In this document: piece by piece, positions 1 through 64,000 of the stretch
Layout: the number at the start of each line of letters is the position of its first letter
How positions within the stretch are numbered: the stretch's first letter is position 1
Assembly (NCBI GenBank): GCA_031963005.1
Contig: JASSUL010000005.1
Location: 82,939-146,938 of the forward strand
Reading direction: 5' to 3'
Origin: Mycoavidus cysteinexigens
GTDB lineage: Bacteria; Pseudomonadota; Gammaproteobacteria; Burkholderiales; Burkholderiaceae
Length of the DNA: 64,000 bases
Position numbers and translations under genes: made by a program
Notes under the pieces: generated by a model
Database searches by the model: none
Seen by the model: only the letters and a program-made list of their open reading frames with translations
Told to the model about the DNA's origin: nothing

Positions 1-10503: not shown

Positions 10504-12432
10504 TTAAACCAATCGTGCTTTATTTTCAGGCGCTTTGTTTGGTGAATCGCCGCCCCCTTCTCCTGTCGGTCCGGTAGGAGGTGGGGGTGAAGAGGCGGTA
10601 TTTTTAGTAGCTCCAGGCTGACTTAAGTGCTTGGGTGGCTCGGGAATTTTGCCTTCCATAATGTCATTGATTTGCTTGGCATCGATGGTTTCCCATTCGA
10701 GCAAAGCCTTGACCATGGCTTCTACTTTATCGCGGCTGGTTTCTAATAGGCGGTGCGCTAATGCATATTGTTCATCGATAATGCGACGAATTTCCGCATC
10801 GACTTTTTGCTGGGTGGCTTCAGAGACACTTTTTGAAGACATCCGCCCGAGCAGAGAATCCTGCTCCGTATCGACATAAATCATTGTCCCTAAAGACTCT
10901 GACATCCCATAGCGGGTCACCATATCTCGTGCCATTTTGGTCGCACGTTCGAAGTCGTTAGACGCTCCACTTGATGAAGAATTTAAGAAAATTTCTTCTC
11001 CAGCACGTCCGCCGAACAAAATTGCGATTTCTTCGAGCATTTTGTCGCGATATAGATTAACGCGATCATGCTCCGGCAACTGCCAAGTCACGCCTAATGC
11101 GCCACCGCGGGGCATAATGGTGACTTTATGTACGGGGTCTGCATGAGGCAGTAATTTGGCCACCACGGCGTGCCCAGCTTCGTGATAGGCCGTATTACGG
11201 CGCTCTTCTTCACGCATCACGGCTGATTTACGCTCAGGGCCCATATAGATTTTGTCTTTAGCATCTTCAAAATCTTGCATTTCCACCGTACGTTTATTGC
11301 GCCGTGCGGCAAAAAGCGCGGCTTCATTGACGAGATTCGCTAAATCCGCACCCGAAAAACCAGGCGTTCCACGCGCGAGGATCAATGCATCGACATCGGA
11401 TGAAAACGGGATTTTGCGCAGATGCACGCCTAAAATCTGCTCACGGCCGCGGATATCGGGCAGATTCACATACACTTGGCGGTCAAAACGACCCGGCCGT
11501 AATAATGCGCGGTCTAGCACATCGGCACGGTTGGTCGCCGCAATGACGATCACGCCTAGGTTAGGCTCAAAGCCATCCATTTCAACCAACATTTGATTGA
11601 GGGTCTGCTCACGCTCATCGTTCCCGCCGCCCATGCCGGCGCCACGCTGGCGGCCTACAGCATCGATTTCGTCAATAAAGACAATACATGGAGCTTGCTT
11701 TTTAGCTTGCTCAAACATATCGCGCACGCGCGCAGCCCCTACACCGACAAACATTTCAACGAAATCTGAGCCTGAGATACTAAAAAATGGGACTTTTGCT
11801 TCTCCTGCAATGGCCTTCGCCAGTAAGGTTTTTCCGGTTCCTGGCGGCCCTACCAACATGACTCCACGAGGAATACGCCCGCCTAACTTCTGGAATTTTT
11901 GAGGATCACCCAAAAAGTCTACCAACTCAGAGACTTCTTCTTTTGCTTCATCACACCCTGCAACATCCGCAAAAGTGACTACATTTTGGTTTTCATCGGT
12001 TAAACGCGCGCGGGATTTCCCAAAGGAAAACATCCCTCCTTTAGCGCCCCCTCCTTGCATTTGGCGCATCATGTACAGCCAAAAAACAATGATCAGCAGG
12101 GTTGGGCCTAAGTACTGCAGTATGGAGGCAAAGAAATTAGGTCCCTCTTCGGCTTTACCGGTCACTTGCACGTTATATTTTAGTAAGTCACTGACCATCC
12201 AGGGATCGTCCAGAGAAAATACTTGGTATTTTTCTCCCGCTGTCGGAGCAGCAGTCAAAGTACGGCCTTGTATAACCACGGATTTCAGCTTGCCATTTCT
12301 GGCGTCATCTATCAACTGGGAGTACGGTACCATCTCCAGGGTGCGTGGCTTATCAAATTGCTTAAAGACGGTAAATAGCACCATCGCAATGACAATCCAT
12401 ACCGCTGCTCTTGAAAACATCGTGCCGTTCAA
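10504..12432 (-). CDS. ftsH: ATP-dependent zinc metalloprotease FtsH
   Basis: Two N-terminal TM segments, AAA Walker [14 protein letters not shown], the SRH region, and zinc motif HEAGHAV. Confidence 0.97.
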
Positions 12433-12575
12433 AGCATGACTCCTTTATAGATCGGATATACAGCGTAAGCCGCTTATCCAGAAATGGCTTGGATACTCCA
12501 AACCGCTTCTCGTAAAATAGAAAAATGAGATGCTAATCCAGTCCCAGACTCAGAAGGCCTATATCTGGATAGCGT

Positions 12576-13349
12576 TTACTGTTGATGCATCTTTAGCTTT
12601 TTAGCTAGAATATATACTTCTGCTGAACCTGGCCGCGAGGCTTTAGGTTTACGCGGCGCAACCACACAAAAATAACGCTTAAAGCGCTCAACAATTTGGC
12701 TATAACCGCTGCCATGGAAACACTTTATCAGGACACTTCCTTGGCGACTTAAGAATTCCTGCGCAAATTCAAGCACTAATTCGGATAAATGTTCCATACC
12801 CGCCGTATCTGCTGCGGCAATACCAGATAAGTTGGGGGCCATATCCGAAATTACAAGATCTACTTGACGATTTTCCAGCGTGGTTCGCAATATTTCCAGC
12901 ACAGCGTCTTCGCGAAAATCACCTTGTATAAAATGTACTCCTGTCAAAGGCTCCATCGGCAACAGATCCAACGCAATCAGCGTACCTAATGGTAAGGCAC
13001 TTGCCTCTTCGGGCACCACTGTAGGCACATCCTGCGCTTCTGGCGCTATTGGCTGCTGCTGTATTGCAGAAACCGCAGCGCCTTTTTTGTTAAATGCGGG
13101 CACGCTCCCCTTTTTGCTATGACCGGAAGTTTTATGACGCAAGGCATTGATGACGTACTGGCTCCAGCTCCCTGGCGCTGCGCCTAAATCGACAATGACC
13201 TGTCCAGGACGAATCAAATCATCCTGCTCATCTATTTCCTTGAGTTTATAGGCTGCACGGGTTCGATACCCATCGTGTTTAGCCTGTTTGACATAAGGAT
13301 CATTGATATGCTCATGTAACCAGGAAGTATTAAATTTTCTCTTTGTCAT
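12576..13349 (-). CDS. rlmE: 23S rRNA (uridine2552-2'-O)-methyltransferase RlmE (FtsJ), with an internal insertion of about 45-50 aa
   Basis: [27 protein letters not shown] and [10 protein letters not shown] motifs; upstream of ftsH as in E. coli. Confidence 0.92.
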
Positions 13350-13548
13350 CTATTTGCTACTGTGTTTTCCACCGTATTTGTCACCGTATTTGCCACTATA
13401 TCTCGGGCATTTTTCCTAAGAATCCATCGCTATAGATAGATTTCTCAAAGCAATTTTATAGCTAATACAATTTTTAAAGGATCTTCAGCACATTCTGAGA
13501 GATAATCCGCTTCTCTCTTTTCCTTCATTTTGTTTTTCGGCTCAAATA

Positions 13549-14043
13549 ATGTCTTCTTATACCCCACTGAGTCCCTCTGAACGCGCTGCACTCAAAGCGC
13601 AAGCACATGCTTTAAAACCTGTCGTTCTAATCGGGCCAGAAGGCCTGACGGATGCGGTTTTACAGGAAATCGACCGCAATCTGAATGCACACGCATTGAT
13701 TAAAATTCGTATGTTTGAGGATGACCGCACGCAAAGGGAAACCGCTTATCACACGCTGTGTACGCGTCTTGGAGCGCATCCCGTACAGCATATTGGCAAG
13801 CTTTTTGTAGTTTGGAGGCCTATTCCGGCGGAGAGTTCCGACCATTTATCGACTCCTACATCCCCTCGCCGTGCAGGTGCAGCGCCGCGAACCGTCACCG
13901 TATTTCAGCGTAAACCTTCTTCTCTGCGCCGGACTATGCGTAAGAAACTACGCGTCCTCGGCAATCAAAGGGTCACACAAAGTGGTAGTCTCAAACGGGC
14001 AAAAGTACGGCAAACCAGCATCAAAAAGAGCATAAAAGATTAA
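13549..14043 (+). CDS. yhbY: CRM-domain RNA-binding ribosome assembly protein YhbY, with a basic C-terminal extension
   Basis: LKAQAHALKPVVLIGPEGLTDAVLQEIDRNLNAHALIKIRM matches YhbY; divergent from rlmE as in E. coli. Confidence 0.85.
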   Translation: MSSYTPLSPSERAALKAQAHALKPVVLIGPEGLTDAVLQEIDRNLNAHALIKIRMFEDDRTQRETAYHTLCTRLGAHPVQHIGKLFVVWRPIPAESSDHLSTPTSPRRAGAAPRTVTVFQRKPSSLRRTMRKKLRVLGNQRVTQSGSLKRAKVRQTSIKKSIKD

Positions 14044-14061
14044 TTCATGCCCTCGTTTACG

Positions 14062-14089
14062 AAAGGATCCTATTTAGGATCCTTTTTTT
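14062..14089. terminator. Bidirectional intrinsic terminator between convergent yhbY and greA
   Basis: AAAGGATCC-TATTTA-GGATCCTTT hairpin flanked by an A-run and a T-run. Confidence 0.75.
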
Positions 14090-14134
14090 ACGGACTACCT
14101 CTTAGCAATGCCTTTAAAAATCCTCTTTACCGTA

Positions 14135-14611
14135 TTATAGATACTGGATTTTGGTAATCTCGTACTCTCTGGCTCCTTTAGGCGCCTGTACTACCGCTAT
14201 ATCCCCGGTATATTTGCCAATGAGCGCACGAGCAATAGGCGAACTCACAGAGACCAAGCCTGCATCAATATCGGCTTCTTCATTACCGACAATCTGGTAA
14301 GTCACACTTTCACCGGATTCTAAATCATCCAAATCTACTGTCACACCAAATACTACACGCCCATCCGCTTCAATCAATGCCGGATCGATAATTTGTGCAG
14401 CGGATAAACAAGACTCGAGCGCAAGAATTTGGCCCTCGATAAAAGCTTGCTTTTCTTTTGCAGCAGAGTATTCCGCATTCTCGGAGAGATCACCGTGCGC
14501 ACGCGCTTCTTCAATAGCCTTTACTACTGCTCTACGCTCAGTGGTCTTCAAGTGCTTTAGCTTCTCTCTGAGTCGCTCTGCACCCGCTTTTGTTAAAGGT
14601 ATTGTGCCCAT
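14135..14611 (-). CDS. greA: Transcription elongation factor GreA
   Basis: 158 aa; IPLTKAGAERLREKLKHLK..AIEEARAHGDLSENAEY matches GreA. Confidence 0.95.
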   Translation of the reverse strand: MGTIPLTKAGAERLREKLKHLKTTERRAVVKAIEEARAHGDLSENAEYSAAKEKQAFIEGQILALESCLSAAQIIDPALIEADGRVVFGVTVDLDDLESGESVTYQIVGNEEADIDAGLVSVSSPIARALIGKYTGDIAVVQAPKGAREYEITKIQYL

Positions 14612-14644
14612 AAGTCTTTATAAATAAAACAAGAAAATATCCTA

Positions 14645-14668
14645 CGCACGCTTAAATATAAGCGTGCG
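14645..14668 (-). terminator. Hairpin between carB and greA
   Basis: CGCACGCTTA-AATA-TAAGCGTGCG, 10-bp stem, followed on the minus strand by a T-rich tract. Confidence 0.45.
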
Positions 14669-14816
14669 CGATCTATATGCCATCATAGCTAGGTCGTTCA
14701 CCTAGCTGCCTAAGAGAATTGGTGTAAATCTCTTAAAAAGTCTTGCTGTATTCCTTATATGGTAGTCCGAGGAAAATTCCTTAAACCCATATCACTACGC
14801 TTTTATGGCATCCATT

Positions 14817-18113
<3,297 letters not shown>

Positions 18114-18146
18114 AGTCAGAGTAGAAAAGATAGAAAAGCGCTATTT

Positions 18147-18210
18147 TTAAGAATTTGTTTAGTATTTTCCTAAAGAGGGCCCTTTTGGGAAATACTAAAT
18201 AGGTTCTAAG
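18147..18210. repeat. Family D palindrome between carB and carA
   Basis: TTAAGAATTTGTTTAGTATTTTCC..GGGAAATACTAAATAGGTTCTAAG around a central AGAGGGCCCTTTTG. Confidence 0.7.
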
Positions 18211-18225
18211 CGCGAATAGACGAAC

Positions 18226-19377
18226 CTATGCAGATTTTTGTTGCATCAACGCGATAAAGTGGGCAAATAAAGGATCTAGATCATGAGGACCTGGTGACGC
18301 TTCCGGATGACCTTGAAAACAAAAAGCAGGACGATCTGTTAACTCAAAACCTTGAAGCGTACCGTCAAATAAAGAATGATGGGTAATACGCGTATTCGCA
18401 GGCAAAGAAGCCGGATCAACGACAAAGCCGTGATTTTGCGAGGTAATCATCACGCGATTATGCTGTATATCCTTCACAGGGTGGTTCGTCCCATGATGCC
18501 CATTTTTCATTTTTAGGGTTTTTGCTCCGAGGGCCAGCGCCATAATTTGGTGTCCTAAGCAAATCCCAAACATAGGTATTCCAGACTCCAAAAGCACGCT
18601 CGCCGTCTCAATAGCATAATCACAGGCTTGAGGATCTCCAGGGCCATTAGAAAGGAAAATGCCATCCGGATGATAATCCAGCGCCTGCTGTGCAGTAGCT
18701 TTTGCAGGCAGCACCGTCACTTCACAACCCAGGGAGGCGAGTTTGCGCAAAATATTGTGCTTAATTCCATAATCAAAAGCGACAACACGGTATTGCGCAT
18801 TTTCAAGCTGTCCATAGCCACTGCCCAAGCGCCATTCTGTTTGCTTCCAAGTATATGCTGTAGCCGTGGTCACGTCTTGCGCTACATCTTTTCCTGCCAA
18901 TCCGCTAAATCCACGCGCGAGCGCCAAAGCCTTCTCTACATCCGCTTCACCAGCCATAATACAGCCGTTTTGCGCGCCTTTTTCTCGTAAAAGGCAAGTT
19001 AAATGGCGAGTATCGATTCCAGAAATCGCCACAATATTTTGTTCGCACAAATAGGCAGGCAGCGTGGTATGCATCCTAAAATTGGAAGCTCTATTCGGCA
19101 CATCTCGCACAACTAACCCTGCGGCTTGGATGCGATCGGAATCGCCATCTTCAGGATTAATCCCTACATTTCCTATATGCGGATACGTTAATGTAACGAT
19201 TTGTTGCGCATAGCTTGGGTCTGTCAAAATTTCCTGATAGCCTGTGACCCCTGTATTAAAAACCACTTCTCCCACAGTGTGGCCAAGTGCGCCGCAGGCC
19301 TGGCCATGGAAGACGGTACCATCGGCTAATACCAAAATGGCAGGCTGAGAAGATGGCAAAATAGGCAGCATTACCAA
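18226..19377 (-). CDS. carA: Carbamoyl-phosphate synthase small (glutaminase) subunit
   Basis: 383 aa; GATase triad context FGICLGHQ; upstream of carB. Confidence 0.96.
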
Positions 19378-19507
19378 AGGTTCCTCACAACAAAAAGATA
19401 GGTATGTGCACTGTTCAGGAGGTCAGAAACTGTTCTGACAAAGACAGGGCATAATTAAGACTTTGAATAAATTCTACAGACTCTATTTTCAAACGGATTA
19501 TTTTTAT

Positions 19508-19948
19508 ATGCAAGCTAGTTCAAATAAACCCTATTTACTAAGAGCACACTATGAATGGTGTATCGACAACAGTTACACGCCTTATATTTTGGTACACGTA
19601 GACTCGCGCACGCGCGTGCCTAAACAATTTGTACAAAAAGGGGAAATCATTCTGAATATTAGTCCTGAAGCGACGCATCAACTCAAAATGAGCAATGATT
19701 GGATCGAATTTAGCGCGCGTTTCTCAGGTATTCCACACAAAATAGAGATTCCTGTTCGCAATGTTTTAGCGATTTATGCACAAGAAAGCGGAGAAGGAAT
19801 GCATTTTCCGCTCGAAGAGATCAAGGAAGAAGAAGCGGATCTACCGCATCCTCCAACAGATACAGGCCCTCATCCGGACACACAAAGCGCACCTTCCCCC
19901 TCGAAACCCGATGCAAGCAAGGGAAGTCATTTGAAAATTATTAAATGA
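19508..19948 (+). CDS. sspB: ClpXP specificity-enhancing factor SspB
   Basis: KPYLLRAHYEWCIDNSYTPYILV core and a C-terminal ClpX-binding-like tail LKIIK; ATG 19508 preferred over the TTG at 19463. Confidence 0.88.
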   Translation: MQASSNKPYLLRAHYEWCIDNSYTPYILVHVDSRTRVPKQFVQKGEIILNISPEATHQLKMSNDWIEFSARFSGIPHKIEIPVRNVLAIYAQESGEGMHFPLEEIKEEEADLPHPPTDTGPHPDTQSAPSPSKPDASKGSHLKIIK

Positions 19949-20099
19949 CCGTTACAGCAGAACTTAAGCCCCGTGCATCAAGAAATGGCGCGCGGGGGGC
20001 TCCTTATGCACGGCTAAAATCGGTTCTTAGGCATATATCACTCATGATATAGGGAAATTCAGCGTAACGGTATGATATTCCCTATTACCGCCCGCCCAA

Positions 20100-22205
20100 T
20101 TAATTGGCTTGCTGTGCAGCAGGCAATCCATAGATTTTGACTTTTAAACGCTTGCGCACCGCGGCTGTATAAGCACTTAATTCGATTTGCCCCGCAATTT
20201 GGCCCAGTTGCTGCTGCGCAGATTCCATTACATTAGGCAAGATCATGGGATTACGTATAGCATTCAGACGATAAATAACATAGCCTGTCGGACCTAGATC
20301 TACACCAATGTACTGGGGCAAGTCCACCGCGTTTTCCTGTCCTTTTTCAGATGCAGATGGAAGCGCTGCTACCGGTGGTATTGTAGCAGCCGGTTTTTCT
20401 GTCCCAGGCTCTTTCGCGTTAGCGGTTTGCGCCACAATGGTTTTTGAAGTGCTAGCCTTTTGCGCTTCTGCAGCACCCACTACACGAGCAGACGCATTCA
20501 CTTTAAAGATCGCATCAATCGCCTGGGCAGGTAAAGACCCGGTATTAGCCCGCGTAAGGATCATTGCAGGCGAAAAATCAGCGGGCGCTCCATGAGGTAC
20601 TCCATTTTGCGCTTGCAGCGCAGCCAATTTAGCCCGCCCTTCTTTTTTAGCACGCTCAGCCGCTTGTATTGCGATCACTTTGGCCTTCACTTCGCGTATT
20701 ACGCTGCGTAAAGGTTTTTGTGCTTTAGGAGTATGACGCACCACGCGCGCTGCGATTAAGGTACGCTCGCCCACCTCGATAGCCGTCGTATTGTGTTTCG
20801 CCTTGACCACTTCCTCACTAAATACCGCATTGAGAAAAGCTGCCTGATTGAGCGGATGACTCGCCGATAACGCCGAGTTAGCCGTATGTGTCACTGTCGC
20901 GGTTTTACGCGTCAATCCAAATTTTTCTGCAACGGGCGCTAAGCTCGCAGACTGCTCATAGAGCAAATCAGAAAATAAGGCAGAGGCTTCCGAAAAACGT
21001 TGGGCAGCTTCTTGATTTTGCAGTGTAGCGACGATACGTGCCCGCACTTCCGGGAAAGCTAGCGTGACAGCGGGTTTAGAGTCAATCATCTGAATAATAT
21101 GATACCCATATTGGGACTGGACTATTTCACTAATCTGCCCACGCTGTAAGCTAAAGGCTGCCGCCTCAAATGGAGGATCCATTTGACGCCGGCCAAAATA
21201 GCCTAAATCCCCTCCTCTACTGGCTGAACCAGGATCTTGCGAGAATTTTTTGGCTAAAGCATCAAATTGTTTAGGATTAGCACGTAACTGCACGAGTAAT
21301 TCTTCAGCCTGAGCACGCACAGCAGCGATCTCTTGCTCCGAGGCCCCTTCTGCCGGCATCAGCAAAATATGGCGAGCACGCACACGCTCTTCATTTTTAT
21401 ACTCTGCAAGGTGTTCCTGGTAATATTTTTTTAGCGCAGCTTCAGAAGGCTCTTTAGTCGGCGCAAAATGCGCTGCATTCAATATGACATATTCGATGAC
21501 GGCCTGTTCCGGCTGTATAAAATCATGCACATGACTATCATAGTAAGCTTGTAATGCTTCCTGAGTTGGTGGCGCATTTTTAAGGTCAGGATGCGGTAAA
21601 AAGTGCATTGACTGCACCTCGCGCTGTTGCAGCGAAGCAATTAAAAAAGGCGTGACCAAAATAGAGGGAACAAAAGCGCTTGCAGCAATACTTTGGCTGA
21701 GCTGCCCTGCTGCTAATATTGAACGCACACGCTCATCCAACTGTTCCGCAGTCATACCCTGCGCGGCTAATAATTGATTATAGGCCTTCAAATCGATAGA
21801 CCCATCTGGCTTACGAAGCTTTGCAATCGCAGGAATATTCAATAAGGCACTGCGGATCACCTCATCTGGAACATATAAGCGCTGCTCTTTCGCTTCTTCT
21901 GTCATTAAACGCTGCTCGATAAGACTATCTAGCAAAGCGCTTCGAAAAGCTGGGGTATTAATCGTTTGCACATCAAAGCTTGCACCAAACATGCTTTGAA
22001 TTTGCTGTAAACGCTCCTGCAATACTACGCTGTACTCTCGATAATCAATCTTCGTGCCGTTTACACTAGCCACATCGGGCCCCGACCTAGAGGCATGGCG
22101 AGTACTCTGAATTCCTACCAGCCCTAAACCTGGCAAGATAAATAGCGCCAGCAGCACCTGCATCAAACGTTTATGATTACGAAAAAAATCAAGCATAGGA
22201 AGCAA
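20100..22205 (-). CDS. ppiD: Periplasmic chaperone / peptidyl-prolyl isomerase, PpiD-like
   Basis: N-terminal membrane anchor, SurA-N-like region, parvulin domain RARHILL..GGDLGYFGRRQMDPPFEAAAF..YGYHII; 701 aa with an Ala/Pro-rich insert. Confidence 0.85.
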   Translation of the reverse strand: MLPMLDFFRNHKRLMQVLLALFILPGLGLVGIQSTRHASRSGPDVASVNGTKIDYREYSVVLQERLQQIQSMFGASFDVQTINTPAFRSALLDSLIEQRLMTEEAKEQRLYVPDEVIRSALLNIPAIAKLRKPDGSIDLKAYNQLLAAQGMTAEQLDERVRSILAAGQLSQSIAASAFVPSILVTPFLIASLQQREVQSMHFLPHPDLKNAPPTQEALQAYYDSHVHDFIQPEQAVIEYVILNAAHFAPTKEPSEAALKKYYQEHLAEYKNEERVRARHILLMPAEGASEQEIAAVRAQAEELLVQLRANPKQFDALAKKFSQDPGSASRGGDLGYFGRRQMDPPFEAAAFSLQRGQISEIVQSQYGYHIIQMIDSKPAVTLAFPEVRARIVATLQNQEAAQRFSEASALFSDLLYEQSASLAPVAEKFGLTRKTATVTHTANSALSASHPLNQAAFLNAVFSEEVVKAKHNTTAIEVGERTLIAARVVRHTPKAQKPLRSVIREVKAKVIAIQAAERAKKEGRAKLAALQAQNGVPHGAPADFSPAMILTRANTGSLPAQAIDAIFKVNASARVVGAAEAQKASTSKTIVAQTANAKEPGTEKPAATIPPVAALPSASEKGQENAVDLPQYIGVDLGPTGYVIYRLNAIRNPMILPNVMESAQQQLGQIAGQIELSAYTAAVRKRLKVKIYGLPAAQQAN

Positions 22206-22281
22206 AAATCGAAAAAGGACAAAAAAACGGCGCTCTAAAAGCGCCAGAGGCTTAGAGCCTGTGTTTCTATCATCTATTAAC

Positions 22282-22383
22282 TAGACCTTTTTCGCAAGCC
22301 CGTAGCGGCGTTATTCCTTCTTGCCGTACTGTGTGTGCTGTCTGCGTCGGAATTCCTTGCTACGGGCTTGCGAAAAAGGTCTA
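22282..22383. repeat. Family B palindromic element (copy B1)
   Basis: TAGACCTTTTTCGCAAGCCCGTAGCGG..GGAATTCCTTGCTACGGGCTTGCGAAAAAGGTCTA; outer stem of about 25 bp. Confidence 0.9.
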
Positions 22384-22673
22384 GTGACAGTTAGTCTAAA
22401 ACTATATAGGTTGACTGATAAGCTCTAACAAAGCGCGCACTCATCTTGTGATGAAGCCACCTTCAAAAATCAGTTCAATATAATACAAAAAATAGGGGGA
22501 AAATCAGCCATGCACCGTGAAAGTATTGCAAAAACCTACTGGATAGAAAACCCCGCAGGAGCGCAAAACAAAGGCATTAATTGAAGCATTAATTGGGGCA
22601 TTAACACAGTGGAGCATTAATAGGAGGCGCAAAAAGAAGGCCGCCTTATTAGGACTATAAGCAAATGAGAGGG

Positions 22674-22750
22674 TGGTGGGTGCTGAGAGGCTCGAACTCC
22701 CGACCTAAGCCTTGTAAGGGCTCCGCTCTACCAACTGAGCTAAGCACCCC
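22674..22750 (-). tRNA. tRNA-Val (anticodon UAC), CCA encoded
   Basis: Reverse complement GGGGTGCTTAGCTCAGTTGGTAGAGCGGAGCCCTTACAAGGCTTAGGTCGGGAGTTCGAGCCTCTCAGCACCCACCA folds as a cloverleaf; anticodon loop CTTACAA. Confidence 0.93.
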
Positions 22751-23127
22751 CGCTCGATTCACTTACAGAGCAAACTACGTTTGCCGTTTTTGAGAAGCTG
22801 CGCAGTCTACCCCATCGAACCCACTTTGTCACGCAAAAATTACGCTTCTTTGTGATTTTCTTGCAAAAAACGCAAGCCAGCATTACAAACGGTTAATTCG
22901 CAGACCAAGCGCTCGAGCCGATCACAGCCCACCGAAAATATCCAGGATTTCGGCGCTTCCCTAGACAAAATGAAACCCTCCATTCAATAGCTCAGAAAAA
23001 AGTGTCCTGACCAAGCCGTGATGGCGGTGTTTTGCATTTTCACCCAATTCGCTATTAATTAGCGCAATGCCATATTTATATAGCTACTACTTTAAAGGCA
23101 TTTCCCTTTAGTGACTGCACCACCCAA

Positions 23128-23160
23128 AGTCCCGCATCGCTTGTTAGAACGTGCGGGACT
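23128..23160 (-). terminator. Hairpin downstream of the 308-aa ORF (weak T-run)
   Basis: AGTCCCGCA..TGCGGGACT, 9-bp stem, 15-nt loop. Confidence 0.35.
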
Positions 23161-23207
23161 GTTGTGAAATTTGATGAATTTTTTATTAAAATTTTTTGGA
23201 GATAAGG

Positions 23208-24134
23208 TCAGTCAATTTCGAATTCATTCGAAGGAGCTCTACTTTTTAGTTCTTTGTAGCCATAGATTTTAACTTTTAGTCTTTCGTAGCCACTATAGAT
23301 GCTACTTTTTAATCTTTTGTAGCTAGTATAGACGCTATTTTCTAATCTTTTGTAGCCAATATAGACGCTATTTTCTAGTTTTTTGTAGCTAGTATAGATG
23401 CTACTTTCTAGTTTTTTGTAGCCAGTACCCTGCTTTGAACTCTTAGATTGAGTGCTCTGTACATATGTGGCGCTCTGGGTAATTTGGTGTGCAGGCGGCT
23501 CCGATACGTATGATTGACTATCGTTTTGCTGTCCTCTTCCTGCATTACTACTCTGTTGGGTATAGAGATCGTGCTGATGGGTATTGTGTACTAGATTATT
23601 AATCGTATGTTGTTGAAGATGAGACCCGTGTTGAGTGGTATCACTTAGTTGCAGCACTGATTCAGTATTTGCAGCTGGCTTATAGTTCTTCGAATAGGGG
23701 CCCGTTGGTGGCCATATAGGTGGTGGCAGTACGTATGCATCGTTTTGCTGCCTTCCTCCCGCATTACTACTGTGTGGGGTATAGAGATTGTGTTGATAGG
23801 TATTGTGTACACGATTATTCATCGTGTGTTGTTGAAGATGAGGCTCATATTGAGTGGTATAACTTTGTTGCGACGCTAATCCAGTATTGTTTTGAAAAGA
23901 TGTAGCTGGCTGATCGTAGTTTATTGGTATTTCTGTTTGAACAACCTCTTGAAATGTAGGGATTGGGCTATCACTGCCTTTATTTCTACGCCCTATCAAA
24001 GAAGATAGACTGCCAGCATGTGTTTCAAAAGAAGAGGCTATTCTATTTTTAAACTTATTAAAGGTCGTTTTTGGCTCGTTAGATGGATTAGATAGAAATG
24101 GTCTTGTATTTTTTGTTTTTTCTATGTAGGACAT
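23208..24134 (-). CDS. Orphan Q/N/H/T/Y-rich repeat protein, 308 aa; candidate effector
   Basis: GGAG about 9 nt before the ATG; internal duplication of about 55 aa; six C-terminal 11-residue YxxL repeats; I recognise no family. Confidence 0.7.
   Translation of the reverse strand: MSYIEKTKNTRPFLSNPSNEPKTTFNKFKNRIASSFETHAGSLSSLIGRRNKGSDSPIPTFQEVVQTEIPINYDQPATSFQNNTGLASQQSYTTQYEPHLQQHTMNNRVHNTYQHNLYTPHSSNAGGRQQNDAYVLPPPIWPPTGPYSKNYKPAANTESVLQLSDTTQHGSHLQQHTINNLVHNTHQHDLYTQQSSNAGRGQQNDSQSYVSEPPAHQITQSATYVQSTQSKSSKQGTGYKKLESSIYTSYKKLENSVYIGYKRLENSVYTSYKRLKSSIYSGYERLKVKIYGYKELKSRAPSNEFEID
23244..23423 (-). repeat. Tandem 33-bp coding repeat (about 5.5 units) encoding the 11-residue units GYKKLESSIYT / SYKKLENSVYI / GYKRLENSVYT / SYKRLKSSIYS / GYERLKVKIY / GYKELK
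   Basis: Read directly from the translation and the DNA periodicity. Confidence 0.85.
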
Positions 24135-24371
24135 ATTGCACTCCAGTACATAAATTAATATATCTAAAAATAATATAATTCATATACAGTTATACCTCCT
24201 TGCAGGAGAAGGTAGGCACGAAATGCGAAAATATGTACAATAAAGCGTAGATCTATCTGTGATAGTTATTTTGTATTTTTAATTAAATTCGTTTTTCTTT
24301 GCAATTTTCCAGATAACTTATAAGTTATTTTCTAGACAGCATAAAACCAAGTAGAAATATATAAAAAATAT

Positions 24372-24803
24372 ATGACTATTTGCTCCAAAATAAGTTCTAT
24401 TTTTAATAAAAATAGTAGCAACACTACCCAACCCTCTAGAGCTCCAGCCAGCTTTACAAGGAGGGATTCTCTACCTTCCCTTATGGAAAATTGCATAAAC
24501 GATCCAAGCGGACACAATTTTTTCACACTAGGTTAGAAATATAGCGAGAGTTATCGAGAATTTAAAAAAAACATTCCAGGAAGTGATGATGAAAATGATT
24601 CAGAAATTGCAAAAGAAAAAGAATTGCATATAGAAACTATGAGATTTGCCATATCCACATCTATTATTCCTGTTAGAGAAGTAATACCTTCTGCACAGGC
24701 GGGAAACTCTAGTAGAAATACTCCACAATCTCAAAATGCGCAACCGGTTCAATCCGAACCATTTATCCCACATTTCCCAAGAAAATGCACTCACAGACTA
24801 TAA
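24372..24803 (+). pseudogene. 143-codon AT-rich reading frame interrupted by one in-frame TAG (24534-24536); divergent from the 308-aa gene
   Basis: MTICSKISSIFNKNSSNTTQPSRAPASF..FFTLG*KYSESYREFKK..PRKCTHRL in a single frame; each half is under 60 codons, so it is missing from the ORF track. Confidence 0.4.
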
Positions 24804-24885
24804 TTGTCTACCTAGCTCAACGCTCATGAATGAGTTCGAATCAGCCATATCTGAGCTTCCTTCATTTAAGCAGCCTATACCCCGC

Positions 24886-25137
24886 TAATAACTTCACTGA
24901 TGTTACGCAGGTATTCAAAAAGACCGTGGTCGTCATGTTGGGGTTCCTTCGTCACCCCAACCTACGAAAATGGGTAAGTGAAAGAGATTCATCCAACTCT
25001 ACCAACCACCAGAAAAAGCAAAGGACAGTAGGTTGGGGTGACGAAGGAACCCCAACATGCATACCACCGACTTCTAATCTCTGCGTTCTACTGATTAATA
25101 ACTCGCCATCCTACAGCGTGCGTAACATCAGTAACTT
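24886..25137. repeat. Family A MITE-like element, full-length subfamily A1 (copy iii)
   Basis: Termini TAATAACTTCACTGATGTTACGCAGG / TGCGTAACATCAGTAACTT; both core arms are perfect. Confidence 0.9.
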
Positions 25138-25152
25138 AAATCGCGTTTTTTG

Positions 25153-26943
25153 CTACTCTCCCAAATTCAAGATAGCTAAAAATGCTTCTTGGGGAATTTC
25201 TACTCCTCCGACTTGTTTCATGCGCTTCTTCCCTGCTTTTTGTTTTTCTAATAGTTTTTTCTTGCGGGAGATGTCGCCTCCATAGCATTTTGCTAAAACG
25301 TTTTTTCGCAATGCTTTAATATTCTCGCGGGAGATAATCGTTGAGCCAATGGCGGCTTGAATCGCGACGTCGAACATCTGCCGTGGAATGACTTCTCGCA
25401 TTTTTGCCGCGATCTCACGGCCTCGCGACTGGCTTTGTGAGCGATGGACGATGAGCGATAAGGCATCGACCTTGGTGCCATTAATCATCATATCGATTTT
25501 TACTACATCGGCAGACGCATATTCTTTAAATTCATAATCCATAGACGCATAGCCTCTAGAGATCGATTTAAGTCGGTCAAAAAAGTCGAGTACGATTTCC
25601 GCCATGGGAATGTCATAGGTCAGCTGTAACTGCCTACTGTGATATTGCATATTGATCTGCACACCCCGTTTTTGTGTACACAAGCTCATTATTTGGCCGG
25701 CATATTCTTGCGGCAGATAGACATTCAGTCGAACTAAAGGTTCGCGAATGCTCTCGATTTTTGAAGGGTCGGGCAATTTGGAAGGGTTTTCAATTTTTAT
25801 TACTTCGCCATCGCGCTGCACCACTTCATAAATCACGGTCGGGGCAGTCGTGATTAATTGCATTCCAAATTCGCGCTCAAGACGCTCTTGGACAATGTCC
25901 ATATGCAGCAAGCCTAAAAAGCCGCATCGAAAGCCGAATCCTAGCGCCTGGGATGATTCCGGCTCATATTGCAGGGAGGCATCGTTGAGTTGCAATTTTT
26001 CAAGCGACTCACGGAGCGCTTCGTATTGATTGGATTCAATAGGGTAAAGGCCCGCAAACACCTGCGGCTTCACTTCTTTAAAACCTGGAAGGGGCGTACT
26101 GGTTGGATTGCGCGCTTGCGTGATGGTATCTCCAACACGAGCCGCTTTAAGCTCTTTAATACCGGCGATAATAAAACCGACTTCTCCCGCGCTGAGTACA
26201 GCGCAATCCAACGCTTTAGGCGTGAATTTTCCAAGGCGTTCGACCAAAAACTGTGCGCCATTGGCCATAAAGCGAATGGTCTCTTTCGGTTTCAGCGTGC
26301 CTTGCACAACCCGCGTGAGTACGACCACGCCTACATAGGGATCAAACCAAGAATCTAAAACCATCGCCGCTAATGGCGCTTGCGCATCGCCTACTGGAGG
26401 AGGAACTTGTGCGATCAATGCCTCTAGCACATCAGCAACACCCTCGCCGGTTTTCGCACTACATCGCACTGCCTCTGTAGCATCAATACCGATCACATCG
26501 CCAATTTCTGCTATCGCATTTTCAGGATTCGCGGAAGGCAAATCGATTTTATTAAGAATAGGTACGACCTCTACCCCTAACTCTAAGGCGGTATAGCAAT
26601 TTGCAACGGTCTGCGCCTCCACCCCTTGACTCGCATCCACGACTAATAATGCGCCTTCACAAGCGGATAAAGAGCGGCTGACTTCATAAGAAAAATCGAC
26701 ATGTCCGGGGGTGTCGATTAAATTTAAATTATAGGTTTCTCCATCTCGCGCTTTATATTGGAGTGCCGCCGTTTGCGCTTTGATGGTAATACCCCGTTCA
26801 CGCTCCAGAGCCATTGAATCGAGCACTTGCGATTCCATTTCACGATCAGAAAGCCCTCCGCACATTTGGATAATGCGATCTGCCAGCGTTGATTTACCAT
26901 GATCAATATGGGCAATGATCGAAAAATTACGAATGTGTTTCAT
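25153..26943 (-). CDS. lepA: Elongation factor 4 (LepA)
   Basis: [23 protein letters not shown].. GTPase; an alternative ATG lies 12 nt upstream at 26955. Confidence 0.96.
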
Positions 26944-27016
26944 GCAAGCGCTCATAGCTCATAAAAATCAGTGTGTGGCTTTTATCCAATCCGCCAATCA
27001 GGGTATTACATGGGTA

Positions 27017-27643
27017 CTACTCACTTGCATCATGGGATGCACCTAATACTGGCCGAAGCTTTTGCGCAATGACTTCTCTTGCGCGAGAAATACGCGAACG
27101 CACGGTCCCTACTGGACACTGCATAATCTGGGCAATTTCTCGGTAACTGAGCCCCTCTATTTCACATAGCATAATGGCCATGCGTCGCTCTTCCGATAAA
27201 AAAGCCAGTGCATCGCTCAATGTCTGCTCAATTTGCTTATTCATCAATGCAGACTCTGGCGTGTTGAAATCCTGGAGTGCACGTTCGGATTCTTCTAACT
27301 GTGCAGGATCGGCATCTTCTCTACTGAGATGCCCAAGCCCAGTGCGATCCGAGGTCATTAAATGATTTTTGGCCGTATTGATCGCAATCCGATATAACCA
27401 AGTGTAAAAACTAGACTCTAATCTAAAATTCGGGAGTGCTCGGTATGCTTTGATAAAGGCGTCCTGCGCAACATCATCCGCCTCATCGCCATGAGGGACA
27501 AAGCGCGTGACCAAGCGCATGATTTTACGACGATATTTCGCTACCAAGGACTCAAAAGCGGCTATATCTCCCTGCTGAACCCGTTTGACGATACTGTGAT
27601 CGATATCTTTCTCATTCACTCCTTGCTCCCTTAAGCCTCTCAT
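27017..27643 (-). CDS. rpoE: ECF sigma factor RpoE (sigma-24 / AlgU type)
   Basis: Region 2 DVAQDAFIKAYRAL..FYTWLYRIAINTAKN and region 4 LSYREIAQIMQCPVGTVRSRISRAR. Confidence 0.9.
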   Translation of the reverse strand: MRGLREQGVNEKDIDHSIVKRVQQGDIAAFESLVAKYRRKIMRLVTRFVPHGDEADDVAQDAFIKAYRALPNFRLESSFYTWLYRIAINTAKNHLMTSDRTGLGHLSREDADPAQLEESERALQDFNTPESALMNKQIEQTLSDALAFLSEERRMAIMLCEIEGLSYREIAQIMQCPVGTVRSRISRAREVIAQKLRPVLGASHDASE

Positions 27644-27766
27644 AGAGATCCATAGTGAGCGGATTGCTATGAAAGGAATAAGGGTCAGAAGTCGAAAACC
27701 TAAAGAGAAGATACTGAAAATACAGGACCGTCCTACGCGCTTAGTGCGCCCTGAGGCTTTGGGGTT

Positions 27767-27790
27767 TTAGAACCGATATAAGGTTCTTAG
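27767..27790. repeat. Family D-like short hairpin whose right arm contains the fabF stop codon
   Basis: TTAGAACC-GATATAA-GGTTCTTAG. Confidence 0.5.
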
Positions 27791-29022
27791 ATGCGCTTAA
27801 AGACCAATGTCCCATTAGTCCCACCAAATCCAAACGAATTGGACATCGCTATCTCAACCGGCATTTCACGCGCGGTATTCGCACAGTAATCCAAATCGCA
27901 TTCGGGATCAGGGTTGGTTAGATTAATCGTGGGTGGGACGATTTGTTTTTGCACCGCCAATGCCGTATATACCGCTTCGATGCCCCCTGCTGCTCCCAAT
28001 AAATGGCCGGTCATCGATTTAGTCGAGCTTACAACGGGGACCCTGCCCGATTGAAATGCATGTTTTACCGCCATTGTTTCCGCGATGTCCCCTAAAGGAG
28101 TCGAAGTACCATGGGCATTGATATAGTCCACTTGATCCAGATTCACGCCGGCATCTTTCAAGGCACTGACCATACAACGGCGCGCACCTTCCCCATCTTT
28201 ACTGGGAGCGGTCATATGGTAAGCGTCGCCAGTACGTCCATATCCTATTAATTCACAATAGATTTTGGCACCGCGCGCTTTGGCATGTTCATATTCTTCT
28301 AAAACTAGCACTCCTGCGCCTTCACCTAGCACGAATCCATCGCGATCACGGTCAAAAGGCCGGCTAGCCGCAGCGGGATCATCATTACGCACCGATAAAG
28401 CGCGTAATGCGGCAAATCCGCCAATCCCGAGCGGAGAAATCGTAGCTTCAGCCCCTCCGGCTAGCATCACATCAGCATCACCGTATCCAATGATGCGCAT
28501 CGCTTCACCAATCGAATGCGTGCCGGTTGTACAGGCTGTCACAATCGCGAGATTCGGGCCTTTGATACCAAAACGGATCGACAAATGCCCCGCAATCATA
28601 TTTGTAATAGAAGCTGGCACGAAAAAAGGCGTAATCCGCTTGGGCCCACGTTGCAGCAATTCGGTTTGCGTGTTTTCAATCGAGGGCAGCCCTCCTATAC
28701 CGGAACCTATGATGATTCCAATACGTTCCGCATTGTCTTCGGTGACCTCTAATCCGCTATCGGTTAAAGCCTGAACGCCTGCGGCAAAACCATAGTGGAT
28801 AAAAGTATCCATATGCCGCGCCTCTTTGGCGGGCAAATACTCACTAATCTGGAAATCCTTCACCTCACCAGCAAACTGGCAAGAAAAAAGGCTAGCATCA
28901 AATTTGGTAATAGGGGCAATACCGGAACGTCCGGCGATCAGATTCGCCCATCCTTGCTCTACAGTATTACCTACGGGTGAAATATGTCCTAAACCCGTTA
29001 CTACTACACGGCGACGATTCAC
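27787..29022 (-). CDS. fabF: 3-oxoacyl-ACP synthase II
   Basis: 411 aa; RRVVVTGLG, active-site context [14 protein letters not shown], and GHLLGAAG. Confidence 0.96.
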
Positions 29023-29091
29023 GGCATCCCCTCTTTATCCGGTTGATTCAGTTTCATCCAATCTAACTTTGCAACGCTACGCTTGCTGCAT

Positions 29092-29202
29092 TAGACTTCT
29101 TTCGCAACCCCGTGGCGGCGTCATTCTTCCCGTTTTTTTACATTAAGTACAGTGTACTGGCAGCAAAGGAATTCCTTGCTACGGGGTTGCGAAAGAGGTC
29201 TA
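29092..29202. repeat. Family B palindromic element (copy B2), between acpP and fabF
   Basis: TAGACTTCTTTCGCAACCCCGTGGCGG..GGAATTCCTTGCTACGGGGTTGCGAAAGAGGTCTA. Confidence 0.9.
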
Positions 29203-29388
29203 TTGATCTGCAGAACCTGTTCAAAGTTTTCCAATTGGACCTCTATCCCAAGACTATAAAAAGGGTCCACCCTCGGAAAAGCAGGCGCGTAGGATTGCCG
29301 TGTACTTTAACACGATAAGTCCTAAGACACTGCAATCCGCAAAGATGAACCCTGAAGATAGTCCATTTGGGGAAATGGTTAACGGCTT

Positions 29389-29637
29389 TTAGTTCCCACC
29401 TGCTTTTTCGTGCGAGCGGGCATAATCAATCGCCTTTTGCACGGTAGTGATCCCTTCGGCATCTTTATCTTCGATTTCAATACCGAATTCGTCTTCTAGC
29501 GCCATGACTAACTCTACGGTATCGAGAGAGTCTGCACCCAAGTCGTCTACAAACGATGCTTCGTTTTTAATTTCTGCCTCAGCTACACCGAGCTGCTCAG
29601 CAATAATCGCTTTTACACGCTTTTCAAAATCACTCAT
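29389..29637 (-). CDS. acpP: Acyl carrier protein
   Basis: 82 aa; [20 protein letters not shown] phosphopantetheine attachment motif. Confidence 0.97.
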
Positions 29638-29743
29638 TCCTTGCCTCCAACGGTCAATTCAAAAAATAAAGGCGCGCATTCTAGCAGAGGTTGGCTGATG
29701 GAAAATCACTTCGTAAAGTCATTTTTTCAAAATGCCGCATGCT

Positions 29744-29902
29744 AGGGCGTGTCTACAATGGTTCAAAAGGGCCCATATCTGGGGAAGCAGGAGCGCAGGG
29801 ACCGGAACTGTACTTCTAGTACAGTGAGGATCCCGAGCACCGCACCCCATGTTTATCCAATCCGCAAAGAGAGGTTCTTTTGGGCCATTGTAGACATGCC
29901 CT
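29744..29902. repeat. Family C palindromic element (copy C1), between fabG and acpP
   Basis: AGGGCGTGTCTACAATGGTTCAAAAGGGCCC..GGTTCTTTTGGGCCATTGTAGACATGCCCT with a central ACTGTAC..GTACAGT hairpin; homologous to 50128-50270. Confidence 0.85.
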
Positions 29903-29998
29903 ACGCGCCATAATAAGCAATAGTTCAATATCTACGCATCTTCTGCGTACATCTTTCTATTTGCAAAATAGTGCAACAAAATTCGGTACTGCTGCTCT

Positions 29999-30748
29999 TT
30001 ATCCTAACCACATCCCACCATTCACATGCAAAGTCGTGCCTGTGATGTAAGCAGCTTGAGGGGATGCTAAGAACGCCACAGCGTGTGCAATATCCGCAGG
30101 GCTCCCTAAACGGCCCATGGGGATTTGGTCGAGCAAGGCGCTGCGTTGTCCTTCTGAGAGTGCTTGCGTCATATCGGTATCGATAAAACCAGGCGCTACA
30201 CAATTCACGGTAATACCACGGCTACCGACTTCGAGCGCCAATGCGCGAGTCATGCCCGCGACCCCGGCTTTTGCAGCGGCATAATTCACTTGACCAGGAT
30301 TACCACTGCTTCCCACAATAGAGGTGATATTAATAATCCGACCTGAGCGAGCGCGCATCATCGGGCGTAGCACTGCACGAGAAAGCTGAAACACGGCGCT
30401 CAAATTCGTCTGAATCACCGCACTCCAATCTTCATCTTTCATGCGCATCATCAACTGATCGCGCGTAATACCGGCATTATTGACCAAAATAGCCAATCCG
30501 CCATGTTCCTTGATCAAGTTTTGTACACAGGCATCAATGGCCGCAGGATCATCGACATTCAGCTCTACACCTTGTCCCGATAAACCTTCTTCTGCAAGTG
30601 CCTTATGAATGGCATCTACGCCTGCTTCACTAGTAGCTGTTCCCACCACCGTCGCACCCGCACGGGCTAATGTCAAAGCAATTTCCTTGCCTATCCCGCG
30701 CGAAGCTCCGGTTACTAATGCAAGCTGTTGATCTAAACGATTATCCAT
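29999..30748 (-). CDS. fabG: 3-oxoacyl-ACP reductase
   Basis: MDNRLDQQLALVTGASRGIGKEIA; SDR fold; ATG 30748 preferred over the TTG at 30766. Confidence 0.95.
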   Translation of the reverse strand: MDNRLDQQLALVTGASRGIGKEIALTLARAGATVVGTATSEAGVDAIHKALAEEGLSGQGVELNVDDPAAIDACVQNLIKEHGGLAILVNNAGITRDQLMMRMKDEDWSAVIQTNLSAVFQLSRAVLRPMMRARSGRIINITSIVGSSGNPGQVNYAAAKAGVAGMTRALALEVGSRGITVNCVAPGFIDTDMTQALSEGQRSALLDQIPMGRLGSPADIAHAVAFLASPQAAYITGTTLHVNGGMWLG

Positions 30749-30819
30749 CGTGCAACGCCTTCGCAAAAATAGAAAAAAGAGAGTGTACTTCCTAAGAGCC
30801 TGTTCTTAACTGTACCGGC

Positions 30820-31761
30820 TTATGAATATAACTTCAGTGCAGCTTCTAGCGCATTCGCATCGGTTAGCGCACACGCTTGTAAAGTAGGATCAATACGCTT
30901 GATCAACCCAGTCAACACACTACCAGGCCCCGATTCAATAACGGCCTCTATACCTGCTGCAGCCATGGCTTGAACACTTTCGATCCAACGCACCGCTCCG
31001 GCTGCTTGGCGACTCAATGCGTTTTTAATTGCATCGGGAGAGGATTCAATCGCCACGTCAATATTATTCACTAACGGAATGGTAGGAGCGTGCACCGTCA
31101 CATCCGTTAAATATGTTGCGAGCTTTTGTGCAGCCTCTTGCAAAAGAGAAGAATGAAAAGGCGCGGACAATGGCAGTAATAAAGCGCGCTTTGCCCCTTG
31201 AAGCTTAGCTTGTTCGCAAGCGCGCTCTACAGCCGCTTTATGGCCAGCAATCACGGTCTGAGCCGGAGAATTAAAGTTCACCGCCTCAACGATCCCTATA
31301 CCTTGTGCATCGGTTACGGTCGCACATAAAGCTTGTACTGCAGAGGTATCTAAGCCCAAAATGGCAGCAACGCCTCCTACGCCTACAGGAACAGCCTCTT
31401 GCATCACCTGCGCGCGAAAGCGCACCAGAGGCAATGCATCCTGAAATGCGATGGATTTTGCTGCGACCAGCGCCGTGTACTCTCCTAGACTATGGCCTGC
31501 GACTAAGTCGGGTTTTCGCCCGCCCTGCTCACACCACAGTCGATACATCGCATAGGCAGCCGTTAGCATAATAGGCTGCGTATTGGTGGTCAGATTCAGC
31601 GCTTCGTCGGGCCCTTCAGCCATCATTTTTCGGAGATCCTGGCTCAGTATCTCCGAGGCTTCTTGCACTACTTCACGGACAACGGGCCAGTCTGCAAATG
31701 CATTTAACATCCCCACGGACTGCGAACCTTGGCCTGGAAAAACAAAAGCGAACTTCTTCAC
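30820..31761 (-). CDS. fabD: Malonyl CoA-ACP transacylase
   Basis: FVFPGQGSQSVGM and GHSLGEY motifs. Confidence 0.96.
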   Translation of the reverse strand: MKKFAFVFPGQGSQSVGMLNAFADWPVVREVVQEASEILSQDLRKMMAEGPDEALNLTTNTQPIMLTAAYAMYRLWCEQGGRKPDLVAGHSLGEYTALVAAKSIAFQDALPLVRFRAQVMQEAVPVGVGGVAAILGLDTSAVQALCATVTDAQGIGIVEAVNFNSPAQTVIAGHKAAVERACEQAKLQGAKRALLLPLSAPFHSSLLQEAAQKLATYLTDVTVHAPTIPLVNNIDVAIESSPDAIKNALSRQAAGAVRWIESVQAMAAAGIEAVIESGPGSVLTGLIKRIDPTLQACALTDANALEAALKLYS

Positions 31762-31920
31762 GCGCGAATATCCTATCTAATAGAAATACTATTTTTGATC
31801 TTCAAAGTTTTTGGCAATTTTTATCGTCAAGAGCCAGTATATAGCGTCTCTGTTGCCTTCCTGGCCCTTTGGGGTATGGGTATTATTCCTGCACAATCGC
31901 TGCAGCGTATTTATGCCTAT

Positions 31921-32931
31921 TTACATACGCACAACAGCAGCCCCCCAAGTCATACCTCCACCCACACCTTCGAGCAGAACATAATGCCCTGGTTGAATAC
32001 GTCCATCACGGACTGCCGTATCTAGCGCCAATGGAATCGAGGCTGCTGAGGTATTTCCATGCTGATCGACGGTACATACCATTTGCTGTGGGGATAAACC
32101 CAGTTTGCGGCAAGTACTTTGCATAATTCGTATATTGGCTTGATGGGGAATCAACCAATCGAGCTGCGAAGCGTCTAAACCAGCGCGTTTCAGCGCTTCT
32201 ACAGCCACTTTTTCCAGCACATTAACGGCGACTTTAAAGACAGATTGCCCCTCCATCCGAATAAAGGGATGGCCAACAATGGCACCTGCATTCAATGCGG
32301 CAGGGACACACAAAATATCTCCCTGCGAGCCATCTGCATGCAAGGCGGTTGCCATAATGCCCGGTTCTTCGGACGCTTCAAGAATCACAGCGCCTGCTCC
32401 ATCCCCAAAAAGCACACAGGTAGTACGGTCATTAAAATCCAGCAAACGCGAAAATGTCTCTGCGCCTACGACCAAAGCGCGGCGATGCGCACCGCTACAG
32501 ATCAGCCCATCTGCGACCGCCAACGCGTAGGAAAAACCGGCGCAGACCGCTTGTACATCAAATGCGGCGCAATGATTGCGAATACCCAATTTATTTTGTA
32601 GCCGACAAGCCGTGCTGGGAAAAACACAATCCGGTGTGGCTGTGGCGACAATAATCAAATCAATAGATTGAGGATCTATTTGTGCACGCTCTAATGCACG
32701 TTCTGCGGCGGTGTGCGCCAAATCACTCGTTTGTACGCCTTCTTCAGCAAAATGCCGTGCAGCAATACCTGTACGCGCTACTATCCACTCATCGCTCGTC
32801 TCAATGCCTTTGCGCGCAAGTTGCTCTACCAACATGGCATTGGTAACGCGCCGAGGAGGCAAAACACTGCCTGTAGACACGATACGTGCATACGGTGAGA
32901 AAGTTTTAGGGGGGAAAGGCATACTGGACAT
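31921..32931 (-). CDS. fabH: 3-oxoacyl-ACP synthase III
   Basis: [11 protein letters not shown].., active-site Cys in AACAGF, HQAN; ATG 32931 with an AAGGA SD gives about 337 aa, typical of FabH. Confidence 0.93.
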
Positions 32932-33039
32932 ACTGCCATCCTTGTAAATAATGAAAACGCGCTGTATGACGCCGCGGTATGAGGCATAAGGGACTTCAAA
33001 TTCGTGCAATAGCACAATTCGATCCCGAGGTTTCTAGCG

Positions 33040-34062
33040 TCAAGAAGGTACCCTAGGGGTATTACGCGCCTCTATCGCCTGAATAAGTCTGTGCTGCACA
33101 TCATTACGCAATGCATCATAACCGCGCTTAATCGCCCATTCAAAAGCAAATGCATCCGCTGCTCCATGGCTTTTAATAACCAATCCACGCAGCCCCAATA
33201 ATGCTGCGCCGTTATAGCGACGATGATCCACACGCCGCTTCAAACGTTTTAATACCGGCCATGCAAGCACGGCCATACACTTAGAAGCCCATGATGCCGC
33301 AAACTCCTCCTTGATGATACGGGCAAGCATCCAAGCTAGCCCTTCAGAAGTTTTCAGCGCCACATTCCCCACAAAACCGTCGCACACTACGATATCCGTC
33401 GTGCCTTTATAAATGTCATTGCCTTCTACATTGCCGTAAAAGTTCAACGCACTGGCGCGCAATAATTCCGCTGCCCGTTTAATACGTTGATTGCCTTTGA
33501 TTTCTTCTTCACCGATATTGAGTAAACCGATACTAGGACGCTCTTTGCCATCCACCGCAGAGACTAAAGCATGACCCATTTCCGCAAACTGTAGCAAGTG
33601 CTCAGGCTCGCAGTCGACATTCCCACCCAAATCAAGGACCGTGGTATACCCCTGTAACCGAGGCATCACCGCAGCAATCGCAGGACGTTCGATGCCCGTT
33701 AATGTTTTGAGCACATAGCGAGAAAGCGCCATAAGTGCACCGGTATTGCCTGCGGATACACAGGCCTGTGCCTTGCCTTCTTTCACCAAATTCAAAGCGA
33801 CCCGCATCGAAGAATTTTTTTTCTTCCGTAAAGCCACCTCTATAGAGTCATCCATCGCAATAACTTCGCTAGCCTCGTGCACGGACAGACCTGTGTGGTG
33901 GAGCGCATTATGTTTTTTGAGCTGCGCTTCAATGAGGGACTTAATGCCTACTAATATCAGATGGGCATCCGGATGGGCACGCACAAAATTTACTGCCGCT
34001 AAAACGGTGGAAGGGGGGCCAATATCTCCCCCACTACAGTCAATTGTAATCGTAACAGTCAT
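33040..34062 (-). CDS. plsX: Phosphate acyltransferase PlsX
   Basis: [17 protein letters not shown]-terminus typical of PlsX; ATG 34062 chosen by homology. Confidence 0.93.
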
Positions 34063-34141
34063 GTTCAAAGACCATGCGCAACAGCGATGGAGAAAATAAA
34101 GTGACAAAGCGTGCGCAAAACACGCTCAAAAAGCGACAAAC

Positions 34142-34167
34142 AAAAAGCGGCTTAGTAAGCCGCTTTT
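34142..34167 (-). terminator. Intrinsic terminator or attenuator between rpmF and plsX
   Basis: AAAAGCGGCTT-AGT-AAGCCGCTTTT, 11-bp stem, followed on the minus strand by a T-rich tract. Confidence 0.55.
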
Positions 34168-34274
34168 GTAGAGCCAAGAAGCACTCTACATCAATAGGAC
34201 TTCAGGCTCTTCGCGAATCTGTTCCCGCTTCCAACCATGCTCTCCCATAATGCGTGGGACGTACACGGAAAGAT

Positions 34275-34310
34275 AAGAACCTTTTTGAGAGACTCCAAAC
34301 AGGTTCTAAG
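34275..34310. repeat. Family D short palindrome just downstream of rpmF
   Basis: AAGAACCTTTTTGAGAGACTCCAAACAGGTTCTAAG, near-identical to 1049-1086. Confidence 0.7.
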
Positions 34311-34328
34311 GACAGATTCTGACACCTA

Positions 34329-34511
34329 TTACTCATCTGCTTTGGTCTTCAAAACTTTGCGACCACGATAGAATCCATTGGGGGTAATGTGATGACGCAA
34401 ATGGGATTCACCCGTTGCCGAGTCGATGGCAATTGCTGGGCCGTCGATCGCATCGTGCGAGCGACGCATATTGCGACAAGAAGGGGATTTTTTATTTTGC
34501 TGAACAGCCAT
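34329..34511 (-). CDS. rpmF: 50S ribosomal protein L32
   Basis: [20 protein letters not shown].. 60 aa. Confidence 0.95.
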
Positions 34512-34618
34512 GTTCAAAACTCCTGGAAATAAAAGCTCGCCTAGCACACGCTAGGCAAAAAAAAGAAAAATAGATCTGAATATACGTTATACGTTAGAAA
34601 TCGCACTAAACAGATGCG

Positions 34619-35269
34619 CTAAGAATCGTCAGAAGACTTCAGCTTCAAAAGAATGGAAAAGGGATTTTTTGCAAGGACATCCTCGATAGGGTCTTTTGCC
34701 CCCTCCGACAGTGAACCTGCCTCTGCACCATCGTGCGCATAACACTGAGGATCCCCATCTGCATGCTTAGGAACAATGGGCAATGCGAGCAAAATTTCCT
34801 CTTCTAAAAAATGCAATACGTCAAACTGCGTGGACCCTGCAATGACATCACAATCGTCTTCTAACGGCGCAGCATCGGCATCTTCTTCGGTTTTTACAAT
34901 CCGAAATTGAGTATGAATATCAAATATCTGCTCACAAGGCGCAAGGCAGCGCTGACACTCCAGCCATAATGCCGCTTTTATATGCAAGGAAAGCCCCCAT
35001 TGAGGAGATCCATCTTCACTCAATGCAAAACGCCCGACTAGCGAATAGGTAAAAGGAGCATGTTGCTCTAACATCCCAGGAAACACTTCTTGCGCCACCC
35101 GGGGCAAGTTAGCCAAAGGGATTTCACCAGAACACGCTTGTTGAGCCTGCGCAAAAGCAAAGAGATCCAGTGCAGCAGGAAAAGCAGAAATGTCCGTCTC
35201 CAAAATTGGAATCGCCTTTACGGATAAAGTGACCCGCCTATGCCTATGGACCCGGTCAGACCCACACAC
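34619..35269 (-). CDS. yceD: YceD (DUF177) family 23S rRNA accumulation protein; start uncertain (alternative TTG at 35203)
   Basis: Sits upstream of rpmF as in most bacteria; CxxC..C pattern (ECQRCLAPC) and an acidic C-terminus. Confidence 0.8.
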   Translation of the reverse strand: MCGSDRVHRHRRVTLSVKAIPILETDISAFPAALDLFAFAQAQQACSGEIPLANLPRVAQEVFPGMLEQHAPFTYSLVGRFALSEDGSPQWGLSLHIKAALWLECQRCLAPCEQIFDIHTQFRIVKTEEDADAAPLEDDCDVIAGSTQFDVLHFLEEEILLALPIVPKHADGDPQCYAHDGAEAGSLSEGAKDPIEDVLAKNPFSILLKLKSSDDS

Positions 35270-35451
35270 ATCGAGCCAATATAGACATCAAAAGGCGAGA
35301 AGTAAAAAATTACCACGCGCAGTGACCACTAACGCACTGATAAAAAGCGAGCAAGCTTACTGCTTTTGTCTTTTTGAGTCAAATCCTCATGCTTTTTCAT
35401 GTGTTTTTAGACACTATTTTTTAGAGGAAGGCGCTCTACCACTTATTGTAC

Positions 35452-35697
35452 TTAATAACTGATGTTATGCAGGCATTCAAAAAGACCGTGGTCATCATGT
35501 TGGGGTTCCTCCGTCACCACCAACCTACGAAAATGGGTAGGTGAAAGGGATTCATCAAACTCCACCTACCACTAGAAAAGGCAAAGGACGGTAGGTTGGT
35601 GGTGAGGCACGAACCCCAACGTACGTACCACCTACTTCTAATTTTTGCGCTCTACCGATCAATAACTCGCCTTTCTACAACCTGCGTAGCATCACTT
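35452..35697. repeat. Family A MITE-like element, full-length A1 (copy iv)
   Basis: Collinear with 24886-25137, including the central GGGTAGGTGAAAGGGATTCATCAAACTCCACCTACCACTAGAAAAGGCAAAGGAC segment. Confidence 0.9.
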
Positions 35698-35717
35698 CAT
35701 AAAATACAGCGTACCGT

Positions 35718-37748
35718 TTATTGTGCGTTCCATACTAACTCTAAATAGGCACCTCGCGCAGGGGTTTGATAACCATAAGCCAGCTGATAATGGCGATTCA
35801 AGAGATTCTCTATACGGGCACGGATTAACCAATTGGGACTTAAGGCATGACGCGCATGAAGATGAAAGAGTGCGTAACCATGCAATGGATGATTTCCATC
35901 TTCTCGCCGACCGTTCACCATCCAATCGCCGCCGACACGCCACTGAGCAATAGGAGCGGAAAAAGTAAGGCTTCCAAAGTGCCGTGCACGGCGCGGTAAA
36001 TCGCGGGATAACCTGGGCATCATAGATACTGCACGCGCTTCTTCTAGCGGATTTTGTATTGTGCCGGTCACTCGCCATTCGCTTTCACGCCAGCGCGCTA
36101 TGGCCGCCATCTCCAGGCCCTGAACCTTTGCACGGCCGATATTGCGCGCACGATATATCCCAGGGGATACTTGGACCGATTCAATCAAATCGCGATAGCG
36201 GGTTTGGAAAGCGCTCAAGCGTGCATCGGTCTCTAGAGTATCCCCCCCCAAAGTAGCCCCTCCTTGATGCCGCACCGTAGCCTCAAAGGAATGACTGCGT
36301 TCAGGCTGAACGCTGGAATTGCCATAATCGGGGTAATATAAATCATTAAAAGAAGGGGCGCGAAAAGCATTTGACGCACTAAAAGCGGTCTGCCATTGTG
36401 GAGACCAAAAATAGCGGTAACCCGCATATACGCTACGGGCTACGCCCACATCGCTATACTGATCTTGCCTGGCATGGAATTGCATTTCATGTGCGCCATG
36501 CTCCAGCACATACCCAGCAAAAGCCGAATCCACACGACGCGTCGGAGGCGTAGAGCCAGGTGTAGTGTACACACTGGCTTTCAAACTTTGATCTAAGTGC
36601 TCATACCCCCATACCCCTTTTTGACTGGGGGATAAGCGGATTTCATTACGCCAGGTCAATTGATCATTACGCGTATCAAACTGACTATTAAATTGGTGAT
36701 TCTGCGTATTGATATTCCCATCTTCACTATGCGCTACCAATATATGCGTCACCCAGCGTTTATTGAGAGGCCCTTGTGCAGATGCGGAAAAAACACGCAA
36801 GCGATTATGAGAAAAGTGTTGGTCTGTCGACAAACCAAAAGGTTGATCAAAACTGACAATACTACGCGTGTCATACAACCGAAGCCCGGCTTCCCATCCT
36901 TCGTCAAATTGACGCTGCAAAGAGACATTCAATGCATGATTTGAGGCCCCATTCGGATCAGGATTAATACCAGGGACTTGCGTAGGATCCATAGCCGAAA
37001 AACCCGCCGTTTTCATACGTGAAATACCAAGATAGAACTGGGTATCTCCATAATCCCCCCACTCTTTACTCACTCCCAAACGTTGATGCTGTGTACCATA
37101 GCGGCCATAGGACGTTGCCGCCTGCATGCGAAGCGCACTCCTCAGGGCATTATTAGCACCTGCCCCATTAAATGATAAGGGCAACTCCTGACGAGAACGC
37201 AACTGCACCACTCCCCCTACTGCACCCCCTCCATACAGCGCAGAGACATTACCGTTGACCACATCGACTTGCTCCAAATGATCGAGTAAAGCCAAACTTA
37301 ATTGCGCGCGCCCAAGACTTGCAGAATCAATGCGCACCCCATCGAGCAAAACCAAGGTTTGTGCCGCATCGGCACCACGCAAATACATGCTTGATGCAGC
37401 GCCTACTCCTCCTGCACGCACTATTTGCATACCTGCCGCGAGAGGCAATAATTCGGCCACATCTGCCGCGCCTCGATCGTCCAGATCCTGTGTGTCGAAA
37501 TGGGTACTTTGCGCTAAAGCTTCGTTAAAGAAGGAGGAATCGCTCTTTGCAGGTAATCGTGAAGCATGCACGATAATGGTAGGTACAGAGGCCTCTTCAG
37601 CAGAAGTCATTGAATGCGGGGCCCAATCCGCCCCTAAAGAAGCCGATGCCGATGCCCATGCTCCCTCCAAAGCAAAAGGGAGGATGCCTAATACGATAGC
37701 CACAGCACATCGCAGCCCTAGAAACCATAAAAAAGAAAAAGCCGCCAT
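35718..37748 (-). CDS. TonB-dependent outer-membrane receptor, BtuB/CirA-like
   Basis: Signal peptide, TonB-box-like TIIVHASR, plug motifs LRG..TLVLLDGVRIDS..SALYGGGAVGGVVQL, about 600-aa barrel. Confidence 0.88.
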   Translation of the reverse strand: MAAFSFLWFLGLRCAVAIVLGILPFALEGAWASASASLGADWAPHSMTSAEEASVPTIIVHASRLPAKSDSSFFNEALAQSTHFDTQDLDDRGAADVAELLPLAAGMQIVRAGGVGAASSMYLRGADAAQTLVLLDGVRIDSASLGRAQLSLALLDHLEQVDVVNGNVSALYGGGAVGGVVQLRSRQELPLSFNGAGANNALRSALRMQAATSYGRYGTQHQRLGVSKEWGDYGDTQFYLGISRMKTAGFSAMDPTQVPGINPDPNGASNHALNVSLQRQFDEGWEAGLRLYDTRSIVSFDQPFGLSTDQHFSHNRLRVFSASAQGPLNKRWVTHILVAHSEDGNINTQNHQFNSQFDTRNDQLTWRNEIRLSPSQKGVWGYEHLDQSLKASVYTTPGSTPPTRRVDSAFAGYVLEHGAHEMQFHARQDQYSDVGVARSVYAGYRYFWSPQWQTAFSASNAFRAPSFNDLYYPDYGNSSVQPERSHSFEATVRHQGGATLGGDTLETDARLSAFQTRYRDLIESVQVSPGIYRARNIGRAKVQGLEMAAIARWRESEWRVTGTIQNPLEEARAVSMMPRLSRDLPRRARHFGSLTFSAPIAQWRVGGDWMVNGRREDGNHPLHGYALFHLHARHALSPNWLIRARIENLLNRHYQLAYGYQTPARGAYLELVWNAQ

Positions 37749-38494
37749 GTGTGGCCCTACAAAATCAAAAACAATCCACTATGCGCTTATTCTGAGCAAA
37801 ATATGGAAAAAGAAAAATCCATCAAAGAGCGTTCTTAAAAACCCACACTCTCCTGCACTCAAAAGACTTCAAGATAAAACGTTTTTTTTACGCGCCATGC
37901 CGCTTTGTGCGCAGGCTTTCGTAAAATGAAATGACTAAATAAGCCATTCTCTTTTTTATTGACAGGTTCTTAATGCGCAGCGCTGTTATGCCCCCTTCTT
38001 TGAGCGCCCACTGGCATCCCGGTTTAATGTCCATCGGCATGCCATGCCCAGAATCACAGCCCGCCCATCGCACGCCAATGGCACCACAAACACTATATCC
38101 CATTGCTGTGCGCTCACCCGTTGTAGCAAATAGATGGTTGATGCTAAAACATCATCTATTAGATCTATACGCGCCGCTTTCTAAAGGGTATATCCAGTGC
38201 TGCTATATCAAGCACTTTGTACTGCGTATTCTCAGAGCCTGCGGTACGATCTATGACAATATGTCCACAGTAAAAAATAGGACGATCCCTTCTACATTGC
38301 AGTCCCGTATTTTGCACTCCAAAATCTTTTTCGGTTAAGGAAGGTCTGCATAAGCAGATTCACATACAGCAGCAATGCACATACTGTTTTAGGAGTTTTT
38401 ACAAGCAATATGCCCGCCCTGCTGGGTCTATTCGACGTTAGAATGTCATCTTTCGATATCGCTTTTTTACGCTTCTCTTTTTCGCCGTATTGCT

Positions 38495-39019
38495 ATGCCC
38501 CACTTCATATTAAATGAACTCAGCACGCTAGAAGCTGGCCTCACGCAACTTACTGAGCGTATCCAACATTACCAGCGTGCATTAGAAAAACTCCAACAGG
38601 CGTTTACTAAAGCCAATGTAGCCCTAGAGTATGCACAAAACGAGCGTGATCGCCTGAACTTAGAATGTGAAGCACTACGCAGTGAGCGCCATTTACTCGC
38701 TACGCGCATTGAAAATGCGAAGCATGCTTTGCAAACGACACTAGGTGATTTATCGCACACTGGCTGGGTTGAGCCTGCATTACATCTACTGCCTGTGCCG
38801 GATGACGAAAATAGTACGCCTTCGACGACACTAGTGCTTTCTGATTCTCCAGAGACTCCCACTGAGCAAGTGTTCAATTCCTCGCATTCAACGGACAACC
38901 AGGCGGAAAATGTATCTTCAGAATTGGCTACGACAAACCAATTTACAGATATCTCCTCCGATATCTCTGATGTCTCTGACATCTCTGATGCCCCCAATGT
39001 CCAGGAGAAAACGGCATGA
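38495..39019 (+). CDS. Coiled-coil protein coupled to zapA (TIGR02449/ZapB-like N-terminus) with an acidic Ser/Asp/Thr-rich tail
   Basis: About 85-aa heptad-rich N-terminus, then a low-complexity tail with ISSDISDVSDISDA; the stop overlaps the zapA start (ATGA). Confidence 0.55.
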   Translation: MPHFILNELSTLEAGLTQLTERIQHYQRALEKLQQAFTKANVALEYAQNERDRLNLECEALRSERHLLATRIENAKHALQTTLGDLSHTGWVEPALHLLPVPDDENSTPSTTLVLSDSPETPTEQVFNSSHSTDNQAENVSSELATTNQFTDISSDISDVSDISDAPNVQEKTA

Positions 39020-39369
39020 GCACCACGCAAATTAGAGTTGAAATACTGGGGGAAACTTACGAATTTGTATGCCCCGCCAAAGATGGCCCCAAGCTCCAAC
39101 AATGCGCAGTAAAAGTAGCGCAAGAGATGAAAAAGGTCAGCGAACGCGCCATTCGTGGGACGGATCGTATTGCGATTATGGCAGCGCTTTCGATTACTTC
39201 CGAGCTTTTACAGCTACAAGAAAGTGTACGACAAGGTGAAGTGTTTCCTGCTGAGGAAATCGAGCGTAGAATGCGAAAAGTCAATCAGGAGATTGGATCT
39301 ACATTAGAAAAACATGCGGCTCCCAATGAAGATATTTTGCTGGAAGAATTTATAGAACCCGCTGTATAG
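39016..39369 (+). CDS. zapA: Cell division protein ZapA
   Basis: VEILGETYEFVCPAKDGPKLQQCAVKVAQEMKKV..DRIAIMAALSITSELL matches the ZapA family. Confidence 0.88.
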   Translation: MSTTQIRVEILGETYEFVCPAKDGPKLQQCAVKVAQEMKKVSERAIRGTDRIAIMAALSITSELLQLQESVRQGEVFPAEEIERRMRKVNQEIGSTLEKHAAPNEDILLEEFIEPAV

Positions 39370-39435
39370 TAGTGCACTCGCTATTGAAGAAATGCACTAT
39401 AAATAGCGCATACCCTATAGCGAGTTGAAGTTTTG

Positions 39436-39620
39436 TCTTTCCCTGCCTAGTTTGTCAAGGCCATATATTCCTTGAATCAATACTTTGTGCATCCGTTGTG
39501 GAAATTTGTAGCATGGACGTGCGCGTCACAGAATTCGACGTACCGAGAAGTGCTTCTAACTGCGACACCTTGGACCTTCGGTTCAGGATGCTGGTCTGGC
39601 AACTGCGGCAGGGACCCCTA
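39436..39620 (+). ncRNA. ssrS: 6S RNA (SsrS)
   Basis: Immediately downstream of zapA as in E. coli; closing stem CCCTGCC/GGCAGGG; segment CCGAGAAGTGCTTCTAACTGCGACACCTTGGACC..GGTTCAGG resembles E. coli CCGAGAAGCCUUAAAACUGCGACGACAC..CACCUUGAACC..GGUUCAAGG (from memory); about 180 nt. Confidence 0.85.
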
Positions 39621-39630
39621 TTCATTAAAA

Positions 39631-39661
39631 AGCATCGAGACGCTCTCTCGATGCTTTTTTT
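39631..39661 (+). terminator. Intrinsic terminator after ssrS
   Basis: AGCATCGAGA-CGCTC-TCTCGATGCT followed by TTTTTTT. Confidence 0.85.
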
Positions 39662-39766
39662 ATATCTTGTATGGACACTCTCCGATAAAACTGCGATGCT
39701 GCCTCTTTATACAGATTCTTTCTGCGCGTATTTCTTCACGCATTTTTTCATGTAAAGGAGCTCCGT

Positions 39767-40594
39767 ATGCCGCGTTTTATCCCTCTCCATGCAAGTAAAC
39801 TGCACCTTATTCTCCCCTCCTGCTGTTTATCCATTGCAGTCGCTTTGACGTCTATGCATCCCGCACAGGCCTGTAACGCAGACCAATCCGTATCTAGCGC
39901 CACTGAAGCCCCGCGCTTTGATCTGAAAGATCAGCCCGTCGAAGTAAAAGGAAAACCCAGCACTCCTCCTCATGCAATCACCCTCAGCGCACAAGCCAGC
40001 CGTGAAGTCGCCCAAGACCGAGTGCAATTGACGGTATTCTATGAGCATCAGGCTGATGATCCGGCGGTACTCACTACGGTACTCAAGCGCAAAACAGAAC
40101 AAGCCTTAGGCATTGCTAAAAGCGTAAAAGAGGTCTCTGTCCAAACCCGTAATTTCACCGTATATCCCAAGCTAGATTCGAAAGGCCGCGCTAATGGCTG
40201 GCAAGGTCGCACTGAGCTTTTGCTCGAGTGTACCGATGCCCAAGATATGACTCCGATTGGACGTTTAGCAGGGCAGCTTGCTCCGATTATGTCCATTAGC
40301 CAGGTGCGCTTCTCGCTGTCTCCAAAAGCAGAACAAGCGGCTTATGCACAACTCGTCAATGAGGCGATTGCCGCCTTTCGCAAAGATGCACAAAATGCCG
40401 CTGAAGCATTTGGATATCCGCACTATGCACTGGCTGACATTGCCATTCATCGTAATACCTATCAAATTCAAGGTTCTAGGATGATGGCGGCTACTAGCAT
40501 TGGCATTGCCAGCGAGACTACCGATATTCCGATTGCACAGGGCAAAACAACGCTGAGTATTACCGTCTCAGGTGTTATTCACGTACTGCATTAA
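39767..40594 (+). CDS. SIMPL-domain (DUF541, YggE-like) periplasmic protein
   Basis: Signal peptide, then ITLSAQASREVAQDRVQLTVFYE.. and a C-terminal ..GKTTLSITVSGV pattern typical of SIMPL proteins. Confidence 0.75.
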   Translation: MPRFIPLHASKLHLILPSCCLSIAVALTSMHPAQACNADQSVSSATEAPRFDLKDQPVEVKGKPSTPPHAITLSAQASREVAQDRVQLTVFYEHQADDPAVLTTVLKRKTEQALGIAKSVKEVSVQTRNFTVYPKLDSKGRANGWQGRTELLLECTDAQDMTPIGRLAGQLAPIMSISQVRFSLSPKAEQAAYAQLVNEAIAAFRKDAQNAAEAFGYPHYALADIAIHRNTYQIQGSRMMAATSIGIASETTDIPIAQGKTTLSITVSGVIHVLH

Positions 40595-40713
40595 GGTCTA
40601 CCCTGACGTTGCCCCCCCGAAGTTGACTCCCGAAATTGCCTCAATAAAGGGCCTTTTGATCAGGGAAGACCAGGGGAAATCAGAGAAAAATAGGGGCCAT
40701 CATTGCTCAAGCC

Positions 40714-41613
40714 CTATTTTTCTATCGTTCTATCAGACTGTATATCCCTGCGGTAAGCCCTTATCCATAGGAACACGCCAATAAGCATCATCGGCAGTGA
40801 AAGCCACTGCCCTCTTGAAAATCCGACCGTCAGAGGCCCCAGAAAACTATCTGGTTCACGGAAAAATTCAATGATAAAACGTGCTGCGCCGTACCCCATT
40901 AAAAACAGTGCGGACGCTGCCCCTGCTGGGCGCGCTTTGCGTGCAAACCACCAAAGTCCTATTCCTAACACGCATCCCTCCAATACCAGCTCATACAATT
41001 GTGAAGGATGGCGCGGTAAACCATGCCAAATCCCAAAGAAAGTGTCTAAACCCTTGAGCATGGCTTCTGATGCATGCTGGTTGATCCATAGCATATCGTC
41101 ATAAGCGGCTTGCGGAAAAAGCATGGCCCAAGGAAGCTCAGGATGCGTCACCCTTCCCCAAAGCTCTCCATTAATAAAATTCCCCAATCGCCCTGCTAAT
41201 AAACCAGCAGGGACTAATACCGCAATATAATCGGTGACAGAGAACCAAGAGCGAGCGCGGTGCTTTGCAAATAAATAGCTCGCCAGCGTAACGCCGAGCA
41301 AGCCTCCGTGAAAAGACATTCCCCCTTCCCACACTTTCAATATGGAGAGGGGGTGTTCTAAATAAAATCCGAATTGATAAAAAAGCACATAGCCGAAACG
41401 CCCGCCTAGAATCGTTCCCAGCGCGCAATACAATACTAAATCATCCATATCCTGAGCCGCCCACCCTTGCTGAGCATAGTGCGGTAAACGCGCACGCCAG
41501 CGCCCCAGGAGATTCGCGGATAAAAAGGCAATCAAATACATTAAGCCGTACCAGCGCACCGCTAACGGCCCAAGCTGTAGCGCAATGGGATTAAATTCGG
41601 GATGAATCAACAT
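40714..41613 (-). CDS. lgt: Prolipoprotein diacylglyceryl transferase
   Basis: [30 protein letters not shown].., HGGLLG and [14 protein letters not shown] motifs. Confidence 0.95.
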
Positions 41614-41794
41614 GGACGAATTTTTTTAAAATAAAGGGGTTATAAAGAATAGGAGTCACGTCAAGGCAAGATAACTCACGTTAAAATAGAGCGTGATAGA
41701 GACCACCCCAGCTACGACTAAAACGGCAAGGTATGTGCATCGCTCAGAATAGACTACCTTACGTATTTTCCTGCATCATTTGGCACACTTAGTA

Positions 41795-42232
41795 ATGACC
41801 CAAGTTGATTTTCATACGCATATTCATGACCGTCTTCACTACACATGCCGGTTAATCCGGCGTGCGTTTCAGGCGCAGGATAATCCGCTGCACTCTCGAC
41901 TGATTATTGTGGCGGAAGCAGCACTTTTATCCAAAATGGATCAGTATCTATGGACTTTCTCGGCGCTAGATTTTTTGCCTCACACTACGCTAGAGAATAC
42001 GTTACAAAGGGTTACCCCCATACTTTTAGCGAGCCATTTTGATCAAGTACCTGAAAATGCGTGCATCTTACTGAACCTCCGTGACGCCCTTCCTCCTTGC
42101 TTTATGCAATTTAAACGTATATTAGAAGTGGTCGACACAACCCCAGAGGCATTGGCTGCAGCAAGGGAGCGCTACCGCACGTATAAGGAAAAAGGATATA
42201 CGCTAAAAAACTATACGTACCAGACATCCTAA
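41795..42232 (+). CDS. holC: DNA polymerase III chi subunit
   Basis: About 145 aa; DQYLWTF..FLPH and ARERYRTYKEKGY align with E. coli HolC; ATG 41795 preferred over the TTG at 41780. Confidence 0.8.
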   Translation: MTQVDFHTHIHDRLHYTCRLIRRAFQAQDNPLHSRLIIVAEAALLSKMDQYLWTFSALDFLPHTTLENTLQRVTPILLASHFDQVPENACILLNLRDALPPCFMQFKRILEVVDTTPEALAAARERYRTYKEKGYTLKNYTYQTS

Positions 42233-42287
42233 GGGTTCAAGGTAAGCATGCGTATGGCTGGCCATACCTACGCAGAGACCAGGTTTT

Positions 42288-42402
42288 AGAGTCCGTTCAT
42301 AATCTCAAAAAATCACCCTTGAGGTGGTTATGTTGGGGTGAGGAATTGAATTAAATACGGAACCCCAACACAACCCACTTTTAATGATTAGGAACAGATT
42401 CT
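42288..42402. repeat. Family A MITE-like element, A2 with an internal deletion (copy v); its right terminus overlaps the rodA stop codon
   Basis: AGAGTCCGTTCATAATCTCAAAAAATCACCCTTGAGGTGGTTATGTTGGGGTGAGG..GGAACCCCAACACAACCCACTTTTAATGATTAGGAACAGATTCT. Confidence 0.85.
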
Positions 42403-43549
42403 AAGTCTGAATAAGCCTTTTTTCCCGACTGATACTCATAATCAGTCCTGCGGCAATTCCCAGGGTAACTAAAGCCGTGCCACCATAACTAATAAAAGGC
42501 AAAGGCACGCCGACTACAGGCAGTACACCGCTGACCATACCAATATTGACTAAGGCATAAGTAAAGAAACTCAGCGTGAGTGAACCAGCTAGTAAGCGCG
42601 CAAAGAAAGTCGCGCCCTGGGCGGAAATGTACAGACCACGCCCAATAAGGCATATATAAAGAAAGATCAAAAAGCACTCTCCAATTAAACCAAACTCTTC
42701 GGAGAGGACGGCAAAAATAAAGTCGGTGTGCTTTTCAGGGATAAATTCAAGATGCGCTTGTGATCCTTTGAGCCAACCCTTTCCAAACATGCCACCAGAG
42801 CCAATGGCAATCACCGCTTGAATCGTGTGAAACCCTTTCCCTAATGGGTCGGAAGTAGGATCTAATAGCGTACAAACACGGTGTTTTTGATAATCATGGA
42901 GCATGGGCCACTCGACGGAAGGCTGACAAATGGTGCTCTGAAAAGCCAATGCGGATCCCCCAGCAATAACCCCCGCCAAGAAAATAGGCAGTATCAGTTT
43001 AAAACTTAAACCGGCTAAAAAAACCACAAAAAAGCCCGCAGAAAACACCAAAATCGCCGTGCCTAGATCGGGTTGCTTAGCAATAAGCGCTACAGGCAAC
43101 CCTAGTATCAATAACCCGCCAATATGCCAATACCAACGCACCGCCCCCTCACGCCGCTGGTAATACCAAGCAAGCATTAAAGGCATCGCAATTTTCATGA
43201 TTTCGGAGGGTTGAATCACCATCCCCACATTGATCCAACGCTGCGCACCTTTACGCGTGAGACCAAAAAGCGCCACCGCAATGAGTAATGCAACGCCTAT
43301 CGTATAGAGCGGCACGGCCAAACGCATCAACGTTTGAGGTGGCAAATTCGCAATGGACCACATCAATATAAAGGTCACCGCAATATTGCGCAGCTGATCT
43401 TGCAAACGACCAGGCGCATCCAAACTTGCACTATAGAGTATGACCATCCCTACCGCCATAAGCAGAAAAACAATCAATGCAAGCGGTTTATCTACCCCGT
43501 TTAGAAATCGTTTAACAGTACGGAGCCATAGATAGGAATCAGTTGGCAC
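42401..43549 (-). CDS. rodA: Peptidoglycan glycosyltransferase RodA (SEDS family)
   Basis: 382 aa, polytopic; downstream of mrdA; FIPEKHTDFIFAV motif. Confidence 0.94.
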   Translation of the reverse strand: MPTDSYLWLRTVKRFLNGVDKPLALIVFLLMAVGMVILYSASLDAPGRLQDQLRNIAVTFILMWSIANLPPQTLMRLAVPLYTIGVALLIAVALFGLTRKGAQRWINVGMVIQPSEIMKIAMPLMLAWYYQRREGAVRWYWHIGGLLILGLPVALIAKQPDLGTAILVFSAGFFVVFLAGLSFKLILPIFLAGVIAGGSALAFQSTICQPSVEWPMLHDYQKHRVCTLLDPTSDPLGKGFHTIQAVIAIGSGGMFGKGWLKGSQAHLEFIPEKHTDFIFAVLSEEFGLIGECFLIFLYICLIGRGLYISAQGATFFARLLAGSLTLSFFTYALVNIGMVSGVLPVVGVPLPFISYGGTALVTLGIAAGLIMSISREKRLIQT

Positions 43550-43736
43550 AGCAGGTGCTCCATCATCTATAAAAATTGGTTAAGCCATATCTCTTGGCAT
43601 TTCCCCACACCACACTTTCTGGATCACCCAGTACAAAAGGCATACTTCAGAAATCCAGCCTTGAAGCTACACAGTGCAAAGCCTTAGAGGAATGCGGTGT
43701 TAACCGATCCCCAGCGCATTGTCAAAGAGGCTAGCC

Positions 43737-45860
43737 TCACTGTGGATGAGGAGATGTGGGTGTTGGAGGAATAAAAAATTCTGCAGCAGGCACAGCTGGC
43801 GTTGATTGCTGCGCATTGACGCTTAATGCGCGAGCGGTAGCCGCCGCCGCGGTTTGCGGTGTATTTGCAGCCGTTTGATCGCTCGGTTTAAAGCGATCAA
43901 TTAAATAATAGTCCATCAATTTGCGCGCAATAGGCGCAGCCGCTTTCGCACCCCAGCCTCCATTTTCCACAATCAAGGCGATCGCGATAGCGGGCACTTC
44001 ACTCATATTTTTGGGAATGACCCGAGTTTGTGTAGAGGCATTACTCGCAGAGGCCGTACTCGAAGCATGCGCAATATCGGATACCGATCCTCCAAATGCA
44101 ATGACTAAGGCATGATCGCGTCTATTTTCTGCAATCGCATGTGCACGATATTTCCCGCCTCTGAGCGAGAAAACCTGCGCCGTCCCCGTTTTCGCGCCGA
44201 CCCAATAGGGGGCTCCTCGAAAAGCAGCGGCTCCGGTACCCGTTTGCACCACACCGACCATCGCCCGTTTTACAAAATCGATATGTGCCTGGCTCACATC
44301 CAGTTTCGCACTGGCGGAGGGAACGGTTAAACGCGTTTCGTGCGTGAGTGGATGCGCTATTTTTTTCACCAAATGCGGCTTCATCACCACACCATTATTG
44401 GCAAGCGTGGACATAGCATGCGCCAATTGCAACATCGTGAAGGAGTTATATCCTTGCCCAATACCAATACTGATGGTTTCACCGTCATACCATCTTTGCT
44501 GTTCAGGGGTATGGTAGGTTTTTTTCTTCCATTCCGTAGAAGGCAACACACCGGCGGCTTCGCCTTTAATATCAATGCCAGTTAATTGTCCAAACCCCCA
44601 AGGTTGCATAAAATGTGCAATGGCATTCACGCCCATGTCATGCGCTAGCATGTAGTAATACGTATCGCAAGACACCACAATCGACTGATATAAATCCACA
44701 CGGCCATGCCCACCAGGTACATCATCCCGAAAAACATGCTTTGCCACTACATAGTAACCAGGATCGGCAAAACTCCACTGTGGCGTACGTTTATGCGAAG
44801 TTAATGCCGCAAGCGCCATAAACGGCTTATAGGTTGACCCAGGGGGATAAGCACCGCGCAATGGACGATTCAGCAAAGGCTTATTAGGTGAATTATTTAA
44901 GGTATCCCAAGTTTGTTGGTCAATGCCATCCACAAACAAATTAGGATCAAAGCTCGGCGCAGATACAAAAGCCAATACATCGCCCGTAGCAGGCTCAATG
45001 GCGACCAGAGCCCCACGTTTTCCTGCAAAGGCTTGCTCAGCAAGCTGCTGCATTTTGATATCCAAGGACAGCATCAGGTTATTGCCGGGCGTAGGCGATC
45101 TACGCGAAATAGAGCGTACAGGACGTCCCCCTGCCGTCACCTCAACCTCTTCAAAGCCGGTTATACCGTGAAGCTCTGTTTCATAACTCTGTTCGATACC
45201 AATTTTTCCAATGTAATCGGTGCCTTTATAATTATTCGCGCGCAGCCGGTGATCATAGCCTGTCGCCGCCTTTTCATTTTGTTCAGAAAGCGCTTTGATC
45301 CGCTCTTGGTCACGCGCAGAAATACGGCCTATATAGCCCATCACATGCGCAGCCGTTTCTCCTAATGGATACTGCCGAAACATACGCGCACGCACTTGCA
45401 CGCCAGGAAAGCGAAAATTTTGGGCAGCAAAATGCGCCACTTCTTCGTCGGATAAACGAATACGAATAGGTAAACTCTCAAAGTTTTTAGATTCTTCAAG
45501 AAATTTTTTGAAGCGGCGCAAATCGGAGGGTTCAATGCGCACCACCTGGCCAATCTGCGCAATCACCTCTTCTAATTTGCCTTGGATTTTTGTAGGCGTA
45601 ATTTCTAAGGTATACGCAAAGTAATTGCGTGCCAATACGATGCCATTACGGTCGGTAATTAATCCCCGACTAGGTGTAATGGGCACAATAGAAATACGAT
45701 TCTCATTCGCTTGCAATGCATACTGGCGATAATGCCAAACCTGTAGATATACAAAGCGGGCGATGAGCAACGCAAAACAAATGAAAACGAAAAGCCCTGC
45801 TGTGGTAACACGAAGCCGGAACTGCCACAGTTGCTTTGCAGTATTTTTAAATTCTGTCAC
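43737..45860 (-). CDS. mrdA: Penicillin-binding protein 2 (elongasome transpeptidase)
   Basis: 707 aa; SxxK context GSTYKP, KTGTAQ; Ala/Pro-rich C-terminal tail. Confidence 0.94.
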   Translation of the reverse strand: MTEFKNTAKQLWQFRLRVTTAGLFVFICFALLIARFVYLQVWHYRQYALQANENRISIVPITPSRGLITDRNGIVLARNYFAYTLEITPTKIQGKLEEVIAQIGQVVRIEPSDLRRFKKFLEESKNFESLPIRIRLSDEEVAHFAAQNFRFPGVQVRARMFRQYPLGETAAHVMGYIGRISARDQERIKALSEQNEKAATGYDHRLRANNYKGTDYIGKIGIEQSYETELHGITGFEEVEVTAGGRPVRSISRRSPTPGNNLMLSLDIKMQQLAEQAFAGKRGALVAIEPATGDVLAFVSAPSFDPNLFVDGIDQQTWDTLNNSPNKPLLNRPLRGAYPPGSTYKPFMALAALTSHKRTPQWSFADPGYYVVAKHVFRDDVPGGHGRVDLYQSIVVSCDTYYYMLAHDMGVNAIAHFMQPWGFGQLTGIDIKGEAAGVLPSTEWKKKTYHTPEQQRWYDGETISIGIGQGYNSFTMLQLAHAMSTLANNGVVMKPHLVKKIAHPLTHETRLTVPSASAKLDVSQAHIDFVKRAMVGVVQTGTGAAAFRGAPYWVGAKTGTAQVFSLRGGKYRAHAIAENRRDHALVIAFGGSVSDIAHASSTASASNASTQTRVIPKNMSEVPAIAIALIVENGGWGAKAAAPIARKLMDYYLIDRFKPSDQTAANTPQTAAAATARALSVNAQQSTPAVPAAEFFIPPTPTSPHPQ

Positions 45861-45923
45861 GCGGCTTCATCAAAATAAAAAATGGAAAAATATCGTCATA
45901 CTAAAAAGCATGAGCCATGCAAG

Positions 45924-46448
45924 CTATATAGGACGTGTGTCATCGGGATTGGCAGCCCTTCTCTGAGGAGCTAATAGTATCCAACGCACCACAGGCCACA
46001 ACAATGCTTCTACAAAACCGCTAAAAATATACAGCCAACCAGGAAATACCGCGCCCATAAATAGGCGAATGATAAAAGGCACCATATGCGCTAGCATCAA
46101 AAGAGGCAAAACATGAAACGCTTGCCCAAGGCTACCAAAGCACTGCACACGGCGGTGTAACGCGATCGCCACATACGATAAAAGGGGATATGCTAAGGCG
46201 TGCTCACCCAGTAAGTTGGCTTGATGCACATCCATTAATAGCCCTAGACTAAAGGCTACAGTCATCCCTACTTTACGAGGCTGATGGAGATTCCAAAATA
46301 ACAAAACCAAAGCCACGTAATCTGGCAAACCCAGTACACGTCCCCAAGGTAGTAAATTCAAAAAAACCGCAAGCGCTAAGCTAAAAGCGATAAACCAAGG
46401 ATTTGCCGGAAGCAATAAATATTCGGGAGCATTGTTCTTCTTGATCAT
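45924..46448 (-). CDS. mreD: Rod shape-determining protein MreD
   Basis: 174-aa polytopic protein overlapping the mreC stop by 4 nt. Confidence 0.88.
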   Translation of the reverse strand: MIKKNNAPEYLLLPANPWFIAFSLALAVFLNLLPWGRVLGLPDYVALVLLFWNLHQPRKVGMTVAFSLGLLMDVHQANLLGEHALAYPLLSYVAIALHRRVQCFGSLGQAFHVLPLLMLAHMVPFIIRLFMGAVFPGWLYIFSGFVEALLWPVVRWILLAPQRRAANPDDTRPI

Positions 46449-47452
46449 GGCCTTCTCCCTGTTACTGGCTGCTCAGAAGCAGTAAAAGAGGCTTTAGGGG
46501 GAGGGGGAGGCGCAGGAGGAGTTTGCGATGCCCCCTTTGCAGGTACTGAATTAGAAGGATCGGCCGCATTCTGCGCAACGACAGAAGGGTTGATATCGGT
46601 ATGGGGGGGCATATTCACCGGTTTTTTGTAGGCCAGGATCAACACTTGCCTTGGCCCTCGCGTCAGCGCCACGGGCATGCAAGAGACTTGTGCAAACTCG
46701 ATACCGGTTAGGCGTTGCACGGTCATAATTTTTGCTACGGGAACCCCCGTTGGAAAGACGCCATCCAATCCGCTGGTGACCAACTCATCTCCTGGCTGAA
46801 CATCTGCGGTAACCGGCACAAAGCGCATAACAAGGCCTTCGCCCCGTGTACTTCCCGACACTAAGCTACGCATACCGGTACGTATTAATTGCACAGGCAC
46901 GGATTGATCTTTGTCGGTAATCAGCGTCACTTCTGACTGCAAAGGATAAACCCGAGTGACTTGACCCAGCACCCCTTCATCGTCCACCACAGCGGAACCA
47001 ATCTGCACCCCATCGCGCTCGCCACGATCAACAATCACCTTTTTAATAAAGGGATCGCGCGCCTCATAGCGTACTTCAGCCACAATAGCGCCCACAGCGA
47101 CCCGCGGCATCAATTGCAATAAAGCCCGTAAATGGGTATTTTCTATTTCTAGCTGGGCGGCTTGCTGCGCATCTAGCGCCAACTTCAGATTACGTGCGGT
47201 TAATGATTCGTTTTCTGCCCGCAAAGTGGCTGAAGTGGTAAAAATTTGGACGATATCCAGCGCTCTATCTCGAGGCCAGAGCGCAGCTTGTTGAAAGGGG
47301 TAGAGGACGATGCCGATCGCCTGGCGCACCGTCTCCAGCAAGCGATAGTGCGCATCAGAAACAAGAAGTCCACAGGACAATGCCACGCATATGAGTAAGC
47401 GTACAAAGGCGGAAGGACCTTGCTTAAAAAGAGGCGGCGTACTGTGTTCCAT
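46445..47452 (-). CDS. mreC: Rod shape-determining protein MreC
   Basis: N-terminal TM segment, coiled coil, beta-rich core, Pro-rich tail; between mreB and mreD. Confidence 0.9.
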   Translation of the reverse strand: MEHSTPPLFKQGPSAFVRLLICVALSCGLLVSDAHYRLLETVRQAIGIVLYPFQQAALWPRDRALDIVQIFTTSATLRAENESLTARNLKLALDAQQAAQLEIENTHLRALLQLMPRVAVGAIVAEVRYEARDPFIKKVIVDRGERDGVQIGSAVVDDEGVLGQVTRVYPLQSEVTLITDKDQSVPVQLIRTGMRSLVSGSTRGEGLVMRFVPVTADVQPGDELVTSGLDGVFPTGVPVAKIMTVQRLTGIEFAQVSCMPVALTRGPRQVLILAYKKPVNMPPHTDINPSVVAQNAADPSNSVPAKGASQTPPAPPPPPKASFTASEQPVTGRRP

Positions 47453-47562
47453 GGAGAGCGCCAGAATAAAGCACTGGAAAATAAGTTAAAAAATGATCTG
47501 CAATACTGTTGTTCAAGGGGTCTGAAACACGTTGAGTGCCTTGAAATCAAACAGTCCCTATT

Positions 47563-47675
47563 CCCAAAAGGGCCCTTCTTTGTGGCCGTACAGGGCTTGA
47601 GCTCTTCGGATCGTGCTATACAGACGAAGATACCTCATGCTCCTGACTATCTCAAAAAAGGACCCTTTTGGGGAA
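47563..47675. repeat. Palindromic element between mreB and mreC, sharing the AAAGGGCCC motif with families C and D
   Basis: CCCAAAAGGGCCC (47563-) pairs with GGACCCTTTTGGGG (-47675); about 85-nt interior. Confidence 0.5.
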
Positions 47676-47760
47676 CCTGCATAATCGTACAAAATACTGT
47701 GTACAAAATACCGTAAAAAATACAGGTCAAAGATACAGAAAAATGCGCGCTATAGGCTCT

Positions 47761-48837
<1,077 letters not shown>

Positions 48838-49690
48838 TCATGCAAAGAATGTGAAAAAACAGCCAAAAAATGAAAGCCGGGCCCGCCGCACACCGTGCAT
48901 AAAAACCAAGCCTAGTGGAAAGAGTTCAGTATAAAAAAACAAAAAGCGAATAAATACAAAAAAACTAAAAAACACAAAATGAGCGCACTTTTAGAGGCAT
49001 ACCTCTTCCAACTAGCCGTGCGCACTGCATAGGAAAAATAGATCAACGCTTACCGTATCATTCAGCGCGCTCCCCTCCTAAACAGTCGCGGATGCACCGA
49101 TCAATAAAAGACTAGCTTCCATCAGCTTGCCGAATACGAAACACATGCCGCATATAAACATCGGTAGAATGACTTAATTTAATAAAGTGCGCAATCATAC
49201 CTTATAATTTTTAACGTTCTGCTGTAGAAATTGCATTTTTAGAATGTTTTCAGAATGCTGGAAGCGGTAAAGGGTATCGATAAGCCCTTCAAATAGTTTT
49301 AAAATTCCCACTTTTAGCAAAAGAAAGCGGCTCTACTTCGCTCTTTACTGAACCGATTTCCCCTGAATTCATATCCATTCTAGGCGCCTTCAACAGCAAA
49401 CTAGAAAGCCGGCTAAAAACTATGGGAGCGCCCTTCAAAGGCCTTTTCAGCATTTCACCCTCTTTTTTGTAAGTAGGGTGCTTTTACAGACTTAAACAGG
49501 TTTCTAGGGAGACGCTATCCTTGGATATATTCTTCAATATCCAGTATGCTAAACCAAGTCTCTTTTATCTGTTTTTTGACCTCGTTTTACCCTAGTCACT
49601 ACACAAGATTAGCGCAAAAGAGGGCTTAGGATGCACTTTTCTAGCCCCCAGATAAGATCTCCAAATTCACTATTATTTTTAGTTTGTCTC

Positions 49691-50008
49691 ATGTCCTTAT
49701 CGCTGCCTGACGTACACCGTATTGCAGAACTCGCGCAAATCGAGCTTTCTGACAATGAAGCCTCTGACATGGTGGAGCATTTAAATCGATTGTTCACGCT
49801 CATTGAAAATATACAAATCATCGATACAGATACCATCGATCCATTGGCTCACCCCCTTGAACTTATTCAGGCGGCACATCACCAAAACATATCGGCCCTC
49901 CCTCTTCGAGCCGATATAGTCACGGAAAATGTAGAACGGGAGTGCTATCAAACACTTTCTTCTTCAGCAGAAAATGGGTTATATCTTGTCCCTAAAGTAC
50001 TCGAATAA
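49691..50008 (+). CDS. gatC: Asp/Glu-tRNA(Asn/Gln) amidotransferase subunit C
   Basis: MSLSLPDVHRIAELAQIELSDNEASDMVEHLNRLF typical of GatC. Confidence 0.9.
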   Translation: MSLSLPDVHRIAELAQIELSDNEASDMVEHLNRLFTLIENIQIIDTDTIDPLAHPLELIQAAHHQNISALPLRADIVTENVERECYQTLSSSAENGLYLVPKVLE

Positions 50009-50127
50009 TCGCTTTTTCAAATAAGCGCTTTAGGCGGATGCATAGATTCTCTTGACGATCGTACCTTTTATCTACGATGCGCTATCAAGGAGGCAGCTTT
50101 ATGCATTTCGAAAAAAGGAAATAACGT

Positions 50128-50270
50128 AGGGTGTGTCTACAATGGTTCAAAAGGGCCCATATTTGGGGGAGCAGGAGCGCAAGGACCAGAACTGTACTCA
50201 AGTACAGTGAGATCCCGAGCACCGCACGACCTCAAAGATGAGTTCTTTTGGGCAATTGGAGACACTCCCT
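50128..50270. repeat. Family C palindromic element (copy C2), between gatC and gatA
   Basis: Collinear with 29744-29902. Confidence 0.85.
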
Positions 50271-50368
50271 AAAAAGAGAGGCTCAAAATCTCTTCGTTAC
50301 CTCAAATGACCCTAAACGCATTGGCTTTTAATTGATATCCTCTTCGCCTTTTTTGCTCCACGGTATTT

Positions 50369-51877
50369 ATGCACTCCAAACCGCTTACCGAACTGCGCGC
50401 GGGACTTGATGCGCGCGATTTTTCTGCGACTGAATTAGCGCACCACTTCTTGGCGCGTATTGAAGCCGCACGCGCGCTCAATGCTTTTTTACACGTAGAT
50501 CCTGAATTAACTTTAGCGCAGGCTGCGCAAGCGGATCAACGCATTGCACAAGGTACGCAAGGTCCTTTAACCGGCATTCCGATCGCCCATAAAGATGTTT
50601 TTGTCACGCAGGGTTGGCGTACAACTGCGGCATCTAAAATGCTGGAACATTACGTCAGCCCCTTTGACGCAACAGCTGTAACACGGTTAGCCCATGCCGG
50701 CATGGTCTGTTTAGGCAAGACCAATCTCGATGAATTCGCCATGGGCTCATCGAATGAGGATTCTTTTTTTGGCCCTGTCCTCAATCCTTGGGATACTCAA
50801 GCGATCCCTGGAGGTTCATCTGGCGGCTCTGCAGCCGCTGTAGCAGCCGGACTCGCCCCAGCAGCCACCGGCACGGATACTGGAGGTTCTATCCGTCAAC
50901 CTGCTGCATTAACCGGAATTACAGGATTAAAGCCCACCTATGGCCGTATTTCGCGTTACGGGATGATTGCATTTGCTTCTTCACTCGATCAAGCGGGGCC
51001 CATGGCGCATTCGGCGCAGGACTGCGCATTGCTATTGAGTGCACTGGCCGGACAAGATGCCCACGATTCGACGACCTTACCACTGCCTACAGAAGATTTT
51101 ACGCGTTATTTTGATAGTACTTGGCAAGGCGAAACCCTGGCCTCTACAGCGCATGCCGCCCCGCCACATAAACCGCTCGCAGGTTTACGCATTGGCCTAC
51201 CGAAGGAATATTTCAGCGACGGACTCAATGCGCAAGTCGGCATCACCATCCACCATGCGCTCAAGCTGTATGAATCCCTCGGCGCTACGCTAGTCGACCT
51301 CTCTTTGCCTAATACCGCGCTGTCGATCCCGGTGTATTACGTGATTGCCCCGGCAGAGGCCTCTTCGAATTTGGCGCGTTTTGATGGCGTACGCTATGGG
51401 TACCGCGCACCAGACTATACCGATCTCTCGGATATGTATAAAAAAACGCGGTCGCAAGGCTTTGGGCCCGAAGTAAAGCGCCGCCTGCTGACCGGCACCT
51501 ATGTACTCTCTCAAGGGTATTACGATGCCTACTACAAGCAAGCACAAAAAATCCGCCGTATCATTGCGCTCGATTTTGAGCATGCGTTTACGCAATGCGA
51601 TGTACTAATGGGACCGACTGCCCCTGACGTCGCCTGGAATCTCGGTGAAAAACATCGTGATCCCGTTCAAATGTATTTAGCGGATATTTACACCCTATCA
51701 GCCAGCCTTGCCGGCTTGCCTAGCTTAAGTTTACCGTGTGGATTTGGTTCGCATAATAGGCCTTTAGGCTTGCAAATCATTGGTCCGCATTTAAGCGAGG
51801 CGCGCATCCTGCAAATAGCGCATGCCTTCCAGCGGCTGACAGATTGGCATACCAAACTGCCCGCTCAATTTATCTAA
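50369..51877 (+). CDS. gatA: Glutamyl-tRNA(Gln) amidotransferase subunit A
   Basis: Amidase signature [25 protein letters not shown]. Confidence 0.96.
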
Positions 51878-52017
51878 ATTTTTTAATGCATTGAGCCTAT
51901 TCAGCACAATAGGTGATATGGCGCGCAGGCTAGGGCTCTCTCCGAGAGTCTGTGCTCGCCGCAATATACTGCCCTTTGCCCTTACGCTTGTGCGAAATCA
52001 TTGGTTATGGAATAAAA

Positions 52018-53514
52018 ATGGATTGGGAAATAGTCATTGGTCTAGAGACGCATGCGCAACTCTCTACGGCCTCCAAGATCTTTTCAGGCGCTTCTACGCG
52101 CTTTGGGGCAGAGCCCAATACGCAAGCTTGCCATATCGATCTTGCGCTTCCTGGGGTCTTGCCCCTGATGAACCGTCAGGCGGTTGAACACGCGATCCGA
52201 TTCGGACTCGCCGTCAATGGCACCATTGCGCCTTACAGCCTCTTTGCGCGTAAAAATTATTTTTATCCCGATCTTCCTAAAGGCTATCAAATCAGCCAAT
52301 ACGAATATCCCACAGTCATTGGTGGAACCATTACTGTTCCTGGAGAAACATCGGCCGATGTCACTACGATCCGCTTAACCCGAGCCCATCTTGAAGAAGA
52401 CGCCGGAAAATCCTTGCACGCGGACTTTCAGGGTTTAACCGGAGTGGATTTAAATCGCGCAGGCACCCCGTTACTAGAGATCGTCACAGACCCCGATATG
52501 CGTAGTGCAGCCCAAGCGGTTCGCTATGCAAAAACACTGCATGCATTAGTCATGTGGCTAGGCATTTGTGATGGCAATATGCAAGAAGGCTCGTTTCGAT
52601 GCGATGCCAATATCTCGGTGCGGCCTAAAGGGCAAGAGACATTAGGGACTCGCGTAGAGATCAAAAATCTTAATTCTTTTCGTTTTCTAGAAGAAGCGAT
52701 TGAATATGAAGCCCAGCGCCATATTCGCGCTATCGAAGCAGGAGAATCCATACGCCAAGAAACGCGTCTGTATGACCCAACGCGCAAGGAAACGCGCCCC
52801 ATGCGCAGCAAAGAGGATGCGCATGACTATCGTTATTTTCCTGACCCTGATTTACTGCCTTTATATATTGATAAGGCATGGATTGAACAGGTGCGCAGCG
52901 ATTTGCCAGAGCCTTCCGATCAGGTGCGTCAGCGTTTTATTCAAAACTATGGACTGTCACACGCCGATGCGACGATCTTAATAGATTCAAAAGCGTTATC
53001 GACTTATTATCAAGCGGTCGTCGAGCAATTAGGCGAAAAACATGCACAGCTTACCGCACGTTGGATCATCGGCGAAGTCAGCGCACAATTAAATCGCCAT
53101 GCGCAAAGTATCGATGCCTGCCCCATTTCTCCAACCCAGCTTGCAAAACTCCTCGCCTATCAAATAGACGAGCGCATTTCTCATAAAATAGCGAAAGAGG
53201 TCTTGCAGCAAATGTGGGACGCAGCTTCTACCCACCTGGCCGACTTTAGCCATCCAAGCCATGCTGATAATGCAGCGGATCAACTTATTGCAGCGCAAAA
53301 TTTGGCGCAGAAGGTTTCCAACGAAGATATCGAAGCACAAGTCGATGCCGTGCTAGCCGCCCAACCCAAGCTCATTCAAGACTTCCGTGCAGGCAAAGAG
53401 AAAGCGCTCAATGCATTAGTCGGCCAGCTTATGAAAGCGACGCAGGGACGGGTCGATCCGCAGGAGGCGCATCGCCTTTTAAAAGCAAAGCTGGAGACGT
53501 ATCAGCAGGATTAA
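52018..53514 (+). CDS. gatB: Asp/Glu-tRNA amidotransferase subunit B
   Basis: [15 protein letters not shown].. N-terminus; ATG 52018 chosen by homology. Confidence 0.95.
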
Positions 53515-53606
53515 GGCTTGCCTCTGGAATTGCATCTCTTTTAATCCATGCTTTTCCAGCGCTTTTTTCTACTTTTCGATGGCATTTGCAGACCACTCCA
53601 AAAACC

Positions 53607-53700
53607 TAGACCTCTTTCGCAGCCCCGTAGCAAGGAATTCCTTTGATGCCAGTACAACTTGTACGGTGAGGAGCCGCTACGGGGCTGCGAAAGAGGTCTA
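53607..53700. repeat. Family B palindromic element (copy B3; interior inverted relative to B1 and B2)
   Basis: TAGACCTCTTTCGCAGCCCCGTAGCAAGGAATTCC..GCCGCTACGGGGCTGCGAAAGAGGTCTA. Confidence 0.9.
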
Positions 53701-53720
53701 TTGACGAATCGGATACATTA

Positions 53721-54599
53721 ATGCGCATTATCACCGCTAATCTCAACGGCATTCGCTCTGCACATCAAAAAGGATTTTTTACCTGGCTTGCAGAGCAAAA
53801 TGCAGACATAGTGTGCATTCAAGAGTTAAAAGCACAGCATCAAGATATCAGCGCAACCTTCCTGAATCCCTTGGGGTATAACGGCTATTTTCAATATGCC
53901 GAAAAAAAAGGGTATAGCGGTGTAGCGCTGTATACGCGCGCCCTACCCCATACGGTTCAAATAGGCTTTACCCATATTCCTGAAGAAGGCGCTTGCAAAG
54001 ACGAATTTAATCGAGAAGGACGGTATGTTGAAGCCGTTTTTCACTGCGCCAATCACGATCGTCCTGTCTCGGTCATCTCGGTATACGCTCCATCAGGATC
54101 GAGCTCTGAAGAACGGCAACACGCTAAATTCCGATTTATGAACGCCTTCATGCCGCACCTGCGCGCGTTAAGGGAGGAACGGGAAGTCATTTTATGCGGC
54201 GATATCAATATTGCCCATAAAGAAATTGATCTGAAAAACTGGCGCGGCAACAAAAAAAACTCTGGATTTTTACCCGAAGAACGCGCATGGCTCAGCACGC
54301 TATTTGAAGAGGAAAAATACGTCGATGTATTTCGACAACTGGACCCACGCCCAGAGCAATACACTTGGTGGAGCCAACGCGGACAAGCCTATGCCAAAAA
54401 TGTCGGATGGCGCATCGACTATCAAATCGCCACACCTTCTATGGCATCGCGCGCCACGCAGGCGACTATTTTTAAAGAGATCAAGTTTAGCGATCATGCA
54501 CCATTGATTATTGATTATGACGCCGAGTTGCACTGTGCTGGAATCGAGCCTAAGCAATGTCTTGATATCGATACCCCTTTAAAATGCGATGCCGCGTAG
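53721..54599 (+). CDS. xthA: Exodeoxyribonuclease III, with a C-terminal extension of about 25 aa
   Basis: [29 protein letters not shown] motifs. Confidence 0.93.
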
Positions 54600-54727
54600 C
54601 ACTTTGCATCCTCTATCACTCATTGCTAACGCTGAAGGCCACGCTGTCCACCTGCACAAATGCACGAAGTGGGACACGCCATAAGCCCATCCGTTTTTCA
54701 TCCACCCCTTTTTTCCTCTGCTGCATT

Positions 54728-55852
54728 ATGACGCGCCTTCTAAACCCTCTTCCCTTACTTAACGACATCTTTTTACGCGCATTGCGCAGCCAGCCTACCG
54801 CATACACTCCGATCTGGATCATGCGGCAAGCGGGACGTTATTTACCTGAATACAGGGCACTACGCGCTAAAGCTGGGAGCTTTTTAGGCTTGATGAAAAA
54901 TCCGGACGCCGCGACTCAAGTGACTCTGCAGCCAATAGAACGCTTTCCTCTAGATGCCGCCATTTTATTTTCAGATATTCTCACGGTAGGCGACGCCATG
55001 GGTTTAGGGCTGTCTTTCGCTGAAGGAGAAGGACCGCGTTTTGAAACGCCCGTGCGTGATGAGGCTCAAGTCAAAGCGCTTGCCGTACCGGATATCGAAG
55101 CAAAGCTGCCTTATGTCATGACCACGATCAAACAGATCCGGCGCGAACTCACCACAGCAGATGGCCACCAAAAGCTTCCACTCATCGGTTTTGCAGGCAG
55201 TCCCTGGACATTGGCATGTTATATGGTGGAAGGCGGAAAATCGGCCGATTTCCGCACGATCAAATCCATGCTCTACAAGCGCCCAGATCTACTACACCAT
55301 ATTCTCGATATCAATGCGCGAGCGCTCTGTGATTACCTAGATGCGCAAATTGCCGCTGGGGTCAATGCAGTCATGATTTTTGATACTTGGGGAGGGGTAT
55401 TATCTGACGAGGCATTTGCCTCTTTCTCGTTGCAGTACACTACACGCATCGTTGCAGAGTTACACGCTCGCTATCCAGATCCGGTCACGCGCCCTCCTAT
55501 CATCGTCTTTACCAAAGGCGGCGGTCAATGGCTAGAACGCACTGCCGCTTGCCAAGCAGATGCGATTGGAGTGGACTGGACCACCTCCTTAAGCCAAGCA
55601 CGTGAGCGACTATCCTATAAAAATACCGGACGCTATACGGCCTTACAAGGGAATTTAGATCCCACCATACTGCTAAGCAATGAGCAGGTAATACGCGCAG
55701 AAGCCCGAAAAACCCTAGAAGATTACGGCCCTACTCCTGGCCACATATTCAATCTCGGCCATGGCGTACTTCCAATCACCCCTCCAGAACATGTCGGTGC
55801 GCTCGTCGATGAAGTACATACCGCCAGCCGCGCTATACGCTTAGCAAAATAG
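54728..55852 (+). CDS. hemE: Uroporphyrinogen decarboxylase
   Basis: [45 protein letters not shown] 54728 chosen by homology. Confidence 0.95.
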
Positions 55853-55874
55853 CCATTTTCAGTGAAAATAATCG

Positions 55875-56021
55875 GTAGGTTGGTGGTGACGAAGGAACCC
55901 CAACATGCACGCCGCGGCATCCTTGATGATCCGCTTACGATTATCTAAAAGCAGAAATTAAAAATCTGCTGTATGCATGTTGGGGTTCCGTATTTGATTC
56001 AATTCGTCACCGCCAACCTAC
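55875..56021. repeat. Family A-derived element with permuted arm order (copy vi)
   Basis: GTAGGTTGGTGGTGACGAAGGAACCCCAACATG comes first and CATGTTGGGGTTCCGTATTTGATTCAATTCGTCACCGCCAACCTAC last, the opposite of other copies. Confidence 0.8.
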
Positions 56022-56041
56022 ATATATCTGGGCACAGGGTA

Positions 56042-64000: not shown

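Follow-up and report, generated by a model that had tools for sequence, protein, structure and literature searches.

A strain-specific orphan gene with a tandem 11-residue repeat and a predicted amphipathic helix in a probable Mycoavidus-like endofungal bacterium

A low-GC orphan gene between lepA and tRNA-Val

We analysed a 64-kb stretch of bacterial DNA (the window) surrounding a single gene, ORF308, whose product ends in an array of short tyrosine-containing repeats. Judging by sequence comparisons, the source is a Mycoavidus-like Burkholderia-related endobacterium (BRE) of Mortierellaceae fungi, and its host is probably a member of that fungal family. The GC content here, about 48%, fits the 48.9-49.0% of Mycoavidus, and the LepA protein encoded next to ORF308 belongs to a 90%-identity cluster whose members come from BRE MAGs and, in one case, from the annotation of a fungus, Podila epicladia. 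Mycoavidus cysteinexigens BRE-NVP60 is a relative, NVP60 being a strain of Mortierella gamsii. Mycoavidus genomes have been reported to carry type II, type III and type IV secretion systems (T2SS, T3SS and T4SS) (PMC5877345); within the 64-kb window, we found no secretion system, secretion genes or chaperone.

The gene lies on a segment that distinguishes this genome from its closest relatives, in which only about 105 nucleotides separate lepA from the tRNA-Val promoter region at this position (Table 1). A MITE-like element stands between the segment and lepA, and one relative (L092) carries a copy of the same element at its own lepA/tRNA-Val junction. Two origins for the extra DNA were considered and rejected. 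A tRNA-linked genomic island does not fit, given that the additional sequence lies 5' of tRNA-Val and that no integrase or direct repeats were seen; a phage origin was set aside because ORF308 has no match in PHROGs or among the IMG/VR viral contigs. Of the 41 ORFs in the window, four are low in GC: ORF308 and three more, among which are those for an ankyrin protein and a CaaX-like orphan.

Table 1. Coordinates of ORF308 and associated features, numbered from the first nucleotide of the window.
Feature	Position	Strand	Description and basis
ORF308	23208..24134	-	308 aa; strongly hydrophilic, rich in S/T/Q/N/Y/H; no signal peptide or TM segment
GGAG, Shine-Dalgarno-like motif	24141..24144	-	6 nt upstream of the ATG; read from sequence, putative role
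Hairpin, AGTCCCGCA-15 nt-TGCGGGACT	23128..23160	-	about 50 nt past the stop codon; read from sequence
Internal duplication, first copy (TTQYEPHLQQHTMNNRVHNTYQHNLYTPHSSNAGGRQQND)	23739..23888	-	150 nt; repeat search
Internal duplication, second copy (protein TTQHGSHLQQHTINNLVHNTHQHDLYTQQSSNAGRGQQND)	23520..23669	-	150 nt; inside the predicted disordered region
33-bp tandem array (11-aa repeat)	23239..23424	-	inside the predicted helix, residues 236-299
Low-GC segment with ORF308	22811..24895	.	about 2.1 kb; unique to this genome; synteny and blastn against L090, L092 and L093
MITE-like palindromic element (core GTTGGGGTGACGAAGGAACCCCAAC)	24896..25130	.	multi-copy; between lepA and the unique segment
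tRNA-Val(TAC)	22674..22749	-	conserved downstream neighbour, present in relatives; ARAGORN and Rfam

In a statistical sense ORF308 is a real open reading frame, since the chance of a 308-codon open frame at the local base composition is about 3.5e-9 and the other five frames contain 13 to 35 stops. Its GC content is 38.9% and its GC3 32%, against 47-48% GC in the housekeeping neighbours. The downstream hairpin is a possible terminator, with a weak T tract and no report from a consensus terminator scan.

The predicted protein is strongly hydrophilic (GRAVY -1.06), with a maximum Kyte-Doolittle value of 0.15 over 19 residues, and neither sequence inspection nor hydropathy revealed a signal peptide, lipobox, transmembrane or other hydrophobic segment. 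Its first 235 or so residues are of low complexity and are predicted to be disordered, with AF2 (run on the single sequence) giving pLDDT values below 50 outside the helix described below. The first 50 residues are 42% S/T/N/Q/P, the second highest value among the 41 ORFs of the window, and the protein closes on a short acidic end, NEFEID. Within the predicted disordered region lies a 150-nt duplication whose two copies share 84% identity at a spacing of 219, with a pN/pS of about 0.44 between them.

The first-pass annotation had called the protein an orphan, and database searches agreed. A word-indexed search of 5.8 billion clusters returned only ORF308 itself, an exhaustive phmmer search of 1.84 billion representatives gave no match to residues 1-215, and outside the repeat no homologue was found among about 15 billion proteins. 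Likewise, no homologue was detected in GTDB genome contigs, JGI metagenome contigs or IMG/VR viral contigs, in 80 LepA-anchored loci or elsewhere in the window itself, and no match was obtained in Pfam (E<=10), NCBIfam, PHROGs or the PDB.

The 11-residue repeat and its predicted helix

The C-terminus of ORF308 consists of about 5.5 copies of an 11-residue unit, YKKLENSVYTS. Five full units (YKKLESSIYTS, YKKLENSVYIG, YKRLENSVYTS, YKRLKSSIYSG and YERLKVKIYG(Y)) are followed by a 10-residue step to YKEL. Both Tandem Repeats Finder (5.7 copies, 81% matches, score 195) and a separate repeat search recovered the underlying 33-bp array, as the first-pass annotation had described it. The only other copy that we found, in the Logan assembly of SRR5822800, is identical. 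That annotation had also drawn attention to six evenly spaced YxxL motifs, which are present exactly as claimed (residues 238-297, encoded by 23244-23423): YKKL, YKKL, YKRL, YKRL, YERL and YKEL start at residues 239, 250, 261, 272, 283 and 293, leaving gaps of 7, 7, 7, 7 and 6 residues. The pattern Y..[LI].{6,8}Y..[LI], which expresses the ITAM consensus, accordingly matches five times in overlapping fashion. Adding an acidic residue at position -3 ([DE]..Y..[LI].{6,8}Y..[LI]) reduced the matches in ORF308 to zero. The repeat is far from chance, and the five ITAM matches are one unit multiplied by tandem duplication rather than independent events.

AF2, again from the single sequence, modelled one continuous helix over residues 236-299 (about 64 residues) with pLDDT values of 87-94. 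AF2 tends toward confident single helices for idealised repeats. These residues could in truth be disordered in solution or form an oligomeric coiled coil. In a 3-11 helix, eleven residues make three turns, so Tyr1, Leu4, Ile/Val8 and Tyr9 of every unit come to lie on one apolar face; Lys2, Lys3, Ser/Asn6, Ser7, Thr10 and Ser11 make up the polar face. The hydrophobic moment of the repeat was 0.312 at 98.2 degrees, 0.296 at 100 degrees and 0.037 at 105 degrees. Shuffled sequences gave 0.110+-0.058, about 3.5 standard deviations below the observed maximum. The moment is therefore highest at the angle that corresponds to 11/3 periodicity, and one face of the helix holds Tyr, Leu and Ile/Val together. 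The helix carries a net charge of +10. Its affinity for membranes may be weak, because unit position 5, which falls within the apolar arc, is charged (E or K) and because the mean hydrophobicity is only 0.198.

These properties resemble those of the 3-11 lipid-binding helices of apolipoproteins A/E, perilipins 1-5, alpha-synuclein and CCT-alpha, with which ORF308 shares a strict 11-residue periodicity, a long uninterrupted predicted helix and a moment that peaks at about 98-100 degrees. Lipid-induced 3-11 helices of 11-mer repeats have been characterised in apolipoproteins, alpha-synuclein and perilipins (PMC5889406). The hydrophobic moment of Plin4 is 0.257 (PMC5889406), compared with 0.31 in ORF308, and in both the polar face is rich in Lys, Ser and Thr with a net positive charge. 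In contrast to the tyrosine-rich apolar face of ORF308, the Plin4 helix has an aromatic-residue fraction of only 0.002 (Table 1 of PMC5889406). ORF308 also differs from the known 3-11 helices in the shortness of its helix (only about 64 residues) and in its bacterial source. The likeness is one of kind, not of family: the Pfam models Apolipoprotein, Perilipin and Synuclein gave no match to ORF308 even at E<=10. The evidence favours the alternative offered in the first pass, which was an amphipathic helix of 11-mers like those of apolipoproteins, perilipins and synuclein.

The same periodicity would also suit a hendecad coiled coil, in which the repeat would drive homo-oligomerisation into a right-handed or straight bundle and ORF308 would serve as a rod or scaffold instead of binding lipid. 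In the 11/3 register, positions a (I/V8), e (Y1) and h (L4) are hydrophobic and position d (S/G11) is small, and a straight helix of very high AF2 confidence is what coiled-coil segments typically give when they are modelled as single chains. However, a charge of +10 over 64 residues would push the helices of a parallel homo-oligomer apart, cores rich in tyrosine are uncommon, and the mean hydrophobicity is low. We regard this arrangement as unlikely.

Comparisons between copies bear on whether the gene has a function at all. ORF308 might be a young gene or remnant with little or no function, its repeats having arisen by slippage in acquired, AT-rich DNA, perhaps from a seed at the 3' end of ppiD. 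It is a singleton for which the searches found no homologue, it is missing from close relatives, and pN/pS between the 11-residue units is about 1.4, which gives no clear sign of purifying selection and is an ambiguous value given that the counts are too small. Moreover, RLKVKIYG in the last unit recurs at the C-terminus of PpiD, whose gene is a neighbour, with 18 of 19 nucleotides identical. Against this account stand a 927-nt frame kept open in 39%-GC DNA (with the low chance probability given above), two repeat systems that both remain in frame, the lower pN/pS of the 150-nt duplication, the retention of Tyr, Leu and Ile/Val in every unit, and the SD-like GGAG. The PpiD match itself, in a tblastn search of the window, has an E-value of only 0.38. 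Lack of function seems improbable to us. KVKIY is native to PpiD in relatives. We do not claim, at an E-value of 0.38, that the repeat derives from the ppiD 3' end.

A widespread bacterial repeat family with a similar unit

The phmmer search gave 10 weak matches to ORF308, all confined to the repeats (query residues 216-305); the ones that we inspected have 11-residue repeats of their own. Three belong to a family of 65-136-aa proteins, comprising 5,528 clusters, that is built on the unit GYKKIE-x-x-VV-x and that we refer to as the GYKKIE family; its named members come from Clostridia, Butyricicoccaceae, Syntrophomonas and Treponema MAGs. An HMM built from 120 members, with ORF308 left out of the building, scored ORF308 at 36.7 bits, against maxima of 7.0 for 300 composition shuffles and 20.3 for 300 within-unit permutations. 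The match could nevertheless reflect convergence. Pfam has no entry for the family, no paper containing the string GYKKIE was found, and the PDB held no genuine match, MITSUBA-1 having no stretch that passed on its own. The first-pass annotation had named membership of a known bacterial structural protein family as grounds for abandoning its signalling proposal; a widespread bacterial family was indeed matched, but being uncharacterised it is not a known one.

At the level of the unit there is a partial resemblance. The ORF308 repeat broadly follows [GS]-Y-K-[KR]-[LI]-E-[ND]-x-V-x-x, and a single long helix is predicted in both cases: the member P0061, modelled with the family alignment, formed one helix over residues 2-53 at pLDDT 81-88. 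Three positions of the family unit G-Y-K-K-I-E-x-x-V-V-x are invariant (Y1, E5 and V9). In ORF308, Y1 is present in all units, E5 in three of five (Lys in the other two), and V9 is replaced by Tyr throughout. The architectures differ. GYKKIE proteins are short, carry their repeats at the N-terminus and end in KFVxAFL(T)PD with an acidic tail. ORF308, by contrast, has 308 residues, places a 235-residue orphan region ahead of C-terminal repeats and lacks KFVxAFL. Its neighbours are lepA, the MITE, tRNA-Val and ppiD, not the conserved membrane-protein genes found beside GYKKIE genes in three clostridial loci.

This resemblance raises the prospect that ORF308 acts in or on the bacterium itself, associating peripherally with proteins of the envelope or membrane in the manner of GYKKIE proteins, and is not secreted as an effector. 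Apart from the repeat-level match, such a role would accord with three clostridial contexts in which a GYKKIE gene adjoins conserved small membrane proteins and a two-component system. None of those clostridial neighbours occurs at the ORF308 locus, however, and besides its divergent architecture the gene has the strain specificity and low GC content of the effector-like orphans in the window. We consider a role of this kind quite unlikely.

The family also informs the reading of the tyrosine motifs, as the ITAM pattern was found in 90 of the 120 best-scoring GYKKIE members and YxxPhi-x(6-8)-YxxPhi in all 120.

The tyrosine motifs and the probable role of ORF308

The headline of the first-pass annotation was that ORF308 mimics an ITAM or a YxxPhi sorting signal, such that the protein would be delivered into the host cell, its tyrosines phosphorylated, and tandem-SH2 kinases or AP adaptor complexes recruited. 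Like ITAM receptors and their viral or bacterial mimics, ORF308 matches YxxL/I-x(6-8)-YxxL/I, and does so five times; moreover, it has an effector-like N-terminus, comes from an intracellular bacterium and shares the window with other genes that have eukaryote-like features. Most of the remaining evidence argues otherwise. The host is probably a fungus, and fungi lack metazoan-type tyrosine kinases; Syk and ZAP-70 are not known outside animals. Unlike the receptors and mimics, ORF308 has no TM segment, lipid or other membrane anchor and no acidic residues upstream of its tyrosines (zero D/E at -3), and its motifs, instead of having a flexible context, sit in a helix that is predicted to be rigid and whose apolar face includes their Tyr and Leu. 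The sorting-signal version fares no better, given the lack of a TM segment and the placement of the motifs inside a confidently predicted helix. In addition, the pattern is common in a bacterial repeat family, and in ORF308 its five occurrences trace to a single duplicated unit. Since the motifs stem from a tandemly duplicated, helix-forming repeat in a strain-specific protein of an endofungal bacterium, mimicry is extremely unlikely, and most likely the YxxL motifs are not an immune-receptor (ITAM) mimic. They would instead be the a and d positions of a structural repeat, not phosphotyrosine or sorting motifs. The underlying observation of the first pass is confirmed and its amphipathic-helix alternative favoured; its ITAM/YxxPhi interpretation is not supported.

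Our preferred explanation, to which we assign a probability of roughly 0.55, is that ORF308 is a real, lineage-specific accessory gene whose product joins a disordered N-terminal part to a 3-11 helix, cationic and amphipathic, by which it attaches to a membrane or lipid surface or to other copies of itself. The gene lies on the low-GC segment of about 2.1 kb between lepA and tRNA-Val. The helix would most likely hold the protein on an anionic surface, of membrane or lipid, or drive its self-association; the N-terminal part, disordered and exposed, would then do the functional or scaffolding work. Binding of the helix to lipid or membrane, and any export of the protein into the fungal host, are inferences.

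ORF308 is best read as a lineage-specific accessory protein of a Mycoavidus-like endofungal bacterium and a possible effector. Membership of an effector class would be consistent with the S/T/N/P-rich N-terminus, the low GC content and the presence nearby of ankyrin and CaaX-like orphans. Candidate T3SS and T4SS effectors of endofungal Burkholderiaceae are likewise low in GC, strain-specific within a conserved backbone and internally repetitive; the polar, S/T/N-rich N-terminus of ORF308 is a further likeness, as is the presence of ankyrin, CaaX-like and F-box-like orphans in neighbours and relatives. Unlike those candidates, ORF308 has no recognisable eukaryote-like domain. A bolder version, decidedly speculative in our view, is that ORF308 is a secreted effector whose tyrosine-rich 11-mer helix, a bacterial counterpart of the perilipin/synuclein type, coats or tethers lipid droplets or membranes in oleaginous Mortierellaceae, its Q/N/H/Y-rich remainder acting as a scaffold or condensate arm. 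If true, it would be the first lipid-droplet-targeting effector in a bacterium-fungus symbiosis and would link the GYKKIE repeat family, with its 5,528 clusters, to lipid-surface binding.

The immediate importance of a singleton orphan such as ORF308 is modest. A more general caution follows from its repeat: any 11-residue Tyr/Leu repeat yields ITAM or YxxPhi motifs automatically, and such motifs turn up in thousands of bacterial proteins that have nothing to do with host signalling. Should the helix bind lipid surfaces, however, ORF308 would represent a bacterial and apparently independent case of the 3-11 helix principle, in a symbiont of lipid-rich fungi. It would then also give a first indication of function for a very large group of small bacterial proteins that has no entry in Pfam or the PDB and no mention in the searchable literature.

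ORF308 and its genomic setting

ORF308, the gene for a 308-aa protein whose C-terminal 11-residue repeat carries YxxL motifs, is preceded by a GGAG 6 nt upstream of its ATG and followed by a hairpin 3′ of its stop codon. The probability of 308 codons free of stops at this base composition is ~3.5e-9, and the other five frames contain 13-35 stops over the same interval; ORF308 is therefore not a chance open frame. Its GC content is 38.9% and its GC3 32%, versus 47-48% in lepA, ppiD and carB.

Features of the window discussed in the text
Feature	Coordinates	Strand	Remarks
ORF308, 308 aa (ORF listing)	23208..24134	-	
ppiD	20100..22205	-	neighbour of ORF308
tRNA-Val(TAC)	22674..22749	-	neighbour of ORF308
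lepA	25153..26955	-	neighbour of ORF308
MITE-like palindromic element, ~237 bp	24896-25130		multi-copy; core GTTGGGGTGACGAAGGAACCCCAAC
Further MITE-like copies	2140-2273, 3876-3910, 35458-35694, 55875-55989, 57908-57942, 63318-63438		
445-aa orphan	7716-9053	+	low-GC ORF, GC 33.6%; S/N/Q-rich N-terminus
177-aa orphan	59580-60113	-	GC 31%, lowest in window
Ankyrin-repeat protein, 353 aa	62174-63235	+	low-GC ORF, GC 34%; Pfam Ank_2 E 4e-13

The LepA of the window shares ~80% identity with its counterparts in Paraburkholderia, Trinickia, Mycetohabitans and the Mycoavidus cysteinexigens BRE-NVP60 MAG. An exact-sequence cluster look-up placed in its 90%-identity cluster a protein from the annotation of the fungus Podila epicladia, together with the MAGs GCA_031963045.1, GCA_031963225.1 and GCA_031963365.1, which share a WGS accession series with BRE-NVP60. 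NVP60 is a strain of Mortierella gamsii (PMC9503022). The GC content of the window (~48%) is consistent with the 48.9-49.0% of Mycoavidus, whose genomes are reported to encode T2SS, T3SS and T4SS (PMC5877345). Based on these cluster members, the identity of NVP60 and the GC fit, the bacterium is probably a Mycoavidus-like, Burkholderia-related endobacterium of a Mortierellaceae fungus.

These three MAGs keep the gene order rpoE-like, lepA, tRNA-Val, ppiD, sspB, carA, carB, greA, yhbY, ftsJ. Between lepA and the conserved tRNA-Val promoter segment they have ~105 nt, whereas the window has ~2.34 kb, composed of one MITE-like copy (24896-25130) and ~2.1 kb (22811-24895) carrying ORF308. No similarity was found between the ~2.1-kb segment and the three MAGs, and ORF308 is, by this comparison, lineage-specific. 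The MITE-like element also has many copies in the related endobacterial loci L090, L092 and L093, and L092 (GCA_031963225.1) carries one at this lepA/tRNA-Val junction too. Between tRNA-Val and ppiD, two 27-nt arms (22280-22306 / 22359-22385) form a perfect inverted repeat around a 52-nt spacer; this sequence, partially copied at 29178-29204, is probably a further repetitive palindromic element of small size. In the window (25153-29022) and in all three loci, the rseA/mucB/degP genes found between rpoE and lepA in free-living Burkholderiaceae are missing, and tRNA-Val and ppiD, not lepB, come after lepA, a genome reduction or rearrangement common to this endobacterial lineage.

The C-terminal repeat and its predicted helix

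The C-terminal sequence reported by the first-pass annotation is exact (residues 238-297, encoded at 23244-23423), as are its six motifs, YKKL, YKKL, YKRL, YKRL, YERL and YKEL, at residues 239, 250, 261, 272, 283 and 293. Tandem Repeats Finder located the underlying 33-bp array at 23239-23424 (5.7 copies, 81% matches), and a second repeat search gave an identical register. The middle of the protein contains another repeat system, a 150-nt duplication of 84% identity (23520-23669 and 23739-23888). The most divergent C-terminal unit, the last, shares the octapeptide RLKVKIYG (23260-23283) with the PpiD C-terminus (20124-20186), 18 of 19 nt being identical. The KVKIY core is native to PpiD in relatives, where the stretch reads RTKVKIYP, and the flanking L and G are window-specific. 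By itself the match is not significant (tblastn E 0.38), and it may reflect chance, gene conversion or a repeat seed.

Single-sequence AlphaFold2 modeling predicted a single unbroken helix at residues 236-299 (pLDDT 87-94), with pLDDT <50 nearly everywhere else. Plotted on an 11/3 helix, the YKKLENSVYTS unit has Leu4, Ile/Val8, Tyr1 and Tyr9 on an apolar face of ~130 degrees, an arc into which Glu/Lys5 also falls, while Lys2, Ser/Asn6, Thr10, Lys3, Ser7 and Ser11 form the polar face. The hydrophobic moment of the 64-residue helix is 0.312 at 98.2 degrees, 0.296 at 100 and 0.037 at 105, compared to 0.110±0.058 for shuffles; its net charge is +10 and its mean hydrophobicity 0.198. These predicted properties fit a 3-11 amphipathic helix, and the 11-mer helix offered earlier as a fallback reading is essentially right. 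Helices of this kind, whose folding requires lipid contact, have been characterised in apolipoproteins, alpha-synuclein and perilipins, and a moment of 0.257 has been reported for Plin4 (PMC5889406). ORF308 resembles these proteins in the kind of helix but, in a Pfam search, has no sequence homology to them. The same long helix could instead be a hendecad coiled-coil rod for oligomerisation, which we consider unlikely.

Relatives of the repeat and the tyrosine motifs

Residues 1-215 have no homologue in any collection searched, including an exhaustive phmmer scan; that ORF308 is a young gene with little function is nevertheless improbable. All ten weak phmmer matches align to query residues 216-305, the repeat region, and the ones inspected themselves contain 11-residue repeats. 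P0007, P0008 and P0011 (E 5e-5 to 4e-4) bear the unit GYKKIE-[ND]-x-VV-x, and a profile search expanded this GYKKIE family of small bacterial proteins to 5,528 clusters. Among the best 120 of these, the proteins are 65-138 aa long without a Pfam domain, and the few named members come from Butyricicoccaceae, Clostridia, Syntrophomonas and Treponema MAGs. P0007-P0128 end in KFVxAFLTPD followed by an acidic tail. A member modeled with the family alignment forms one long helix (residues 2-53, pLDDT 81-88). The family is absent from the PDB, and a literature search found no paper containing the string. Three other proteins (P0003, P0004, P0009) define a second 11-mer family, with AEYKKIRDxAY units that follow a conserved N-terminal domain starting MC.FISW and only sub-threshold matches in Pfam, NCBIfam and PHROG; it too matches the ITAM pattern.

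An HMM built from 120 GYKKIE members, excluding ORF308, scored ORF308 at 36.7 bits, against maxima of 7.0 for 300 composition shuffles and 20.3 for 300 within-unit permutations. Since the latter keep the 11-residue periodicity, ORF308 and the family specifically share the residue order inside the unit. The family invariants are Y1, E5 and V9; ORF308 keeps the first, shows the second in three of its five units and carries Tyr instead of the third. By contrast, size, domain order, C-terminal end and genomic context all differ; we therefore treat the relation as putative repeat-level homology or convergence rather than family membership. In three clostridial loci (L083, L084, L087), the GYKKIE gene lies beside conserved small membrane proteins (one of 124 aa with four TM segments, one of ~177 aa with a TM hairpin at its C-terminus) and a HisKA/response-regulator pair, neighbours that hint at a membrane-associated role. 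That ORF308 likewise acts on the bacterium's own membrane is decidedly unlikely.

The YxxL motifs had been read as ITAM/YxxPhi mimicry of host signals, with the ITAM pattern matched five times. The matches are real but represent one unit copied five times, not independent coincidences, since the motif number is accounted for by tandem duplication. Moreover, among the best 120 of 5,528 GYKKIE clusters, 90 members carry the ITAM pattern and all 120 carry YxxPhi-x(6-8)-YxxPhi; the pattern thus arises generically from a structural repeat, in bacteria that show no evident connection with ITAM signalling. ORF308 also lacks a hydrophobic segment for a membrane-anchored tail (maximum KD(19) 0.15) and an acidic residue at -3 of any of these tyrosines, its Tyr and Leu line the apolar side of a helix predicted with confidence instead of sitting in a flexible tail, and the likely host is a fungus, a group lacking metazoan-type tyrosine kinases. 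Mimicry is therefore not supported, and we give it almost no credence, although these arguments fall short of disproving tyrosine phosphorylation.

Low-GC neighbours and proposed role

Of the 41 ORFs examined in the window, four have low GC: ORF308 and the three described next. The ankyrin-repeat protein is of a kind typical of intracellular symbionts. The 445-aa orphan, with 58% S/T/N/Q/P over residues 1-50 and 18/36-bp tandem repeats inside it (8093-8185), has no match in Pfam, NCBIfam or PHROG. The 177-aa orphan, with an NLS-like KKRKLD and a C-terminal CWLA resembling a CaaX prenylation box, is a candidate host-directed effector. In L092, a 349-aa ORF (874-1923, minus strand, GC 33%) inserted elsewhere in the shared backbone, between a TonB-dependent receptor gene and yceD, combines an F-box-like LPIEILEIILDF motif with ~36-aa tandem repeats and is a further candidate eukaryote-like effector.

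We favor, at a probability of roughly 0.55, ORF308 being a lineage-specific accessory protein whose cationic amphipathic 3-11 helix, as modeled, attaches to an anionic membrane or lipid surface or brings about self-association. The N-terminal 235 residues, Q/N/S/T/H/Y-rich and predicted to be disordered, would lie exposed. The protein may plausibly be exported to the fungal host, given the S/T/N/P-rich N-terminus, low GC, strain specificity, effector-like neighbours and secretion systems of the genus; an effector aimed at lipid droplets or membranes of an oleaginous fungus is speculative and very improbable. As a spin-off, the analysis brought up GYKKIE, a very large uncurated family. ORF308 itself would represent an 11-mer amphipathic helical repeat of a known kind fused to a predicted-disordered orphan region in an endofungal bacterium.

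Follow-up and report, generated by a model that had tools for sequence, protein, structure and literature searches.

We consider it highly probable that family A, a palindromic repeat dispersed through the genome of Mycoavidus cysteinexigens, is a population of GTAG-tagged REPs organized as REPIN- or BIME-like inverted dimers, comprising about 110 REPs that are most likely immobile relics, the REP-associated tyrosine transposase (RAYT) not having been found in the source genome (G000). Mycoavidus are Burkholderiaceae endosymbionts of fungi of the Mortierellaceae. Family A is a REP/REPIN/BIME family of the RAYT type; the kind of element is already known, and the family itself is a new member. 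The assignment rests on the GTAG tag with its hairpin together with the flanking of RAYT genes by the same repeats, and these place family A with the REPs and not in a new class of MITE. An earlier note on this DNA had correctly named REPs as the closest concept, but did not recognize the sequence as any of the repeats that it named; the core, read on the other strand, is GTAG plus a hairpin, the REP signature, and it adjoins RAYT genes both in congeners and in bacteria only distantly related.

Within the window, that is, the whole 64-kb stretch of DNA analysed, the 31-nt core gave five matches at up to three mismatches, against an expectation of zero from shuffled sequences, and a repeat search connected all eight listed family A loci through direct and inverted families. 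The core was present at each of the eight, every hairpin being verified by coordinate, and all eight proved intergenic when the ORF list was combined with NCBIfam names for the neighboring genes, among which are prmA, pyrD, mutS, lepA and a TonB-dependent receptor gene. As the note had stated, no transposase lies within the window; an Rfam search of the window returned tRNA only, with no match to family A. The description of a dispersed, non-coding, nested palindrome was borne out by alignments and folds, and alignments likewise backed the division into two structural subfamilies, A1 and A2.

For the A1 group, alignment upheld two full-length copies, one truncated copy and one short form; hairpin coordinates and strands are given here on the strand that reads GTAG. 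The first full-length copy (24886-25137) lies just downstream of the lepA stop codon (25153) and consists of a left arm beginning CTGATGTTACGCAGG, REP(-) 24937-24965, a 62-nt spacer, REP(+) 25028-25056 and a longer right arm ending in TGCGTAACATCAG; its 46-nt arms at 24920-24965 and 25028-25073 are 89% complementary, with 62 nt between them. The second (35452-35697), between the stop codon of the TonB-dependent receptor gene and a yceD-like gene, is a heterodimer in which REP(-) 35499-35528 carries the GACGGAGGA loop and, across a 62-nt spacer, REP(+) 35591-35620 carries the GAGGCACGA loop. The truncated copy (63303-63444, minus strand) retains a single degenerate REP at 63369-63397(+), whose stem carries a two-sided compensatory change, GTTAGGG...CCCTAAC replacing GTTGGGG...CCCCAAC. 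The short REPIN (2140-2272) has A1-type arms, with REP(-) 2170-2199, an 18-nt spacer and REP(+) 2218-2246; it is situated between prmA and pyrD and ends 12 nt ahead of the pyrD start codon.

The A2 group, defined by its AGAACCNGTTCAYAATC termini, was also upheld by alignment. One element (3841-4000) has the terminal inverted repeat (TIR) CTAAGAACCAGTTCACAATC, REP(-) 3877-3905, an 18-nt spacer, a long-loop REP(+) at 3924-3966 and a degenerate right end. A TIR-bounded singlet of 115 bp (42288-42402), with convergent genes on either side, holds one long-loop hairpin (42329-42370) whose GTAG tag is mutated to TATG. The complete element of 166 bp (57809-57974) runs from AGAACCTGTTCATAATC to GATTATGAACAGGTTCT and contains a long-loop REP(-) at 57853-57894, an 18-nt spacer and REP(+) 57913-57941. 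The copy at 55875-56021, previously called permuted, is real, but is explained as a tail-to-tail dimer of the same modules, composed of REP(+) 55875-55904, a 74-nt spacer and a long-loop REP(-) at 55979-56021, again with convergent genes on either side. Its spacer combines sequence of the A1 right arm with sequence of the A1 left arm, an arrangement like that of alternating BIME arrays. An ORF of 151 amino acids at 24830-25285 (+) extends across the first A1 copy and shares sequence with the lepA 3' end, and is therefore probably spurious. When translated in frame the REPs read M-L-G-F-L-R-H-P-N-L, and can give rise to false gene predictions in this genome as well as in others.

The unit common to all of these copies is apparent on the strand opposite to that of the core, which reads GTAG-G-TTGGGGT-(loop)-ACCCCAA-C. 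Each REP comprises GTAG-G, an 8-bp stem (GTTGGGGT/ACCCCAAC, often with a T bulge) and a loop that is either 9 nt long, of two main kinds (GACGAAGGA and GAGGYACGA), or 21-22 nt long, giving REPs of 29-30 nt as standard and 41-43 nt for the long-loop variants. A single REP is predicted to fold into the 8-bp stem and 9-nt loop at -7.9 kcal/mol, and no run of T residues follows the hairpin. A GTAG tag followed by a hairpin is the defining signature of REPs (Di Nocera et al. 2013; PMC3733652).

Genome-wide, adjacent REPs are nearly always inverted and their spacings are quantised: head-to-head pairs (CCTAC-N-GTAGG) have spacers of 18 nt (11 cases) or 62 nt (8 cases), and tail-to-tail pairs a spacer of 74 nt (8 cases). 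These arrangements account for A1 (left arm, REP(-), 62 nt, REP(+), right arm), for the short form, which has the A1 layout with an 18-nt spacer in place of the 62-nt one, and for the supposedly permuted copy. Since the dimers are inverted and their spacers fixed, each can fold either as two small hairpins or as one long hairpin, and folding predictions agreed with this claim of the note: the A1 element is predicted to form one long hairpin at -61.7 kcal/mol (z = -12.3), and z-scores for the dimer long-hairpin folds were -10.6 and -12.3. Inverted dimers, conserved spacers and the long-hairpin fold are the marks of REPINs and BIMEs.

The search was extended to the whole assembly (2.2 Mb in 28 contigs, 45% G+C, 99.4% complete, smallest contig 2.5 kb), where family A was found genome-wide, with about 110-116 tagged hairpins. 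A tagged-hairpin pattern gave 116 units at 79 loci compared with 2 in the reversed genome, and a second, independent pattern gave 109 REPs compared with 0 in the control. The two commonest REP forms are present in 22 and 15 identical copies. By a crude ORF model, 74 of the 79 loci are intergenic, and the counts in tandem, convergent and divergent spacers (45/23/6) departed from those expected from intergenic length (43/12/19; p = 9e-5). The REPs prefer the 3' ends of genes and shun promoter regions, like REPs elsewhere. The spacer between prmA and pyrD has REP elements in four species, with differing partners, orientations and loops, and this differing content at an orthologous site indicates turnover; the coding DNA at this site is about 70-72% identical between G000 and the congeners G002-G004, and A1 copies are 76-86% identical between genomes. 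In the same spacer of G003 and G004, a REP seems to have its GTAG tag overlapping the prmA stop codon, TAG.

A search for a RAYT with the same repeats, which the note had proposed, gave a divided result: none was found in G000, and RAYTs flanked by the same REPs were found in congeners. The RAYT model used was NCBIfam NF047646 ('REP-associated tyrosine transposase'), with a cut-off of 80 bits. One RAYT each, at 193-203 bits, was present in four of the six congeners (G002, G003, G004 and G006); REPs abut the gene in G002, G003 and G006, whose flanks are readable, and the G004 RAYT lies at a contig end. Among ten distant genomes examined, six have one RAYT flanked by the family A REP, namely those of a Desulfobacter, an Accumulibacter, a member of the Rhodocyclaceae, an unclassified gammaproteobacterium and two Chromatiaceae. 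The Desulfobacter gene is an ORF of 168 amino acids with inverted doublets of the exact REP on both sides, scoring 199 bits on NF047646. On the Pfam Y1_Tnp model the same protein scored only 22 bits, so that a search with this model alone came close to overlooking the cognate enzyme, and the family A REP was missing from all of the best Y1_Tnp loci; the NCBIfam model together with a protein query resolved the matter.

Across the RAYT alignment the HUH histidines (H57 and H59) and the catalytic tyrosine (Y126, in a YxHxNPV context) are invariant. The G006 RAYT matched the solved structure of E. coli TnpA-REP (4ER8) with E = 5e-42, and the Desulfobacter homologue shares about 49% identity with E. 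coli RayT. Distinct from its RAYT, G006 also encodes a canonical IS200-type Y1 transposase (contig C2, 54202-54561; 156 bits on PF01797) without family A REPs at its flanks.

In G000 there was no match to Y1_Tnp, none to NF047646 at E-values up to 1, and no tblastn match to the congener RAYTs. The remaining feature of a REPIN or BIME system, a cognate RAYT that has these REPs at its flanks and shares a genome with them, was thus not found in G000. In G002 and G003 the RAYT has a pilin gene on one side and two cytochrome c genes on the other; the corresponding site in G000 is contiguous on one contig, about 165 bp long, and contains neither RAYT nor REP. G000 lacks the genes that neighbor the RAYT in G006. 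Taken together, the lack of any RAYT or Y1 transposase and the empty, contiguous site make an orphan REPIN population, now immobile, the most likely state of G000.

An active population, with a RAYT that exists but falls in an assembly gap or on a discarded short contig, is unlikely. None of the 28 contigs is shorter than 2.5 kb, and a repeat-bracketed RAYT of about 0.5 kb could sit in a gap; that the G004 RAYT lies at a contig end indicates that regions of RAYT plus REPs break assemblies, and the many identical copies of the two commonest REP forms would also suit this reading. Against this, completeness is 99.4%, the site syntenic with that of G002 and G003 is contiguous and empty, the neighbors of the G006 gene are missing, and searches at every E-value tried gave no fragment of a RAYT. 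In addition, G001, a near-closed assembly, also has no RAYT and yet has 262 REPs, which indicates that RAYT-less Mycoavidus genomes are real; G005, a single contig, likewise has none.

REP numbers were compared across the seven Mycoavidus genomes. The three without a RAYT have 109 (G000), 262 (G001) and 19 (G005) REPs, and the four with one have 382 (G002), 652 (G003), 545 (G004) and 57 (G006). Within the four genomes that share A1, the RAYT-less one has 109 REPs versus 382-652 in the others, that is, 3.5-6 times fewer. This lower number fits the erosion of REPINs after RAYT loss that has been documented (bioRxiv 10.1101/2021.07.10.451892) in RAYT-less or inactivated lineages, including some E. 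coli strains, Neisseria gonorrhoeae and Pseudomonas chlororaphis clades, where REPs likewise persist after the loss as a population smaller than that of RAYT-bearing relatives. Loss of the RAYT-plus-REP unit ('REPtron') by deletion is described in PMC3733652, as are head-to-head and tail-to-tail dimers. Two differences from the RAYT-less lineages were seen. First, genus-wide copy number does not track RAYT presence, G006 having a RAYT and 57 REPs and G001 no RAYT and 262. Second, no extra sequence erosion was measurable in G000: mean pairwise identity of A1 was 0.80 (n = 7) there and 0.81 (n = 19) in the RAYT-bearing G002. As A1 is equally diverse in the two, decay is visible in copy number only. 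A literature search found no paper on Mycoavidus repeats.

The A2 elements are REP singlets or dimers inside a TIR of 17-20 bp, CTNAGARCCTGTTCATAATC; A2 is thus a REP or REPIN nested within a second palindromic shell. A classical MITE requires TIRs, duplication of the target site and a parent IS. The family as a whole, or A2 at the least, could be read as such an element, moved by a DDE transposase through its TIRs, with the REP hairpins as passengers or later insertions. The TIR itself lends some weight to this: G000 has 147 A2-type termini at up to three mismatches, making 49 bounded elements of discrete lengths: those of 38-60 bp are empty, those of 100-115 bp hold a single tag-less hairpin, those of 153-187 bp hold a REP dimer, and others contain unrelated interior modules. 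The TIR is present in G000, G001 and G006 and weakly in G005 and is absent from G002-G004, and A1-type elements occur in G000 and in G002-G004, a roughly opposite distribution that makes G000 the sole genome among the seven with both designs. The flanks of the 49 elements, however, show no direct repeat and no consistent complementarity, hence no target-site duplication, and no TIR pair in G000 encloses a longer element or a transposase ORF. A candidate parent of 846 bp between TIRs proved to be lipB with a separate element on each side.

No parent IS for either type of terminus was found in G000. A1, which lacks the A2 TIRs, ends in an inverted repeat of 13 nt by which the palindrome is continued, and alignment of its ends revealed no consistent target-site duplication. 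The RAYT flanks of congeners, moreover, carry REPs and not the TIR. The MITE label given in the note therefore did not hold, A1 having neither parent IS nor consistent duplication and A2 having true TIRs with neither target-site duplication nor parent IS, and we regard movement as a classical MITE as improbable, a little more so than an active population. Because elements free of REPs are enclosed by this TIR as well, some of the A2 architecture may belong to a different mobile system.

Several other repeats were observed in the course of this work. A third family (containing GGGGGAGCAGGAGCGCAGGGACCGGAACTGTACT) occurs in the window at 29743-29905 and 50125-50198, and elsewhere in the genome at C21:16161-16304, C24:42038-42190 and C3:70945-71102. 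Its interior module is elsewhere in the genome enclosed by a TIR beginning AGAACCTGTT, the same as that of A2, which indicates that the TIR shell carries several unrelated modules. Palindromes of 37 nt (TAAGAAYCTTTTTGRGAGACTCCAAACRGGTTCTWAG) at 1050-1086, 34274-34310 and 18174-18210 lie directly after stop codons and have ends resembling the A2 TIR; judged by these ends, they may be minimal, TIR-only relatives of A2. Family B, a palindromic repeat of about 100 bp (TAGACCTCTTTCGCAGCCCCGTAGC...AAGGAATTCCTT...), is present in both orientations at 22282-22383, 29092-29206, 53607-53704 and 58220-58325, and a 33-nt tandem repeat of at least six units (23262-23427) lies within an orphan ORF (23208-24134).

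That the repeats owe their presence chiefly to selection as cis-acting RNA or DNA elements (terminators, mRNA stabilizers or protein-binding sites) and are not products of transposition is very improbable: the strong bias toward gene 3' ends, the stability of the predicted hairpins and the one copy with a compensatory stem change would agree with it, but the family has no Rfam match, no T-run after the hairpin, a 30-fold variation in copy number among congeners and differing content at orthologous sites, and its association with RAYTs across phyla indicates a mobile origin.

For family A as a REP population, a mode of movement may be proposed by analogy with E. coli TnpA-REP/RayT. The RAYT, an HUH/Y1 enzyme, would bind the REP hairpin on single-stranded DNA at the replication fork, read the 5' GTAG, and cut and rejoin beside the hairpin; by the same analogy, cutting and rejoining would copy REP dimers into new intergenic sites at a very low rate. 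With the RAYT encoded in four congeners and not in G000, the approximately 110 REPs here would most likely be immobile relics that are inherited vertically. They may be tolerated mainly at gene 3' ends, where, speculatively, they would act at most as mRNA 3' hairpins.

Family A has the features by which REPs are known, being a short imperfect stem-loop palindrome with GTAG at its 5' foot, in high copy and mostly extragenic. As in the E. coli REP/BIME system with RayT (TnpA-REP, YafM; PDB 4ER8), a GTAG(G) tag lies 5' of a short imperfect hairpin, the repeats are mostly extragenic, at gene 3' ends, alternating in orientation with fixed spacers, and a single-copy HUH/Y1 RAYT is flanked by REPs, for family A in congeners. 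Unlike in E. coli, the arms beyond the REP are longer (elements of 133-250 bp), loops of 21-22 nt occur and no RAYT was found in G000; the stem and loop sequences of the two systems are unrelated. With the REPINs of Pseudomonas fluorescens SBW25 (Bertels and Rainey 2011) family A shares a unit that is an inverted REP doublet forming one long hairpin, singlets that resemble decayed doublets, and a within-genome diversity (about 80% pairwise identity for family A) of the kind expected of slow replicators. It differs from them in that its RAYT is near the E. coli type and not in the Pseudomonas clade, and in that its master REP is shared across phyla and is not lineage-specific.

Compared with the GTAG REPs and 'TIRYT' repeats of Di Nocera et al. 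(2013; PMC3733652), family A has the same tag, both dimer types, a preference for heterodimers, and a stem and loop within the ranges stated in that paper; the family A REP also contains GGGGTGAC, which fits the 'TIRYT' motif GGGGWSAS. Tyrosine-transposase genes of Accumulibacter phosphatis are listed in the same paper, which reports no repeat family in that species.

Correia elements (Neisseria), ERIC and RPE, which the note had invoked in concept, resemble family A as small, dispersed, palindromic, non-coding repeats, but are set apart by their descriptions. Correia elements carry TIRs of 26 bp together with a TA duplication, the ERIC element of enterobacteria is 127 bp long, and RPEs are found inserted in frame within genes; to our knowledge none has a GTAG-tagged hairpin tied to a RAYT. 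Two further candidates were rejected. Integron attC sites were dismissed on inspection, as GTTGGGG/CCCCAAC misfits GTTRRRY/RYYYAAC and the elements are dispersed and not in cassette arrays, and a cyanobacterial small dispersed repeat or MITE was dropped, the conserved genes being of Burkholderiaceae, to which the LepA of this genome is closest, and the repeat itself pointing to Mycoavidus.

The distribution of the REP beyond Mycoavidus was surveyed by an exact-match scan with a 29-mer, which gave at least 117 stretches, in Mycoavidus, Chromatiaceae, Rhodocyclaceae/Accumulibacter, Nitrosomonadales, Methylococcales and two Desulfobacterales. The exact REP, loop included, and the two-loop heterodimer design are common to Mycoavidus and Desulfobacter, and both flank RAYTs in these two and in Accumulibacter, Rhodocyclaceae and Chromatiaceae. 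No copy of the REP was present in any of 400 further Pseudomonadota genomes, sampled evenly so as to cover the 211 remaining genera of the sample. Between Desulfobacter and Mycoavidus the RAYTs are 65-73% identical, versus 50% for the housekeeping GTPase TypA. Among PLSDB plasmids no RAYT was closer than 57% identity to the Desulfobacter protein. A RAYT tree of 146 columns supported only a Mycoavidus group (94/91) and a Chromatiaceae-type group (96/98), and did not resolve the REP-A-flanked RAYTs as a single clade.

Identity of the REP across phyla, combined with so patchy a distribution, suggests that the RAYT has spread horizontally together with its REPs, which would be the simplest reading of that identity. 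On these sequence comparisons, we see the chances as about equal that a RAYT and its flanking REPs moved horizontally among Betaproteobacteria, Gammaproteobacteria and Desulfobacterota, the REP remaining unchanged, and founded new REPIN populations, including one in an obligate endofungal symbiont. If true, this would supply a specific case against the idea that REPINs are inherited almost only vertically and have a vanishingly small chance of becoming established once transferred. That horizontal transfer may be dominant on very long time scales is already accepted as a possibility by Bertels et al. (2017; PMC5581495), so that the result would refine, and not overturn, current views.

The chief use of these results is in annotation: the label REP or REPIN can now be given to about 80 intergenic loci of this genome and to hundreds in its congeners, and spurious ORFs that read through REPs, such as that at 24830-25285, need not be kept. 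The genus Mycoavidus, moreover, lends itself to comparison on a small scale, with seven species that share one REP, four of them with a RAYT and three without, and from 19 to 652 REPs per genome, a natural set that suits tests of REPIN population growth and erosion in reduced endosymbiont genomes. The identity of REP and RAYT across phyla, in turn, bears on whether REPIN-RAYT systems are strictly vertical.
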